Shown piece after piece: positions 1 through 64,000 of a stretch of 64,000 nt of DNA (its first letter is position 1; each line of letters opens with the position of its first letter). Source of the stretch: Candidatus Obscuribacteraceae bacterium (GTDB taxonomy: Bacteria; Cyanobacteriota; Vampirovibrionia; Obscuribacterales; Obscuribacteraceae); contig JBGAHS010000001.1 of assembly GCA_044226015.1 (NCBI GenBank), positions 864,001-928,000 on the forward strand. The letters run 5' to 3'. The notes under the pieces are model-generated. The model was not told the origin of the DNA, searched no databases, and saw nothing but the letters and a program-made list of their open reading frames with translations. A program made the translations under genes and the position numbers.

Positions 1-277
1 TTTGAGAGAGGTTCAAAGTCGTTTAGATATGAACCCAGTTGATACTGAGGCTCTTTCATATCTCGCCGTTCTATCCAGTCTGGATGCCCAGGCGAAATCG
101 TTCCAGCAAGCAATGATTCAGGGCATCAGGATAGACCTTCCCAAGTCACCATCTGAAAGTACCGTGCCTGCTAAAGGAGCGAATCTCGAAGCTAACGCCG
201 CAAAAGCAAATTCCACTGGCGAAGTGAAGTCCAGCGAAGATAGAGCGAGTTCTGTTCATCCCTCAGTTAAGCCTTAG
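1..277 (+). CDS. C-terminal fragment of a hypothetical protein (runs in from the window edge)
   Basis: Frame is open from position 2 to the stop at 277 and converges on rlmN; low-complexity Ser/Ala tail; no recognisable motif. Confidence 0.55.
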   Translation, partial: LREVQSRLDMNPVDTEALSYLAVLSSLDAQAKSFQQAMIQGIRIDLPKSPSESTVPAKGANLEANAAKANSTGEVKSSEDRASSVHPSVKP

Positions 278-1337
278 CAGACTTTTCCTGAAAAGCATTA
301 TGCAGCTGGCCGCAAGCTGCGTTGATATCAGTTCCCCGTTCGAGGCGGATTGTCACCGTTTTTCCGGTGGACTCCGCAATTCTCTTGAATTTTTGCTGCG
401 CCTCGATGCTTGGTCGCTCATAAACTACTGCGCCGTCTTTTGCTCGAGTTGGGTTGTAGGGAATCAAGTTGATGTTGCAGTGCAGGTCTTTCACCAGACG
501 AGCCAGTTCTTCTGCTTGTTCTGGGTAGTCAGTGACATCGGCAAGCATCACATATTCAATGGTTATTCTTCTTCCCGTGCGATCATAATATTTGTGCAAA
601 GCTTTCATCAAATCTGGAATAGGAAATTTCTGATTTATAGGAACTATGGCGTCTCTTGTCACTGTATCTGGTGCGTGAAGTGAAAGCGCAAGTGTGATTT
701 GAAGATCTTCTTCGGCCAATCGATTGATACCATTTACGATACCAGAAGTTGAGACTGTGATGTGCCTTTGCCCGATTCCAACCGAATTGATAACTGTGTG
801 TAGTGATTTAATCACTTCCTCAGTGTTCAGCAGTGGTTCTCCTTGTCCCATATAAACTATGTTAGAGATTCGCTTCTTGCTTTCGCGCTGAATACCCATA
901 ACCTGATCTACGATTTCCTGGGACGTCAGGTTTCGTTTGAAGCCCATGTATCCCGTTGCACAGAAAGTGCATCCGACTGCGCATCCGACCTGGCTCGATA
1001 CACAGGCCGATAGGCTGTCACGGTCGGCGAATGTCATTAATACAGACTCCACCATTTGCCCGTCAGGCAGTTCGAAGAGATATTTGCAGGTGCCGTCAAA
1101 ACTTCTTTCAAAATGTGCCATTTTGAGAAAGGGTACAGTGAATTTCGAGCTGAGCTGATCTCTTAAGTCTTTTGACAAATCGCTCATTTCATCGAAGGAT
1201 TCAGCGTATTTTGCGTAGATCCAACTATGTATTTGTCTTGCTCGAAACGCCGGAAGTCCCATTGCTTTGATAAGCTTAGTCATTTCTTCCAGTGTTTTGC
1301 CTGACAAAGCGATACGTTCATCGCCGGCTGTGTTCAT
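267..1337 (-). CDS. rlmN: 23S rRNA (adenine2503-C2)/tRNA methyltransferase RlmN (radical SAM)
   Basis: CVSSQVGCAVGCTFCATG (CxxxCxxC), MGQGEPLLN, ITVSTSG, NLIPYNP, DINAACGQL. Start moved to the ATG at 1337 (GGAGA 8 nt upstream); the ORF track start is 1430. Confidence 0.95.
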   Translation of the reverse strand: MNTAGDERIALSGKTLEEMTKLIKAMGLPAFRARQIHSWIYAKYAESFDEMSDLSKDLRDQLSSKFTVPFLKMAHFERSFDGTCKYLFELPDGQMVESVLMTFADRDSLSACVSSQVGCAVGCTFCATGYMGFKRNLTSQEIVDQVMGIQRESKKRISNIVYMGQGEPLLNTEEVIKSLHTVINSVGIGQRHITVSTSGIVNGINRLAEEDLQITLALSLHAPDTVTRDAIVPINQKFPIPDLMKALHKYYDRTGRRITIEYVMLADVTDYPEQAEELARLVKDLHCNINLIPYNPTRAKDGAVVYERPSIEAQQKFKRIAESTGKTVTIRLERGTDINAACGQLHNAFQEKSAKA

Positions 1338-1658
1338 TTCAATTTCTCCGTCGGTGAGCATCTCTGGTTCGCGGACTCTCGCGCTTGGCATGCCGGTTTT
1401 TGCCAGAGGTATACAGAGTAAATTTATCATTTATTATTTCAAATTCCCGATTTTACTGCTTAATCGGCTCCCTATTTTTTTTGAAGTTTGTCTTTCGCCC
1501 CCTCAACAGAGCGTTTAGCGGCTCAGGGAAGTTTTTTGAGTTCTTAAGCGGGACTCTGAAGAGAAACTGATGGTTTGTGGATGTCAGTAACCGGCGTGAT
1601 AGAATTCTTCTCTGTAATTGCTGTTTTTGCAGCAGCCACTTTAGGAGCGAATTACTCA

Positions 1659-4946
<3,288 letters not shown>

Positions 4947-4952
4947 CGGACA

Positions 4953-5693
4953 ATGCGATTCCTATCCTTTGACAGCAGTGGCATGAATGTGCAGCTAGCT
5001 CTGCTAGACGAAGGCAAAATCGTCTTTGAGCAAAGCATTCCACCGACTCAGGTTAACCGCCAGGAGTCGGCTTCTGTGCTGCTTCCGTCAATCGACGAAG
5101 CGCTGAAAGAACTGTCATGGGACAAGGCGAGTCTCGACCTCATTACTGTTGGAGTTGGTCCGGGAAGCTTTACGGGTGTTCGTGTTTCAGTAATTACCGC
5201 TCGAACCATTGCTCAGGGACTTCGTCTGGCTGTCTACCCCGTTTCCCTTTTGGAGGTTTTGGCAGCAACAGTAGAGCGGCCTTGTTCAATTGTGCTCTCC
5301 GCGGGTGGTGGCAAATTTTACACCGCTGCTTACGGAGCCGATTTAGCCGGCAGTGATAAAGGCGAACTCTTTGCTCCCCGCTGTACCGATCTTGAAGAAA
5401 CGAAGTCAGCTCTCGCTTCGCTATCTTCTGTGCAGCACCTCCTGCTCGACAATGGCTTGGAAGAAGCTCAGTTCATCAATGGTAAAAGCCTCGTAGCGTA
5501 TCCCTCATCAATCAATGTAGCTACTGTTGGCGCCTTGCTCAGCTGGGAGCGCTTGCTCAATCTGGCTGATAAACTTAACCGAAATTCGCTTGCAGCACTG
5601 TTTCCATGGGATAATGTGCTGCCTCTTTATTTACGAAGTCCCTCTGTAACCTTAAAGTCAAATGGAAGTTCTAGTAAGACGTCTCACTGTTGA
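4953..5693 (+). CDS. tsaB: tRNA threonylcarbamoyladenosine biosynthesis protein TsaB
   Basis: LSFDSS N-terminus, VGVGPGSFTGVRV, C-terminal PLYLR; upstream of rimI as is usual. Confidence 0.93.
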   Translation: MRFLSFDSSGMNVQLALLDEGKIVFEQSIPPTQVNRQESASVLLPSIDEALKELSWDKASLDLITVGVGPGSFTGVRVSVITARTIAQGLRLAVYPVSLLEVLAATVERPCSIVLSAGGGKFYTAAYGADLAGSDKGELFAPRCTDLEETKSALASLSSVQHLLLDNGLEEAQFINGKSLVAYPSSINVATVGALLSWERLLNLADKLNRNSLAALFPWDNVLPLYLRSPSVTLKSNGSSSKTSHC

Positions 5694-6231
5694 TGATCTG
5701 AATCAGGTCATGGAAATTGAACCTGTGGCTTTCGGAAGCCATCACTGGTCGCGTCATTCCTTCATCAACGAGCTTGAAAATCCAGGTGGTACCTACTTTT
5801 GCGCTGTCGAGTCAAGTACAGGAACTTTATGTGCTTATTCAGGTTTCTGGCTCATTGATGATGAAGCGCATATCACCACCCTCGCCGTTCACCCCGATTA
5901 CCGCCGAAAAGGTATAGGGGAATTAATGCTCATAAACAATATACAAACGGCAATGAAAGTGGGTGCGAAGCGTATGACTCTGGAGGTAAGAGTGTCGAAT
6001 GATCCCGCACAGAAGCTCTATTATAAGTATGGTTTTAAGAGCATGGGGCTAAGACGAAAGTATTATCAGGACAACAGTGAGGACGCACTGGTACTCTGGA
6101 TGGAGGATATTCGTTGCGACGAGTTTCTCGAATTATTAGATAAGAGCATTGCCGCTTGGGAAGCAAACAAAAATCGAGTAAGCTTGAATAGTCCTTTATC
6201 GCAAACGAACAATATCACTACGAAAAGTTAG
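5662..6231 (+). CDS. rimI: Ribosomal protein S18 alanine N-acetyltransferase RimI (GNAT)
   Basis: EAHITTLAVHPDYRRKGIG, TLEVRVSN, RRKYYQDNSEDALVLW; overlaps the 3' end of tsaB. Confidence 0.93.
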   Translation: MEVLVRRLTVDDLNQVMEIEPVAFGSHHWSRHSFINELENPGGTYFCAVESSTGTLCAYSGFWLIDDEAHITTLAVHPDYRRKGIGELMLINNIQTAMKVGAKRMTLEVRVSNDPAQKLYYKYGFKSMGLRRKYYQDNSEDALVLWMEDIRCDEFLELLDKSIAAWEANKNRVSLNSPLSQTNNITTKS

Positions 6232-6254
6232 ACGCACTTAAGAGGAGTCATCAA

Positions 6255-7097
6255 TTGCCATCAGGTTTTACGAAAAATCTGCGCAGTTTGAGGAAACGGT
6301 CTTTTCTAGGCCAAATAGTGATCACCTTACTTTCGCTGGAGCTTCTATTTTTCGCTTCCTTTATCTCTGTGCCGTTGCCGACCCCAACGAGCAGAAACAT
6401 TCAGCTTTATGTTCAAAATACAGCCAAGGAATTGTTCACGGTCAGTCTCTCTCAGAAGCCTGAACTGAAACAAAAAGTCGAAGAACAAATTCCCTTCTTC
6501 AAGGAGCCTCCTTCTGGCTCGGTGCGCTTCGGAACCTATGTGCCCTTGCTTCCTATAGCAGTTGCGCTGGGCTACATTATAGGTTCTCCACTGATTCTCA
6601 TTGTCACAGGACTCTATTTAATGCTTGGACTGCTGGGTAATAACAATGGACTGTTCTTGTTTGCGTCTGGCGGCGGAACCTCGTACATCAATGAACCTGG
6701 TTTTGGTTATCTGCTTGGTATCATGGGTGGTGCATGGTTCGCAGGGTTCATATGCCCTGACGAAGAACGTAAGAGTTGGCGTCAGATTCTTGCTTCAGTA
6801 GTCGGCGTTTTGATTGTTCATGCCATTGGTTTGTCGATTGTATTCGGCAGCAGCATCGGTGTTCTTCTATTTGAGGGTGAGCAGGCTTATCTCTCGTTTC
6901 AGCCCTGGCTTTCCGAACAGCTTCGAAATCTCAGCTGGTATACCCTGCCTTACGATTTGCTGTTTGCTACAATGTTAATTGCTCTGGTTTTTCCATTGCG
7001 ACTATTGTTTACGATGCTTATGAGCCCCGATATTTCAAGCCGGCACCGTCCGCGCGTCGATACTCAGCTTGAAGTTTTGCAGGAAAGCGGCGTTTAG
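6255..7097 (+). CDS. bioY: Biotin transporter BioY family
   Basis: YLMLGLLG...FASGGGTSYINEPGFGYLLG signature and multiple TM helices; TTG start after AGAGGAG. Confidence 0.8.
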   Translation: MPSGFTKNLRSLRKRSFLGQIVITLLSLELLFFASFISVPLPTPTSRNIQLYVQNTAKELFTVSLSQKPELKQKVEEQIPFFKEPPSGSVRFGTYVPLLPIAVALGYIIGSPLILIVTGLYLMLGLLGNNNGLFLFASGGGTSYINEPGFGYLLGIMGGAWFAGFICPDEERKSWRQILASVVGVLIVHAIGLSIVFGSSIGVLLFEGEQAYLSFQPWLSEQLRNLSWYTLPYDLLFATMLIALVFPLRLLFTMLMSPDISSRHRPRVDTQLEVLQESGV

Positions 7098-7100
7098 TTC

Positions 7101-8036
7101 ATGAAACTACCTCGATTCCTTGAAGATCCGCAAAAGCGGAATGTAGTTTTTGCTTCCTTAGCAGGAGTAGCTGCAGCCGCTGGACTAGGTGCATACTTGT
7201 ACGCTAGCAAGGTCGAGTCGCGCAGTTATAAGCTCGATTCCCTCAGAGTTGACACAGGAATGAAGCGGGCCGAGCTATCTTCCAGCGACGATGACGTCAC
7301 CCGTCTGCGAATTTTACACATTTCGGATTTGCATCTTTCAAAGCCAGAAACGCATAAAATTGAGTTTCTGCGCAGAGCTACTGATGCGCAATACGACATG
7401 ATTGTCATAACTGGCGACATATTCGAGAATTATTCAGGCATGGAGTACGCCTCTCAAATAATCGCTAGACCTCCTCGCTTAGGTACTTTTGCCGTTCTGG
7501 GCAATCACGATTACTTCAATTACTCGATGATGCATCGCACCATCGGTAGAGTCATAAGAAAATTTCGCTCTCCCAAGGCAAAACGTGATGTTCAGCCAAT
7601 GGTAGAGGCACTCGAGGCAGCGGGAATAAGAGTCTTGCGTAATGAAGCTGTCACCTTGCACGATGAAAAATTGCATATTGTAGGAATTGATTATCCAGGA
7701 ATAGCCGAACATGAGCTACAGCGACTGTCTAAAGAGGCACCGCCTGGATATTTCGTGATGGCGCTAGTGCACGTGCCCGAAAGACTTGAGCGTCTTTCTC
7801 GTGCAAACATCGACCTTGCTTTCGGCGGTCATACGCACGGTGGACAAATTCGCATTCCCGGTTGGGGTCCTCTGATTACTAATTCTGATTTACCGCGTCA
7901 TGAAGCCTCTGGGCTCATCTGGAGAGGTAATACAGCTATTCATGTTTCAAGGGGTATAGGGGCTGACCCTCGTACCAATTTTCGACTTTTCTGTCCGCCA
8001 CATGGCAGTGTCATAGAGTTGTGTCATAGAAGCTAA
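7101..8036 (+). CDS. Membrane-anchored metallophosphoesterase (YkuE/YaeI-like)
   Basis: Calcineurin-like motifs HISDLH, TGD, LGNHD, H and GHTHGGQ; N-terminal hydrophobic anchor. Confidence 0.9.
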   Translation: MKLPRFLEDPQKRNVVFASLAGVAAAAGLGAYLYASKVESRSYKLDSLRVDTGMKRAELSSSDDDVTRLRILHISDLHLSKPETHKIEFLRRATDAQYDMIVITGDIFENYSGMEYASQIIARPPRLGTFAVLGNHDYFNYSMMHRTIGRVIRKFRSPKAKRDVQPMVEALEAAGIRVLRNEAVTLHDEKLHIVGIDYPGIAEHELQRLSKEAPPGYFVMALVHVPERLERLSRANIDLAFGGHTHGGQIRIPGWGPLITNSDLPRHEASGLIWRGNTAIHVSRGIGADPRTNFRLFCPPHGSVIELCHRS

Positions 8037-8046
8037 TATCCAAGTT

Positions 8047-8781
8047 ATGGATCAACAAACCAGCGCAACAATAAATCTAATCGGGATGCTCTTTGATGCT
8101 GCTGGTGGGCTCTACCTCGCTTACGATTTGTTGGGTGGCGAAAAAGGACCCCTGAGCACGTTTACGCGCATTTTTACCTATAGCTTTATCATCAGCAGCA
8201 TTTATTCGCTTACTATGGGGCTTCGCTTTGGCTTGCTTGCTGGAGTTGCTCTGGGCGTTGCCATAGGACTGCAGCTTGACCGCCTTGGTCGGAATCTAAA
8301 GGATACAAAAGGTTTTTTGTTTGGAATTTCTTTGTTGCGAGGTCTTGGTCTTGGTGCGGCCGTCGCCACCATTGATGGTGTCACTAGCGCCTCTATTGTA
8401 GGTGCCATTACCTTTCTGGCATCAATGATTTTACCCAGCTTTGGTATCTCGCCTGAGCTGTTGAAAGACACTGACAAGCGACCCAGGCTAAGTAAGCGAA
8501 AGCTTTTACTCGTTGTCGTGTTCCTTCTAATCGCATTGTTGTGTGATTTCCTTTTCCTGGCATTGGGAGTAAGTCAATCGCAGAGTTCATTTCAAAATAT
8601 GGTGAAGATAAGCTCGATTGTGGTAGTCGCAATACTATTCGTAAGCTACATAAGTCCAACAATTGAGTGGTATGCCGATAATGTTGAGCCGCGCGTACTT
8701 GGCTATGTAGGGGCTGTTCTTTTTACAATCGGATTCTTCATTCAATCGCTGCCTTCCCTGCTCATCGTTTTGAGTAAATAA
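8047..8781 (+). CDS. Hypothetical integral membrane protein
   Basis: 244 aa with about 7-8 hydrophobic segments; last gene of the secA-led run, 10-nt gap. Confidence 0.75.
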   Translation: MDQQTSATINLIGMLFDAAGGLYLAYDLLGGEKGPLSTFTRIFTYSFIISSIYSLTMGLRFGLLAGVALGVAIGLQLDRLGRNLKDTKGFLFGISLLRGLGLGAAVATIDGVTSASIVGAITFLASMILPSFGISPELLKDTDKRPRLSKRKLLLVVVFLLIALLCDFLFLALGVSQSQSSFQNMVKISSIVVVAILFVSYISPTIEWYADNVEPRVLGYVGAVLFTIGFFIQSLPSLLIVLSK

Positions 8782-8892
8782 GCAGGATTCGAGACGAGAA
8801 GCAGAATTTAGTTATTTCGAGAATTTCAGTCATTATTTTGCGTAAAAATCATCGATTTTGGGAACTGCAAAAGAAGAAATAGGGAGCTATTC

Positions 8893-9822
8893 ATGTCTGC
8901 TGATCCATACGACGAGGTCCTAAAAACTGCCGAGGCGTCGCTGCGAGACACAGTCTCGCGACTTGGCAATTCTCATCCTGAAACCTACGCGATGTTAAAG
9001 CAATACATTGCTTTGCTGAGACAGTGCGGTCGGACGGAACAGGCGGACAAGCTCGATGTCAGAGCACAAGCTCTGAAAGACATTCTTGACCGTGAGCAAG
9101 CGGAAAAAGCCAGGGCGAAAGCTGAGGAAGAGGCCAAAGAAGCTGCCCGAAAGGCTGAAGAAGAAGCCAAGGCTGCCAGCGCTGCCCTTGAAGCTGCAAA
9201 AGCTCAGGAAGAAGCAGTAAAAGCCGCTAAAGCGGCAGAAAAAGCCCAGGAAGAGGCCCTGGCAAAAGCTGTAATGGCTATGCAATCGCCCCAGCAGACA
9301 GAAGCTGACAAGAAAAGTGAGTTAGCAAAAAAGGCGCAGAAGGCCAAGGCTGCGGCTGAAGAGGGCGTTTTTGACCTCGATATGTTCGAGGATGATGACG
9401 AAGAAAGCCTTGCCCTTGCTCTCGAGTTGGTTAAAGAAACTCCAGAACTTGCTGCACCAAAAGCCGCAGAGCCTGTAGCTGAGCCGGTGAAACAGGCTGC
9501 TTCTGACGAGCCCGTTTTCCTTTTTAACAGCCATGGAGAGCACATTGCCGTTGCCTGTGACAAAGCGCTCTTTTCTCCGCAAGGAGAGAATATAGGACGC
9601 TTGCTGGAAGACTACGATGTATATCTTGACCGTAATGGCTGGTATCTTGGTCAAATAGTGGACGGCAACCGGCTTGCGCGCGACGAAGCCTGGATACATC
9701 GCCATCTGAACTTTGGTGACCGTGGCAATGAGGGCGACCGTGCTGGTTGGGGCAGAATTGCTGATGTAGAGCGAACTTACTTTGACCGTGGTTTTGAAGA
9801 TGTGAAGTTAGGTAGTGAGTAG
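8893..9822 (+). CDS. Hypothetical protein: TPR-like N-terminus, Ala/Glu/Lys helical linker, C-terminal 4-fold beta-flower-like domain
   Basis: LGNSHPETYAMLKQYIALLRQCGR (kinesin-light-chain-type TPR); repeats LFNSHGEHIA / LFSPQGENIG / YLDRNGWYLG; GGGAG RBS. Confidence 0.7.
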   Translation: MSADPYDEVLKTAEASLRDTVSRLGNSHPETYAMLKQYIALLRQCGRTEQADKLDVRAQALKDILDREQAEKARAKAEEEAKEAARKAEEEAKAASAALEAAKAQEEAVKAAKAAEKAQEEALAKAVMAMQSPQQTEADKKSELAKKAQKAKAAAEEGVFDLDMFEDDDEESLALALELVKETPELAAPKAAEPVAEPVKQAASDEPVFLFNSHGEHIAVACDKALFSPQGENIGRLLEDYDVYLDRNGWYLGQIVDGNRLARDEAWIHRHLNFGDRGNEGDRAGWGRIADVERTYFDRGFEDVKLGSE

Positions 9823-9883
9823 GCTCAGGCGCTTGCACCATATACGCTACCATCGCCAGTGGCTCGTCTTGCTTACGTTAAGC

Positions 9884-10597
9884 TTAGCCTGGTCTGCGAT
9901 ACATCAGGCGGAATGTGGCTGAGTCTTGCCATAGCAATGCCGGTTCTACTTTTCTGTGCCATTCATGATTTTGCCATACTCTGTGACCAGCACGTAATTC
10001 GTTAAGACAGCGAACTATGGAGTCTTCGTCGCTAGCCTCGTAGATTGTCAAACGACGTGTCTGTTCACGATTGATGCTAGCGTAGCGTCTGCATGCGATC
10101 CATCCTGGAATATCCGCTATTTGAATCGGTAAGTAGGACTCCTGATACCACTCCTGGAATTCTTCGTCGACTTCAGGTTTCATTTCATGTTGCCAGACAA
10201 AAATCGGTCGATTTCCGAATGGTCCGTCCCAGGGAAGACGCTCATGAGACCATGTGTTCAGAAAGGTTATTCTTGAAAAATTGCGCAGATGATTGTTTTT
10301 CCATTGCTGGAATTCACCAACGAGATCGGCTACAGCTGGTCGTTTGAAGAGGTCATCGCAGTTCTCTACGTCAAATTCTGAGCTGAGTTCGTAGATTGTC
10401 CAGAACTGTTTGTTGTACCAGCGCAAACTTCCATTTGTGCCAATTTCCTCATAACGTCTAATGGAAACTATTTCCGGGCAGTCTCTCAGCATGGCTGGAA
10501 GAAAACGATGTTGATAAAACGCGTTGAATTCAGATTCCTTTTCCGGTGGAACGGATAATGTGACCACCATTATTGGTTTTGCAGCCATTGATAACAC
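9884..10597 (-). CDS. Tandem dimeric alpha/beta-barrel (DUF4286/EthD-like) protein
   Basis: Two similar halves: ESEFNAFYQHRFLP...SIRRYE...TIYEL and DEEFQEWYQESYLP...ACRRYA...TIYEA. The start may be the ATG at 10588. Confidence 0.7.
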   Translation of the reverse strand: MLSMAAKPIMVVTLSVPPEKESEFNAFYQHRFLPAMLRDCPEIVSIRRYEEIGTNGSLRWYNKQFWTIYELSSEFDVENCDDLFKRPAVADLVGEFQQWKNNHLRNFSRITFLNTWSHERLPWDGPFGNRPIFVWQHEMKPEVDEEFQEWYQESYLPIQIADIPGWIACRRYASINREQTRRLTIYEASDEDSIVRCLNELRAGHRVWQNHEWHRKVEPALLWQDSATFRLMYRRPG

Positions 10598-10697
10598 TCA
10601 CTTTTCGAGCTGATTCTGGTGTTGGATTATACTCCAAACAGATTCATTTTGATTCTTTATTGTAAGATCTGGCGTTCCGATCACTTGATTTTAGAAG

Positions 10698-11387
10698 GTG
10701 TATATGGCACTAAATACGAAATTTCCTTATGCAGTCTGTTCTTTGCTGCTTCTTCTTGCTTTAGTGGGAGCTGCACCCTTATCGGCTAAATCGAGCAAGC
10801 CCCCAAAGGCAAAGACTGAGGAAACGAAAAAACTAGAAGGAAGCGCGGCTGAGAATGGCGCTGCTTCTGAACCTGTCGATAGCGACTCGAGCAAACGTAT
10901 AGAGCAGCTGGAGAAGATGCAAGAGCGGCAGGAAGAGCTCTGGTCAAAATGGCGTGATGATCGTGATAAGCTGGATGCCCAGAGGCTCGAGCTGGAAAAG
11001 ACCCGAGTAGAGCTTGAAGAACCACGGCACAAGCTTGATTTAGAAAACGTGCAGATTGACGAAAAACGATTTAAATTGGATGAGAAAAATCATGAGCTTG
11101 AGATGCAGCGGAGGAAGCTGGATGAGGAGCGTGAAAAATTAAGCCAGCAGTTCAAAGAGTTAGATAAGCAACGAGACGATATTCGGCAAGAGCATAGAAG
11201 AATTGACCAGCAAAGACTCAAGACGGAGAAGCAGCGATTGAGCCTCGATGAAGTTTCCCACCAGCTTGATTTGCGTCGATTATCACTTGACGAAAGCTCA
11301 CGAAACATTCAACACGAGAAGAGAAAATTAGAAGAACAAAAGCGCAAAGCAGATCAGAAGAAGCGCGCCGAATCAAAAAAGAACTAG
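10698..11387 (+). CDS. Secreted coiled-coil protein with regular heptad repeats
   Basis: Signal-peptide-like N-terminus, then about 18 heptads of the type (K/E)L(D/E)xxRx. Confidence 0.75.
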   Translation: MYMALNTKFPYAVCSLLLLLALVGAAPLSAKSSKPPKAKTEETKKLEGSAAENGAASEPVDSDSSKRIEQLEKMQERQEELWSKWRDDRDKLDAQRLELEKTRVELEEPRHKLDLENVQIDEKRFKLDEKNHELEMQRRKLDEEREKLSQQFKELDKQRDDIRQEHRRIDQQRLKTEKQRLSLDEVSHQLDLRRLSLDESSRNIQHEKRKLEEQKRKADQKKRAESKKN

Positions 11388-11550
11388 GGTTTGAAAGTGT
11401 TTAAGCCTATCTGGACCCTGAATGATGATGCATCATTCAGCGGAGGACTGTGCATAAATTGACAGTCCATATTTACCCTGATGTCACGCATAATTCTCTA
11501 TATTCATAACAAGGTCAGAAACTGTTTTGAATAGCGATTTGCGAGGTTTC

Positions 11551-12315
11551 ATGAAATTGGCGTTTATTTTCGGCGGCTCGACCAGGCTATCTTTATTCCA
11601 ACTCACCCTTGCCTTTCTTCTCTTACTTTCGTTCTTTCAGGTTTCTCCTGCGTTTGCGCAGTACTATCAGAACTACGCTAGTAATAAAAATACGAACTCG
11701 CAGCAAAATGCAAACCTGCATCCAGGCATTCGACCCACTGGGGCTATTCCAGGCTCAAGGATGAATAGTCTAGAGCGGGCTTTGAATTCTGTTGAATCCA
11801 GAAGCAATTGGGCACAGGCGCCTGTATCTCCCGCAGGGCGAAGGATTGCGATGAATCCATTTGCGCAAATGCCTGCCAGAAATGTTGGGACGATATCGGC
11901 TCCAAATCCTGCCGGGTTTGGTGGATTTCCTGGTTTTAATAAGCAGGACTTGATGCGAATCTTCTTAGGTGGCTCTAGCACCGCTGGTGGTGCTAGCCGC
12001 GCGCCAGCGCCCAAGGACTTCTCCTCCCAAAATTCTAATGCCTATAATGCCTATCAGCGAGCTGAAAATGAATCGTCAAAAGCTCATGGCTGTGCCAATG
12101 GTGCAAGTTATGGAAATGATAAGTGGGGACGAAAGAACTATGCCGACCAGGCCGAGTATGCCGCAAATGCTGCTTACTACGCTGCGCAAGAAGCTCAGAA
12201 TGCTGCTTATAATGCCGGTTCTGAGGCTCAGGGCTATGCAAATCTAGCTAGAGCTGCTTCTGATCGTGCCAGAGCTGATGCGGACCGGGCTCGATACAAC
12301 GCTGATACTTTCTAG
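11551..12315 (+). CDS. Secreted hypothetical protein with Ala/Asn/Tyr-rich helical C-terminus
   Basis: Signal peptide ending SPAFA-Q; ATG at 11551 after GAGGT; the ORF track TTG start is 11527. Confidence 0.7.
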   Translation: MKLAFIFGGSTRLSLFQLTLAFLLLLSFFQVSPAFAQYYQNYASNKNTNSQQNANLHPGIRPTGAIPGSRMNSLERALNSVESRSNWAQAPVSPAGRRIAMNPFAQMPARNVGTISAPNPAGFGGFPGFNKQDLMRIFLGGSSTAGGASRAPAPKDFSSQNSNAYNAYQRAENESSKAHGCANGASYGNDKWGRKNYADQAEYAANAAYYAAQEAQNAAYNAGSEAQGYANLARAASDRARADADRARYNADTF

Positions 12316-12472
12316 TATTCTCTTTTTAACGATATTCAAGCAATCCGTTGCTATATGAATGTGTCGCCGGTGTGTCGCCGGATAATACAACGCATTTCTC
12401 TGATTGCTCATAGTCTTGTAATAGGCTAATGAGGATTCGACATGATACTTGTAGGTACAAGCGCATTTTTGT

Positions 12473-12499
12473 TTGACTCATCTGAGTTTCGTGTATAAT
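12473..12499 (+). promoter_or_regulatory. Putative sigma70-type promoter of the rtcB leader
   Basis: TTGACT (12473-78) and TATAAT (12494-99); the 15-nt spacer is short; palindrome ACTCA-TC-TGAGT overlaps the -35 and spacer. Confidence 0.5.
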
Positions 12500-12531
12500 G
12501 CGATAAGAGATATTTGATTGAGGTCAGCCAG

Positions 12532-12675
12532 ATGAATTTCCGGCACGAAAATTTAGCTTTCTGTGAGCGAAGATATTTTTCGTTGCATTTCTCTGTTCTC
12601 TCACTGATACCCACGTTGAGCCCGAAAACCCAAGCCATGGGCAGTTTTTGGCTGCGGCAATTAGAACCAAGGTAA
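12532..12675 (+). CDS. Putative 47-aa leader peptide (uORF) upstream of rtcB
   Basis: GAGGT (12520-24) lies 7 nt before the ATG; open frame MNFRHENLAFCERRYFSLHFSVLSLIPTLSPKTQAMGSFWLRQLEPR*; shorter than any ORF shown in the track. Confidence 0.5.
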   Translation: MNFRHENLAFCERRYFSLHFSVLSLIPTLSPKTQAMGSFWLRQLEPR

Positions 12676-12700
12676 AAAGAATCAATATCAATAATGATGT

Positions 12701-12734
12701 GAAGACTTTGCCTGAGGATCGGCAAAGTCTTTTT
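12701..12734 (+). terminator. Intrinsic terminator/attenuator hairpin upstream of rtcB
   Basis: Perfect 11-bp stem AAGACTTTGCC / GGCAAAGTCTT with an 8-nt loop and a T-run, ending 28 nt before the rtcB ATG. Confidence 0.75.
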
Positions 12735-12762
12735 GGTTTAACCACAGTAAGGAGTGTGGATT

Positions 12763-13998
12763 ATGACAAAGGAATCGAACTATTTGGTATTTCACGACAG
12801 TGGAGTGCCTGTGAAGGCATGGATTAATGGTGTTCCTATTGAGGATGAGGCCAAAAAGCAATTGCTAAATATCAGCAGAATGCCATTCATTTATAGATGG
12901 ATTGCAGCCATGCCAGATGTTCATCTCGGCAAGGGTGCTACCGTCGGTAGTGTCATTCCAACAGTCGGGGCTATCATTCCTGCTGCTGTAGGGGTAGACA
13001 TTGGCTGCGGCATGATGGCTGCTAAAACAACTTTGAAGGCAGAGCAGTTGCCTGACAATTTGAGACCGTTAAGAGAGGCGATTGAGAAGGCTGTTCCTCA
13101 TGGACGTACCGATAATGGTGGCGCGAATGATCGCGGTGCCTGGTCTGATTTGCCAAAGGCGCAGCAAGACACCTGGGAAGACTTAAAACCACGATTTGAC
13201 CGAATTTTAGAAAAGCACCCAAAACTAAGAGGCGGGCACGTGAACCATGTTCGTCATCTAGGCACATTGGGTACGGGAAATCACTTTATTGAGATTTGCC
13301 TGGATGAGAGCAATAGTGTTTGGATTATGCTTCACAGCGGTTCGAGGGGCATCGGCAATCGCATTGGCAGCTATTTCATCGATCTTGCAAAAGAAGACAT
13401 GAAGAAGTGGTTTATCAATTTGCCTGACCAGGACCTTGCTTATTTGGCTGAGGGAACTCAACATTTTGATGAGTATATCGAAGCTGTAAGCTGGGCTCAA
13501 AAGTTTGCACGCTGCAACCGTAATTTGATGATGTCTGCTGTTGTAAATGCGCTTCGTTCCTCTGGGGTTGTTCCAGACTTCGAGATGACTGATGTTGCGG
13601 TGAATTGCCACCACAACTATGTTGAGCGCGAAAAGCATTTTGGGCAAGATGTTCTACTTACGCGAAAGGGAGCGGTGAGCGCGAAAGCTGGTGAGTTGGG
13701 AATTATTCCTGGTTCAATGGGTGCATGCTCTTACATCGTTAAAGGAAAAGGCAATGCAGAAAGTTTCATGAGCTGCAGCCATGGTGCAGGACGTAAAATG
13801 TCTCGCACTGAGGCGAAGAAGACGTTCACGGTTGCTGACCATGAGAAGGCGACTGCTGGAATTGAATGTCGCAAAGATGAAGATGTCATCGATGAAACAC
13901 CTGCTGCGTATAAATCGATCGATGATGTGATGGAAGCGCAGAAAGATCTCGTTGATGTTGTGCACAAACTTAGACAGATCATCTGTGTGAAAGGTTAG
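12763..13998 (+). CDS. rtcB: RNA-splicing/repair ligase RtcB
   Basis: MPDVHLGKGATVG, VGVDIGCG, GTLGTGNHFIE, HSGSRG, NCHHNY, RKGA, PGSMG, SHGAGR, DETPAAYK; ATG at 12763 after AAGGAG. Confidence 0.97.
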   Translation: MTKESNYLVFHDSGVPVKAWINGVPIEDEAKKQLLNISRMPFIYRWIAAMPDVHLGKGATVGSVIPTVGAIIPAAVGVDIGCGMMAAKTTLKAEQLPDNLRPLREAIEKAVPHGRTDNGGANDRGAWSDLPKAQQDTWEDLKPRFDRILEKHPKLRGGHVNHVRHLGTLGTGNHFIEICLDESNSVWIMLHSGSRGIGNRIGSYFIDLAKEDMKKWFINLPDQDLAYLAEGTQHFDEYIEAVSWAQKFARCNRNLMMSAVVNALRSSGVVPDFEMTDVAVNCHHNYVEREKHFGQDVLLTRKGAVSAKAGELGIIPGSMGACSYIVKGKGNAESFMSCSHGAGRKMSRTEAKKTFTVADHEKATAGIECRKDEDVIDETPAAYKSIDDVMEAQKDLVDVVHKLRQIICVKG

Positions 13999-14002
13999 AG
14001 TT

Positions 14003-14035
14003 GAGAGTCGCAGGCAAAGCTTGCGGCTCTCTTTT
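14003..14035 (+). terminator. rtcB terminator
   Basis: GAGAGTCGCAGGC-AAA-GCTTGCGGCTCTC (13 bp, two G-U pairs) followed by TTTT. Confidence 0.7.
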
Positions 14036-14111
14036 CTTCTTTTCCTGAGCTTGCGGGTTCCTTTGCCATCCTGCTTGCAAAGTCTGTTGGGAGAGTTCTC
14101 GCTCTTCTGTC

Positions 14112-14594
14112 TTAGTCGGTTAACTTGCTCAGCACTGCTTTTGCCGCTTTTTCTTGACCGGCAGTATCTGGTTTTGTGAAAGGTCCACACATAAAAATCA
14201 ACCAGTTGTTGCCTTTGAGCACGCAGAGTTGTGCCGGGGTTGTTGTTCGGTAAGCCGCTTCGCCGATGCCTTTAACTTCTACGCCTTTGTACATGTCTTT
14301 GCACTGAACATAAGCGCTTTTGGTCTCTTCCTTGCTTCCGTGCCTGATTAAGACACTAACCTGTGAGTTTCCGTTCTTAAGCATGTAAGCGGCAGTGCTG
14401 ACCCATGTATCTCCCACTTGAGTGTCAGCTACCGAGTTACGGCTAGATTCCTCAACCGCACCACCTAAAAGGCTCTGCGCAAGTTCTGCTGTCAACATTT
14501 TGCGCGCTCGGTTGCCAGGTTCGGCAGCTGTGACATTAAGGTTGGCTGTGGATAGTGACAGAATAGCCAAAACTGACAGGACGTGCTTCTTCAT
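14112..14594 (-). CDS. Secreted hypothetical protein
   Basis: MKKHVLSVLAILSLSTA signal peptide; AGGAG RBS; VKGIGEAAY resembles DUF3558-like sensor folds (weak). Confidence 0.75.
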   Translation of the reverse strand: MKKHVLSVLAILSLSTANLNVTAAEPGNRARKMLTAELAQSLLGGAVEESSRNSVADTQVGDTWVSTAAYMLKNGNSQVSVLIRHGSKEETKSAYVQCKDMYKGVEVKGIGEAAYRTTTPAQLCVLKGNNWLIFMCGPFTKPDTAGQEKAAKAVLSKLTD

Positions 14595-14722
14595 CGTTAG
14601 CTCCTGATAGAGGCTACAAGTTTAGCGCGAAGCTAGAGGCTTTCCCTTAACTTCACTGAAAGATATGGATTTTAGGCGAGTGGAATGCAAAGGCATAATT
14701 GCTTGTATGCGAACAATGAATC

Positions 14723-15793
14723 CTAGCGAAACGCCGCGGGATGCTTCTTTTCCCATGCTCTAAGCGCGCGTACTCCCACTTCAAATGACTGAGCGTTCGC
14801 ATAAAAATTATGAGCACCGTCATTGCGGTCAGGATTGCGCACGTAATAAAGGTAATTGGAAGATGCGGGATTGACTGCCGCTTCAAGCGAACTAAGTCCG
14901 GGTGAAGCGATTGGACCTGGTGGAAAACCTTTGTTCAATCTTGTGTTGTATGGAGACTTGCGATCTATATCGCTCTGATAAACTTTGCCATCGTTTTTCC
15001 AGGTGCCTGCGAGTTTTGCCGCGTAGATCAATGAAGAGTCTACTCCAAGTGGAATGTCTCCTCTGATGCGGTTCTCGATGACGGATGCTACCAGTGGTCT
15101 TTCAGATTTCAATTTGGCTTCGGTTTCAATTATTGACGCTTCGGTCACAACAGTGTGTGCGTCCATCTTTCTTGAGTCTGCCATAGACTTGAGTTTGTTG
15201 AACCAAACTTCTCTGAATCTTTTCACCATCTCTTTCACTACTTCTGTTGCAGTGGAATTCGAGTCTATGAAATAGGTATCGGGAAACAAGTATCCTTCGA
15301 GATTTTTTGCTTTAGTATCGATGTCTTTGATCAAAATCGTCGCATCAAGCAACTTCATTGCTTGCTTGCGATCCCTCAATTTGAATGCTGGCACTTTCAC
15401 CATAGCATCTGCTATTTCAAATCTGGTCCACCCTTCGATGATGGTTAGACGCTCGAAATCGCCGCCTTGCTTCAATCTTTCCAGCGCTTCTAACGGAGTG
15501 ATGGGCGATGGAAAAGTATATGAGCCTGAGCGAATGACAGGATTTGCTTTAGTCAATTTCAAATAGACGCGCAGCGGAAGCGTTGTGTCCAAAATTTCTT
15601 TCGATTTGAGATCTTGCAAAATCTGGTCAAGGCTCTCACCTCTTGCTACAGCGACTGAGGCACTTGCACTCTTGTGAGATATTTTTGTATGGAGTTTCTG
15701 CCAGACCCACGCTGCAAAACCACCGCCAGCCAGTACTGCAAGAAGTAAAATAATGATGATACCGGTAAAGAATGTGCGTAACAATTTGAACAT
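14723..15793 (-). CDS. mltG: Endolytic transglycosylase MltG (YceG family)
   Basis: N-terminal TM, TIIEG, LEGYLFPDTY, ASIIETEA, SPYNTR...GFPPGPIASPG, YLYYV. Confidence 0.95.
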   Translation of the reverse strand: MFKLLRTFFTGIIIILLLAVLAGGGFAAWVWQKLHTKISHKSASASVAVARGESLDQILQDLKSKEILDTTLPLRVYLKLTKANPVIRSGSYTFPSPITPLEALERLKQGGDFERLTIIEGWTRFEIADAMVKVPAFKLRDRKQAMKLLDATILIKDIDTKAKNLEGYLFPDTYFIDSNSTATEVVKEMVKRFREVWFNKLKSMADSRKMDAHTVVTEASIIETEAKLKSERPLVASVIENRIRGDIPLGVDSSLIYAAKLAGTWKNDGKVYQSDIDRKSPYNTRLNKGFPPGPIASPGLSSLEAAVNPASSNYLYYVRNPDRNDGAHNFYANAQSFEVGVRALRAWEKKHPAAFR

Positions 15794-15983
15794 TCGATTG
15801 CAGGCAACACGCAGTGGGTCGATTTCATAATCTTACCCGGCTTTCAGCTCTGCAGTCAAAGAAAGAACTCATAAAGGCTGTTAGCAACCGATTGGCTCGT
15901 CAAGCATAATTTCAAAATGACGAAAAGGTAAGCTTTCGCCTACCTTCTCGTGGTTTTTGTGGTTGCCGGGAAGCTTTGAAGAT

Positions 15984-17459
15984 TTAGCTGCCTTCACCAT
16001 TGGCGGTGGCAGGCGTTTGCTTTTCTTTTTTCTGGAAAAAGAACCAGAACAAGAATGAAAGCAGAATTACGAACAACACTCCGTAGCTCAATACTGTTGA
16101 TTTGACAGAAATCGATGCGGTGTTGCCCATTTCAAGCAATCCACTTGTGAGAATGCCCGAAGAAATCATGAGGGCTGGTGTCAAGGCGAGGTTTTCAGCA
16201 CCGCGGCTGTTAGCCGCTTGCAGTGAAGGTCCCACAACAGCAAGTAGGAAACAGCTGGTCAGCGCAGCGGTGAACAAGCTGCAGCTTGGTTCAGAGTGAA
16301 GCAAGAAGTTGGAAAGCACTGGGGTAATGATGCAAGCGGCTAGCGTCAAGCCCAGCAAAGTGCGCCGTTCCATTTTTTCTTTGAGCAGGAGTAGCATTGC
16401 AACCCCAAGTAGCAAACCACCATATTGTGCAGCCCCTGTATAGGCATGATTCAAATTGATGCCTGTGACGTTTAAGTTGAAGTGTTGCAAATAAACTTGC
16501 ATCAACGCTCGGCTGGCAAAATAAATTCCAGGAAATAAAGCTGCGCTGGATATTGGTGCAACCATCGCGGTTGGTGCCAGTGCGAGAAGTCCGAAGGTTC
16601 CATAGAAGCGCATTGCAACCAGTGTCAGAATTCCAACTGCAAAAAGCATTCGCAGAGCTGGTTGGGCAAACATGGAATAACGTTCATCTCCGCTGAGATC
16701 CTTATATAGGTAACTAACGAAGTACCCTGCTCCGCAAAGAATGGCTAGATTTTGATATTGAACAAGGTTGAGAACTTTGATGACGACGCATAGCACTGCC
16801 AAACCAGCGCTGACAGAGAGGACTGTGCGTTTCACTAGTATGCGGTCATCGTTTCTGTTTCCGACCTTAATGAATGGACCCTGGATGAATCGCATGAGAA
16901 ATGACACAGCCATAATGCCGAGGAGTAAACCGGCTTTTTGCGTAAGTTGTGCTGGCGCGGTGTCCACTGAGCTCAGCCACATCGCTGACGTGAGCCAGAT
17001 GAAAGGCGGCACGATATCGTCGAGGTCGGAGGACTCTCCATATCCCAGGTTTTCTGCTAGCTTCACCATCACAAGACCGGTGAGAGCTGCTGCCATCCCC
17101 ACGAATTCTCCTGCTGGGGCCAGGCTGGTTAAAGCAACAGCTGCACCAGCAAGCAAAATACCTCTTAAATATGATGGCAGCCCCAACCCACTCAAAAGGT
17201 AAGTGAGTATCGATGCCCCCGCGAAATAGGAAATTGAGTTAGCGCTGGCAACTCCGAAGTGTTGTGCCAAAAACAGTAAGCCAAGGAATGGCAGGAAGAC
17301 CATCGCGAATAGACCCAGATGATTGATCACCGGCTTGAAGGAGATTTGTTTATAAACTCCATCTTTGACGAAGCGCAGTCCAAACCCCAAAAGGCTGGCA
17401 ACTATGTAGATGATTAGGACTGGGTCTGGAATCTTGATCATGTTTCTGCTGTCCTGCAT
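15984..17459 (-). CDS. Polytopic membrane protein of unknown function
   Basis: 491 aa with more than 12 hydrophobic segments; no family motif recognised. Confidence 0.8.
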   Translation of the reverse strand: MQDSRNMIKIPDPVLIIYIVASLLGFGLRFVKDGVYKQISFKPVINHLGLFAMVFLPFLGLLFLAQHFGVASANSISYFAGASILTYLLSGLGLPSYLRGILLAGAAVALTSLAPAGEFVGMAAALTGLVMVKLAENLGYGESSDLDDIVPPFIWLTSAMWLSSVDTAPAQLTQKAGLLLGIMAVSFLMRFIQGPFIKVGNRNDDRILVKRTVLSVSAGLAVLCVVIKVLNLVQYQNLAILCGAGYFVSYLYKDLSGDERYSMFAQPALRMLFAVGILTLVAMRFYGTFGLLALAPTAMVAPISSAALFPGIYFASRALMQVYLQHFNLNVTGINLNHAYTGAAQYGGLLLGVAMLLLLKEKMERRTLLGLTLAACIITPVLSNFLLHSEPSCSLFTAALTSCFLLAVVGPSLQAANSRGAENLALTPALMISSGILTSGLLEMGNTASISVKSTVLSYGVLFVILLSFLFWFFFQKKEKQTPATANGEGS

Positions 17460-17571
17460 GTTAGACTGAATTCAATGTAACACAGCGCTGTTAACAGATT
17501 TCACTTTCGACGCTAAGCGAAGGTAAAAGCATTGTTAGACAGAAATTTTACAGAGGGCTATTTCGCGCAAA

Positions 17572-18459
17572 ATGGCAAATCTGAGAATTATTTTGTTGAT
17601 GAGTATCTTTGTTTTGACCATTGGAGTCATGCTTACGACTCTTGGTTCAGAACCGAGCACCGATGAAGCTGCCTTCTTTTTGCGCAAAGTTCAGGAAGCT
17701 GATAAGCCAGTGGTGATTGCTCAATTTGGCGACAACACTTGCCATTGTCAGCCTCGAGGTGGCTTCAATGCGTTCCTGCACTTTGAGTCAGGTGAAGATG
17801 ATAATCTGGCTTTCATCTGGGGGCAAAAGTTCTTAATCGGAAGCATGAGCCAGCGGGAAATTCCAACCGTTGAAAAATTCAAGGGCAGTAATCTTCCCTG
17901 GGAGCAGCCAGAAAGTACGCAGGTAGATGTTCTGATTGCTTTTGATAAAGGCACCTACAGTCCCTACTTCTTGCCACTCGATATGGCTTATGGTCATCCG
18001 GTAAAGATCGCCGATTTGCAATCTTTCTGTAAGGACCCAAGTGCAGACTTCAATAGATCACTTGCTCTCAGGCTGCGCCCAAGTTTAGAGCCAGGTCTGC
18101 TTCCTGTTGCCGTCAAGGATCCAAACAAGAAGCCAGAGTTCACATCTGACTATTACCTGAGCTTGCTTCCTGCTGAGCAAGCAATTTATGTGAAACCTAC
18201 TGATGCTGCGGATGTCCTTATGTCTGACGGAGCAAAGAAAGCTGCTGCGAATTTTGCAGATCAGCTTCCCCGGCTGAAGTCAGCGACTTTACGCCTTGAG
18301 ATTGTTCGACGAGGACGTTTCCAGCGATGGGCGGTTAAGAAAGGTTCGGTTCGCGATCCCGTTTTTGCTCTTGCTGATGGAAAAGAACTTGCGCTTAAAA
18401 CTCCAGCACTTTTGCTTCCCAAAACTGAAGAGAAAAGTAGCGAAGATGCTGAGCATTGA
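17572..18459 (+). CDS. Membrane-anchored or secreted hypothetical protein
   Basis: N-terminal hydrophobic helix, CHCQPRGG motif, 295 aa. Confidence 0.75.
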   Translation: MANLRIILLMSIFVLTIGVMLTTLGSEPSTDEAAFFLRKVQEADKPVVIAQFGDNTCHCQPRGGFNAFLHFESGEDDNLAFIWGQKFLIGSMSQREIPTVEKFKGSNLPWEQPESTQVDVLIAFDKGTYSPYFLPLDMAYGHPVKIADLQSFCKDPSADFNRSLALRLRPSLEPGLLPVAVKDPNKKPEFTSDYYLSLLPAEQAIYVKPTDAADVLMSDGAKKAAANFADQLPRLKSATLRLEIVRRGRFQRWAVKKGSVRDPVFALADGKELALKTPALLLPKTEEKSSEDAEH

Positions 18460-18555
18460 GTGCTGTTTTCTCAATGTTGAAGAAAATGCGAATGACCTTA
18501 GAATGCATGCTTTCCGAAAACCGGAAATTCAGACAGTCTCTAGGCTCAGAACGCT

Positions 18556-18582
18556 TTGACCGGTTATAATACGTGTTATAGT
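18556..18582 (+). promoter_or_regulatory. Putative promoter and overlapping palindromic operator of the paaA-like gene
   Basis: TTGACC (18556-61) and extended -10 TGtTATAGT (18574-82); near-perfect 16-bp palindrome TATAATACGTGTTATA (18565-80). Confidence 0.55.
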
Positions 18583-18656
18583 TGCTAAAGCCACATAAGT
18601 GGTCACTGCGAAAGGGAAGCGCAAGCCTGAAAAGCTTGTCATTAAGGAGATACGAA

Positions 18657-19406
18657 ATGGTTGTTGTCGATGAAAAAGCGAAGCAAGAAGCCATGATGGC
18701 TAAAATCAACTCTGGCCAAAAGCTTGAGTCGCTTGATGAAGTAACCGAAGAGTACAGAGAGAATCTCCTCAAGCTGATGATAGCTCAAGCTGATTCAGAA
18801 TTAGCTGGCGCTTATGGATACGTACCGTGGATTCAAGGCGCACCGACAATGGCTGAGCGTCTTGCAATGGCAAACATCGTCAAAGACGAAATTCGCCATG
18901 CTCGTGCTATGTACGATCTTCTCGATAAAGTTGGTGTCGACACCGATAAGTTGATCGCTGACGATATGAAAAATCGCATGAAAGTATTTTATGAACCAAT
19001 CAAGACCTGGGCTGACCTCGTCATGTTCAACTTCCTTATGGATAGAGCTGCCGGTCACCAATTGAGAGATGCTGCAGAGTGCAGCTGGGGTCCATGGTCA
19101 CGTGCAATGGTTCAAATTGAGAAAGAAGAGTGGATGCATGTTCGCCACGGTGAGCATTGGGTCAAGAAGCTCGCCGGAAGTCCTGAAACCCATCAGGAAA
19201 TTCAAGCCGCGCTTGACTTCTGGTTCCCCAAGGTCAACCGTGTATTCGGCAAAGGCGGCAGCAAAACTAACCAAGACTTCCAGCACTTCAAGCTTAAACA
19301 GCGCGATAACCACGATGTTCGCGAAGCCTGGTACAACGAAATCAAAATATTGCTAGAAGGCTATGGATTGAAGGTTGCAGGAATTGACGTAGTCGATAAA
19401 GACTAG
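18657..19406 (+). CDS. Ferritin-like di-iron aryl-CoA epoxidase subunit (PaaA/BoxB-like, PaaA_PaaC family)
   Basis: Iron ligands intact: QADSE, KDEIRH, LMDRAA, KEEWMH; PaaA-like TWAD and SWGPWSRAM; ATG at 18657 after AAGGAG; 249 aa. Confidence 0.85.
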   Translation: MVVVDEKAKQEAMMAKINSGQKLESLDEVTEEYRENLLKLMIAQADSELAGAYGYVPWIQGAPTMAERLAMANIVKDEIRHARAMYDLLDKVGVDTDKLIADDMKNRMKVFYEPIKTWADLVMFNFLMDRAAGHQLRDAAECSWGPWSRAMVQIEKEEWMHVRHGEHWVKKLAGSPETHQEIQAALDFWFPKVNRVFGKGGSKTNQDFQHFKLKQRDNHDVREAWYNEIKILLEGYGLKVAGIDVVDKD

Positions 19407-19429
19407 TTTCAAGCCTGTTTGAATTATTG

Positions 19430-19464
19430 AGCAGAACGGATTCATTGAAGCCGTTCTGCTTTTT
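19430..19464 (+). terminator. Intrinsic terminator after the paaA-like gene
   Basis: Perfect 10-bp stem AGCAGAACGG / CCGTTCTGCT followed by TTTT. Confidence 0.75.
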
Positions 19465-19633
19465 ACTTCGGCAGCAATTTTCTTTTGCCGGACGCTTTCT
19501 GACTGGTGAAAGTACTGAACTGTGATCTTCTTGTTAAACCCGCTCAAATAGCGACTTCGAGGCGATCAAAACGGTTTCCGAGAGGGTATCATTTGACGCT
19601 ATATTCGTGCGTAGGTGAGGTCTTCGTCTTCCG

Positions 19634-20953
19634 ATGTGGAACGACAAGGTCGAGAGCATGTCCCGGGCAGAACTGGAGAAACTCCAGTCGCAACTTTTCG
19701 TGCGTATGCTGCGCCGCATCAACGAGTACGTTCCATTTTATGCAAACCTGTTATCGTCCAGTGGTGTGAATCTTGATTCAATAAATGGTATTGGCGACAT
19801 TCATCGCCTGCCATTCACTCGAAAGTCTGACCTCCGAGACAATTATCCACGCGGCTTGCTTGCTGTTCCCCAGGCTGAACTTCGGCGCTTTCACGCCTCA
19901 TCGGGAACTCGAGGCAAGCCGACGATTGTGGCATACACCCAGAATGATTTGGACAACTGGGCAGAACTCGGCGCACGCTCGCTATTTGCTGCTGGGGTGA
20001 GGCCTGGTGATATTGTTCATAATGCATATGGCTATGGCTTGTTCACTGGCGGACTGGGCGTTCATTATGCAATTGAAAGACTCGGTGCAATCGCTGTCCC
20101 CGCATCTGGTGGCAAGACTCAGCAGCAAATTAGTTTGCTGAAAGATCTTGGCGCCAGGGTAATTTGTTGTACGCCCTCATATGCATTGAGAGTGGCAAAC
20201 ACCTTGTTAGAACTTGGGGAGACTATCGATTCACTCAAGCTTGAAGTTGGCATATTTGGCGCTGAGCCGTGGAGCGAACCTATGCGAGCTCACATAGAGT
20301 CTGCGCTAGGTTTGAAAGCGATAGACATCTATGGGCTGAGCGAAATTATGGGACCAGGAGTCTCCATTGAGTGCAGTCAAGCCCGTTGTGGTTTGCACAT
20401 ATGGGAAGACCATTTTTATGCAGAAATCGTTGACCCCGTAAGCGGTGAGGTTTTACCGGAAAACGAAGAAGGCGAGCTAGTAATTACGACACTTCAAAAA
20501 GAAGCCATGCCACTTTTGCGATTCCGCACCGGTGATTTGTCTCGGCTTAGTCGTGAGAAATGCGCCTGTGGAAGAACAATGGCGCGAATGACTCGCGTGC
20601 GCGCTCGTCTGGACGATATGTTGATAATTCGCGGTGTAAACGTTTACCCGTCTGAAATCGAGAACATTTTGCTGAAGGTTGATGAGCTGGCCCCTCACTA
20701 TCAGCTTGTACTCAAGCGAGAGGAATCGCTAGATCAGTTATCGGTGCAAGTCGAAATTACAGAAGAGATTGTGGCTCGATGGGCCGAGGTTCAAGAAGAA
20801 GGTTTGCGTATTAAAGCTCTCAGCGACCGCATCAAATATCTGTTAAAGGAAAACCTGGGGCTTACAGTGGCGGTGGAGTTATTGCCTGCAAAATCCATCG
20901 CGCGCAGCGAGGGGAAAGCTTGCCGTCTAGTCGATTTGAGACAGAGTTATTAG
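19634..20953 (+). CDS. paaK: Phenylacetate-CoA ligase PaaK
   Basis: LPFTRKSDLRDNYP, HASSGTRGKPT, AYGYGLFTGGLG, GIFGAEPWSE, DIYGLSEIMGPGV, DDMLIIRGVNVYPS. Confidence 0.93.
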   Translation: MWNDKVESMSRAELEKLQSQLFVRMLRRINEYVPFYANLLSSSGVNLDSINGIGDIHRLPFTRKSDLRDNYPRGLLAVPQAELRRFHASSGTRGKPTIVAYTQNDLDNWAELGARSLFAAGVRPGDIVHNAYGYGLFTGGLGVHYAIERLGAIAVPASGGKTQQQISLLKDLGARVICCTPSYALRVANTLLELGETIDSLKLEVGIFGAEPWSEPMRAHIESALGLKAIDIYGLSEIMGPGVSIECSQARCGLHIWEDHFYAEIVDPVSGEVLPENEEGELVITTLQKEAMPLLRFRTGDLSRLSREKCACGRTMARMTRVRARLDDMLIIRGVNVYPSEIENILLKVDELAPHYQLVLKREESLDQLSVQVEITEEIVARWAEVQEEGLRIKALSDRIKYLLKENLGLTVAVELLPAKSIARSEGKACRLVDLRQSY

Positions 20954-20972
20954 AGAAAAGGAGAAATATATC

Positions 20973-21284
20973 ATGGTGGCAAAACTAATTACTCTACACA
21001 AAAAGCCGGCCGACGTTAAATCGTTTGACGAAGTCTATTTCAACGAACATATGGATGTCGCTCGCAAGATTCCAGGCTTGCAGTTAATTGAAGTGTCTCG
21101 CGTTGTTGGAGCTCCACAGGGAGAAGCTGATTTCTACTTGATGACGGAACTTTATTTCGAAAATTTGGAATCTGTCAAAGCAGGTATGGCGAGTCCGGAA
21201 GGTAAAGAGGCTATCGAGCATTTGAAGAGTTTTGCAGGAGAGCAAGTTAGTTCAATGTTTGCTGAAGTTGCAGAAAAAAACTAG
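20973..21284 (+). CDS. EthD family protein
   Basis: KKPADVKSFDEVYFNEH...IPGL...ELYFEN...SPEG; AAAGGAG RBS. Confidence 0.88.
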   Translation: MVAKLITLHKKPADVKSFDEVYFNEHMDVARKIPGLQLIEVSRVVGAPQGEADFYLMTELYFENLESVKAGMASPEGKEAIEHLKSFAGEQVSSMFAEVAEKN

Positions 21285-21348
21285 ATAAGGGTAGAGCTAC
21301 GCGCGATTGCACCGCAAGAAAGCAAACGCCAAAAATGAGGCAAGGTAA

Positions 21349-22245
21349 ATGGTACAACAAATTGAGAAACTGCTAAACGGAATGGATCCTGAGGAGTTTA
21401 ACTTTCAGCGAATCCTTTATAGCAAGCAAGGCTATGTAGCCACGATTACTATAAATAGACCCGAAGTATTGAACTGCTTCGACATGATTACCTTGAAAGA
21501 ACTCGGACTTGCTTTTGAAGATGTGAGCCGTGACGACAACATAGCCGTGATGGTTTTGACTGGCGCTGGCGATCGCGCTTTCTGCACTGGAGCAGATTTG
21601 AAAGAGCAAGAGGAACATATTCTCAAAAAGCCAAATAATTACTACAAGTGGATGTATCAGTTTATCGAAATGCACGATCGGCTTCGCAATATTGGTAAGC
21701 CAACCATTGCAAGACTAAACGGTATGACTGTCGGTGGTGGAAACGAATTGAACATGGCTTGCGACCTGGCTGTTGCTGCTGATCATGTAATCATCAGGCA
21801 GGTTGGTGCTGCTCGTGGTAGTGTCGCCGCTGGTGGCGCGACTCAATGGCTGCCGATGATTGTGGGCGACCGCCGCGCCCGCGAAATGCTACTTCTTTGT
21901 GAAGGACTTGATGCTTACACGGCACTAGACTGGGGGCTGGTAAATCAAGTGGTGCCAATGTCTATGCTTGATGATGCCGTCAATCAATTGGCTGAAAAAC
22001 TCTACAAGAAATTGCCAGAATGCACGCGCTATACAAAGCAGCAGTTAAATTTCTGGAGAGATTTCTCGTGGTCTATGACAATTGGTCATGCTCGCGATTG
22101 GCTAAGCCTGCACGCAGGCTCGCTTGAGACTGCAGAAGGGCTTCGCTCGTTCCGTCAGAAAAATGAAATCAATTACCCCGGCATTCGCTGCAAGGCTGCC
22201 GGTCCTGTGCCACCACCCTCACCGATTGGCAGTGGCATCGAGTAA
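21349..22245 (+). CDS. Crotonase-family protein, Oah/BadI/MenB-like ring-opening hydrolase
   Basis: AFCTGADLKE, NGMTVGGGNE, GSVAAGGATQWLP, LLLCE, C-terminal PECTRYTK...ARDWLSLH. Confidence 0.8.
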   Translation: MVQQIEKLLNGMDPEEFNFQRILYSKQGYVATITINRPEVLNCFDMITLKELGLAFEDVSRDDNIAVMVLTGAGDRAFCTGADLKEQEEHILKKPNNYYKWMYQFIEMHDRLRNIGKPTIARLNGMTVGGGNELNMACDLAVAADHVIIRQVGAARGSVAAGGATQWLPMIVGDRRAREMLLLCEGLDAYTALDWGLVNQVVPMSMLDDAVNQLAEKLYKKLPECTRYTKQQLNFWRDFSWSMTIGHARDWLSLHAGSLETAEGLRSFRQKNEINYPGIRCKAAGPVPPPSPIGSGIE

Positions 22246-22325
22246 GGACAAGTTCAAAGTCTAATAGTTAGCAGACAAATGGAGATGATACGCAAATGAC
22301 AGTAATAATGAAAGAGGAGAAGGAG

Positions 22326-23108
22326 ATGAGTACTTCAACGTACAAAAACATCAAAACCGAAACTGAAGGACAAATCGCGATTGTTTCGTTGAATCGTCCC
22401 CAGGTTCTGAATGCTTTGAACCATGAGCTGATGTCTGAATTGGCTGATGCTCTAGAAGGTTTTGATCGCGACGAATCTATCCGCGTAATCATTCTTACTG
22501 GAAGTGAAAGAGCATTCGCTGCAGGCGCCGATATTAAAGAAATGGCTGATGAAGGTGCCGTTTCAATTTTGTTGAAGGACAGGCTCGCTACTTGGGACCG
22601 TGTTCGTTTCATCAAGAAGCCTATCATCGCTGCCGTGAGTGGATTTGCCCTCGGCGGTGGTTGCGAACTGGCGATGACCTGCGACATGATTGTCGCTTCT
22701 GAGTCCGCTCAATTCGGTCAACCAGAAATCAACATCGGTGTAATTCCTGGTGCTGGTGGAACGCAGCGTCTCACCCTGGCAGTTGGAAAAGCAAAAGCCA
22801 TGGAATTGATTCTGACTGGTCGTCCATTCACTGCACATGAAGCGCTGTCTATGGGGTTGATCAACAAGGTTGTTCCAACCGAAATGTTGATGGACGAAGT
22901 GAAGACACTTGCTGCTGAAATCGCTAAGAAATCACCACTAGCGGTTAGAACTGCGAAAGAATCCATTCTCAAAGCTTATGAAATGACCTTGACCGAAGGC
23001 TTGAACTTCGAAAGAAAGAACTTCTACATGCTTTTCGCTTCTGAAGATCAGAAGGAAGGTATGAAAGCCTTCATGGAGAAGCGCCCAGCTACATTCACCG
23101 GTCATTAA
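22326..23108 (+). CDS. paaF: Enoyl-CoA hydratase (2,3-dehydroadipyl-CoA hydratase, PaaF-like)
   Basis: AFAAGADIKE, ALGGGCE, FGQPEINIGVIPGAGGTQRL (both catalytic Glu present); paa context. Alternative start 22296. Confidence 0.8.
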   Translation: MSTSTYKNIKTETEGQIAIVSLNRPQVLNALNHELMSELADALEGFDRDESIRVIILTGSERAFAAGADIKEMADEGAVSILLKDRLATWDRVRFIKKPIIAAVSGFALGGGCELAMTCDMIVASESAQFGQPEINIGVIPGAGGTQRLTLAVGKAKAMELILTGRPFTAHEALSMGLINKVVPTEMLMDEVKTLAAEIAKKSPLAVRTAKESILKAYEMTLTEGLNFERKNFYMLFASEDQKEGMKAFMEKRPATFTGH

Positions 23109-23131
23109 TATCGAAAGAGGATTTTAGAACA

Positions 23132-23929
23132 ATGTCAGACGAAAAAATATTGCTTGTTGAAAAGAATGATGGTGTTTGCGTCATTACTTTGAATAGACCC
23201 GATAAGCTAAACGCCTTCAACGACGAACTTAGCTTTCAACTAATTGATGCTTTGAAAGAAGCTGAAAAAGATGCTGCAGTTCGCGCCGTCGTCATAACCG
23301 GTGCCGGACGTGGTTTCTGCTCTGGTCAGGACCTTGCAAACCGCAAGTTCAGTGATGCCAGCGAAAAGCGTCCTTCGCTTTCTGAATCTATCCGCAGAAG
23401 ATATAACCCGATGGTCATCAAAATTCGCAAGATGGAAAAGCCAGTCATTGCGGCCGTCAATGGTGTCGCAGCTGGTGCGGGTAGCAGCCTCGCGCTTGCT
23501 TGCGATTTGCGTGTTGTAGCAGACAATGCTAACTTCATTCAATCATTCACTAAAGTCGGTCTGGTTCCTGACTCAGGTGCTACCTTCATTCTGCCAAGAC
23601 TAATTGGTGCCACTAAAGCATTCGAACTGATGCTTAGCGCTGATAAACTTAGTGCAAAAGAAGCTTTCGACCTCGGTATCGTGAATAAGTTGGTGGCTCC
23701 AGAAAAAGTTCTTGAAGAAGCTATCGAATGGGCCCAGACTCTAGCGAAGGGACCGACCAAAGCATTCGGATTAACTAAGAGAGCAGTCAATGCAGCCATA
23801 TTCCCAGACCTCGAAGAACGTTTGGAGTATGAAGCTTACATGCAAGAAATTGCTGGTCGCAGCGACGATTTCCAGGAAGGCGTTACAGCGTTTCTCGAAA
23901 AACGTACTCCAGCATACAAAGGCAAGTAG
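23132..23929 (+). CDS. paaG: 2-(1,2-epoxy-1,2-dihydrophenyl)acetyl-CoA isomerase PaaG
   Basis: GRGFCSGQDL, YNPMV, AVNGVAAGAGSSLALACD, FIQSFTKVGLVPDSG: PaaG-type signature. Confidence 0.88.
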   Translation: MSDEKILLVEKNDGVCVITLNRPDKLNAFNDELSFQLIDALKEAEKDAAVRAVVITGAGRGFCSGQDLANRKFSDASEKRPSLSESIRRRYNPMVIKIRKMEKPVIAAVNGVAAGAGSSLALACDLRVVADNANFIQSFTKVGLVPDSGATFILPRLIGATKAFELMLSADKLSAKEAFDLGIVNKLVAPEKVLEEAIEWAQTLAKGPTKAFGLTKRAVNAAIFPDLEERLEYEAYMQEIAGRSDDFQEGVTAFLEKRTPAYKGK

Positions 23930-23965
23930 TTGATACAGTTCAGCTACGCATGAGTATCTAAATCA

Positions 23966-24000
23966 TTCAGACCCTGTCCCTCTTGTGGACGGGGTCTGAA
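23966..24000. terminator. Hairpin between the convergent paaG and TPR genes
   Basis: TTCAGACCCTGTCC / GGACGGGGTCTGAA, a 14-bp stem with one G-U pair. Confidence 0.65.
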
Positions 24001-24123
24001 CCTTTGAAATTAGAAGAGCAGTCTGGAAGCCTGCGCTCTCAGATTCGCCATCCTGCCGGCTTCGGACAGGGATCGCCTTCATCCTGCTAACGAATTGAGA
24101 ATCACTCTGAACTCCTGCGATAA

Positions 24124-25164
24124 CTAGAAGCCTGACTCACCAGGGGGCAATGAATTTTTTTCTTCTTCTTGTGGCTGCCCTTGTTGCTGTTGGCGCATGT
24201 AAGGAGATGATTTGACTTCTCGCTGTTGCTGTGTGCCCGCAAGTTCGCCTTGAAGATAGACAATTCGTTTGTTGATTGGATCTGCATTGAATGTCTTTGG
24301 TGCCGTTCGAATTGCTTGCTGGTACTGGTTTACTGCGGATGTGACGTGCTTTTCCTCATCGAAGATGTGAGCAAGCGCCAGATGGCTTTCGAAATGATCG
24401 GGATTAATTTTCAAAGCTTCTAGCAAATGGTCAATCGCGCTCTGGTGGTCGCCTCGTTTGTAGAAGCATTCTGCCATTCCGTAATAGCATTCGACCCAAT
24501 CGATGTCTTTTAGAAGAGCATTGATCATTCCTTTGTAATCAGACAATGCCTGCTTATAATCAGGCGGCTTCATGTGGCGATAGCAGCGCGCCCTGCCCAT
24601 CCAAGCTTTTGTGAATGTCCAGGGGGTTTCTCCAAGAGCAGTCGTGTATGAGCCGATCGCCTCACCATAACGTCCCAGGCGCTCTTGTAAAACGCCCATT
24701 GTGTAATAGGGACGTTTGTTTTTGTAGTCTGCTTCAATTCTTGCTTGTGTTATGTGCTTATCTGCTTTATCGAACTGTCCGGTTTCGATGTAGCATTCTG
24801 CTATGTCGCAATTGGCATCGGGTGCGCCTTCGGTTGTTTGCGCCAGGTGGGTTGAAAGAGCATCGATTGCCTTGGCCCAGTTTTTCAGCTGCATATAGCA
24901 GCGACCGAGTGCCAGCCATCCTTCAGGATTGTATTTGTTTCGAGCGAAATAGCAAGACTGTTGGAATTCGTCGGCTGCAGCCTCTACATCTCCTAACTTG
25001 AGCAGCCTCTGCCCCTCTCTCATGTGCTCAACGGTGGGCTCGACGGTAGCGGTGTCTTTGCGTTTTGCTATCGCATCGGGCGAAGCCACGAAGCAGGGAA
25101 TCTGCGCAATTATCAGTGCGCAAATTGATGTTTTCAGAATTGACGAGTAATTTTTCTGGACCAT
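24124..25164 (-). CDS. Secreted tetratricopeptide-repeat protein
   Basis: Signal peptide and several TPR motifs (GWLALGRCY, YYTMGVLQERLGRYGEA, YYGMAECFYKRGD, ALKINPD). Confidence 0.88.
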   Translation of the reverse strand: MVQKNYSSILKTSICALIIAQIPCFVASPDAIAKRKDTATVEPTVEHMREGQRLLKLGDVEAAADEFQQSCYFARNKYNPEGWLALGRCYMQLKNWAKAIDALSTHLAQTTEGAPDANCDIAECYIETGQFDKADKHITQARIEADYKNKRPYYTMGVLQERLGRYGEAIGSYTTALGETPWTFTKAWMGRARCYRHMKPPDYKQALSDYKGMINALLKDIDWVECYYGMAECFYKRGDHQSAIDHLLEALKINPDHFESHLALAHIFDEEKHVTSAVNQYQQAIRTAPKTFNADPINKRIVYLQGELAGTQQQREVKSSPYMRQQQQGQPQEEEKNSLPPGESGF

Positions 25165-25166
25165 TC

Positions 25167-25418
25167 TCAGTCTAAGTTTTCGGCATCTAGTTCAATTTGA
25201 ATGATACCACTTAGATATAATGCTGTCGCAACAGCCAAATAGAGCAAAAGCGATTGCCACAAATTAATTGGCGGTAGCATCGAGCACATTGGCACAAATT
25301 TGTTCCAGGACCAATTAATAAGTACGACAGGATAAACCACCAGCCCGCCTATAACACCCATTGCCAGCACGGTGAATATTGCAGCAGCGCCAAATGGATT
25401 AACCGGGAAGCTTTTCAC
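25167..25418 (-). CDS. Small membrane protein
   Basis: 83 aa, two TM segments, WSWN...LPPINLWQ motif; 2-nt gaps to both neighbours. Confidence 0.7.
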   Translation of the reverse strand: MKSFPVNPFGAAAIFTVLAMGVIGGLVVYPVVLINWSWNKFVPMCSMLPPINLWQSLLLYLAVATALYLSGIIQIELDAENLD

Positions 25419-25420
25419 TT

Positions 25421-27493
<2,073 letters not shown>

Positions 27494-28684
27494 TTATAGA
27501 CCTTCTCTGCTGAGAATTACGCTGTCTCCCTGTCCGGTTCCGGAGCAGATTGCTGCAGCACCGTATTTAGCACCACGTTCTTCCATTTCTTTTGCTAAGC
27601 TCAGAAGAATTCTTGCGCCGCTTGCACCGATGGGGTGGCCCAGAGCCACGGCACCACCATTCACATTAACCTTCTCCGGGTCAATTTCGAGCATTCTCAT
27701 TGAAGTGAGAGCCACAGCTGAGAAGGCTTCGTTGATTTCAACGAGGTCAAGTTGAGAGGCGCTCAATCCGCATTTTGCCAGTGCTTTCTTCGTAGCTAGC
27801 GCTGGGGCCGTTGCCAGGTAAGGTACGTCTTGTCCCAGTGACGCGTGCGAGAGAATTTTTGCCAGTGGTTTCAAGCCGAGTTTCTTTGCCTTCTCTTCGC
27901 TCATTACGAGCAGAACGCAGGCACCGTCATTAACGCCAGGTGCATTGCCTGCGGTAATTGTGCCTTCATCCCAAAATACTGGTTTCAACTTTGTCAACGC
28001 TTCTACTGTCGTGTCTGCGCGAGGGCCTTCATCGTTTTCGATAATCTGATCTTGTTTCTTTTGTTTGATTGTTACTGGGAGAATTTCTTTTTTGAAGCGT
28101 CCGCTTTGAATTGCTTTGTTAGCTTTCTGGTGGCTGCCGTATGCCCATTTGTCTTGATCTTCTCGGGATACGTTTAGCTCTTGTGCTACCTTGGCACCGT
28201 GGACTGCCATGTGGACGAAAGCTATCGGGCACTCTAGCCCATCAGCCAACATTGCGTCTTTGAATTGAACGTGACCCATTCTCTTGCCGAAACGAGCAGC
28301 ATTAGCGTCCACCAGATATGGTGCCTGACTCATCGATTCCATGCCACCAGCAAGCATCATCTCGCCGTCTCCGGCACGAACGCGCAAATCACAAAGAGTG
28401 ACCGAACGCATACCAGAGGCGCAGACTTTGTTAACCAGTGTCGACTCACAAGTCACAGGCAATCCTGCTTTTATGAGTGCCTGGCGGGAAGGAATTTGTC
28501 CGCATCCGGCCTGAAGTACCTGTCCCATGATGACTTCGTCGATTTCTTCTGCGTTGATTTTGTTTCTCGATATGAGTTCTTTCAAGAGGGGAGCAGCAAG
28601 ATCAACCGCAGAAAGGCTGCTGAGCCCTCCGCCTAGTTTGCCGAATGGTGTTCTCAATCCGTCCACAATGACCGTTGCGCTCAT
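27494..28684 (-). CDS. Acetyl-CoA C-acyltransferase (thiolase)
   Basis: RTPFGK, NKVCASG, GGMESMS, NEAF, GHPIGASG, CSGTGQG; ATG at 28684 after AAGGAG. Confidence 0.95.
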   Translation of the reverse strand: MSATVIVDGLRTPFGKLGGGLSSLSAVDLAAPLLKELISRNKINAEEIDEVIMGQVLQAGCGQIPSRQALIKAGLPVTCESTLVNKVCASGMRSVTLCDLRVRAGDGEMMLAGGMESMSQAPYLVDANAARFGKRMGHVQFKDAMLADGLECPIAFVHMAVHGAKVAQELNVSREDQDKWAYGSHQKANKAIQSGRFKKEILPVTIKQKKQDQIIENDEGPRADTTVEALTKLKPVFWDEGTITAGNAPGVNDGACVLLVMSEEKAKKLGLKPLAKILSHASLGQDVPYLATAPALATKKALAKCGLSASQLDLVEINEAFSAVALTSMRMLEIDPEKVNVNGGAVALGHPIGASGARILLSLAKEMEERGAKYGAAAICSGTGQGDSVILSREGL

Positions 28685-28960
28685 CGCTGTTCTCCTTAAT
28701 TGCTCTGCTGGACTTACAGTCCTGGTAAGAAATGCTAACTTCCCTGACAACTCAGATTCCTTATTCTTTCGAATTGTTCAAAGATTTGGGCATTGGAATA
28801 CACTAATCGACCCCGAACCTTGAAAAGTATCGATACGATCGGCCGATCTTGCCTGATAAAATGGTCCTGCTGTCTGGTAATCTCGCGACTTTCCACCAAA
28901 CCATCGCAAGTCGTCTGCTATCGGGCATATATTTTAAGCAGAGCAGTTGGGGATTGGATA

Positions 28961-29713
28961 ATGTCAAGGTCATTCCGCGGTCGACCGGACCCGCAAGACA
29001 ATCGTGATCAAGGACCTGACGACGCCAATGCGACGGGCGCACAGCGTCCGCAGCCGCGTGGCAACATGCCGCAGCGTTCCTCAATGAGACCAAATGTGAG
29101 GTCTGGTCCGCAGAGTCAGCCTCCAGCCCAACGAAAGGCAGATTATTTGCCTGAGTATGCCGAGGAAGAGCAAGGCTACAGCAATGATTCAGAAGTTTCG
29201 CAACCAAGTGAGATGAACAAACGCTTTGTGGCTGCCTTAATCGACGTAGTTGTTGGTTATATTCTCAACTTGATGGTTAATTGCATTCCTTTTGTGAACG
29301 TGTTTTTGCACGACCAGATTGTTATGGTCTCTTACTTGCTTGTCAAGGATTTCCTGTTCGGCGGCAGGGGCGTTGGAAAAAATCTGATGGGCTTGCAAGT
29401 TGTTGATGCCCGGACTGGCGCCCCCGCCTCTTTGCTTCAGTCCATTCAGAGAAACATAGTCATATTCGGACCTTACATCTTGATGTACATCTCGAATTTG
29501 ATAATCAAGTTTATTCCTGATGAGAACATCAAGTCTATTGCGCAGAGTGTGGTTCTGGGCATCGGCGCAGTTTACATCATCATCGCATTGCCTTACGAGG
29601 CTTATCGCCTCTATTCTAGAGCTGATGGAAACCGTTGGGGAGACCAGATTGCAGGAACCACGACAGTTCCTGCTGACATGGATTTTGGCAATCCGGCTGG
29701 GCGTCGAAACTAG
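28961..29713 (+). CDS. RDD family membrane protein with disordered N-terminus
   Basis: KRFVAALID, GKNLMGLQVV, RWGDQIAGT; start taken at the ATG at 28961. Confidence 0.85.
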   Translation: MSRSFRGRPDPQDNRDQGPDDANATGAQRPQPRGNMPQRSSMRPNVRSGPQSQPPAQRKADYLPEYAEEEQGYSNDSEVSQPSEMNKRFVAALIDVVVGYILNLMVNCIPFVNVFLHDQIVMVSYLLVKDFLFGGRGVGKNLMGLQVVDARTGAPASLLQSIQRNIVIFGPYILMYISNLIIKFIPDENIKSIAQSVVLGIGAVYIIIALPYEAYRLYSRADGNRWGDQIAGTTTVPADMDFGNPAGRRN

Positions 29714-29857
29714 AATTCATCGTTACCTTTGAATTAGGAAACAATTCCGTGCTGATCGAGTTTGGCACGGCTTCCTCGTGCTATCTTAAGCAAGTTCAAG
29801 TGCAAGCAAAGAAGTTCCTCCAACTTCGATTAGAAATGTGTTGTTAGAGATTTGGAT

Positions 29858-31342
29858 ATGAGCATAAAAACCGCTTACGTCTGGGGTCCTGTTTCGAGTT
29901 TCTCTTCGAGCTTGTTAGCCACAATGCTTGAAAATGGGTGGACAATTCACCTGGCGACAAAATCTGCCTTGCAGATTTCGCTGTCACCGCTGGATTTGTC
30001 TTCTTCTGCGCAGCAAAACATTGAAAAGTCTGCCGGAGCTGAAAGATTTAAGTTATTGAACGAGCGCCTTGTGTTCCTGGACAATGGCGAAGTTCAAAAA
30101 GGCACCACATATGATATCGCGTTGTTCATGGGCTTGCCGAGTAATTTCGACGAGCCTCGTGTGTCGCGTGCTCCCTGGGCTGCGGAAGAACTGCCGTCCA
30201 TTGCAGCTAAATTAAAGGGTGTGCCCATTATTATTTTCTCGGCTCTTTCTGGTGGCATTCAGTCTGATGGATCTGTGCCTGAAGAAATTGAGTTCGAGAG
30301 ACGCAAGCCGCGGAGTCATTTCGAAGCCGTTTGCCAGAGCTACGAAGCTAAGATTCTCAAGGCGGTCAACAAGCTCGAAAGCAAGTGGCATCTGGTCCGA
30401 ATTCCTCTGGTCTTGGGAAGCAAGGAGGACGGGCGCAGCTTGAATTTCACTGGGCTCTACAATATTTTGCACGAACTATACAACGCGAAGATTCAGCTTG
30501 GTGATAATCCTGAAACCAAGACACTTGAGCTGCATTACGATCCCAACGCTACTTGTTGGATGCTGCCGGCAGACGTCGCGAGCGCCCTGGTTTTGAGTTT
30601 GATCGAAGACCCTCAGCGACCATCTATATGCAATATCGTATCGACTCAATCGACCCTCTGTCAGGAGTGGATGCATGAGCTTGCGCTGGGCTTGGGCGTC
30701 AAAGAAATCGTTCCGGCAGATAAAGATGCAGTCAATCTGCCTGGTACGCTGCGAGCTGTTTTGAGTGATAGCATTCATGTGAAGACGAGAAATCTCTTTG
30801 AATTGCAAGGGCGTCACCAGCACGTTCCCGTAACTCTAAGCAGCGACTATTTTGCCCGAGTTATAGATTATGCAAATCAGCATAATTGGGGACAAGCAAA
30901 ATTTAGTGCTCCGGAGCCAGGTTTCTCTGCCGAGCACGCAAAAGATTACTTCGAGAATTTCTTGCCAGAAAAAATGGATAAGAAGCTCTTGAAAGATCTT
31001 GCATCTTTTAATGGTGGCATTGCTTTTCAGATAGCCGGAGAGGAAGAATCCTCTTACTTAATTCAATCGGTTGATGGAACTCTTCTAGTGGCAAAATTCG
31101 AGTCTAGCAACCACAAACCGGCAGGCACATTTGTGATTGCTGCAAACACTTTTGCAAAACTGGTTGCTGGCAAAATTTCTTTCGAGCAGGCTTTGATAAC
31201 TCGAGCTGTGCAGGTGAGTGCGGGACCCCTGGCTATGCTTAGAGTCTGTGATTTCGAACGAAAGTTGTTGCGCAAATATCATTTCAGTTCTACAACAAAA
31301 TCAGATGACTCGCGCGTGCTTGAAGGCGCCGTAAAAGAATAA
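29858..31342 (+). CDS. Degenerate extended-SDR (thioester reductase-like) domain fused to an SCP2 sterol-carrier-like domain
   Basis: Rossmann-like start with eroded glycine motif, [18 protein letters not shown]-terminal IAFQIAG...[22 protein letters not shown]. Confidence 0.65.
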
Positions 31343-31353
31343 GGAGGTCCACT

Positions 31354-32325
31354 GTGGGCATCGCCAATGAAATTACCGAGACCTTTGGGCATACACCGAT
31401 GGTCCGTTTGAATTCTCTGAGCTCAGGGCTCGAAGCAACTGTAGTATGCAAGCTCGAGTTCTATAATCCGCTGAGTTCAGTGAAGGACAGAATTGGTATT
31501 GCCATGGTGAACGATGCCGAGTCCAGAGGACTAATCAAAAGAGGTGAGAGTACTCTGGTTGAACCAACCAGCGGAAATACAGGTATTGCATTGGCTTTTG
31601 TTGCTGCGGCAAGAGGATACAAACTCATTCTCACCATGCCAGAAACAATGTCTATTGAGCGGCGAAAATTGCTAGCAGCTCTAGGGGCACAAATTGTTCT
31701 GACACCAGGCTCAGAAGGTATGCGTGGTGCGATTGCCAAAGCCAATGAGATTGTTTCTCAAACCGAAAATGCATACATGCCACAGCAGTTCGACAACCCT
31801 GCTAATCCGCAGGTGCATAGAGAAACTACAGCTGAAGAAATCTGGCGTGATTCTGACGGTAAAGTTGATATTTTTGTTTCCGGAGTGGGAACAGGTGGCA
31901 CCATTACTGGTGTCGGGCAGGTCTTGAAGCAACGCAAGCCTGGTGTCAAAGTTGTCGCTGTAGAGCCGCAAAACAGTCCAGTAATCACTCAGAAACTTGC
32001 TGGACAAGAATTGAAACCAGGACCGCATATGATTCAGGGAATTGGTGCAGGTTTCATCCCCTCGATTTTAGACCTGAGCATCATCGATGAAGTGATTATG
32101 GTCACCAATGATGATGCCATCACGCATGGTCGTCGTCTTGCTACCGAAGAAGGAATCTTTGCTGGTATCAGCAGCGGTGCTGCAGTTGCTGCTTGCCTTG
32201 AGCTGGCAAGAAGACCAGAAAACAAAGGAAAAATGATTGTTTGTATCTTGCCGAGTACAGGTGAGCGTTATCTATCTACTGTATTGTATTCGGATATATC
32301 ACAAGAGTTAGTCGGTTCAAAATAG
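31354..32325 (+). CDS. cysK: Cysteine synthase A
   Basis: [63 protein letters not shown] start after AGGAGG. Confidence 0.97.
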
Positions 32326-32385
32326 CTCATAAGCGTGCGGAGGCGCTCTAGTTCGTAATAGAATTATTGAGCTATTGCCGGAGGC

Positions 32386-35300
32386 ATGCGTTTCCATATG
32401 GAAGGCTTTTCGCAGCGAGATTCAGAAGCTGAAGCTTCTGCCTTGTCGTCGTCTACGAACGTCGAACTTCTATTGGGACCATACCGAAGTGGCAAGACCG
32501 TTCAGCTCATAGAAGAGTTACTTGATTTCAAAGCGTCCAACCCGTTTGCTTCGGCTTTGATTCTAGTGCCGTCGGCTCGTTATGGTCGAATTATGAAAGA
32601 ACGCCTCAATCAGGGGCTTCGCCGGCGTGCGGCAGCAATTGAGCAATCTTCTCTTGAACTTACAAGTGCTAAACCTCTCAGACCGCGTTTGAATGGGCTT
32701 TTTGGAGTTGAGATACAGCCGTTCTACCATGCATGTTTAGATGTGGTGAGCGATGCAAGGGAAGAACCAAACATCATTCCGGAGGAAGTCAGACCTGCAC
32801 TGGTGGCTGAGATTCTTCTTCAAATGAAGGCGGAAGACAAACTCCGAAGCCTGCTGCAAATAGCAGCATTTCACGGCACCAGCGCCTCCTTGCTTGAACT
32901 TATTGACGAGTTGCAACGTGCTGGGCTGTCGCCAAATGAATTGATCGGAAACTTGAAACGTTCTTCATGTCGGGAATCACATTTGCTCGAACTTGCTTCC
33001 GTGTATGCGATGTATATAGAGAGGCTGAATGAACTTGACTCTTATGACCAGAAAAGTCTGGCACTTGCAGCACGCGAAGAGTTGTTTGCTTCGGGGAAAT
33101 CGCGCATTAAGCATGACCTGATCCTCATCGATGGGTTTGACCGAATCAGCCATTTGCAGGCGCAAGTTTTTGCAGGGCTTGCGCGCCAATCGCGTTCATG
33201 CAAAGTCACGTTTGATTATTTGCCAGATTCCGAAATTGAAGGACACGCAGCATCGCTGATGCAACGATCTACCGACTATCGGTGGAAAGACAGAAGCTAT
33301 GATGAGCTTGTTCGCAATTTGAATCCTCGCATTCGGAACTTTGCAGGCACAAGCACTCAAGAGCAGCCGAATTCTTCTGCTGTCAAAGTGCATGTGCAGA
33401 GCTTGCTTGACCCCTATCTCGAAATGATTGAAGTTGCGCGTGAAGTCAAAGAAGCCTTGCACTCGCGACAGATTTTACCGCACGAGCTAATTGTCGTCAT
33501 GCGTTCTCCTGACTCCTATAATGGAGCTATTGAAGCCGCTTTTGATGATGCTGGCATTCCTTATTTCATAGATGGTAGCAACCGAGTTGTTGACCTGGTT
33601 CCGCTAAAGTTTATTTTCTCGCTGTTGAAACTGGCAGAGAATGAGTTTCGCAGAAAAGATGTTGCTGACCTTCTTCGCAGTCCATACATAAATCTCGAAA
33701 AGCTCTCCATGACTCCAAGGGAAGTGAGTGCTATTGATAGAGAGTCTTACAATATCAAAATGATTGGAGGACTCGATTCATGGAAAACTTTTCTGAGTAA
33801 GCCTGATTTCGTAGCCTTTGGCGAAAAACTTTATACATTTTTGGCTAGTCTAGCGCACTCTGAAAAAGCGGAGACAACTGAGAAGCATGTGCGCAAAATT
33901 GAAGATATCGTAGACAACTTTATGATATTTCCGGCAAGCGATCATGATATTCGCTCTCTTGCTGCTGTTTATGAGCGCGAGTCTATAAGGGCGTTTCGAC
34001 GTGTATTGAAGGTTTTGATACAGGAAGAGAAAACCCTCGAGCTGAAAGAAGAAAACTTCGCGCATTTCTTGAATCGTTTTGAACAGCTAATCGATAAGTC
34101 TAACTATGCCAGACCTAAGCCGGAAGCTCCGGTTGTGACCATATGCTCAGCAGAACTTGTTCCAAACATTTGTTTCAAGGAGATGTTTGTATGTGGTCTT
34201 GTCGAGGGCGAATTCCCTCGACATCAAAGAGCCAAGGGCTTTTTGAGTACAGATGAGGTGCAACTATGGCTCAGCTTCGGAGTGGATATACGCAACCCCA
34301 GGCAAGAGGCCGGATTCGAACGTGCTCTTTTCTATTCACTAACCGAGCGTTGCACAGCCAGGCTGAATTTTTCCTACAGCCAATTCAGCGGTAAGGGTGA
34401 AGAGACTATTCCCTCATTCTATCTGACTGAACTTGTCGAGTCTGATTTTTGCAAAGTCGAAAAACTTCGTCCCTTCGAGACAGCAGCAAGCAAGCCGGTT
34501 TCACCGCGTGAGGCACTGTCTCTTGCTTTGTGGGAAAAAGGGACTGCAGCGGCTGAGTCACTTTCCTCGGCTCATGATTCTATTGCTTATCGCTGGCAAA
34601 ACTTAAGTCTGAGTCTTGCAGCTGCTCTCAACCGATCCTCGCAAAACAAGAGAGAGAACCCTTACAATGGTTATCTGGAAGAGTTTTTTAGCATCGGTGC
34701 ACTTTCTTTTTCTGGGCTAGATAGATGGACTGCCACCAAAATTAATGACTATGGTAAGTGCCCATTTCGTTTCTGGTCTTCACATGTTTTAGGTTTGAAG
34801 CCTCGCGACGAGGCAGAGCCTGGGCTGAATTTCGCACTGGTAGGACAGTTTTATCACAAGGCGTTAGAGCTGTTTTTTGCCGCCCGAAAAGAGAAGAGTA
34901 ATTCTTTTGAAGGCACTAATTCGCCGTGGGCAGACTGGGAATTGCAATTTGATGAAGCCTTTAAGGGTGCTCTCGTTTGGTTGGAAAACCGGGCCGACTT
35001 TCGCCCTGGTCCTTATTGGCAGCAAGAGAAGAAGTCTTTGAGATTTCGCCTGGACAAATTCCTAAGAAAGGAAATAGTTCGTTTGCAAGAAGATTACGCA
35101 AACTTCCAGCCATCTTTCTTTGAGGTTAATTTCGGTACCAGGGCCGCTAACTCCTACCCGCCTCTTCTAATTAAGGGTGCCGACGGAAAAGACATCGTTA
35201 TTGGCGGTAGCATCGATAGAATAGACCTGGAACCTGGTGTCACATTTGCTGCAGGCAATGCTAAAAAACGAGCAAGAGTAATCGATTACAAATCGGGCAG

Positions 35301-35655
35301 CAAGAGAATCTCAGCTAAAGAAGCAGAGCTAGGGCGTAACTTGCAGCTGCCAATTTATGCTCTTGCGCTTGAGCGTGCGATCATGCCAGACCATCAAGTG
35401 ACAGAAGCTGATTACCTCAGCATTGGTGCCGCTGATTCAGTAGGAAGGCTAGACTTCGAAAATGAAAAACATGCTGGCTTGAAAGAGCTTGCTGAAGCTA
35501 AAGTTGTGGATTTTGTCAATGCAGCCAAAAACGGCATTTTTGGTGTAAAACCGAAGGGGCAGGTGGCATGCTCTGATTGCGATCATGCAGCTGTTTGCAG
35601 GGTGAAAGAACTGAAATTGCAGATGGAGGATGAGAACGATGCCTTCACTGACTGA
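32386..35655 (+). CDS. addB: AddB-like nuclease subunit (PD-(D/E)XK with Fe-S cysteines)
   Basis: GPYRSGKT, IDGF, KCPFRF, GSIDRID...IDYKSG, LQLPIY, CSDCDHAAVC; overlaps addA. Confidence 0.85.
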   Translation: MRFHMEGFSQRDSEAEASALSSSTNVELLLGPYRSGKTVQLIEELLDFKASNPFASALILVPSARYGRIMKERLNQGLRRRAAAIEQSSLELTSAKPLRPRLNGLFGVEIQPFYHACLDVVSDAREEPNIIPEEVRPALVAEILLQMKAEDKLRSLLQIAAFHGTSASLLELIDELQRAGLSPNELIGNLKRSSCRESHLLELASVYAMYIERLNELDSYDQKSLALAAREELFASGKSRIKHDLILIDGFDRISHLQAQVFAGLARQSRSCKVTFDYLPDSEIEGHAASLMQRSTDYRWKDRSYDELVRNLNPRIRNFAGTSTQEQPNSSAVKVHVQSLLDPYLEMIEVAREVKEALHSRQILPHELIVVMRSPDSYNGAIEAAFDDAGIPYFIDGSNRVVDLVPLKFIFSLLKLAENEFRRKDVADLLRSPYINLEKLSMTPREVSAIDRESYNIKMIGGLDSWKTFLSKPDFVAFGEKLYTFLASLAHSEKAETTEKHVRKIEDIVDNFMIFPASDHDIRSLAAVYERESIRAFRRVLKVLIQEEKTLELKEENFAHFLNRFEQLIDKSNYARPKPEAPVVTICSAELVPNICFKEMFVCGLVEGEFPRHQRAKGFLSTDEVQLWLSFGVDIRNPRQEAGFERALFYSLTERCTARLNFSYSQFSGKGEETIPSFYLTELVESDFCKVEKLRPFETAASKPVSPREALSLALWEKGTAAAESLSSAHDSIAYRWQNLSLSLAAALNRSSQNKRENPYNGYLEEFFSIGALSFSGLDRWTATKINDYGKCPFRFWSSHVLGLKPRDEAEPGLNFALVGQFYHKALELFFAARKEKSNSFEGTNSPWADWELQFDEAFKGALVWLENRADFRPGPYWQQEKKSLRFRLDKFLRKEIVRLQEDYANFQPSFFEVNFGTRAANSYPPLLIKGADGKDIVIGGSIDRIDLEPGVTFAAGNAKKRARVIDYKSGSKRISAKEAELGRNLQLPIYALALERAIMPDHQVTEADYLSIGAADSVGRLDFENEKHAGLKELAEAKVVDFVNAAKNGIFGVKPKGQVACSDCDHAAVCRVKELKLQMEDENDAFTD

Positions 35656-38600
35656 AGAACAACAAAATGCTATTCAATCGATTGATAAACATGTGCTTGT
35701 TTCCGCTGGTGCAGGCTCGGGCAAGACCTTTGTTCTTGTTGAAAGATATATCAGGGTCCTTGCTGAAAATCCTCATGCTGGCATCAATGACATCATTGCT
35801 GTGACTTATACAAAAAAGGCGGCAGAGGAAATGCGAAGCCGCTTGAAAGCGCGCTTGAAAGAACTGGTGGAGAAAAGCGAAGGCGATGAGGCTAAGCGAT
35901 GGATAAAGTGCCTGGCAGAATTAGAGTCTGCTCGCATCGGTACGATCCATTCCCTGTGTGATTCCATACTTAAGACCTTTCCTGCTGAAGCAGGTATTGA
36001 CCCTAATTTTGAAATTCTAGATGAACTAGAGCGAGCCGAGTTGCTTTCGCAAAGTATTGATGATGCTTTGCATATGATTATTGATCAGCCGATTGATCAG
36101 TATTTCGAACTTCTCGAGTATCCCGTTGAGAGCATTCGCACTTGGGTCGCCGATTTTCTGCGTAGCCCTTTGAAATATCGTGAGTCTTTGCGACGGTTCG
36201 GAAATTGCTCGCTCGATGAAATGCGTTTGTTCGCTGCAGAACTAATTGCTGCTGACATAGAAAGGTCGCTTAGAGAACTGACTGCTGACCCGATTTTCAA
36301 GGCTGAGATGAGTTATTTGATCGACACGCCCTGGTCAGATCGTGAGAGCAAATTAGGTCTCCTTCAAAATGAGATGCTCTCATATCTCAGGGTGATTTGC
36401 GACTTCAGTCTGGGCATTGGTGCGCGTTGGCAAGCTGTCAGCGCTCTTGCCGCAATGGAATCAGCAAAAAATGCTGGTGGTCCGAACGCCAAAGAAATGC
36501 GTAACTGTATGAGAATCATTCGAACAGCGGTGGGCAAGCTGGCTTTGCGACATCGGGCTGAGCTCAATGAGGCTGACCAGCGTTCTTTCATGCTGATAAA
36601 AGCGCTGATAGAGTTGAGCAATGATGCGCTTTCTCGCTATGAAAGAATCAAACAGCAGCATCAGAAACTTGATTTCGACGACCTCATCGAACGCTGTCAG
36701 CAATTGCTCAGCCCCGATAACTATCGCTCATCATTTGCTTTGAGGCAGTTGTGCAAGACACTACAGGCAATACTTGTCGACGAGTTTCAAGACACAAATT
36801 GGACACAAGCTAAGATGCTGACTGCGCTGGCTAGCAACAAAGCTCACCTCTTTCTTATTGGAGATGATAAGCAATCGATTTACAAGTTTCAGGGTGCAGA
36901 CGTTGGTACATTTAATGCCTGCAAAACCTATGTTTCATCAATGACTGCTGAAGCCGTGGATGAAGACAGGAAAATGATTGCTGAAGCCTACAGGCTGCCG
37001 CTTCTGTCGGGTGCGGGTGAAGAGATGACATTGAGCATGTCATTTCGAAGCCATCCGCAGATTGTCAATTTCGTCAATCATATTTTTTCGTCATTATTCG
37101 AACTCAAGCCCCGGAAAATTGCTTCGTCCAGGACTATCCTTCCTGTGCAAGATTCAAGCCCAGCAGCTGATTCGCTTAAGCGAGATGACTTCAAATCACA
37201 ATTTCAGGCGCTGCGCCCTGCTCGCTCTGGGGAGGAGGACGATATTCGTGTAGATGTAATCTATACGCCTTTGCCTGAGGCCGAAGAACTCGATCAGCGT
37301 GCGGAGATTGACCGCCTTGAAGCAGAGCAGACCGCACTGTGGATTCGAGATAAGGTCGAAAGTGGTGTTGAGGTCTTTGATAAGGAAAAAGGAATAAATC
37401 GGCCACTCACTTATTCTGATTTTGCAGTGTTATTGCAAGCCAATGGAGACTTTGCTGGAATTGAAGCAGCGCTTGCCAAGGAAAATATTCCTTTTGTTAG
37501 TATCGCTGGGTCAGGCTTTCTTGATCGACAGGAAGTTTATGACCTGGAGAATTTGTTGAAGTGGTTGATTTGCCCGCAAGATAGCCATGCACTCTTTGCG
37601 ATTTTGCGCTCGCCCTTGCTTGGCTTTTCTGATGATATTTTGCATGAGCTTAAAGCCGGAAAAAATACTTCTCTCTGGCAATGTTTGCTCCTCAAATCGC
37701 AAGAACCGGGGCAGGATGAGTTGAGGGTGGCGCGTAGATTATTGCAAGATCTGCATCGTGATTCAGGTCGACTAAGTTTGCCTGATATTTTGCGCCGGGC
37801 GGTTTTGTTGACGGGCTATGATATTGTTTTGTTGACAGCGTCTTCTGGGAAACAAAAGTCCAGAAATGTCTGGAAGTTTCTTGCGTTAGCAAGTCAGCAC
37901 AAGCACATGAGTGTTGCTGAATTCTTGAATGCGCTGAATTCTATGCGGGAACTGGGCGTAAAAAATCTGACCGATGCGCCTTTGTGTGCAGATGATGCGG
38001 TGAAGATTATGACAATTCACCGGTCTAAGGGTTTGGAATTCGCTGCTGTCGCTCTACCGCGTCTGGCCAGAGGAGTGCAATCGCAGCCGCGCAAAGTGCT
38101 CTTTGGTAAGGACTTTGCCATTGCTTTCGATTGCACACGAGACCCCGAAGAAGAGAAACCCGCCTTTTATATCGCCGCTAATAACCTCAATAAGAGAATG
38201 GACGAGGAGGAAAAGAAGCGACTGCTCTATGTTGCTTTAACTCGTGCGCGTGACTTTCTTGGTTTGTTTGTTAATTCGCGTTGCAAGCGTGGCGTCAACT
38301 TCGGCAAGTGGCTCATCTCGTCGCTCGGTTTGCCCGAGGCAGATTGTGAGGTCGATAACTTCACGATGAGTGCGGGTTTTGGCGCAGAGCAAAGCAACTG
38401 GAATGTCATTCAAGCTGTTGCAGCTTCTTCTCAGAGTAAAGCTGTTGGTGAGAGTGAAAGCCAGCTAGCTTTGCCGCAAAATATCGTAAGCAACATGTTT
38501 TTGGAAGAGTTTCCGGAGTTCACAAATGAGTCGCTTGAACTGGCCCTCGAGAGTAATTTTGCTTGCGAGACTCTGGACATTTCAAAGATGGACCTGTCCT

Positions 38601-39217
38601 TGCTCGATGAATCTTTACTTGCTGAGCACACTTATAATCCTGTTCCCTGGCAAGCCTTACTGCGGGCCTGCCCAAATGATGCTGTGCCGAGTGTACACGC
38701 CACCATTGCTGGAAACTATTTTCACTTGCTGATGCAACGCTTAGGTCCAGCGCTAGAATTGCCCTCTGAACGAGAGCGGCGAAACTTGCTTCTGCATCAT
38801 GAAGTTGCGATCAGTGATGAAGCTCAACAAGAATTGATGCTTCGCGAATCTGAGCGTCTGCTCTTGTTATTTAGCGGGAGTAAGTTGCACAGTCTGATGC
38901 GCAATGCACGCAGAACTTTATTTGAGCACTCATATACTATTGTGCGAGACGGCAGAGAGCGTGATTTCCGCCCAGACTTGCTCATCGAAGATGTGCAAGG
39001 CCAGTGGCATATCGTGGACTTCAAAACCGACCAGTTTGAAGTGAAACAGATTTCTAAACAGATAAAATCACACCAGGCTCAGCTGGCGACTTATGTTGAT
39101 GACTTGGCGCTTTTGCTCGGCATCAATGCGAAGGCTTGGCTTTACTTTGCGCATCATGGAAGGTTAGAATCTGTCGATATGGCATCGCCTTTCCAACTTA
39201 GCTTGTTTCCTCTTTAG
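35639..39217 (+). CDS. addA: AddA-like UvrD helicase/nuclease
   Basis: AGAGSGKT, LVDEFQDT, GDDKQSIYKFQGA, MTIHRSKGLEF, YVALTRA, C-terminal PDLL...VDFKT...QLATY; ATG at 35639 after GGAGGA. Confidence 0.9.
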   Translation: MPSLTEEQQNAIQSIDKHVLVSAGAGSGKTFVLVERYIRVLAENPHAGINDIIAVTYTKKAAEEMRSRLKARLKELVEKSEGDEAKRWIKCLAELESARIGTIHSLCDSILKTFPAEAGIDPNFEILDELERAELLSQSIDDALHMIIDQPIDQYFELLEYPVESIRTWVADFLRSPLKYRESLRRFGNCSLDEMRLFAAELIAADIERSLRELTADPIFKAEMSYLIDTPWSDRESKLGLLQNEMLSYLRVICDFSLGIGARWQAVSALAAMESAKNAGGPNAKEMRNCMRIIRTAVGKLALRHRAELNEADQRSFMLIKALIELSNDALSRYERIKQQHQKLDFDDLIERCQQLLSPDNYRSSFALRQLCKTLQAILVDEFQDTNWTQAKMLTALASNKAHLFLIGDDKQSIYKFQGADVGTFNACKTYVSSMTAEAVDEDRKMIAEAYRLPLLSGAGEEMTLSMSFRSHPQIVNFVNHIFSSLFELKPRKIASSRTILPVQDSSPAADSLKRDDFKSQFQALRPARSGEEDDIRVDVIYTPLPEAEELDQRAEIDRLEAEQTALWIRDKVESGVEVFDKEKGINRPLTYSDFAVLLQANGDFAGIEAALAKENIPFVSIAGSGFLDRQEVYDLENLLKWLICPQDSHALFAILRSPLLGFSDDILHELKAGKNTSLWQCLLLKSQEPGQDELRVARRLLQDLHRDSGRLSLPDILRRAVLLTGYDIVLLTASSGKQKSRNVWKFLALASQHKHMSVAEFLNALNSMRELGVKNLTDAPLCADDAVKIMTIHRSKGLEFAAVALPRLARGVQSQPRKVLFGKDFAIAFDCTRDPEEEKPAFYIAANNLNKRMDEEEKKRLLYVALTRARDFLGLFVNSRCKRGVNFGKWLISSLGLPEADCEVDNFTMSAGFGAEQSNWNVIQAVAASSQSKAVGESESQLALPQNIVSNMFLEEFPEFTNESLELALESNFACETLDISKMDLSLLDESLLAEHTYNPVPWQALLRACPNDAVPSVHATIAGNYFHLLMQRLGPALELPSERERRNLLLHHEVAISDEAQQELMLRESERLLLLFSGSKLHSLMRNARRTLFEHSYTIVRDGRERDFRPDLLIEDVQGQWHIVDFKTDQFEVKQISKQIKSHQAQLATYVDDLALLLGINAKAWLYFAHHGRLESVDMASPFQLSLFPL

Positions 39218-39262
39218 AGCTATTAGACTACTCTGCCAATGCGCAATGGATGGATCTGAGTC

Positions 39263-39871
39263 ATGAATTTGGATATTCGCGAAATCAAGGCAAGGTTTGA
39301 TGATAGAAGCATCCGTGTCTATCAGGCCTATGGCAAGGATATTGCTGAGGCAGCTTTGAGAAATAATCGCTTCGTTTCACCATTCAAAATGGAGCGCATG
39401 ACATGGATAAAGCCTTCATTCAACTGGATGATGTATCGGTCTGGCTACGCGAAGAAGCCCGGGCAAGAGTACGTTCTTGCCATAGACATAAGCTGTGAAG
39501 GATTTGACTGGGCTGTGGAGAATGCAGTCTTATCTCATTTCGTACCTGAAATTCATGGAGACTACGATTGCTGGAAAGAGTTGCTTGCAAACTCTGAGGT
39601 CAGGGTTCAATGGGACCCAGCCCGTGATTGGCGCATCAACGAAATCGCTGGTGAAAGGGCAATTCAAATAGGCTTATCAAAAAGTGCAGTACAGAAGTAT
39701 GTAAATGAGTGGATTCTCTCGATAACAGATGTGACATCAGTTGCTCATGCTGTTGATGAGTCTCGCCGCTTGAAACAAGAGCCGAGTGAGCGTCCAGACC
39801 TTCTTGAGAGAGTCTACGCGATGAGTGAGACTGCAAAGCTTAAGCTATGCTCTGTAACTAATCAGAATTAG
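39263..39871 (+). CDS. DUF4291 family protein
   Basis: REIKARFD...VYQAY, RMTWIKPSFNWMMYRSG, VRVQWDPARD, RAIQIGL. Confidence 0.85.
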   Translation: MNLDIREIKARFDDRSIRVYQAYGKDIAEAALRNNRFVSPFKMERMTWIKPSFNWMMYRSGYAKKPGQEYVLAIDISCEGFDWAVENAVLSHFVPEIHGDYDCWKELLANSEVRVQWDPARDWRINEIAGERAIQIGLSKSAVQKYVNEWILSITDVTSVAHAVDESRRLKQEPSERPDLLERVYAMSETAKLKLCSVTNQN

Positions 39872-40337
39872 ATGAATCAGGCTCGTTGAATTTTGCCAGA
39901 TCCTCTTCGCTTACAGTATGTCCACTGGTACCGTATGAGGTGCCACGAAAGTGGGCAAGCGTTTCATTGTGCTGGTTGCTAATCGTTATATCGTAAAGCC
40001 CAGTTCGCCCCTTCAGGGAAACTTCTTCGGCACGGGCTGTAAGGGTGTCGCCTTCCACTGCACTTTTTACGAAGCTTATGGTGCACTGAAGCGCAACTGT
40101 CTTTCTATTTCTGGAATTACATGCGTAGGCAAAAGCTGTGTCTGCCAGAGCAAAAATAAATCCGCCGTGACAGATTGCAAGCCCGTTGAGCATATCTCTT
40201 CTGACTTTCATTGAGAGACTTGCCGTACCTTCACTGACAGAGTTGATGGAGATTCCCATGGACTGCGCAGCGAAGTCGCGAGTCATGACTAGTTCCATGA
40301 TTTTTCGGGGGTCGGGCTGTTCTGTTTTTATTGTCAT
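39858..40337 (-). CDS. paaI: Hotdog-fold (hydroxy)phenylacetyl-CoA thioesterase PaaI
   Basis: DMLNGLAICHGGFIFALADTAFAYACNS, GRTGLYD, FRGTS. Confidence 0.9.
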   Translation of the reverse strand: MTIKTEQPDPRKIMELVMTRDFAAQSMGISINSVSEGTASLSMKVRRDMLNGLAICHGGFIFALADTAFAYACNSRNRKTVALQCTISFVKSAVEGDTLTARAEEVSLKGRTGLYDITISNQHNETLAHFRGTSYGTSGHTVSEEDLAKFNEPDSSNSD

Positions 40338-40370
40338 TTGCTGAATCCGCTGGCAACGCCGAGCATTGTA

Positions 40371-41678
40371 TCACTTGCGCAGAGATGGCTCCACATCCTC
40401 TTCATTTGCGGTTTCATTTGCAGTTTCATTCGCAACAAATTCTTCTTCAACGAATGGTCGATATACGCTTTCTTTTGCGCCGAATTTGAGCAAACCCACA
40501 ATTCCGAGCAAGAGGAAGGCGACCGCAGTTAATGCAATTCCGGTCTGCGGGCTAGAGTTCTCGTATATAAAAGCTGCCATCATCAGTCCGACGCAGCTAC
40601 CAAGATACATAACGCATTGTCTCAGGCTGAAGACTTTCCCGAGATCTTTTCTGGGAACATCCGTTTGCAGCATTATCATCAACATGACGTCCCCAACGGG
40701 TCCACCAGTCGCAGCCAGCAGGGCTCCGAAGCAAGCCCAGAGCATATTGGGGGAAACAGAAATTATGGCGAATCCAATCGCAAAAATGATTTGTGACACC
40801 GAAATGAATAGCATTCGTTTGCGGCTATTAACGGTTCCCATGATTACATTTGAACTTACGCTTCCGATGCCGTAAGCCGCGACAATAGTTCCATAAGTGC
40901 TGACATCAGCGTGGGGAAGTGATTTCGCCCAGAGAGGCAGCCCCACCATGAAACCAGCTGCCCATGCGATATTAGCTCCCACATACAGTCCGAATGACCA
41001 GAGTATTTGTTCCTGCGTATAGACTATTTGAGCACCGCGCTTCAGGTCAGTCCAAACGCCGCGCAGTCCTTTCTCTGTAGTTTGTGCTGTTCTCCATTTG
41101 TAATTTCCACGAATCAGGAAAACGACCAGAGCTGATACCAAAAATGTGAGAGCATCGACGGAGAAAAAGTGATGCAGAGCTGTCACGGCGACTAACCAGC
41201 CTGCTATGAGAGGTCCTATGGTGCGGGCCAGGCGATGGTTCACTTGCATGAGCGCATTCATTGCTTGCAGGCTTTTTTCATTTCCCTGGGTCAACTCTGG
41301 CAAACTCGCTGCCAGTGCCGGGTCGAAGAGCGAGCCTAAACCGGCAACGATTACGGACGCAATACCCAAAATCCACAAGTTTAAAGGCATGAAGCTGCCA
41401 ATTACTCCCAAGGCGAGTACCGTTATTGCCCTTAGAATATCGACAACAACCATGGTTGTGCGCTTGTTCCAGCGATCAGCATATACTCCGCCAATCAGCC
41501 CAAAAAGCACTCCAGCAAGCGAGCCAGCACCGGTGACAAACCCAGCTGAAGCACCACCTGTTTGAATAGATATCCAGACGATGGCAATTGAATAAATCTG
41601 GTCGCCGATCGATGAGAACACCTGGCTGAGCCAGAGTCCTGCCAGATGAGGTTGTTTTGCTATTTGACTGTAACCCAT
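40371..41678 (-). CDS. MFS transporter (DHA3/MefA-like)
   Basis: LWLSQVFSSIGD, GGVYADRWNKR, QTDVPRKDLGKVFS; about 12 TMs. Alternative TTG start at 41705. Confidence 0.9.
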   Translation of the reverse strand: MGYSQIAKQPHLAGLWLSQVFSSIGDQIYSIAIVWISIQTGGASAGFVTGAGSLAGVLFGLIGGVYADRWNKRTTMVVVDILRAITVLALGVIGSFMPLNLWILGIASVIVAGLGSLFDPALAASLPELTQGNEKSLQAMNALMQVNHRLARTIGPLIAGWLVAVTALHHFFSVDALTFLVSALVVFLIRGNYKWRTAQTTEKGLRGVWTDLKRGAQIVYTQEQILWSFGLYVGANIAWAAGFMVGLPLWAKSLPHADVSTYGTIVAAYGIGSVSSNVIMGTVNSRKRMLFISVSQIIFAIGFAIISVSPNMLWACFGALLAATGGPVGDVMLMIMLQTDVPRKDLGKVFSLRQCVMYLGSCVGLMMAAFIYENSSPQTGIALTAVAFLLLGIVGLLKFGAKESVYRPFVEEEFVANETANETANEEDVEPSLRK

Positions 41679-41829
41679 CTTTCCCTGTCTCCGGGAACGG
41701 CTCAATCCAAGTCTTATACTAATCGCGAGCGCTTTCTTTTAGTGTAAAAACTCATTTAGATCTCTCACTCAACCTTTCAAAGCACCGAGTGGTGGGTCCT
41801 GTAGACATTTTAAATAATCTACTTTTGTT

Positions 41830-44800
41830 TCAGACTGTAGGAATACTGAGGCTGTCGCGCTCTGTGCTCCTGTTTTTTTTCCAGCGTTGCCATCTCTCGG
41901 CTCGGTCGAGACGAGCACGTAGCGTTTGCAGGCTCACACCCTCAAGATGCTTTTGGGATTTCTCTTCGTGCAGGTCGCAGAGTAATTTTGCTAGCTTTGC
42001 GGCTTTCCCTTTGCCTTCAACTCTTTCCAGATAATTTCTTGTCTTCAAATTTTTGATGATGTACCCGCTGCTCACACAGCTGTCGTAGAAGAGTTCTAGT
42101 AAGGGAATGGGTGGCTTGCTGGCTGTCTGCAGCGGTAGCTCAGCAATGCAGATCTCTAATGCACGATGAACAAAATCCAGGTGCAATGGCGATACTCTCA
42201 TTGTCTCCTTAAGTGCTGAAACCCATCTTGATAGAGTTATCTTGCCTGTGCTGAGTACCTTTTCCATGTCCGTGCCAAACGCTACCGGGTCTATGCGGTT
42301 TTCTTCTATTGCCGCTATGCACGCATCTAACGCCAATCTCGCCTGGTCTGCTTGTTTTGCCGATAAAGCAAAGACTAAAATCCACGCGCCCATTTTGTGT
42401 AAAGGCAAATCGGGGTCAAAAACACAGTTCCACGAACTCTTCCAATACTCGCCCTGGCTGTCCATGAAAAGCGCCGTTCTTCTGCCCAGATACGCGAAAT
42501 AGGGCTCGCGATTTTGTAGGAAGTAGTATTCCAATATGTCATTGCCATCGAAAAATCCTGTGCGATCGTGAATTAGTTCAATTGGAAAAAATCTCAAGTT
42601 CGCTCTTGGTACTACCTTTGGTGACACCTGAAGTGGCAAAAGGTCTTCTGCCTGCTGATTCCATGTAAAGATTCTGTCTTCTCTTTTTTTGAACTCCTCC
42701 ATGCTGTCGTGGTATTTTGCTGCGATTGCCGAGTCTGGACCCAGCCCAGGAAAAGAGTTGTTCAGTAGCTCGCTGCTTCCAAAAGGGTCACGGCATCGGA
42801 ATGCTGCAATCCAGAGTTCTGGCGTCTTCAGTGAGCCTGTAATCTCTGCGCCGAAAGCGTAAGCAATTGCTCTAGTGATTTCGTCAGCAGCAGCAGGCAA
42901 TTTGACGCCGCTGCGTCCATCAGGCGCAAGCCTGAGCATCATTTGAATCACATCCGTCATTAGAAGTGGAACATCCGCATTTTTCCATGCCTGTATTCTT
43001 TCTGGAATAACCTGTGGGTCTATCCAGCCTCCAGCGTGAGTAGGAGCCGAAAGCAAAGGCAGCGAAACTCTCTTGTTGATAATTTTCAATATTTCTTTTA
43101 GGCGCTCTGAAAAGAAACTCAGAGGCATCGCTTTGCCTAGATTGAAATCTGATGAGGGCTTTAGATAGTCAGGAATAAGGTTCAAATCATCAGTGATTCC
43201 GATAGTTTTGAGAACCTTTGTGAACAGACCTGATGGATTTCCAGGCGCTTTTACATCCATCCATCCGAGCGCAAGAGCTTGAAGGTCAAACTGATAGGAA
43301 AAGCCTCCGAATGCTTGTAGCGGGCGGGGAAACTGTGTCAGATTCATCTCCGTATTCGCTACTTTCTTTCGTAGTGATGAAACCCTGTTTTCAAAATCTA
43401 GAGGACGAATATTGTTGAGTCTAGCGATGCCATCGAGTAATCGTTCGATATCATCGCAGTTAGCTGTGCCCTCAAGAATATGCAGGTATAGGAATATCAA
43501 ATCGTCGAGATTCTCAACTGGAGTCATTCGTTTGTCTGGGTTGAGGCGAGGGTAGTCGTTGGATTCCGACCAGTCAATTACACCAATTGCTTCAGCAGCT
43601 TCGATCGCGTTGAACGCAGAGCTCACACCTGCAATATCTAGAAATCTCTCTTCCAGTGCTGAGGCTTGAGCCTTTAGTCTCTCAATTTGATTTGCAAAAT
43701 CTGTTGTTGAAATGCTTGCATTCATTTCTTCTTGAGCTGGCTTTGCACTTGTAGTATCTACCTGCATGTGCACTGCACCGGCGGAAGCTATACTGCCTCC
43801 TACGTGCGAAATTGAATCTTGAGATGACTCGTGCATTGCGGCTGTCCCTTTTTTCTTGAAAGGAACGATGTTTCCCTCTGCACCGATTGGAATTGGCAGT
43901 ACGTCGTTGTTCTTATTGCTCAGGTCTTTTGTTGCTTCCTCTCCTTCTTTTGATTGAAGAATTTCGTTGAGCTCTTGCCTGACCAGGCCGCTCAATAGAT
44001 GCTGACGAGCTTCTAAAGCAGACTGTAGTTCGGGATTATTGACTTGTTTCGTTTTTTTCAAGAAAGACAAAACCTTTTTCTGCACCTCTGTGGAAGAGTG
44101 TTCAAGACCTTCTACGGCTGCAAGCGCAAGCTCTGTTGCTTTGCTCTTATCGTTTTGGTAGAGGCGGTCTAAGAATTTCAAAGCCGCGATAGCCGGGTCT
44201 TTTCGTTTGTGATAAAAAACGCGAGTCAGACTATTCAAAACGTCTTCGTTGGCTACATCGTCAAGCGGCAACCCGGCCACCTTATCTATAGCCCAGGTCA
44301 GAGTCGAGGTATCTTTTAGAGAAAGTAAGCTGAGATATGAGCTCGCGTGAGATGCTCTCTCTGTTTCGTTGCAATTGAGCTCGTCATGCAAGGTTTGAAA
44401 CCAGTTAGTCGGTGCAAATTCTCCCATCAAACCGCTTGATGATTTTGACTCTGAGTCTGCGGCGAGTCTTGCAAGCCAGTGAAAGCAAATTTCCATCAAA
44501 CGCAATTTGATTTGCTCGTCGCGTTTTGAAAGTTCGACTAATGCCAGTTTCCATAAGTAAGTAGCGCGTCTGTTGTTTTCTGCCAGGTGCGATAAGAGTC
44601 CCCATTGTTCCCTACCGCCGCCTCTAACCAGCTGCTGTGTGGTGGCTGTAGGGTCGGTGAGTCCGCGAATTGCTCGGTCGTTTTCGAGCATCTTCCAGAG
44701 CATTTCGTCTTTCATCTCAGCATCGCTGAGAATATACGATGCTAAATCATCCGGTTGCATTTGCCCCAGCTCGAGCGCCATTCCAAGCCAGAAACCGTCG

Positions 44801-45309
44801 CCGTGTTCTATTTTGATGCCTTCTTCTCGTTCTATTTTGCGCGTATAGTTCCAGCAAACGTGAGGCGCCGAGTCGCAGGCATGGTTTAGCCACTTATCGA
44901 ACCATTTGGGCTTTCGCTCTTTCATAATCGCAAAGGCGTGCTCTGGTGTTCGTACTCCTATTTTTCGTAATTGAGGCAAAGCAGAGCAGCCCAGCATCGA
45001 TAGCTCGGCTAACACAATGCACTGAGGCTGACGAAACTTTGTTGATATTTTTATTTCCTTTGCATCTACTTTTTTTAGAAGAGCTATTTGGTTTTGGGTT
45101 CGTTTAGGCAAGAATTCGTTGCCATTCATCCAGCCCATAGAGCCATTCCACATGCTTGTTTCACGGTGAGCAACACAAAGATCGTGCCAGAGTTCCGCTC
45201 GCTCAGAAAAACTCTTTCGTTCACTATCTTTCATTCCAGCAAAGAAGCTTACGCAATTTTCTGGGTCAAAGCTGCAAATCATTGCATCAAAGTCTTCAGT
45301 TGTTTTCAC
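41830..45309 (-). CDS. Large alpha-helical DUF6493-like protein
   Basis: 1159 aa; HEAT-like central region, IERLLDGIARL, PLLSAPTHAGGWIDP...DVIQMMLRL; GTG start after AGAGGT. Confidence 0.75.
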   Translation of the reverse strand: MKTTEDFDAMICSFDPENCVSFFAGMKDSERKSFSERAELWHDLCVAHRETSMWNGSMGWMNGNEFLPKRTQNQIALLKKVDAKEIKISTKFRQPQCIVLAELSMLGCSALPQLRKIGVRTPEHAFAIMKERKPKWFDKWLNHACDSAPHVCWNYTRKIEREEGIKIEHGDGFWLGMALELGQMQPDDLASYILSDAEMKDEMLWKMLENDRAIRGLTDPTATTQQLVRGGGREQWGLLSHLAENNRRATYLWKLALVELSKRDEQIKLRLMEICFHWLARLAADSESKSSSGLMGEFAPTNWFQTLHDELNCNETERASHASSYLSLLSLKDTSTLTWAIDKVAGLPLDDVANEDVLNSLTRVFYHKRKDPAIAALKFLDRLYQNDKSKATELALAAVEGLEHSSTEVQKKVLSFLKKTKQVNNPELQSALEARQHLLSGLVRQELNEILQSKEGEEATKDLSNKNNDVLPIPIGAEGNIVPFKKKGTAAMHESSQDSISHVGGSIASAGAVHMQVDTTSAKPAQEEMNASISTTDFANQIERLKAQASALEERFLDIAGVSSAFNAIEAAEAIGVIDWSESNDYPRLNPDKRMTPVENLDDLIFLYLHILEGTANCDDIERLLDGIARLNNIRPLDFENRVSSLRKKVANTEMNLTQFPRPLQAFGGFSYQFDLQALALGWMDVKAPGNPSGLFTKVLKTIGITDDLNLIPDYLKPSSDFNLGKAMPLSFFSERLKEILKIINKRVSLPLLSAPTHAGGWIDPQVIPERIQAWKNADVPLLMTDVIQMMLRLAPDGRSGVKLPAAADEITRAIAYAFGAEITGSLKTPELWIAAFRCRDPFGSSELLNNSFPGLGPDSAIAAKYHDSMEEFKKREDRIFTWNQQAEDLLPLQVSPKVVPRANLRFFPIELIHDRTGFFDGNDILEYYFLQNREPYFAYLGRRTALFMDSQGEYWKSSWNCVFDPDLPLHKMGAWILVFALSAKQADQARLALDACIAAIEENRIDPVAFGTDMEKVLSTGKITLSRWVSALKETMRVSPLHLDFVHRALEICIAELPLQTASKPPIPLLELFYDSCVSSGYIIKNLKTRNYLERVEGKGKAAKLAKLLCDLHEEKSQKHLEGVSLQTLRARLDRAERWQRWKKNRSTERDSLSIPTV

Positions 45310-45321
45310 GCTTACCTCTAT

Positions 45322-46686
45322 TCAAGCTTGCTCAGAAGCGACAATGTCCACCGCAAGAATGTGGCTGCACGGTCCGCGCTCTCCTGGGTGTTTTGAGTAC
45401 CAGGGACAGGTACATTTAGCCTCTCCATCGTTGATGAGGACACGGTGTTCGGCGCCTTCGCCTTTCACATATGCTTCAATTTTTTCGTCTGATCTTACAG
45501 GAATGCGCACAGCATTTTCTTCGACGAGTTTTTTCGCTTTCACTAAGCGAGGTTGTAAATCTGAAACAAGGTCGAGGTCAAATGGAAGTTCTCGATGAAA
45601 GTATTTCCCTTCAGTCAAATCGTAGCCAACTAGACCTCTAGTTCCTAGCATCGATAGACCCGACAAGACCGCTTCGTTATCGCTTCCTGTGGCCGCGGCA
45701 AGTACTTTGGGATCAATCTTTGCCTGCCATTGAAGTTGCGCACGAAGCTTTGCTAAGGTTTCGTCGCTGGCATCATTTGTCAGGTGATTTAGGGCTTGCC
45801 CTTCGCCGGAAAATCCGCGCGAAGCATCTGGACTCAAGATGAAGTGAAAAGAACACTCTGGCGTAACCAATTCCCATCCAGACACCCCCTGCGTGCCAGA
45901 ATAAACGCGGACCACTTGTGCGTGTCGGAGTATGTCCTCCATGATTTTTAGTCGACCAACCGCTCCTACAGCGACTCCTTGAGCGTGCTCTCGTTGCGAA
46001 ATACGAACTCCTTTTCCGGCTGGAACCAAATATGATACCGCTCCTCTTTGCCAGGTTTGATGCTGAGGCAGCGAACTGAGTAAACGCCTGAACTCTGACG
46101 CGGGAACCTCAAAAGCCGGTTTCAATTTTGACTGATACAGTTGTACCTCAACAAAGCCTTTTAACCATCTAACAGGCAACTTCACCTTCTTCTCGACTAC
46201 TTTGCCTTGTGCCCGTTCCAGTTCGACACCGTCGGCCCCAACATTCAGTCCTACTTGTTCGGAGTTGAGGATGCCCGCTAAAGCAGCCCTCATCGGTGGG
46301 TTGAAGTCTACGTTTGTTGTGCCCCTTCCCATCCAATCGCCATCTATAGCGTTAGGATTTAGGTCCAGTCGGCAATATGCTCCGCAGCAAACTGAAAATG
46401 CTTCGAAGCGCAGGCGGTCTCCACCGCTGGTGACGACCGGGTCTGCAGCTGCCAGCAGCCGCTCACGGAGTTCTCCAGGATGAAAAAATCTGCTGCGACT
46501 GATAAGCGAACAGGCTAAAAGCATATCCGCAGTGCGCCTGGGCTGTGTCATTCTGCCCTGGAAAAAATAGGGGTTCTGAGCGACTCCCCCACTCGTTGCC
46601 AGTCGCAAGCGCGGCTTGCCTGCACTTGTGTCTAGCAAAGAGGGGAAAGCATAGAGATATTGGACTTGAACCGTCGCAGAAGCCAT
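45322..46686 (-). CDS. SWIM zinc-finger family protein
   Basis: C-terminal CTCPW...GPCSHILA (CxC...CxH); conserved-looking blocks DPVVT, LRFEAFSVCCG, GTTNVDFN, LPVRWLKGF, RGFSGEG, YFHRELPF. Confidence 0.88.
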   Translation of the reverse strand: MASATVQVQYLYAFPSLLDTSAGKPRLRLATSGGVAQNPYFFQGRMTQPRRTADMLLACSLISRSRFFHPGELRERLLAAADPVVTSGGDRLRFEAFSVCCGAYCRLDLNPNAIDGDWMGRGTTNVDFNPPMRAALAGILNSEQVGLNVGADGVELERAQGKVVEKKVKLPVRWLKGFVEVQLYQSKLKPAFEVPASEFRRLLSSLPQHQTWQRGAVSYLVPAGKGVRISQREHAQGVAVGAVGRLKIMEDILRHAQVVRVYSGTQGVSGWELVTPECSFHFILSPDASRGFSGEGQALNHLTNDASDETLAKLRAQLQWQAKIDPKVLAAATGSDNEAVLSGLSMLGTRGLVGYDLTEGKYFHRELPFDLDLVSDLQPRLVKAKKLVEENAVRIPVRSDEKIEAYVKGEGAEHRVLINDGEAKCTCPWYSKHPGERGPCSHILAVDIVASEQA

Positions 46687-46767
46687 GTTTTGTTTCCTAT
46701 ACGTCTTATGATTAATGTGCCACTGGCAAAATCCATATAACGTATTGTGGTCATCTGAACGGCTAAT

Positions 46768-49749
46768 TTATTTTGTCTCGAACTCTGTGTCGAGCTCGAA
46801 GAAGTGCGAATTTGGGAGTGATAGATCGAGTGAAGGTTGACTGCGTAGCTCTACTTTCATGTTTCGAAACTCAACAGCTCCTTTGCCTTTAAAGACACCA
46901 TAGTCCAGAACTTCCCACCATGGACGCCCCAGGAAATTCAGCCGTACATTAGTCATTTCAATGGGAGTGGCTAGCATCTTGCCGTCGGCGTCCAGAGTTC
47001 TGATTGGTTGTGTCACTTCCTCAAACGAAAACTCACGCCACTCTTTCTTGGCTTCCAACACCTGCGGTGCCAGCGGTGCAAACTCGTCAAACATACGCTC
47101 GCCCTGCTTGAACGTCTCTAGTAAAGCAATTGATGCACGAGTGTTCTCTGCTTTTGCCCGCAGCTGTCCTGAGACTTTTATGCGAAGTGATTGTGATGGC
47201 AGCGCTCGAAGGTCTCGCATGAAAGTCTCAAGAGAGATGTTCGCAAGACCGAGTCTGTTTTTTGCGTTAATCAGCTGATCAGCAAGATCAATGGTTCGAA
47301 CCCACAACTCGGGTGGCGACGGATCGAGAACGCCCAGTAAATATGCTCTGGGCTTCAGATGGGTGGCTTCTCCACCCATGGAAAATAGTTCCAGTCCTTT
47401 GTTGTTAGTCTTGGGCCATTCGTCAAGCCGCAGCTCTCCCGGACAATCTGCAAAAAATCCTTTTGTCCAGGAGAAGTTACGCAGAGAGACTGTATGTATG
47501 CGGTTTCCCATAGCATCCGTGAAGTCAGCAAATATCTTGGGACGTGCTTTATCATTTTCTTTCAGGCTGAATACAAATTTGTTTTCCCCTGGTGAAACTA
47601 TATTTTCTGTTGGCAAAGCTGTGCTAATCCACTGGCGGAAGTCGCTGCAGCGCTTGCTCGACGAGTAGCCGAACACGGCAAAGTACATTGCCTCGCCACG
47701 CATGCTGCGGTCAAGATTTAGTAGTGGAATCCAATCTGGTTTCAGGTCTCGTCCGTTGGCTTGCAGATTCAACCCGGAAAGAATGGCTAGGTCTCTTTCT
47801 GGAACGCTGTGTGAGGAAGCATCATTTGCATCTATCACTAAATACCAACGATTGTAATTGCTTCCCGTCGGAATATTGATTTTTGCCACCATTCTGTCAC
47901 GATCGACCGAGCCCATTTTGATTACGGCTTCGCTCGCCATAAACTGATGCGAGACAGTAATGAAGCAACAAAATCCTGTAATGAGAGCAAATGCACAAAG
48001 CAGTAGTTTTGATCTTCCGCCACGGAAGAACGTAAACGCAGGAATCAAAATTCCACAGCTGAGGACAATTGTCATAAACAGCCCGGCGCAGACTGAGAGT
48101 GGAGCCAGCCCCATGTCGCAGCTGAGGTCTGAAATGCGACCATAGCCCGGCACCAGCAGGTAATACAGGAGCATCGACACGAGAGGCGCTGCGATGAGAG
48201 CTGCCAGCGGAATTAGTGCTTCCTTTTTACGCTTGAGCAAGTTACTCAAGAAATAAGACGCCGCAACTATACCTACAGGCATCGCCGTTATGTAATATCG
48301 ACTCATTGAAATGAAGGCGCATGATACAAGGTGGAAACACATGAAGACGCCAATCAATAAGCCGGTGAGCAAGAGCACGTAATCTGGTCGCTTTCTGCCA
48401 TGTTCGAGCAATAGAGTTATGCCTAATACTGCAGCTAGAAGGATCAATTGATGCTCAAATCTCTGTAACAGAATGGGCACAGCAAACGTCTTTACTTGAA
48501 AGTCGTTCCAGGGCGAATCTATGAGTCTGGCTGGCTTTCTGAGCATCAGGTCGACTACAGCAGCTGGTCTGGTATTGAGCTGATCTAAAATTCCATGGAC
48601 TACTTCACCCATAGATTTTTCAAATTGTTCAGGGTGTTGCACCAGCGGTGATGGCAGTGCGTCGAACCCATCTGTTCGTAAATTCATGCCTTGTGATAGG
48701 TTGAGTGGTCCATAGCGATCAATCATGACCGATGGCTTGCCGCTCAATACTTGTCTTGTCATTGCCCATGGAGTCAAACAAACGCTCACCCCGAGCAAGA
48801 AAGCAACTATTGCTGCTGGGTGAAATAGGCGCTTGTTTCGGCTAAGGGAAGCGACCAATAGCAAACAAAAGCACATCATCGCTGGCCAGGGTAAGAGGGT
48901 TGGGCGTCCTAGCATCAACATGCCAGTGCAGCAGCCAGCTACCGCTGCCAACCCGAAAGCCCTCATTCCAAATCTATTTTTCTTGCGTTCTTCGCTTAAC
49001 TTTGCTACTGATGGAAATTCCTCTGAACTCGCCTCAGCCACCGCTGCTGCTGCATATTCTTTGCGAATATCGTCGGGTTGAATCAGCATCTCCTGTCGTT
49101 TGCGTTCTTGATGTCGAGCATAAAGAAAGACGCTGTAGAGAGCAAAAATTGAAATGCTCGTAGCTGGAATTTCAGTCAAAATTCTGCCGGCGTTTGCAAG
49201 AAAACCACTGTAAGTGATGGCTAAAATTGCAGCTATTCTGCCTGCCATGGTGCCGCCGAGAGACCGAGCAAATGCCCAGATGCCAACGCAACACGATGCT
49301 AAGCAAATGATCATTGCCAACGCTCCAACGTTCCAATTTGGCATGATGAGAGCCTTGCCTGAAACGCCGTACGCTATGAGCAGAATTAGTGGCAAAAGAG
49401 GACCAGACTTTTGCAACTCAAGAATTCCAGGAACGTGCGAAACGATTGCAGTCCTCAATACATCATCGTGACAGGCACCAGCAAAATAGCGGCAAACATC
49501 CGCAAGATTCTCTCGGTGCAAGAGCTGTTGGCACGATTGGGTTATCCAAAGATAGCCCTGCGAATCAAAAAGAAGTGAGGTATATGGGCCAAAATGAAAG
49601 ACCTGAAGATAGAATGCGCAGGATGCAGCGGCGAACACTTTCAAGGCTTCAATAAGATAACCTTGCGCTAGTGATCCGATTCTAAGCGGCGAATTAGTGC
49701 TGCTTTCGGATGCCTCTGACTTAGCATCTTCAGGCATAACGATGTTCAC
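46768..49749 (-). CDS. GT-C fold (ArnT/PMT-like) glycosyltransferase with large C-terminal extracytoplasmic domain
   Basis: Many TMs; FDSQGY loop, ILTEIP, LGRPT, PWAMTR...GPLNLSQG, SRYYITAMP; 4-bp overlap with the upstream gene. Confidence 0.65.
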   Translation of the reverse strand: MNIVMPEDAKSEASESSTNSPLRIGSLAQGYLIEALKVFAAASCAFYLQVFHFGPYTSLLFDSQGYLWITQSCQQLLHRENLADVCRYFAGACHDDVLRTAIVSHVPGILELQKSGPLLPLILLIAYGVSGKALIMPNWNVGALAMIICLASCCVGIWAFARSLGGTMAGRIAAILAITYSGFLANAGRILTEIPATSISIFALYSVFLYARHQERKRQEMLIQPDDIRKEYAAAAVAEASSEEFPSVAKLSEERKKNRFGMRAFGLAAVAGCCTGMLMLGRPTLLPWPAMMCFCLLLVASLSRNKRLFHPAAIVAFLLGVSVCLTPWAMTRQVLSGKPSVMIDRYGPLNLSQGMNLRTDGFDALPSPLVQHPEQFEKSMGEVVHGILDQLNTRPAAVVDLMLRKPARLIDSPWNDFQVKTFAVPILLQRFEHQLILLAAVLGITLLLEHGRKRPDYVLLLTGLLIGVFMCFHLVSCAFISMSRYYITAMPVGIVAASYFLSNLLKRKKEALIPLAALIAAPLVSMLLYYLLVPGYGRISDLSCDMGLAPLSVCAGLFMTIVLSCGILIPAFTFFRGGRSKLLLCAFALITGFCCFITVSHQFMASEAVIKMGSVDRDRMVAKINIPTGSNYNRWYLVIDANDASSHSVPERDLAILSGLNLQANGRDLKPDWIPLLNLDRSMRGEAMYFAVFGYSSSKRCSDFRQWISTALPTENIVSPGENKFVFSLKENDKARPKIFADFTDAMGNRIHTVSLRNFSWTKGFFADCPGELRLDEWPKTNNKGLELFSMGGEATHLKPRAYLLGVLDPSPPELWVRTIDLADQLINAKNRLGLANISLETFMRDLRALPSQSLRIKVSGQLRAKAENTRASIALLETFKQGERMFDEFAPLAPQVLEAKKEWREFSFEEVTQPIRTLDADGKMLATPIEMTNVRLNFLGRPWWEVLDYGVFKGKGAVEFRNMKVELRSQPSLDLSLPNSHFFELDTEFETK

Positions 49750-50978
49750 TGCCAGCTGCCATTCTTATCAAAAGCAAGACTCGACCCGTTTGTGAGTTTG
49801 TCTGCAAGTGCGCTAAAGAATTTCAGTCCACCCTTGCCAGTCATGTGTGCCGTATCGCAATATAGGCTCTTGTCGAAAGTTTTGCTGTCCTGCAAATCAA
49901 CAAATTGCGTGTGGTATTTGCTTGCCAGCTCGTTGACGCTCTTCTTGTACAGGTCATATGCACCCGGTGGCATAAGATTGATATTGTCTTGAGTGAGCGG
50001 CATGTTTACCAGCATTACGCTGATGCCCTGTTGCTCACAAAATGAAAGGAACTTCTCAAAATAACTAAGTTGCATTTTGAAGTCTTTCATCTTTAGAGGT
50101 TGGTAGCGCTTTCTGTACTCGTCGCTATTATCAGTGTAGTGAGCCTCTAAATTTGGAAGGGCTATTCTCTCGTTAGAGCCGATGTCCTCCGGCAATTCCA
50201 GTAATGCAAGTCTGCGCAATGCAAAAGGTGTATGAACTTCTTCGGTAGGTTTATATCCAATCAATCGGAGTAAACCTTTTGCATAATGCTGCTGCAAGTA
50301 AACAAAATAGTTGCGATGGTCATAGAGACTGCTGGCATTCTCGGCAACGTATTCCACTTTTTCCCAGAGTGAACCGCGCGCTTGCCATGCCACATCTCGA
50401 GTTCCACCAAGTTTGCTCATAAAGCGGAATATCTCAGTACTCGCTGGGCTTCCCAATGTGTTGTCCATGAAGTCGCGTGGCGCAATTCCATACACGATTA
50501 CCTTCGGTTTTCGCTCGCCTTGAAACAAGGTGCTGCTCAAGACGTAGGCATCAGACGCCATTTGACCTGCCAGCGCAAAAGCAAACGAATTCACCTTTAC
50601 GCCAGTTTTCTTTTGAATCAAATCTTCCAGCATCTCTGCTTTATGGTGATAAACTTCGTTCTGCGGAAGTTTCAAATACTCCGCATCGCCACCGTGAAGC
50701 GCATGCATCAAGAGGCTTGAGCCAATCAAGACAATGTCAGGGTTGGTTTTCTGGCGGCGAAAATCGTCTACCGTCCACCAGACCATACTTCGGTTTGGCG
50801 ATGCATAATGATCAAGTTTCAGATTGTTCCAGTTGATTTTGCAGAATAGGTCAACTACAAGCAATGCTGCTAATGCCCACATGGCATAGCTGGAAAAGAC
50901 CCAAGAACCTCCGCTCTTTGGCTCTGGCACCACCTGCGGTGCTACAGCTTCCTTCTTTATTTCAGTTGCCGTTGGCAT
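49746..50978 (-). CDS. SGNH-like DltD/AlgJ-type protein (DUF1574-like)
   Basis: N-terminal TM, VLIGSSL (catalytic Ser block), VNMPLT, YCDTAH (DxxH). Confidence 0.78.
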   Translation of the reverse strand: MPTATEIKKEAVAPQVVPEPKSGGSWVFSSYAMWALAALLVVDLFCKINWNNLKLDHYASPNRSMVWWTVDDFRRQKTNPDIVLIGSSLLMHALHGGDAEYLKLPQNEVYHHKAEMLEDLIQKKTGVKVNSFAFALAGQMASDAYVLSSTLFQGERKPKVIVYGIAPRDFMDNTLGSPASTEIFRFMSKLGGTRDVAWQARGSLWEKVEYVAENASSLYDHRNYFVYLQQHYAKGLLRLIGYKPTEEVHTPFALRRLALLELPEDIGSNERIALPNLEAHYTDNSDEYRKRYQPLKMKDFKMQLSYFEKFLSFCEQQGISVMLVNMPLTQDNINLMPPGAYDLYKKSVNELASKYHTQFVDLQDSKTFDKSLYCDTAHMTGKGGLKFFSALADKLTNGSSLAFDKNGSWQ

Positions 50979-50990
50979 TTGATTCGACCC

Positions 50991-52439
50991 TTAGAATTGG
51001 AAGTAGATGAAACGCGGTGATTTGTCTGGTGAGAAGGTCAGAATGATGAACATCATTGCAAAACAGTAAATAGCTTTGACAGGCTTTGGAATGTTCATCA
51101 GAATGTTCTTTTCCTTCACATAGTTCATTGCAAAATGGCTTACTGCTAGGACCGGCAATAATAAGAAGACCGAAGGATAAACCAATGGATAGTTGATTGC
51201 AGGAAGGTTCATCGCCAGCGCAGAACCGCTAGAAGCTGGTGCCAGGAAGAACATTTTCTGCAAAATTGCAAAGCATGACTCTGTAGTCTCAGCGCGGAAA
51301 AATACCCAGCCAATACAAACTGAATGGAATGTCAGCAAAATAGAGAACGCTTTTCCAATTTGCGACTTGAAGAAAGCATCAAGCACTGTGATTTTGCTTT
51401 TTACTGCCTGAAACTCTTTATGAGCTATCAATGCAATTCCCTGAAATGCACCCCAGAAGAGGTAGTGCATAGCTGCTCCGTGCCAGAGTCCGCCGAGCGC
51501 CATAGTCAAAAATAGGTTGCGATAATTCATCCACTTTCCGCAACGTGATCCACCTAATGGAATAAACAGGTAGTCACGCAACCAGGTTGAAAGCGAGATG
51601 TGCCAGCGATGCCAGAAATCAGCTATGTTGCAAGCGATGTATGGAAGATTGAAATTGATTGGAACTTTGTAGCCAAAAAGTTTTGCTGAACCGCGCGCTA
51701 CGTCGGTGTAGCCTGAAAAGTCGAAGTAAATCTGGAAAGCAAAAGCGTAAGTGAAGATCCATAAATCCGTGCCAGTGAATAGTTGTGGGTTGGCAAATCC
51801 ACCCTCAACAAAGAAAGAGAGATTGTCTGCAATCATCACCTTCTTAAATAGCCCAAGTAATATCAAGCTGATACCTTCGTCCAGGCAATCAGGGCTGAAT
51901 TTCGCTTTTGCAAGAAATTGCGGAACGAAATCTTGATAGCGCTTGATTGGTCCTGCGATTTGTGTTGGAAAAAAGCTGGCAAACAGTGAGAATCCCAGGA
52001 AAGAGCGAACCGGCTCACTTCCTTTATAGACGTCTACAACGTAGTGAATGAATTCGAAAACGAAGAAGGAGATGCCCAGCGGCAATATGATCTCAAAAGG
52101 AATTGCCGGAACATTCACGCCGGCTGGTTTCAGCATTGCTGATAAAGTTTCATCGAAGAAATATGCGTACTTGAAGTAGGCAAGTACGAGCAAGTTAGCT
52201 GTGACCGAGAAAATCATCCAGAACTTCTTGCGATGAGGCTGGTTAGCAATAAGCAGCCCTGCAAAATAGTTGAATACTGTGAGGCCCAGAATCAAGAAGA
52301 TATAGATCGGGCGCCAACTCATATAGAACACGTAGCTGGCGACGAGTAAAAGTGGAACACGCAATTTTTGCGGACAAATCCAAAACAGAATTGCCACTAT
52401 TGGAAGAAAGAGCGCATATTTGAGCGAGTTAAAAAGCAT
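50991..52439 (-). CDS. MBOAT O-acyltransferase (AlgI/PatA type)
   Basis: MLFNS, LPLGISFF, FFPTQIAGPI, QIYFDFSGYTD, FWHRWHISLSTWLRDY, GLWHGA, C-terminal FIYFQF. Confidence 0.95.
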   Translation of the reverse strand: MLFNSLKYALFLPIVAILFWICPQKLRVPLLLVASYVFYMSWRPIYIFLILGLTVFNYFAGLLIANQPHRKKFWMIFSVTANLLVLAYFKYAYFFDETLSAMLKPAGVNVPAIPFEIILPLGISFFVFEFIHYVVDVYKGSEPVRSFLGFSLFASFFPTQIAGPIKRYQDFVPQFLAKAKFSPDCLDEGISLILLGLFKKVMIADNLSFFVEGGFANPQLFTGTDLWIFTYAFAFQIYFDFSGYTDVARGSAKLFGYKVPINFNLPYIACNIADFWHRWHISLSTWLRDYLFIPLGGSRCGKWMNYRNLFLTMALGGLWHGAAMHYLFWGAFQGIALIAHKEFQAVKSKITVLDAFFKSQIGKAFSILLTFHSVCIGWVFFRAETTESCFAILQKMFFLAPASSGSALAMNLPAINYPLVYPSVFLLLPVLAVSHFAMNYVKEKNILMNIPKPVKAIYCFAMMFIILTFSPDKSPRFIYFQF

Positions 52440-53005
52440 CTTTTCCTGCTACTTGAAACATCCAAAATTCGCGAACTGACACTATTTTGAGTTTTCAGTA
52501 TCTCAGCTAAATGATAGCCGCCAAGAACTAGATAAGTCCAGCCGGCGGCGATTTTGACCTGTTTAAGATTGGAGTGCTTGCTTAATTCGAGATAACTTGA
52601 GATCTCAAACACTGCAATGTTTGCAAGGCTCTTGAGGTATTGCTCAGAGCTGAGAATGAAATCTGCAATCACCACATTAGGTGCGTCTTCATTTTGCAGC
52701 TGTAGGGTTTACGCTGAGTTGCCATAAGAGCCTGCTTTTGGAGGATTTGTCCTCGCCTTTGGCTTGTGCAGCCCAAACGAATTTTTTCTAATTGTCAAAT
52801 TGAAAAGTGTTACGGAGAAGCCGGCTTCTTAGCAATTTGCTTGCTGTTGATTGCAGTCGGAAAATTCCAAAACTACGAGGGATAGATTACTGAGCATTTT
52901 TAGCTGGTCCGCATGGATAAAGCGTCTTGCGGCATTAGAAGGGATTTATCATAAAACGGAATATATCCTCTTGGATAAATCAACATATTCAGTATACTGG
53001 TGACA

Positions 53006-53145
53006 GGCTCACAATTTTTCCTTTATCTTTGATAGGAACCCCTCCTTCTGGAGGCGGTACTATTGCGAGCTAACACCAGTTTGAAGTCCTACCTTCAAGC
53101 AAAATCTGAAGAGGTGGCAAGCTGCCCTGCCGCCTCTTCTTTTTT
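53006..53145 (+). ncRNA. Candidate structured small RNA or cis-regulatory leader (family not recognised)
   Basis: Upstream TTGGAT-16-TATACT; closing stem GGCTCACAAT/ATTGCGAGCT encloses two hairpins; further hairpin TTGAAG/CTTCAA; ends in a terminator. Confidence 0.45.
53108..53145 (+). terminator. Intrinsic terminator upstream of the LRR gene
   Basis: GAAGAGGTGGCA / TGCCGCCTCTTC (12 bp, one G-U pair) followed by six T. Confidence 0.8.
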
Positions 53146-53174
53146 GGTATCACTGACAGAGTTGATTAATTAGT

Positions 53175-54269
53175 ATGCTTCGGAATCTCAAGTTTGAATG
53201 TTTGTCTCTTAGTTTAGTAATGACTCTGCTGGTATTGTATATGGTGCCAGCGACAAGCTGGGCTCGCGAGTCGCACGTCATAGAGTCTCTGGACGAGCTA
53301 AAGTCCTATATTAGCTCTGGTGCGAAGTCGGAAACACTTGTCTTGAAGAAGCTGTCTGATACGACTACTCTTGATTCTCTTCCAGATAACCTTAGTTCTT
53401 TAACTCTTCGCTCTTGCTCTGCGTTGGAATCAATCGAGAACTTACCTGACTCACTTAGAACGCTGAGCATTCAAGATTGCCCGAATTTGAAACGGCTTCC
53501 CAAGCTTCCTGCTCGCCTTGCTTCTTTGCACGTGGAGGGTGGAGATGAGTCATTCGTAAGTGAATTGAAGAATTTTTTGTCGCAATCCTCAAATAGCACA
53601 ACTTTGAACCTGAGTGGGATAGAAAATCTAGAATCGTTAGAGGGCTTGCCCGACTCTCTGGTTTCATTGACGCTCACAAAATGTCCCCAGCTCAAGAGCT
53701 TGAAAAAATTGCCAGCACATTTGGGGTCATTGCATCTGAGGCAATGTGAAGAATTGACAGCGTTAGAATTGCCTGAGCAGGTTCTAGATTTGGGAATTGT
53801 TGATTGCCCGCATCTTGATGCTATTAGCAAGCTACCTCCCTCAATGAAGAACCTTGCAATCTCTCAATGTCCCGGTATAAGCAAACTGCCCGACTTGCCG
53901 AATGCATTGCAAGCCATTTCGATTTCCGATTGTTCAATTAGTGCACTGCCGTCATTGCCGGATGGTCTCAAATCAATCTCTCTGGCGAAAAACAAAGTCT
54001 CTGAGCTTCCCGCCTTGCCCAAGACTCTAGAGCTTTTGAGCTTAGATGGATGCTCTCAATTGAATGCTCTGCCCGAGCTTCCGTCTTCTCTTGTCAGATT
54101 AGACCTGGCGAACTGCGACGAGATTAAGGTGCTTCCCGCGCTTCCTGACGATTTTGCTTTCCTTGTGCTGACAGACTGCAAAAAGATGAAGGAATTGCCC
54201 AGCAAAATGCCTCCTAAAGCCGAGCTACGCATATCAGGATGCCCTGAAATTGAGAAAAAGTCTGACTGA
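53175..54269 (+). CDS. Secreted leucine-rich-repeat protein
   Basis: Signal peptide (ATSWA-R) and repeated LPxxLxxLxIxxCxxLxxLP units. Confidence 0.88.
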   Translation: MLRNLKFECLSLSLVMTLLVLYMVPATSWARESHVIESLDELKSYISSGAKSETLVLKKLSDTTTLDSLPDNLSSLTLRSCSALESIENLPDSLRTLSIQDCPNLKRLPKLPARLASLHVEGGDESFVSELKNFLSQSSNSTTLNLSGIENLESLEGLPDSLVSLTLTKCPQLKSLKKLPAHLGSLHLRQCEELTALELPEQVLDLGIVDCPHLDAISKLPPSMKNLAISQCPGISKLPDLPNALQAISISDCSISALPSLPDGLKSISLAKNKVSELPALPKTLELLSLDGCSQLNALPELPSSLVRLDLANCDEIKVLPALPDDFAFLVLTDCKKMKELPSKMPPKAELRISGCPEIEKKSD

Positions 54270-54357
54270 TGTCGCTCTAGTTCGCGGCGGCATTAATTGC
54301 GGTGGCATTGATTCGCGTGCGTGATCAGTTCGTGCAGGTCAAAGACCTGGAATGTAC

Positions 54358-55824
54358 TTAATCTGTTCGCTCAGTCAATTCGCTTGGAGTGAGATTTTCC
54401 GCAATTGGTTTATCGCCAGACTTGGCTAGTTTTGTTTCGTTTTCCATCAAGTCTGAGAGAATCCAATCGAAGATTTTGTGGGCTCCGAGCTCTGGTGCGA
54501 GTTCATCTCTAATCTCTTTTGGCAAACCTTTTGGACGATAGCCATCAATGAACGTGATGTGGTCAATCTGTCGGAACACTCTGCATTTTGATACATCTAC
54601 ATTCTTACGAATGGTCGAAATCGTGGGTTCGCGACTAATGGGATGCTTCGCAAGTACGTCTGATGGAAGGAACAGTGCGCTCACAAGTGGAGTAATGCCA
54701 TCATTCAATCCGTAGCGTCCGCTGCCTAGAATGATATCCTTGCCATCGGGGCTTGCTACTGGCATTCTGCCCATTTCAAAGTTCAACGCGCGCAGTACTG
54801 GGTGCTCAAAACCCAGGTGATATGGAACTGTACAAGTGGCGAACCACCAGGGCCATCTCAGTGCCTTGTAAATCTTGGCTGTCTGGTGTGGTGTTACATA
54901 CGGTGTCAATAGGTAGCCGCCGTAGCAGATGAACTTCTTCTTGTCTAACCTGATGTTTTTATTGACTTGAAGAATGCGGTTGTTGCTCATCGTATTTACG
55001 TCCACGTCTCCAGTGACGTGAAACGGAAACCATGTGGAGAACTTGCCTACATTTGGAATGCCGTTGTCGCTGTTATCCCAGCGTAAATCTTCGAGCAGGT
55101 TCGGATGGCGCGCAAAATACAACTTATATGAAAGGCAGAGGTCGGCTCTAACCCAAGGCACATCGTGGTTTCTAACAATGCTGTATCTCAACCAATCAAA
55201 ACAGAAGAGTGGTGCACCGTGAAATGGTGTTCCTAAAGTCAACACCTTTTCAATGCAAGCATTCACATCCATGTCTTGCATTGACTCTTGAACCATGTTT
55301 CCGCCCATGGAAAGCGCGACTATTGTAATTTGTTTGTTGCCAACGGAATGGAAGAGCTCATTAATTGCTTTCTTGAAGTGAGGCATATTTGTTGAAAGCA
55401 AAGTGTAGGTATTGAATCTTGCAAAATAGATTTTGTACTTCGCCTTGAAATCAGAATCACGCATCAGTCTTTCGACAACACGCTCCCAGCGGAAGCCTTC
55501 GTTAAATTCACCACGCAATCCGTGAACCATCAGTAGTGGCTGACGGTTGCCGATAGGAGTCTCGTCGTTCTGATAAATCTCTACTCCAATAGGAGCTTGC
55601 TTCAAATATTTTTTCGCCGGAGGTAATTGGTAAGAACCCGGCATCGAAACAGCGACGGAGCTTTGCAGCTTTGATGCATGCGATGATGAGCTGCCAGTAG
55701 GCTGTCCGAGGGCTAGTTCTTCGGCATATGCTGGTGCTAAAGTAAATGAGCTTACGAGCATCGAGAAAGCTAGTGAAACTATTGTCAGCACAAGCTCTCT
55801 GGTTTTCAAGTGGTTCTTCATCAC
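54358..55824 (-). CDS. Secreted alpha/beta-hydrolase (lipase/PGAP1-like)
   Basis: Signal peptide, LMVHGL oxyanion motif, ALSMGG nucleophile elbow, TLGTPFHGAP, NDGITP, DHITF. Confidence 0.85.
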   Translation of the reverse strand: MMKNHLKTRELVLTIVSLAFSMLVSSFTLAPAYAEELALGQPTGSSSSHASKLQSSVAVSMPGSYQLPPAKKYLKQAPIGVEIYQNDETPIGNRQPLLMVHGLRGEFNEGFRWERVVERLMRDSDFKAKYKIYFARFNTYTLLSTNMPHFKKAINELFHSVGNKQITIVALSMGGNMVQESMQDMDVNACIEKVLTLGTPFHGAPLFCFDWLRYSIVRNHDVPWVRADLCLSYKLYFARHPNLLEDLRWDNSDNGIPNVGKFSTWFPFHVTGDVDVNTMSNNRILQVNKNIRLDKKKFICYGGYLLTPYVTPHQTAKIYKALRWPWWFATCTVPYHLGFEHPVLRALNFEMGRMPVASPDGKDIILGSGRYGLNDGITPLVSALFLPSDVLAKHPISREPTISTIRKNVDVSKCRVFRQIDHITFIDGYRPKGLPKEIRDELAPELGAHKIFDWILSDLMENETKLAKSGDKPIAENLTPSELTERTD

Positions 55825-55929
55825 ACCATACCGGACAAGAAAAAGTTCAAAATTTTGTCCAAACCTACAGAATAAGACGAGAGTCTGGGTACAAGACTTT
55901 TAGTTTATTACTTGCAGAGATAATTTACT

Positions 55930-57153
55930 ATGGCTGAAAACATTCTTCTTTACTTCTCGGACACTGGTCGAGGGCACCGCAGTGCGACAGAAGCAGTCGA
56001 AGGCGCTTTACAACGAATCGCCGAGGAACATTTCCCCGGACGAGATCTGAAACTTATAAAAGAACCCGTTGCGGAGAAGTCGAGCGGCGTAAACCGCGCG
56101 TTCGTCGAGGCTTACAACTATTTTCTCCGCAATCATCAGCATCTAATGAAGTACTACTACGATTTCGTCCAGTGGGTCAAACCCAATGAACGGCATCTTG
56201 CTTACCTTGGCTGCAGAGAGTATTTGACACAGCACCTTATCGAAACTCAGCCTTCAGTCGTCGTATCTATGCACCCGATGACGAATCATTTTATTTACAA
56301 AGCCATGAGAGATGTAGGCATTGCTGGTGATGTCAAGTTGATTGTGGTCATTACTGACCCTAATACCAATCTTTGGAGAGGATGGGCTTGTCACGAAGCT
56401 GACCTCATTGTGGCGCCTAATGAACTCGTAAAAGATAAATTGATGGAATGGAAAGTTCCAGAATCGAAAATCAGAGTATTGGGAATGCCAATCAGCCCTG
56501 AATTCTTGAATCCTCCCACGGTGTCACGCGGAGAATTTTTGAGTCATCTGGGCTTGTCGACTGACCTTCCGACATTGTGTATCAATGCTGGCTGGGCTGG
56601 CGGCGGCAATATGCTTTCAGCTTATCGTTCACTTAAAGAAGTTGAGTCGAAATTCCAGGTGCTCTTCCTTTGTGGTCATAATAAGGATTTGTACGAAAGA
56701 GCGAAAGCAGAGGCTATCGACTCTCGTATTCCAACTGCAGTGCTTCCTTTTCATGATCGCATGCCAGACCTGATGGCAGCCGTAGATGCAATGGTGACAA
56801 AAGCTGGTGGACTGACAACATTTGAATGTATTGCCCGAAAACTTCCAATGATCGTTGATGTAATCACAGCACCGATGCCCCAGGAAGCCGGAACTGTTGA
56901 GATGCTTGTAGATGCCGGACTAGCGCAAAGGCTGAGTAGTCCTCAGCAATTGCCTTCACTGGTGAAGAATTTGCGTCACGACCCCGATCGAATGAGCAAG
57001 CCGCTTCCCGAGAAATACTGTTTGAACCGCACTGATGCTGTGTTCGAGATGGCAAAAATCATCTTGCACAACACCAATCAGTTTGACACGCCCAAGCGCA
57101 GTCACAGCGATGTTCATTTGAAGGCACTTAAGCCGCAGACGAGCAGCAATTAA
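55930..57153 (+). CDS. MGDG synthase / UgtP-like diacylglycerol glycosyltransferase (GT28)
   Basis: SDTGRGHRSATEA, VSMHPM, VITDP, GMPISPEF, LCGHNKDL, VTKAGGLT, QEAGTV. Confidence 0.88.
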   Translation: MAENILLYFSDTGRGHRSATEAVEGALQRIAEEHFPGRDLKLIKEPVAEKSSGVNRAFVEAYNYFLRNHQHLMKYYYDFVQWVKPNERHLAYLGCREYLTQHLIETQPSVVVSMHPMTNHFIYKAMRDVGIAGDVKLIVVITDPNTNLWRGWACHEADLIVAPNELVKDKLMEWKVPESKIRVLGMPISPEFLNPPTVSRGEFLSHLGLSTDLPTLCINAGWAGGGNMLSAYRSLKEVESKFQVLFLCGHNKDLYERAKAEAIDSRIPTAVLPFHDRMPDLMAAVDAMVTKAGGLTTFECIARKLPMIVDVITAPMPQEAGTVEMLVDAGLAQRLSSPQQLPSLVKNLRHDPDRMSKPLPEKYCLNRTDAVFEMAKIILHNTNQFDTPKRSHSDVHLKALKPQTSSN

Positions 57154-57176
57154 GTCACTTTAGTCCTGATGATTTT

Positions 57177-57207
57177 GAACCTGCGAGAAATCGCAGGTTC
57201 TTTTTTT
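57177..57207 (+). terminator. Intrinsic terminator
   Basis: GAACCTGCGA-GAAA-TCGCAGGTTC, a perfect 10-bp stem with a GNRA loop and seven T. Confidence 0.9.
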
Positions 57208-57411
57208 CAGGGGGCAATTCAAGGCAAAAGTCGCCGACAGTATCTTGCTTCTGCCTGGATCTCGGCTGGGCGAGCAGCTGCCGGGCAGCTGTCCTTCCGC
57301 GCCTGTCCGCGCATTTTGGAAGCAAACTCACAGTAGATTAACTGACGCCCTGCGACCCATTGTTCGAATAATCAAATAAAATAGGGGTAGTTTTGGGAAA
57401 GGACGCCAACC

Positions 57412-58140
57412 ATGAAACTAGCAATTAAAGAGTTTGGGACTGGTGGCAGTAAAGGCGATGTAATTTTGATTCATGGCACGGGTGCCAAGGCAGAAATGTG
57501 GAACCCACAAATCGAAATGCTCGTTAAGGATGGCTGGCATTGTATCGTTCCCGATTTGCGAGGGCACGGTGAGAGTGCCGAACCCGAAGAGAAAACCGAT
57601 TTGAAGACTCATATGCAAGATCTTTTTGAGACCTTCGATGATTTGGAAATTAAGTGGCCCGCCGTATGGATCGGGCATTCACTGGGATCAATTCTTTCTC
57701 TTGAAGTTGCGAGTGTGCAACCACAACTGGTGTCGAAAATTCTGGCGGTTTCTTTTCCTGGTAAAGTACCGGCGGTGGTGGCAAATGCGTTTAAAGTGTT
57801 TTTGAATCTGCCTTATCAAAGCCTTCGAAATACTGCCATTCATCGCAATCTTGGCTGGCGCGAACGTGTTCTCTTAGATACTAACAGTTACAGTCTTGGA
57901 CAAGTGGTGGAGAACTTTCATAGTCTCGATTACATCAATAATATTCCTAAGGTTGATTGTCCTGTTCATTTTGCCGTGGGGCGGTTTGACCCGGTCGCGC
58001 CTTCTATGCATGTTGAGTCAATTCACAAGGCTATGCCAGGAAGCAGCCTGCAAATCATTGAATGGGCGGGTCACAATCCGATGGACAGCCAGCCCATTGC
58101 TTTCAATAAATGGTTCCGGAAAACGATGGAATTACACTAA
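57412..58140 (+). CDS. Alpha/beta-fold hydrolase
   Basis: LIHGTG, DLRGHGES, GHSLG, GRFDPV, AGHNP. Confidence 0.92.
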   Translation: MKLAIKEFGTGGSKGDVILIHGTGAKAEMWNPQIEMLVKDGWHCIVPDLRGHGESAEPEEKTDLKTHMQDLFETFDDLEIKWPAVWIGHSLGSILSLEVASVQPQLVSKILAVSFPGKVPAVVANAFKVFLNLPYQSLRNTAIHRNLGWRERVLLDTNSYSLGQVVENFHSLDYINNIPKVDCPVHFAVGRFDPVAPSMHVESIHKAMPGSSLQIIEWAGHNPMDSQPIAFNKWFRKTMELH

Positions 58141-58173
58141 TCGAGAACTTCAGGCAAAGTGTTGGCAACAGCA

Positions 58174-61100
58174 TCAATTGCTCATTCCAAAGCCCTTTTT
58201 GACCCAGCCAAAGAAACCTTTCTTTTGTTGTTCCATTTGCTGAAGCAGTTGTTCAAGAGAAGGTCCTTGCATTGGCTCAGATTGTTGTCTGTGCGGCTCG
58301 GCTTGTGCTGGCAGCAATTTGCCTAACAAATTCAAGCTGTATTGCAAATCTTTTGGCTTCATTATGTCAGGACGACGTTCGCGGAGAACTTTCTCGGAGT
58401 CTTTTGACTCCTGCAATTTTCTTCTTTCGGTAGTACCATCTGAAAGAAATAGTGTTCCTTCGCCGGTAGATTCTGAAAACATGAAGGCTTCCCCGCGTTT
58501 CAGATTGCCGGTTCCATGTTCCATCAAATAGCGCATGCGTTTTGTAACCGGGTCTTCTGGTGGCTCAGCCACAGGCTCTTGCATCTTTCCAGGAACAGGG
58601 CGAATAGTGCGTACCTGCTTACTCGAAAGGAATTGCTTATCACCATCAATTAGAGGCTTCATGAAAGTGAACGCGCCCGATTTGCTCTTTTGGAAGTCGA
58701 TGATTTTGTTGGCAGGTCCAGCAGACATACCACCAGGATAGTACTTGCTCATGTCCACGCCCACCGGCACTGGAACTTTATTAGGAACAGTGTTTTGACT
58801 CGCTGTTTCCAACGGAACAGGGCTCGCTATTTCACTCTTTGGAATTGCCAGCGGAGATATCGCTTGAGCTATGCCGCTTGCTGCATCGAGCGCCGGCTTG
58901 AGAACTGGTTGTGCGCTCGCTACTGCATCTTGCACCGCTGGTGGTAGTGCTGCAATAAGTGGTTGAAGAGGACCCTGTTCAGGGCTGGTGAGTGGACCAG
59001 CCGTAGCAGATTTCCGCTCTAGCCCTTGTGCACCCAGCTGTGGCAAAGCTGTTTCTGCAGCCGATTTGTGCTCTACCGGTTTCGGAATCATACTTTCTAG
59101 AGTTGATGGTGCTGCTGCTATCGGCAAAGATGCTGACAGTCTGACTGCCACCGGAGGTGGTGCCGGTGCTGTGGGGCTGCTGAAGCTGTTGATTATTCGG
59201 CTCACATCCAGCGGCACTGGCGTAGGAGCCTTTTGTTCAGGAACCGCGCCCGGTCCTGCTGCAACCGGCGCAGTCTCCGGCGAAACGTTTGCAACAATCG
59301 CCTCTGGTGAGTTGTCGCGGTTCGTTCCTGGCAGTCCTGGCAGGCTGGGCCATGACCAAGACACATTCGGAACGAAAGAAGTAAAAGTCTTTTTCGCCTG
59401 CGACATCATGTTTTCAAAGAAGCCTGGCTTCTTATCTGCTTCATCCATCTCTGGAAGGTCAGTCGATGCAAGATGTGTTACTGAATTGTTTTTGAGGAGA
59501 CCGTAGTTGGGACCAGAGACTTCGGGTCTCTTAACGACGCGATTATCTTCAGGTAATTTTGGAACAGCAGACAAAATTTGCTTCAGTTGCGGGTCCATAT
59601 CTGGTGATTTTTCCGCTGGCTTCGCTGCTGTCTTTGATGTTGTGACGTTCACGTCGCCGCCATACCTACCATCGAGAATTCGTGCGACCTCTGGTGGAAG
59701 GTCTGCTTTATCAGGAAGTGACTTCTGATAGCTGCTCGTGACTGTAGTGGTAGTGTTAGTTGTTGTTGTGACGTTGACTTTATTGCTTGGCGTTGTTTCA
59801 TGCTTTATGAATGGAATGTGTGACTTCATGTTTTGAGCAACGCTTCCAATAGAAAATGGTTTTTCCTGTTTTGGAACCAGGTCAATTGGGTTCACCGCAT
59901 GTGGTGCATTCTTAACGACTGCTGCATCTTCAGCTCTTTCAGTGAAAGGTATATGATCTTTGATATGAGAAAGCATGTTTGCAGCGCGTGAGACCTTCTT
60001 CTCCTCGGGCGCGGGTGGCGCTTGTGCTGGTTTGTCAGCACCAAACGGTAGCTTGTCCTTCATCCAGGCAAACATTGAGCCCTTTTCTTCTTTCTGCTCA
60101 GTGTGTGCGGTTTCTTGCTGCGCTTGTGCTGGAAGTCGGCTCTTAATCCATTCGGGCATGGGCGGCTTCGGAATGTTGCTAACAGCTCTGCTCGCGCCGG
60201 TTCTCATGCGAGCTAGCAATCCCTGGGCATCTTCATTTTGCGCTGCTACGCGAGAATCTTTTTTGTCATTCTTTTCTGATGGAGTATTTTTGAGAGCGTC
60301 TGACACTGAATTTGGTGTCAACTTTCCGAATTCTTCAGTCTCTGCCTTGCTATCCTTTTGCTCATGCTTTTCTGCTTTCGGAGCTGCTCCAAGGTTGTTT
60401 ATTATGTCATCGATGGCTTTTGGACGTTGTTCGTTGCGAGCTTCGCTCACTTGTTCTGGCGCTTTTTCTGAAGCATTGCTCTGACGCGGCTCGTCTTTGA
60501 AAAATGCTCCGGGTCCATTTGACTTAGTGCTCGGCGACTGGCTGAAAACTAGTGATATCTTGCCTCGCCCAGATGGTCTGCTTGCGGGTTCTGCTGAAGG
60601 CGTCTTGTCGATGGATGCTTCTGTGTGTGGTGCCACTTTCTGTGTTGGAGCTGAAGCGGAATGCAACCATTGTGCGGCCGGGTCTGAATTTTCTGCAGTG
60701 GGAAGCTTGCCCGTTGTGGCTACGCTGATCGCAGCGGAAGGTGCTTCCAAGTCTTTGCGATCTGCAATTGTAATTTTTTGTGCCGGAGGTTTCTGGCTGG
60801 AAAAAATCTTTCCTACTTCGTTTGCAGCGCCAAGCAGATTGCCGCTCTGAACATGCAATTGAACCAGGTAAGTTCGCATTTTTGTATCGCGCGGCGCTAA
60901 AGCCAAAGCCTGTTCCATTGCAGATTTGGCTAGCTTTGTTTGTCCTTCCGCTTGAAACAGCTGTGCTTGTTCGTAGAACGCTTTGGTGTTGCGTGGGTTC
61001 TCATGCGCAGCACGTACAAATTCAAGCAATGCTTCGTGAGGCTTGTTTTGTTGCTTGTAGTAATAGCCTTTCTCCATGTGTGTTGCAGGATAACTGGCTT

Positions 61101-61308
61101 TGAGCAAATTAGTATTTATTGCAGCCCGAACAGAGCTGTTTAGGGGCACGGCTTTTCTAACTGGCACCATATTAGGTGCCATTGGCATTCCAGAACCTAG
61201 CGCTACTTTTTTCTTGTTGCTACTAGATTGCTGCGCTTCAACCTGTGAAGCGTAGCTAACCAGTGTTATCAAGAGTGAGGTTTTTATCAAAACCCGCGAT
61301 GGTGGCAT
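58174..61308 (-). CDS. Large secreted protein with N-terminal TPRs and a long Pro/Ala/Ser-rich region
   Basis: Signal peptide, TPRs (AFYEQAQLFQAEG...ALALAPRD), low-complexity middle, compact C-terminal domain. Confidence 0.8.
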   Translation of the reverse strand: MPPSRVLIKTSLLITLVSYASQVEAQQSSSNKKKVALGSGMPMAPNMVPVRKAVPLNSSVRAAINTNLLKASYPATHMEKGYYYKQQNKPHEALLEFVRAAHENPRNTKAFYEQAQLFQAEGQTKLAKSAMEQALALAPRDTKMRTYLVQLHVQSGNLLGAANEVGKIFSSQKPPAQKITIADRKDLEAPSAAISVATTGKLPTAENSDPAAQWLHSASAPTQKVAPHTEASIDKTPSAEPASRPSGRGKISLVFSQSPSTKSNGPGAFFKDEPRQSNASEKAPEQVSEARNEQRPKAIDDIINNLGAAPKAEKHEQKDSKAETEEFGKLTPNSVSDALKNTPSEKNDKKDSRVAAQNEDAQGLLARMRTGASRAVSNIPKPPMPEWIKSRLPAQAQQETAHTEQKEEKGSMFAWMKDKLPFGADKPAQAPPAPEEKKVSRAANMLSHIKDHIPFTERAEDAAVVKNAPHAVNPIDLVPKQEKPFSIGSVAQNMKSHIPFIKHETTPSNKVNVTTTTNTTTTVTSSYQKSLPDKADLPPEVARILDGRYGGDVNVTTSKTAAKPAEKSPDMDPQLKQILSAVPKLPEDNRVVKRPEVSGPNYGLLKNNSVTHLASTDLPEMDEADKKPGFFENMMSQAKKTFTSFVPNVSWSWPSLPGLPGTNRDNSPEAIVANVSPETAPVAAGPGAVPEQKAPTPVPLDVSRIINSFSSPTAPAPPPVAVRLSASLPIAAAPSTLESMIPKPVEHKSAAETALPQLGAQGLERKSATAGPLTSPEQGPLQPLIAALPPAVQDAVASAQPVLKPALDAASGIAQAISPLAIPKSEIASPVPLETASQNTVPNKVPVPVGVDMSKYYPGGMSAGPANKIIDFQKSKSGAFTFMKPLIDGDKQFLSSKQVRTIRPVPGKMQEPVAEPPEDPVTKRMRYLMEHGTGNLKRGEAFMFSESTGEGTLFLSDGTTERRKLQESKDSEKVLRERRPDIMKPKDLQYSLNLLGKLLPAQAEPHRQQSEPMQGPSLEQLLQQMEQQKKGFFGWVKKGFGMSN

Positions 61309-61375
61309 TCCGGCTCGGTTCCTTTCGACAGACAGTCTTCAGGTCGTGACAAGACTTGTCAGGCAATATAATAGC

Positions 61376-61861
61376 CTATGACTTGATTACAAAACGCTCT
61401 ATCTTTCTCATCATCTTTATCCAATTTGGCTCTTTTTGCGTTTTCAAGGGCCAAACCAGAATAGTCTTCATTCCTGCCCGTTGTCCGCCAAGCACGTCTG
61501 TGAGGGGACGATCGCCAATTACAGCAACCTGGCTAGCTTCCATCTCAAAACCCTTCAAAATCTCGAAAAATGCCCAACGCCGAGGCTTCGCAGCTTTGTA
61601 TATGAGCGGCATTTGTAAAAGCTCTCTCACTTGTTCGATATATGCTGCATGCTTATTATTGCTGACAATCGCAACTTCGAAGTTGTCGCGCGCTTCCTTA
61701 AGCCAGGCGGTCACTTCGGGGCTCAACTTGCCTGCCCTTGGTTCCATCAAGGTGCTGTCGAGATCAAATATTAAACCGCGCACACCATCCTGCTTAAGTA
61801 AAGCCAGGTCAATATCGGTAACGTCGCCGTTAATAAGGTATGTTGGTCTTAATAAAACCAT
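61376..61861 (-). CDS. yqeG: YqeG family HAD IIIA phosphatase
   Basis: IFDLDSTL, IVSNN, AAKP, VIGDRPLTDVLGG. Confidence 0.92.
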   Translation of the reverse strand: MVLLRPTYLINGDVTDIDLALLKQDGVRGLIFDLDSTLMEPRAGKLSPEVTAWLKEARDNFEVAIVSNNKHAAYIEQVRELLQMPLIYKAAKPRRWAFFEILKGFEMEASQVAVIGDRPLTDVLGGQRAGMKTILVWPLKTQKEPNWIKMMRKIERFVIKS

Positions 61862-61979
61862 TTGCAGAAACAGTTAATGCTTGCCGATTGAGCTACAGTT
61901 CATAATGGCAATTGACAGTTTGATTCTTCCACAGATGCGTCATTTTTGAAAGATGCCGCCTCAAACTCGGTAGAAGTCA

Positions 61980-62732
61980 TTGATTAAAAACCAGAACAGT
62001 AAAAACCCAAAAAATCAGGACCTTCCGGTTTTGCCAGAGTCCTTGCAGCACGTTGCTATCATCATGGATGGAAACAGGCGATGGGCTGACAAGAAACATG
62101 TGCCCAGAGTTTGGGGGCACAAGGAAGGCGTTCAGAGTCTTAAAAAACTTGTCAAATATGCCGCAAAGGTAGGACTGAAATACATGACAGTCTACGCTTT
62201 CTCCAGTGAAAACTGGCAGCGGGGGCAAGAAGAGGTCGATTATTTGTTCGAGCTGTTTGCGCGAGTCCTCACCGACGAATTGGAAGAGCTGCATCAAGCA
62301 AACGTCAGATTGCGTTTCATTGGTAAACTCGAAGATATGCCAAAGACTCTGCAGGATGGCTTTGGGCGGGCGATGGAGCTGACTGGAAAAAACAGTGGAC
62401 TGAACCTGCAAGTTGCATTGAATTATGGGTCACGGCTGGAAATTTCAGAGGCTTGCAAGGAAATTGCAGCCCAGGTTGTATCAGGACAAATAAAGCTTGA
62501 AGATATAACACCAGATTTGGTGTCAAAGAATTTGTACACGCGCGACATTCCTGACCCCGATTTGCTTATTCGCACCGGAGGTGAAATGCGCTTGTCCAAT
62601 TATTTGCTCTGGCAAGCTGCCTACACCGAGCTTTACGTGACAGATCTTATGTGGCCTGAATTCAATGAAAATGAATTTGCGAAGGCTATTGCTGATTTTG
62701 CAAATCGCCAGCGTCGTTACGGCGGAAACTAG
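61980..62732 (+). CDS. uppS: Undecaprenyl diphosphate synthase (isoprenyl transferase)
   Basis: HVAIIMDGNRRWA, YAFSSENWQR, ALNYGSR, DPDLLIRTGGEMRLSNYLLWQ, RRYGG. Confidence 0.96.
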   Translation: MIKNQNSKNPKNQDLPVLPESLQHVAIIMDGNRRWADKKHVPRVWGHKEGVQSLKKLVKYAAKVGLKYMTVYAFSSENWQRGQEEVDYLFELFARVLTDELEELHQANVRLRFIGKLEDMPKTLQDGFGRAMELTGKNSGLNLQVALNYGSRLEISEACKEIAAQVVSGQIKLEDITPDLVSKNLYTRDIPDPDLLIRTGGEMRLSNYLLWQAAYTELYVTDLMWPEFNENEFAKAIADFANRQRRYGGN

Positions 62733-62737
62733 GCAGT

Positions 62738-64000
62738 CTATTTAGAACTTTTCTGCTTTGTGCTGCTGGTTGTTTTCGCTTGCACTTGCTTCTTGCTTCC
62801 GCTATCTTGTTTGTCAGTTTTATTGCTTTGCTTATTTGAAGGAGTGTCTTCCGGCGAGCCTTTCTTTGAAGTATCTTCGGTAGTTGGTGGCATTGCATTC
62901 ATTGGCTCGTTGATGTCCACCGATGGTGCTGAAGACTCAGGTGTTGTTGCATTTCCTGAGGGAGTGTCCTTACCTTCTGCTGCAGCTGTGTTGGAGGGTG
63001 CGGCTTGCACCGATTGTGGTGCTTCTTGTGCTTGTGGGGACTCCTGTGACTGCGCGGATCCTCGTGACTGCGCGGATCCTTGTGACTGCGCGGATCCTTG
63101 TGACTGCGCGGATCCTTGTGACTGCGCGGATCCTTGTGACTGCGCGGATCCTTGTGACTGCGCGGATCCTTGTGACTGCGCTGATTCTTGTGACTGCGCG
63201 GATCCTTGTGACTGTGGGGAGCCCTGTGTCTGCGCGGATCCTTGTGCTGCTGTTGAGGATCCCTGTGTTGCTGGTGAGTATCCTTGAGCTGCTGCTGAGG
63301 ACCCCTGTGCTGCTTGCGAGGATCCCTGTGATGCTGTTGAGGATCCCTGTGATGCTGTTGAGGATCCCTGTGCTGATGTTGAGGATCCCTGTGCTGCTGG
63401 TGAGGATCCCGGTGGCGGTGGAGCCGAGTCTTCGGTTTTGTGTTTAGGTTGTTTTTGATGTTTTTGCTTTGTTTGTTTTGCAGGTTTTTGTTGTGCGCTT
63501 TTAGCCTGTTTCGATGACTGTGCTGGTGTTGAAGCTGACTGTGGAGCCACTGGTTGCGATGGTTGGGGCGGCGCCCACTGTCTCTGCTGAAACGGCGTTT
63601 GATACGCCGAATTGTAACCGTTGCCCTGGGGGAGTTGAATTGGAACCTGATCGTCTAATTTGATGGGTAGCATTGTTCCAGCTGATAACTTAAGTTCTGA
63701 ACCTTTCTTAACCAGTGCTGTGACGCCTCCAACGCCTGCACCAATGGCGGTGCCAAACACTGCGCCCATGCCGATGGCTGTTCCCATATTGCCATTCGAA
63801 GTTCCGCCCACGATCGCGCCAAGTGCCGTGCCAACTGCGGCTCCAGAGCCAGCACCTATGCCTGTGGTAACTAATCCCTTTCCAATACGACCAGCTGTGC
63901 TAGATCCAGACATTCGTTGGTCATCTTCATCAACACTAGCTGAGAGCGGAAAGACTCTTCCATCTGGCGTTTCGCATGTGGTAAATTTGATTTCCATCTT
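62738..64000 (-). CDS. C-terminal part of a glycine-zipper-containing protein with a Ser/Gln tandem-repeat tail (5' end outside the window)
   Basis: GAGSGAAVGTALGAIVGG...GTAIGAGVGG glycine zipper, KKGSELKLSAGT, then SQGSAQ / SQGSSTA repeats. Confidence 0.8.
   Translation of the reverse strand, partial: KMEIKFTTCETPDGRVFPLSASVDEDDQRMSGSSTAGRIGKGLVTTGIGAGSGAAVGTALGAIVGGTSNGNMGTAIGMGAVFGTAIGAGVGGVTALVKKGSELKLSAGTMLPIKLDDQVPIQLPQGNGYNSAYQTPFQQRQWAPPQPSQPVAPQSASTPAQSSKQAKSAQQKPAKQTKQKHQKQPKHKTEDSAPPPPGSSPAAQGSSTSAQGSSTASQGSSTASQGSSQAAQGSSAAAQGYSPATQGSSTAAQGSAQTQGSPQSQGSAQSQESAQSQGSAQSQGSAQSQGSAQSQGSAQSQGSAQSQGSAQSRGSAQSQESPQAQEAPQSVQAAPSNTAAAEGKDTPSGNATTPESSAPSVDINEPMNAMPPTTEDTSKKGSPEDTPSNKQSNKTDKQDSGSKKQVQAKTTSSTKQKSSK
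63045..63410. repeat. Coding tandem repeats: 11 x 18 bp followed by 8 x 21 bp
   Basis: TGTGACTGCGCGGATCCT units at 63045-63242 and TGTG(A/C)TGCTGTTGAGGATCCC-like units at 63243-63410; no spacers. Confidence 0.92.

Follow-up and report, generated by a model that had tools for sequence, protein, structure and literature searches.

Short PaaA-like di-iron proteins of a conserved clade that has yet to be characterised take the place of paaABCDE in paa-type gene clusters. The member studied here, a protein of 249 aa, is encoded in the window (the whole stretch of DNA analysed, 64 kb), where its gene heads a same-strand block in the order paaK-ethD-crotonase-paaF-paaG. We propose that it is a single-gene, homodimeric phenylacetyl-CoA-type epoxidase, which would use a borrowed electron carrier and likely replaces the whole PaaABCDE module, a proposal that draws on sequence comparisons and structural models and to which we give somewhat better than an even chance. 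If it is true, one gene would stand where five normally stand, and non-photosynthetic, uncultured lineages related to cyanobacteria would hold an undescribed minimal form of phenylacetyl-CoA epoxidase.

The gene and its neighbourhood

The 249-aa protein scores 152.8 bits against PF05138 (PaaA_PaaC; cut-off 28.5) and is thus a member of this family; with its six ligands aligned to those of PaaA, the ferritin-like reading frame with all metal ligands that the first-pass annotation had claimed is borne out. An alternative TTG start would lengthen the frame; relatives of the protein are 245-250 aa long. A strong terminator directly after the gene had also been claimed and was confirmed by folding of positions 19407-19480 (-25.8 kcal/mol, equalled by 0 of 200 shuffles); the hairpin has a loop of 11 nt and is therefore not listed by the terminator scanner, whose loop limit is 8 nt. 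The promoter ascribed to the gene could not be substantiated, as a scan of positions 17500-20500 returned 3 promoter-like sites against 2.9 expected, which is chance level, and the TATAAT hexamer picked out by eye has no well-spaced -35 element and is absent from the scan output.

Table 1. Coordinates of the short PaaA-like gene, its signals and the surrounding paa-type genes in the window.
Feature	Position	Strand	Remarks
Short PaaA-like ferritin-fold protein, 249 aa, six di-iron ligands	18657..19406	+	focal gene
Ribosome-binding site AAGGAG, 7 nt 5' of ATG	18644..18649	+	read from sequence
Promoter-like hexamers, TATAAT at 18565-18570	18556..18582	+	by eye; off-consensus spacing, candidate
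Intrinsic-terminator-like hairpin and T run	19429..19464	+	folding z -4.51
PaaK-like aryl-acetate CoA ligase	19634..20953	+	TIGR02155 560 bits, cut-off 646; 49% to E. coli PaaK
EthD family protein	20973..21284	+	TIGR02118 above cut-off
Crotonase scoring alike with MenB, BadI and Oah	21349..22245	+	167-173 bits, all below cut-off
PaaF-like enoyl-CoA hydratase	22296..23108	+	44% to E. coli PaaF
PaaG-like isomerase	23132..23929	+	TIGR02280 306 bits, cut-off 345; 46% to E. coli PaaG
PaaI thioesterase	39858..40337	-	TIGR02286 150 bits, cut-off 118.9; unlinked, about 20 kb off

The description of the gene as stand-alone holds for the subunits and not for the gene context, since the block listed in Table 1 follows on the same strand. 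The PaaK-, PaaF- and PaaG-like neighbours all miss their NCBIfam cut-offs, and we regard the crotonase as a candidate ring-opening hydrolase. The arrangement behind the short PaaA-like gene is kept in relatives: 30 GTDB loci of the clade, most of them from Obscuribacterales or Melainabacteria as the closest relatives, hold paaK in 21 cases, ethD in 23, crotonase in 25, paaF in 24 and paaG in 23, with a FlK-type thioesterase in 11, and several of these loci end at contig ends. The separate transcription unit seen in the window is not general, because the downstream gene match begins at most 90 nt from the stop codon in 12 of the 28 order-level loci that have one. A sample of 401 genomes of the phylum contained 12 further carriers in another class, presumably Sericytochromatia, and in all 12 the gene sits between paaF/paaG-like and paaH-like genes. 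Relatives with 46-52% identity were found in 71 redundant metagenome loci, 40 of them with paaK and 7 with paaG, and two protein clusters include members named Rokubacteria and Kapaibacterium. At one locus (L131:7989-13299), the clade gene precedes genes for an aldehyde dehydrogenase, a ferritin-like protein that is divergent and matches weakly, a ferredoxin resembling BoxA and a dioxygenase resembling HpaD; at no other locus does a BoxA-like ferredoxin lie beside the clade gene.

The block also occurs without the di-iron gene. Its crotonase is present in 80 of the 85 genomes of the order with 69-90% identity, against 50-63% for the neighbouring paaK, which suggests a core role in CoA-ester metabolism that is independent of the di-iron gene. 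The short PaaA-like gene is missing from 59 of these 80 genomes, 20 of which have no PF05138 gene at all, and paaK, crotonase, paaF and paaG were kept in 16 of the 16 loci inspected among the 59. The block is therefore either useful without the oxygenase or was retained after repeated loss of it.

Ligands, fold and phylogeny

Residues E48, E78, H81, D129, E158 and H161 align to E42, E72, H75, D126, E155 and H158 of E. coli PaaA, the di-iron ligands given in section 3.2 of PMC4498308, and do not vary among the 37 relatives in the alignment. The protein lies outside canonical PaaA and BoxB by its equivalog scores (TIGR02156, 130 bits against a cut-off of 280; TIGR03225, 39 bits against 499, with 249 aa against about 470 aa), and it stays below the PaaC equivalog as well (TIGR02158, 63 bits against 133), whose hallmark loss of iron ligands it does not share, all six being kept. 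A profile of the clade scores 131 bits with PaaA, 109 with SSO1313 of Sulfolobus solfataricus, 51 with BoxB and 18 with PaaC.

Around the iron site, Q44, D46, F124 and R130 correspond to Q116, D118, F206 and R212 of BoxB, where E. coli PaaA has H38, H40, I121 and G127. The lysine bridge of PaaA (K68/E49) is replaced by I74 and Y55 in 31 of 31 clade rows. M128 is invariant in the clade and unlike both PaaA and BoxB, whereas F111 is the same residue in both. Comparison of the benzoyl pocket of BoxB (Q116, T119, S123, F193, F206, T210) with the clade residues (Q44, S47, G51, F111, F124, M128) gives three identical, one similar and two different positions; Q116, F193 and F206 are named as second-shell residues in the text available of PMC5489048. 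The loss of the lysine bridge together with the BoxB-like Q44 and F124 indicates that the substrate may differ from that of PaaA. The first-pass annotation had called the protein a PaaA/BoxB intermediate. The BoxB-like motifs are real, but overall the protein is nearer to PaaA, both in profile score and in fold, and the word intermediate applies to residues and not to descent, since BoxB is absent from our trees.

The AF2 model of the protein (pLDDT 94.7) has the PaaA fold, with PaaA as its best match (Z 29.1, rmsd 1.7, 242 aligned residues, TM 0.88), followed by SSO1313 (Z 26.4), PaaC (Z 24.1) and BoxB (Z 22.5). Prediction with two copies gave a symmetric dimer that forms via residues 53-100 with a score of 0.75, compared with 0.01 for the best of 3 controls; 100% of the contacts agree between runs and the pLDDT is at least 91. 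Of 30 solved homopairs, 20 attain the mark used for this score, as does 1 of 23 single chains. The protein is thus predicted to form a homodimer, a score that likeness to the solved PaaAC or SSO1313 structures may drive. According to section 3.2 of PMC4498308, PaaA of E. coli depends for its solubility on PaaC, which covers a hydrophobic face, and the predicted homodimer fits this need. The earlier suggestion of a single-subunit or homo-oligomeric form agrees with this prediction and with the finding of a sole PF05138 gene in 25 genomes (see below).

The suggested comparison with PaaA by phylogeny was made with two midpoint-rooted trees that do not include BoxB and SSO1313, and in neither is the 249-aa protein nested in canonical PaaA. 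In a FastTree analysis of 153 rows, six canonical PaaA proteins form a branch with a support of 99 without the 14 clade rows, and a quick IQ-TREE tree of 69 rows likewise places the clade outside canonical PaaA. The clade forms one side of a branch in both trees, with support of 92 and 93. For the larger tree, three long-branch rows were dropped, clade rows were thinned and 116 of 150 representatives (215-340 aa) were kept; here the clade stands among many short proteins of 235-285 aa. A search of representatives returned 1667 clusters at E 0.001, and a search of the ESM Atlas returned PF05138 clusters only.

Other arrangements of PF05138 genes are found in this wider family. On plasmids of Burkholderia stagnalis and Alteromonas (L186:6076-8473 and L188:5938-8293), a lone short PF05138 gene stands ahead of genes for radical SAM and hotdog-fold proteins, the first of the two loci adjoining an NRPS/halogenase cluster. 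These genes are probably biosynthetic; their products have a glutamate at the position of D129 and lie on another branch of the tree than the clade. Given such company, the mere fact that a PF05138 gene is lone does not imply ring epoxidation. A Thermus plasmid (L184:8998-11401) carries PaaA-like and PaaC-like genes with three small ORFs between them, and its A subunit is the closest plasmid match to the clade (34%), with which it shares D46, Y55, I74, N125 and the DR motif. On a Streptomyces plasmid (L187:6028-8473), a PaaA-like gene, a gene that matches the PaaB and PaaC profiles and a PaaD-like gene occur with ketoacyl-ACP synthase III genes. Finally, a 637-aa protein (L034:244-2157) has a C-terminal PF05138 domain and an N-terminal part that by eye is nucleotidyltransferase-like; its gene adjoins a glycosyltransferase-like gene.

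Partner genes in this genome and its relatives

The reported absence of paaB, paaC, paaD and paaE from the 64 kb holds for the window and also for the genome (92% complete), in which no orthologue of these genes or of boxA was found. The best PaaB profile match has an E value of 0.84. By eye, the best PaaD candidate (42 bits, cut-off 108) belongs to a SUF-type cluster and the best PaaE candidate (48 bits against a cut-off of 421) to a cluster of hydrogenase type, and both were rejected. BoxA (best match 63 bits, to the ferredoxin part only, on another contig, C10) and BoxC (60 bits) stay far below their cut-offs, and nothing in the genome exceeds the cut-off for PaaZ/N. A PaaJ-like thiolase (60%) and PaaH-like genes (34-42%) are encoded elsewhere in the genome.

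The short PaaA-like gene is present in 22 of 85 genomes of the order and is the sole PF05138 gene in 13 of these, while the other-class carriers have exactly one PF05138 gene in 12 of 12. Since PF05138 missed some divergent paralogues in relatives, the clade profile at E 0.01 was used as well, and it gave exactly one match in each of the 25 lone-gene genomes; as a control, this profile recovers both C10 paralogues in the genome of the window (G000). The 25 genomes are 86-100% complete, and 16 of them combine a completeness of 90% or more with a contamination of 5% or less; such counts are not independent, because the assemblies are incomplete and related. No PaaB match above the cut-off came from the 85 order-level genomes or from the 12 other-class ones, where one match of 22 bits lies inside a 1030-aa frame; the PaaB control was positive in three known genomes. 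The co-occurrence analysis called for by the first-pass annotation thus finds a single clade gene, no second PF05138 gene and no PaaB in 25 genomes.

Profiles for PaaB, PaaC, PaaD and PaaE, each built from 2-7 annotated sequences, likewise detected no PaaB, PaaD or PaaE and no separate PaaC in 122 loci, a result that at the distant metagenome loci covers the flanks up to 8 kb on each side. Three double matches among the 122 loci come from copies split by a frameshift, and at one locus a second ferritin-like gene gives a weak match. No small gene was seen to travel with the clade across lineages at the loci compared. A true PaaK is absent from the 12 other-class genomes (best matches of 78-114 bits in nine, none in three) and a gene for the alpha subunit of a 2-oxoacid dehydrogenase E1 lies near the clade gene in four of their loci, so that the CoA thioester may there come from phenylpyruvate.

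A further PF05138 locus of the genome, on C10 (L011:10497-12341 = G000:C10:470496-472340), consists of two tandem PF05138 genes followed by a 2x[4Fe-4S] ferredoxin gene whose product matches the N-terminus of BoxA. One of the two proteins has threonine in place of the D129 ligand and the other lacks three ligands; the latter is 30% identical to the 249-aa protein over 240 aa. The ferredoxin is found in 50 of the 85 genomes of the order, adjoining the first PF05138 gene, and the paralogue is often missing or diverged. Both systems occur in 9 genomes, the short PaaA-like gene only in 13, the C10 system only in 41 and neither in 22 (Fisher p 0.08, with kin that are not independent). On this distribution, with 13 genomes that lack the C10 system, we reject the C10 pair and its ferredoxin as obligate partners, and the C10 genes are a separate system.

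Regarding the electron donor, for which the first-pass annotation had suggested a trans-encoded reductase, the searches returned no candidate that fits: no reductase gene lies beside the short PaaA-like gene at the loci, and the BoxA-like ferredoxin of C10 is absent from 13 of 13 lone-gene genomes of the order. A Rieske ferredoxin on C10 was considered and set aside; it occurs in 15 of the 85 genomes and in 9 of the 22 clade-positive ones, stands in a housekeeping context and shows no clear link. Among longer homologues no fusion with a reductase was found, which is weak evidence, and the one match looks like a mis-translated paaK running on into the clade gene.

Proposed function and known systems

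We infer that the clade protein works like PaaA. The CoA thioester would be supplied by PaaK or, in PaaK-less lineages, by a 2-oxoacid dehydrogenase acting on phenylpyruvate. The reduced di-iron centre, with electrons likely borrowed from a housekeeping carrier, could then activate O2 to form the 1,2-epoxide of the phenylacetyl-CoA ring, while the structural role of PaaC would fall to a second copy of the protein. In the next steps, the PaaG-like protein may isomerise the epoxide to oxepin-CoA, the crotonase would open the ring in place of PaaZ, and an aldehyde dehydrogenase together with PaaF/H/J-like enzymes could complete the route by beta-oxidation. More tentatively, and with a chance of perhaps one third, we speculate that the protein is a 250-residue homodimeric arene-CoA epoxidase that allows full phenylacetyl-CoA ring cleavage without PaaB, C, D, E and Z, that it keeps an ancestral symmetric state, which duplication and ligand loss turned into the PaaA-PaaC heterodimer, and that short PF05138 di-iron enzymes form a large and as yet unstudied radiation with the clade as one of its branches.

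One might also envisage a lone di-iron oxygenase that hydroxylates rather than epoxidises, or one that acts on another CoA thioester, be it of the benzoyl-CoA type, a phenylacetyl-CoA with substituents or a thioester with a different ring. We judge this unlikely, as BoxA and BoxC orthologues are absent from the genome, the adjacent isomerase and ligase fit PaaG and PaaK best and PaaF/G/H-like genes flank the clade gene at every other-class locus; what speaks for it is that three second-shell residues of BoxB are kept as Q44, F111 and F124, that the invariant M128 fits neither enzyme, that the neighbours score below their cut-offs and the extra crotonase resembles Oah/BadI, and that an HpaD-like dioxygenase is encoded nearby at one distant locus. 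The insolubility of E. coli PaaA without PaaC raises the question of a partner beyond the reach of our searches, such as a small protein without homology or a dedicated carrier with its gene at another site. The ligand-less C10 paralogue could substitute for PaaC in this genome, given its identity to the clade protein and, with a support of 86, its sister position to the clade in one of the trees, and PF05138 alone did miss divergent paralogues in relatives. However, the clade profile has a single match in all of the lone-gene genomes, the C10 system and the clade gene each occur widely without the other and no small gene accompanies the clade across lineages, so that such a partner seems rather improbable.

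We rank lowest, by a narrow margin, an accessory role in which the protein is not the entry oxygenase but, for example, an epoxide deoxygenase or a detoxifying di-iron protein on a CoA-ester block. The near-universal block of the order, compared with the limited occurrence of the clade gene and its own terminator in the window, would suit such a role, and PaaABCE too removes the epoxide oxygen, as stated in the text available of PMC5489048. Yet patchy distribution is equally compatible with repeated loss, the gene lies inside a run between paaG- and paaH-like genes in the other class, close spacing to the downstream gene is common at order-level loci, and the lone-gene genomes encode no other ring oxygenase of the PF05138 family to make an epoxide.

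If the proposed epoxidase is active, it would be the smallest arene-epoxidising di-iron enzyme, simpler to express and study than a four-protein complex, and it would offer a direct test of the purpose that the lysine bridge, PaaB and PaaC serve. Non-photosynthetic cyanobacterial lineages would in that case also be credited with aerobic catabolism of aromatic compounds, likely derived from phenylalanine. Pathway surveys take PaaA and PaaC as markers, according to the accessible text of PMC13186573, a survey of 2026, so that organisms with the single gene would score as unable to degrade phenylacetyl-CoA. The literature accessible to us, mostly without full texts or subscription journals, yielded no paper that deals with a one-gene phenylacetyl-CoA epoxidase or with the function of SSO1313.

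Among the known systems, PaaA is the catalytic subunit of the phenylacetyl-CoA 1,2-epoxidase PaaABC(D)E (E. coli, Klebsiella; PDB 3PW8, 3PVR, 4IIT). The clade shares with it the fold, the six ligands, the positions F108, K214 and N218 and the paa-type neighbours; the 249-aa protein is 28% identical to PaaA and about 60 residues shorter, its model aligning to PaaA residues 2-262. In contrast to PaaA, the clade has no lysine bridge, stands outside the canonical clade and is encoded without PaaB, C, D and E. BoxB, the benzoyl-CoA 2,3-epoxidase of Azoarcus evansii (PDB 3PM5, 3PER), has in common with the clade the six ligands, the equivalents of Q116, D118, F193, F206 and R212 and the lack of an encoded structural subunit, whereas the clade protein has half its length, a more distant fold and no BoxA or BoxC. 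As described in the part of PMC4498308 available, BoxB is monomeric, unlike the predicted dimer of the clade protein, and it provides a precedent that such an epoxidase can do without a structural subunit.

SSO1313 (PDB 4MUD, 235 aa), entitled 'ring oxydation complex/phenylacetic acid degradation related protein', is like the clade a short PF05138 protein of the same size. It is the best single-sequence PDB match (83 bits), superposes with an rmsd of 1.9 and is 25-27% identical to the 249-aa protein; in the S. acidocaldarius control genome, PF05138 was detected and PaaB was not. From the portions of PMC7497051 and PMC9007349 available, clusters are known that do without PaaZ and use a separate aldehyde dehydrogenase together with a hydrolase of the crotonase type. 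'Partial multicomponent' paa clusters of Bacillota and Halobacteria, with PaaA and PaaC only as far as PMC13186573 could be consulted, resemble the clade in their reduced set of epoxidase genes and in the lack of a local reductase, but they keep both PaaA and PaaC, whereas the clade loci hold one gene.
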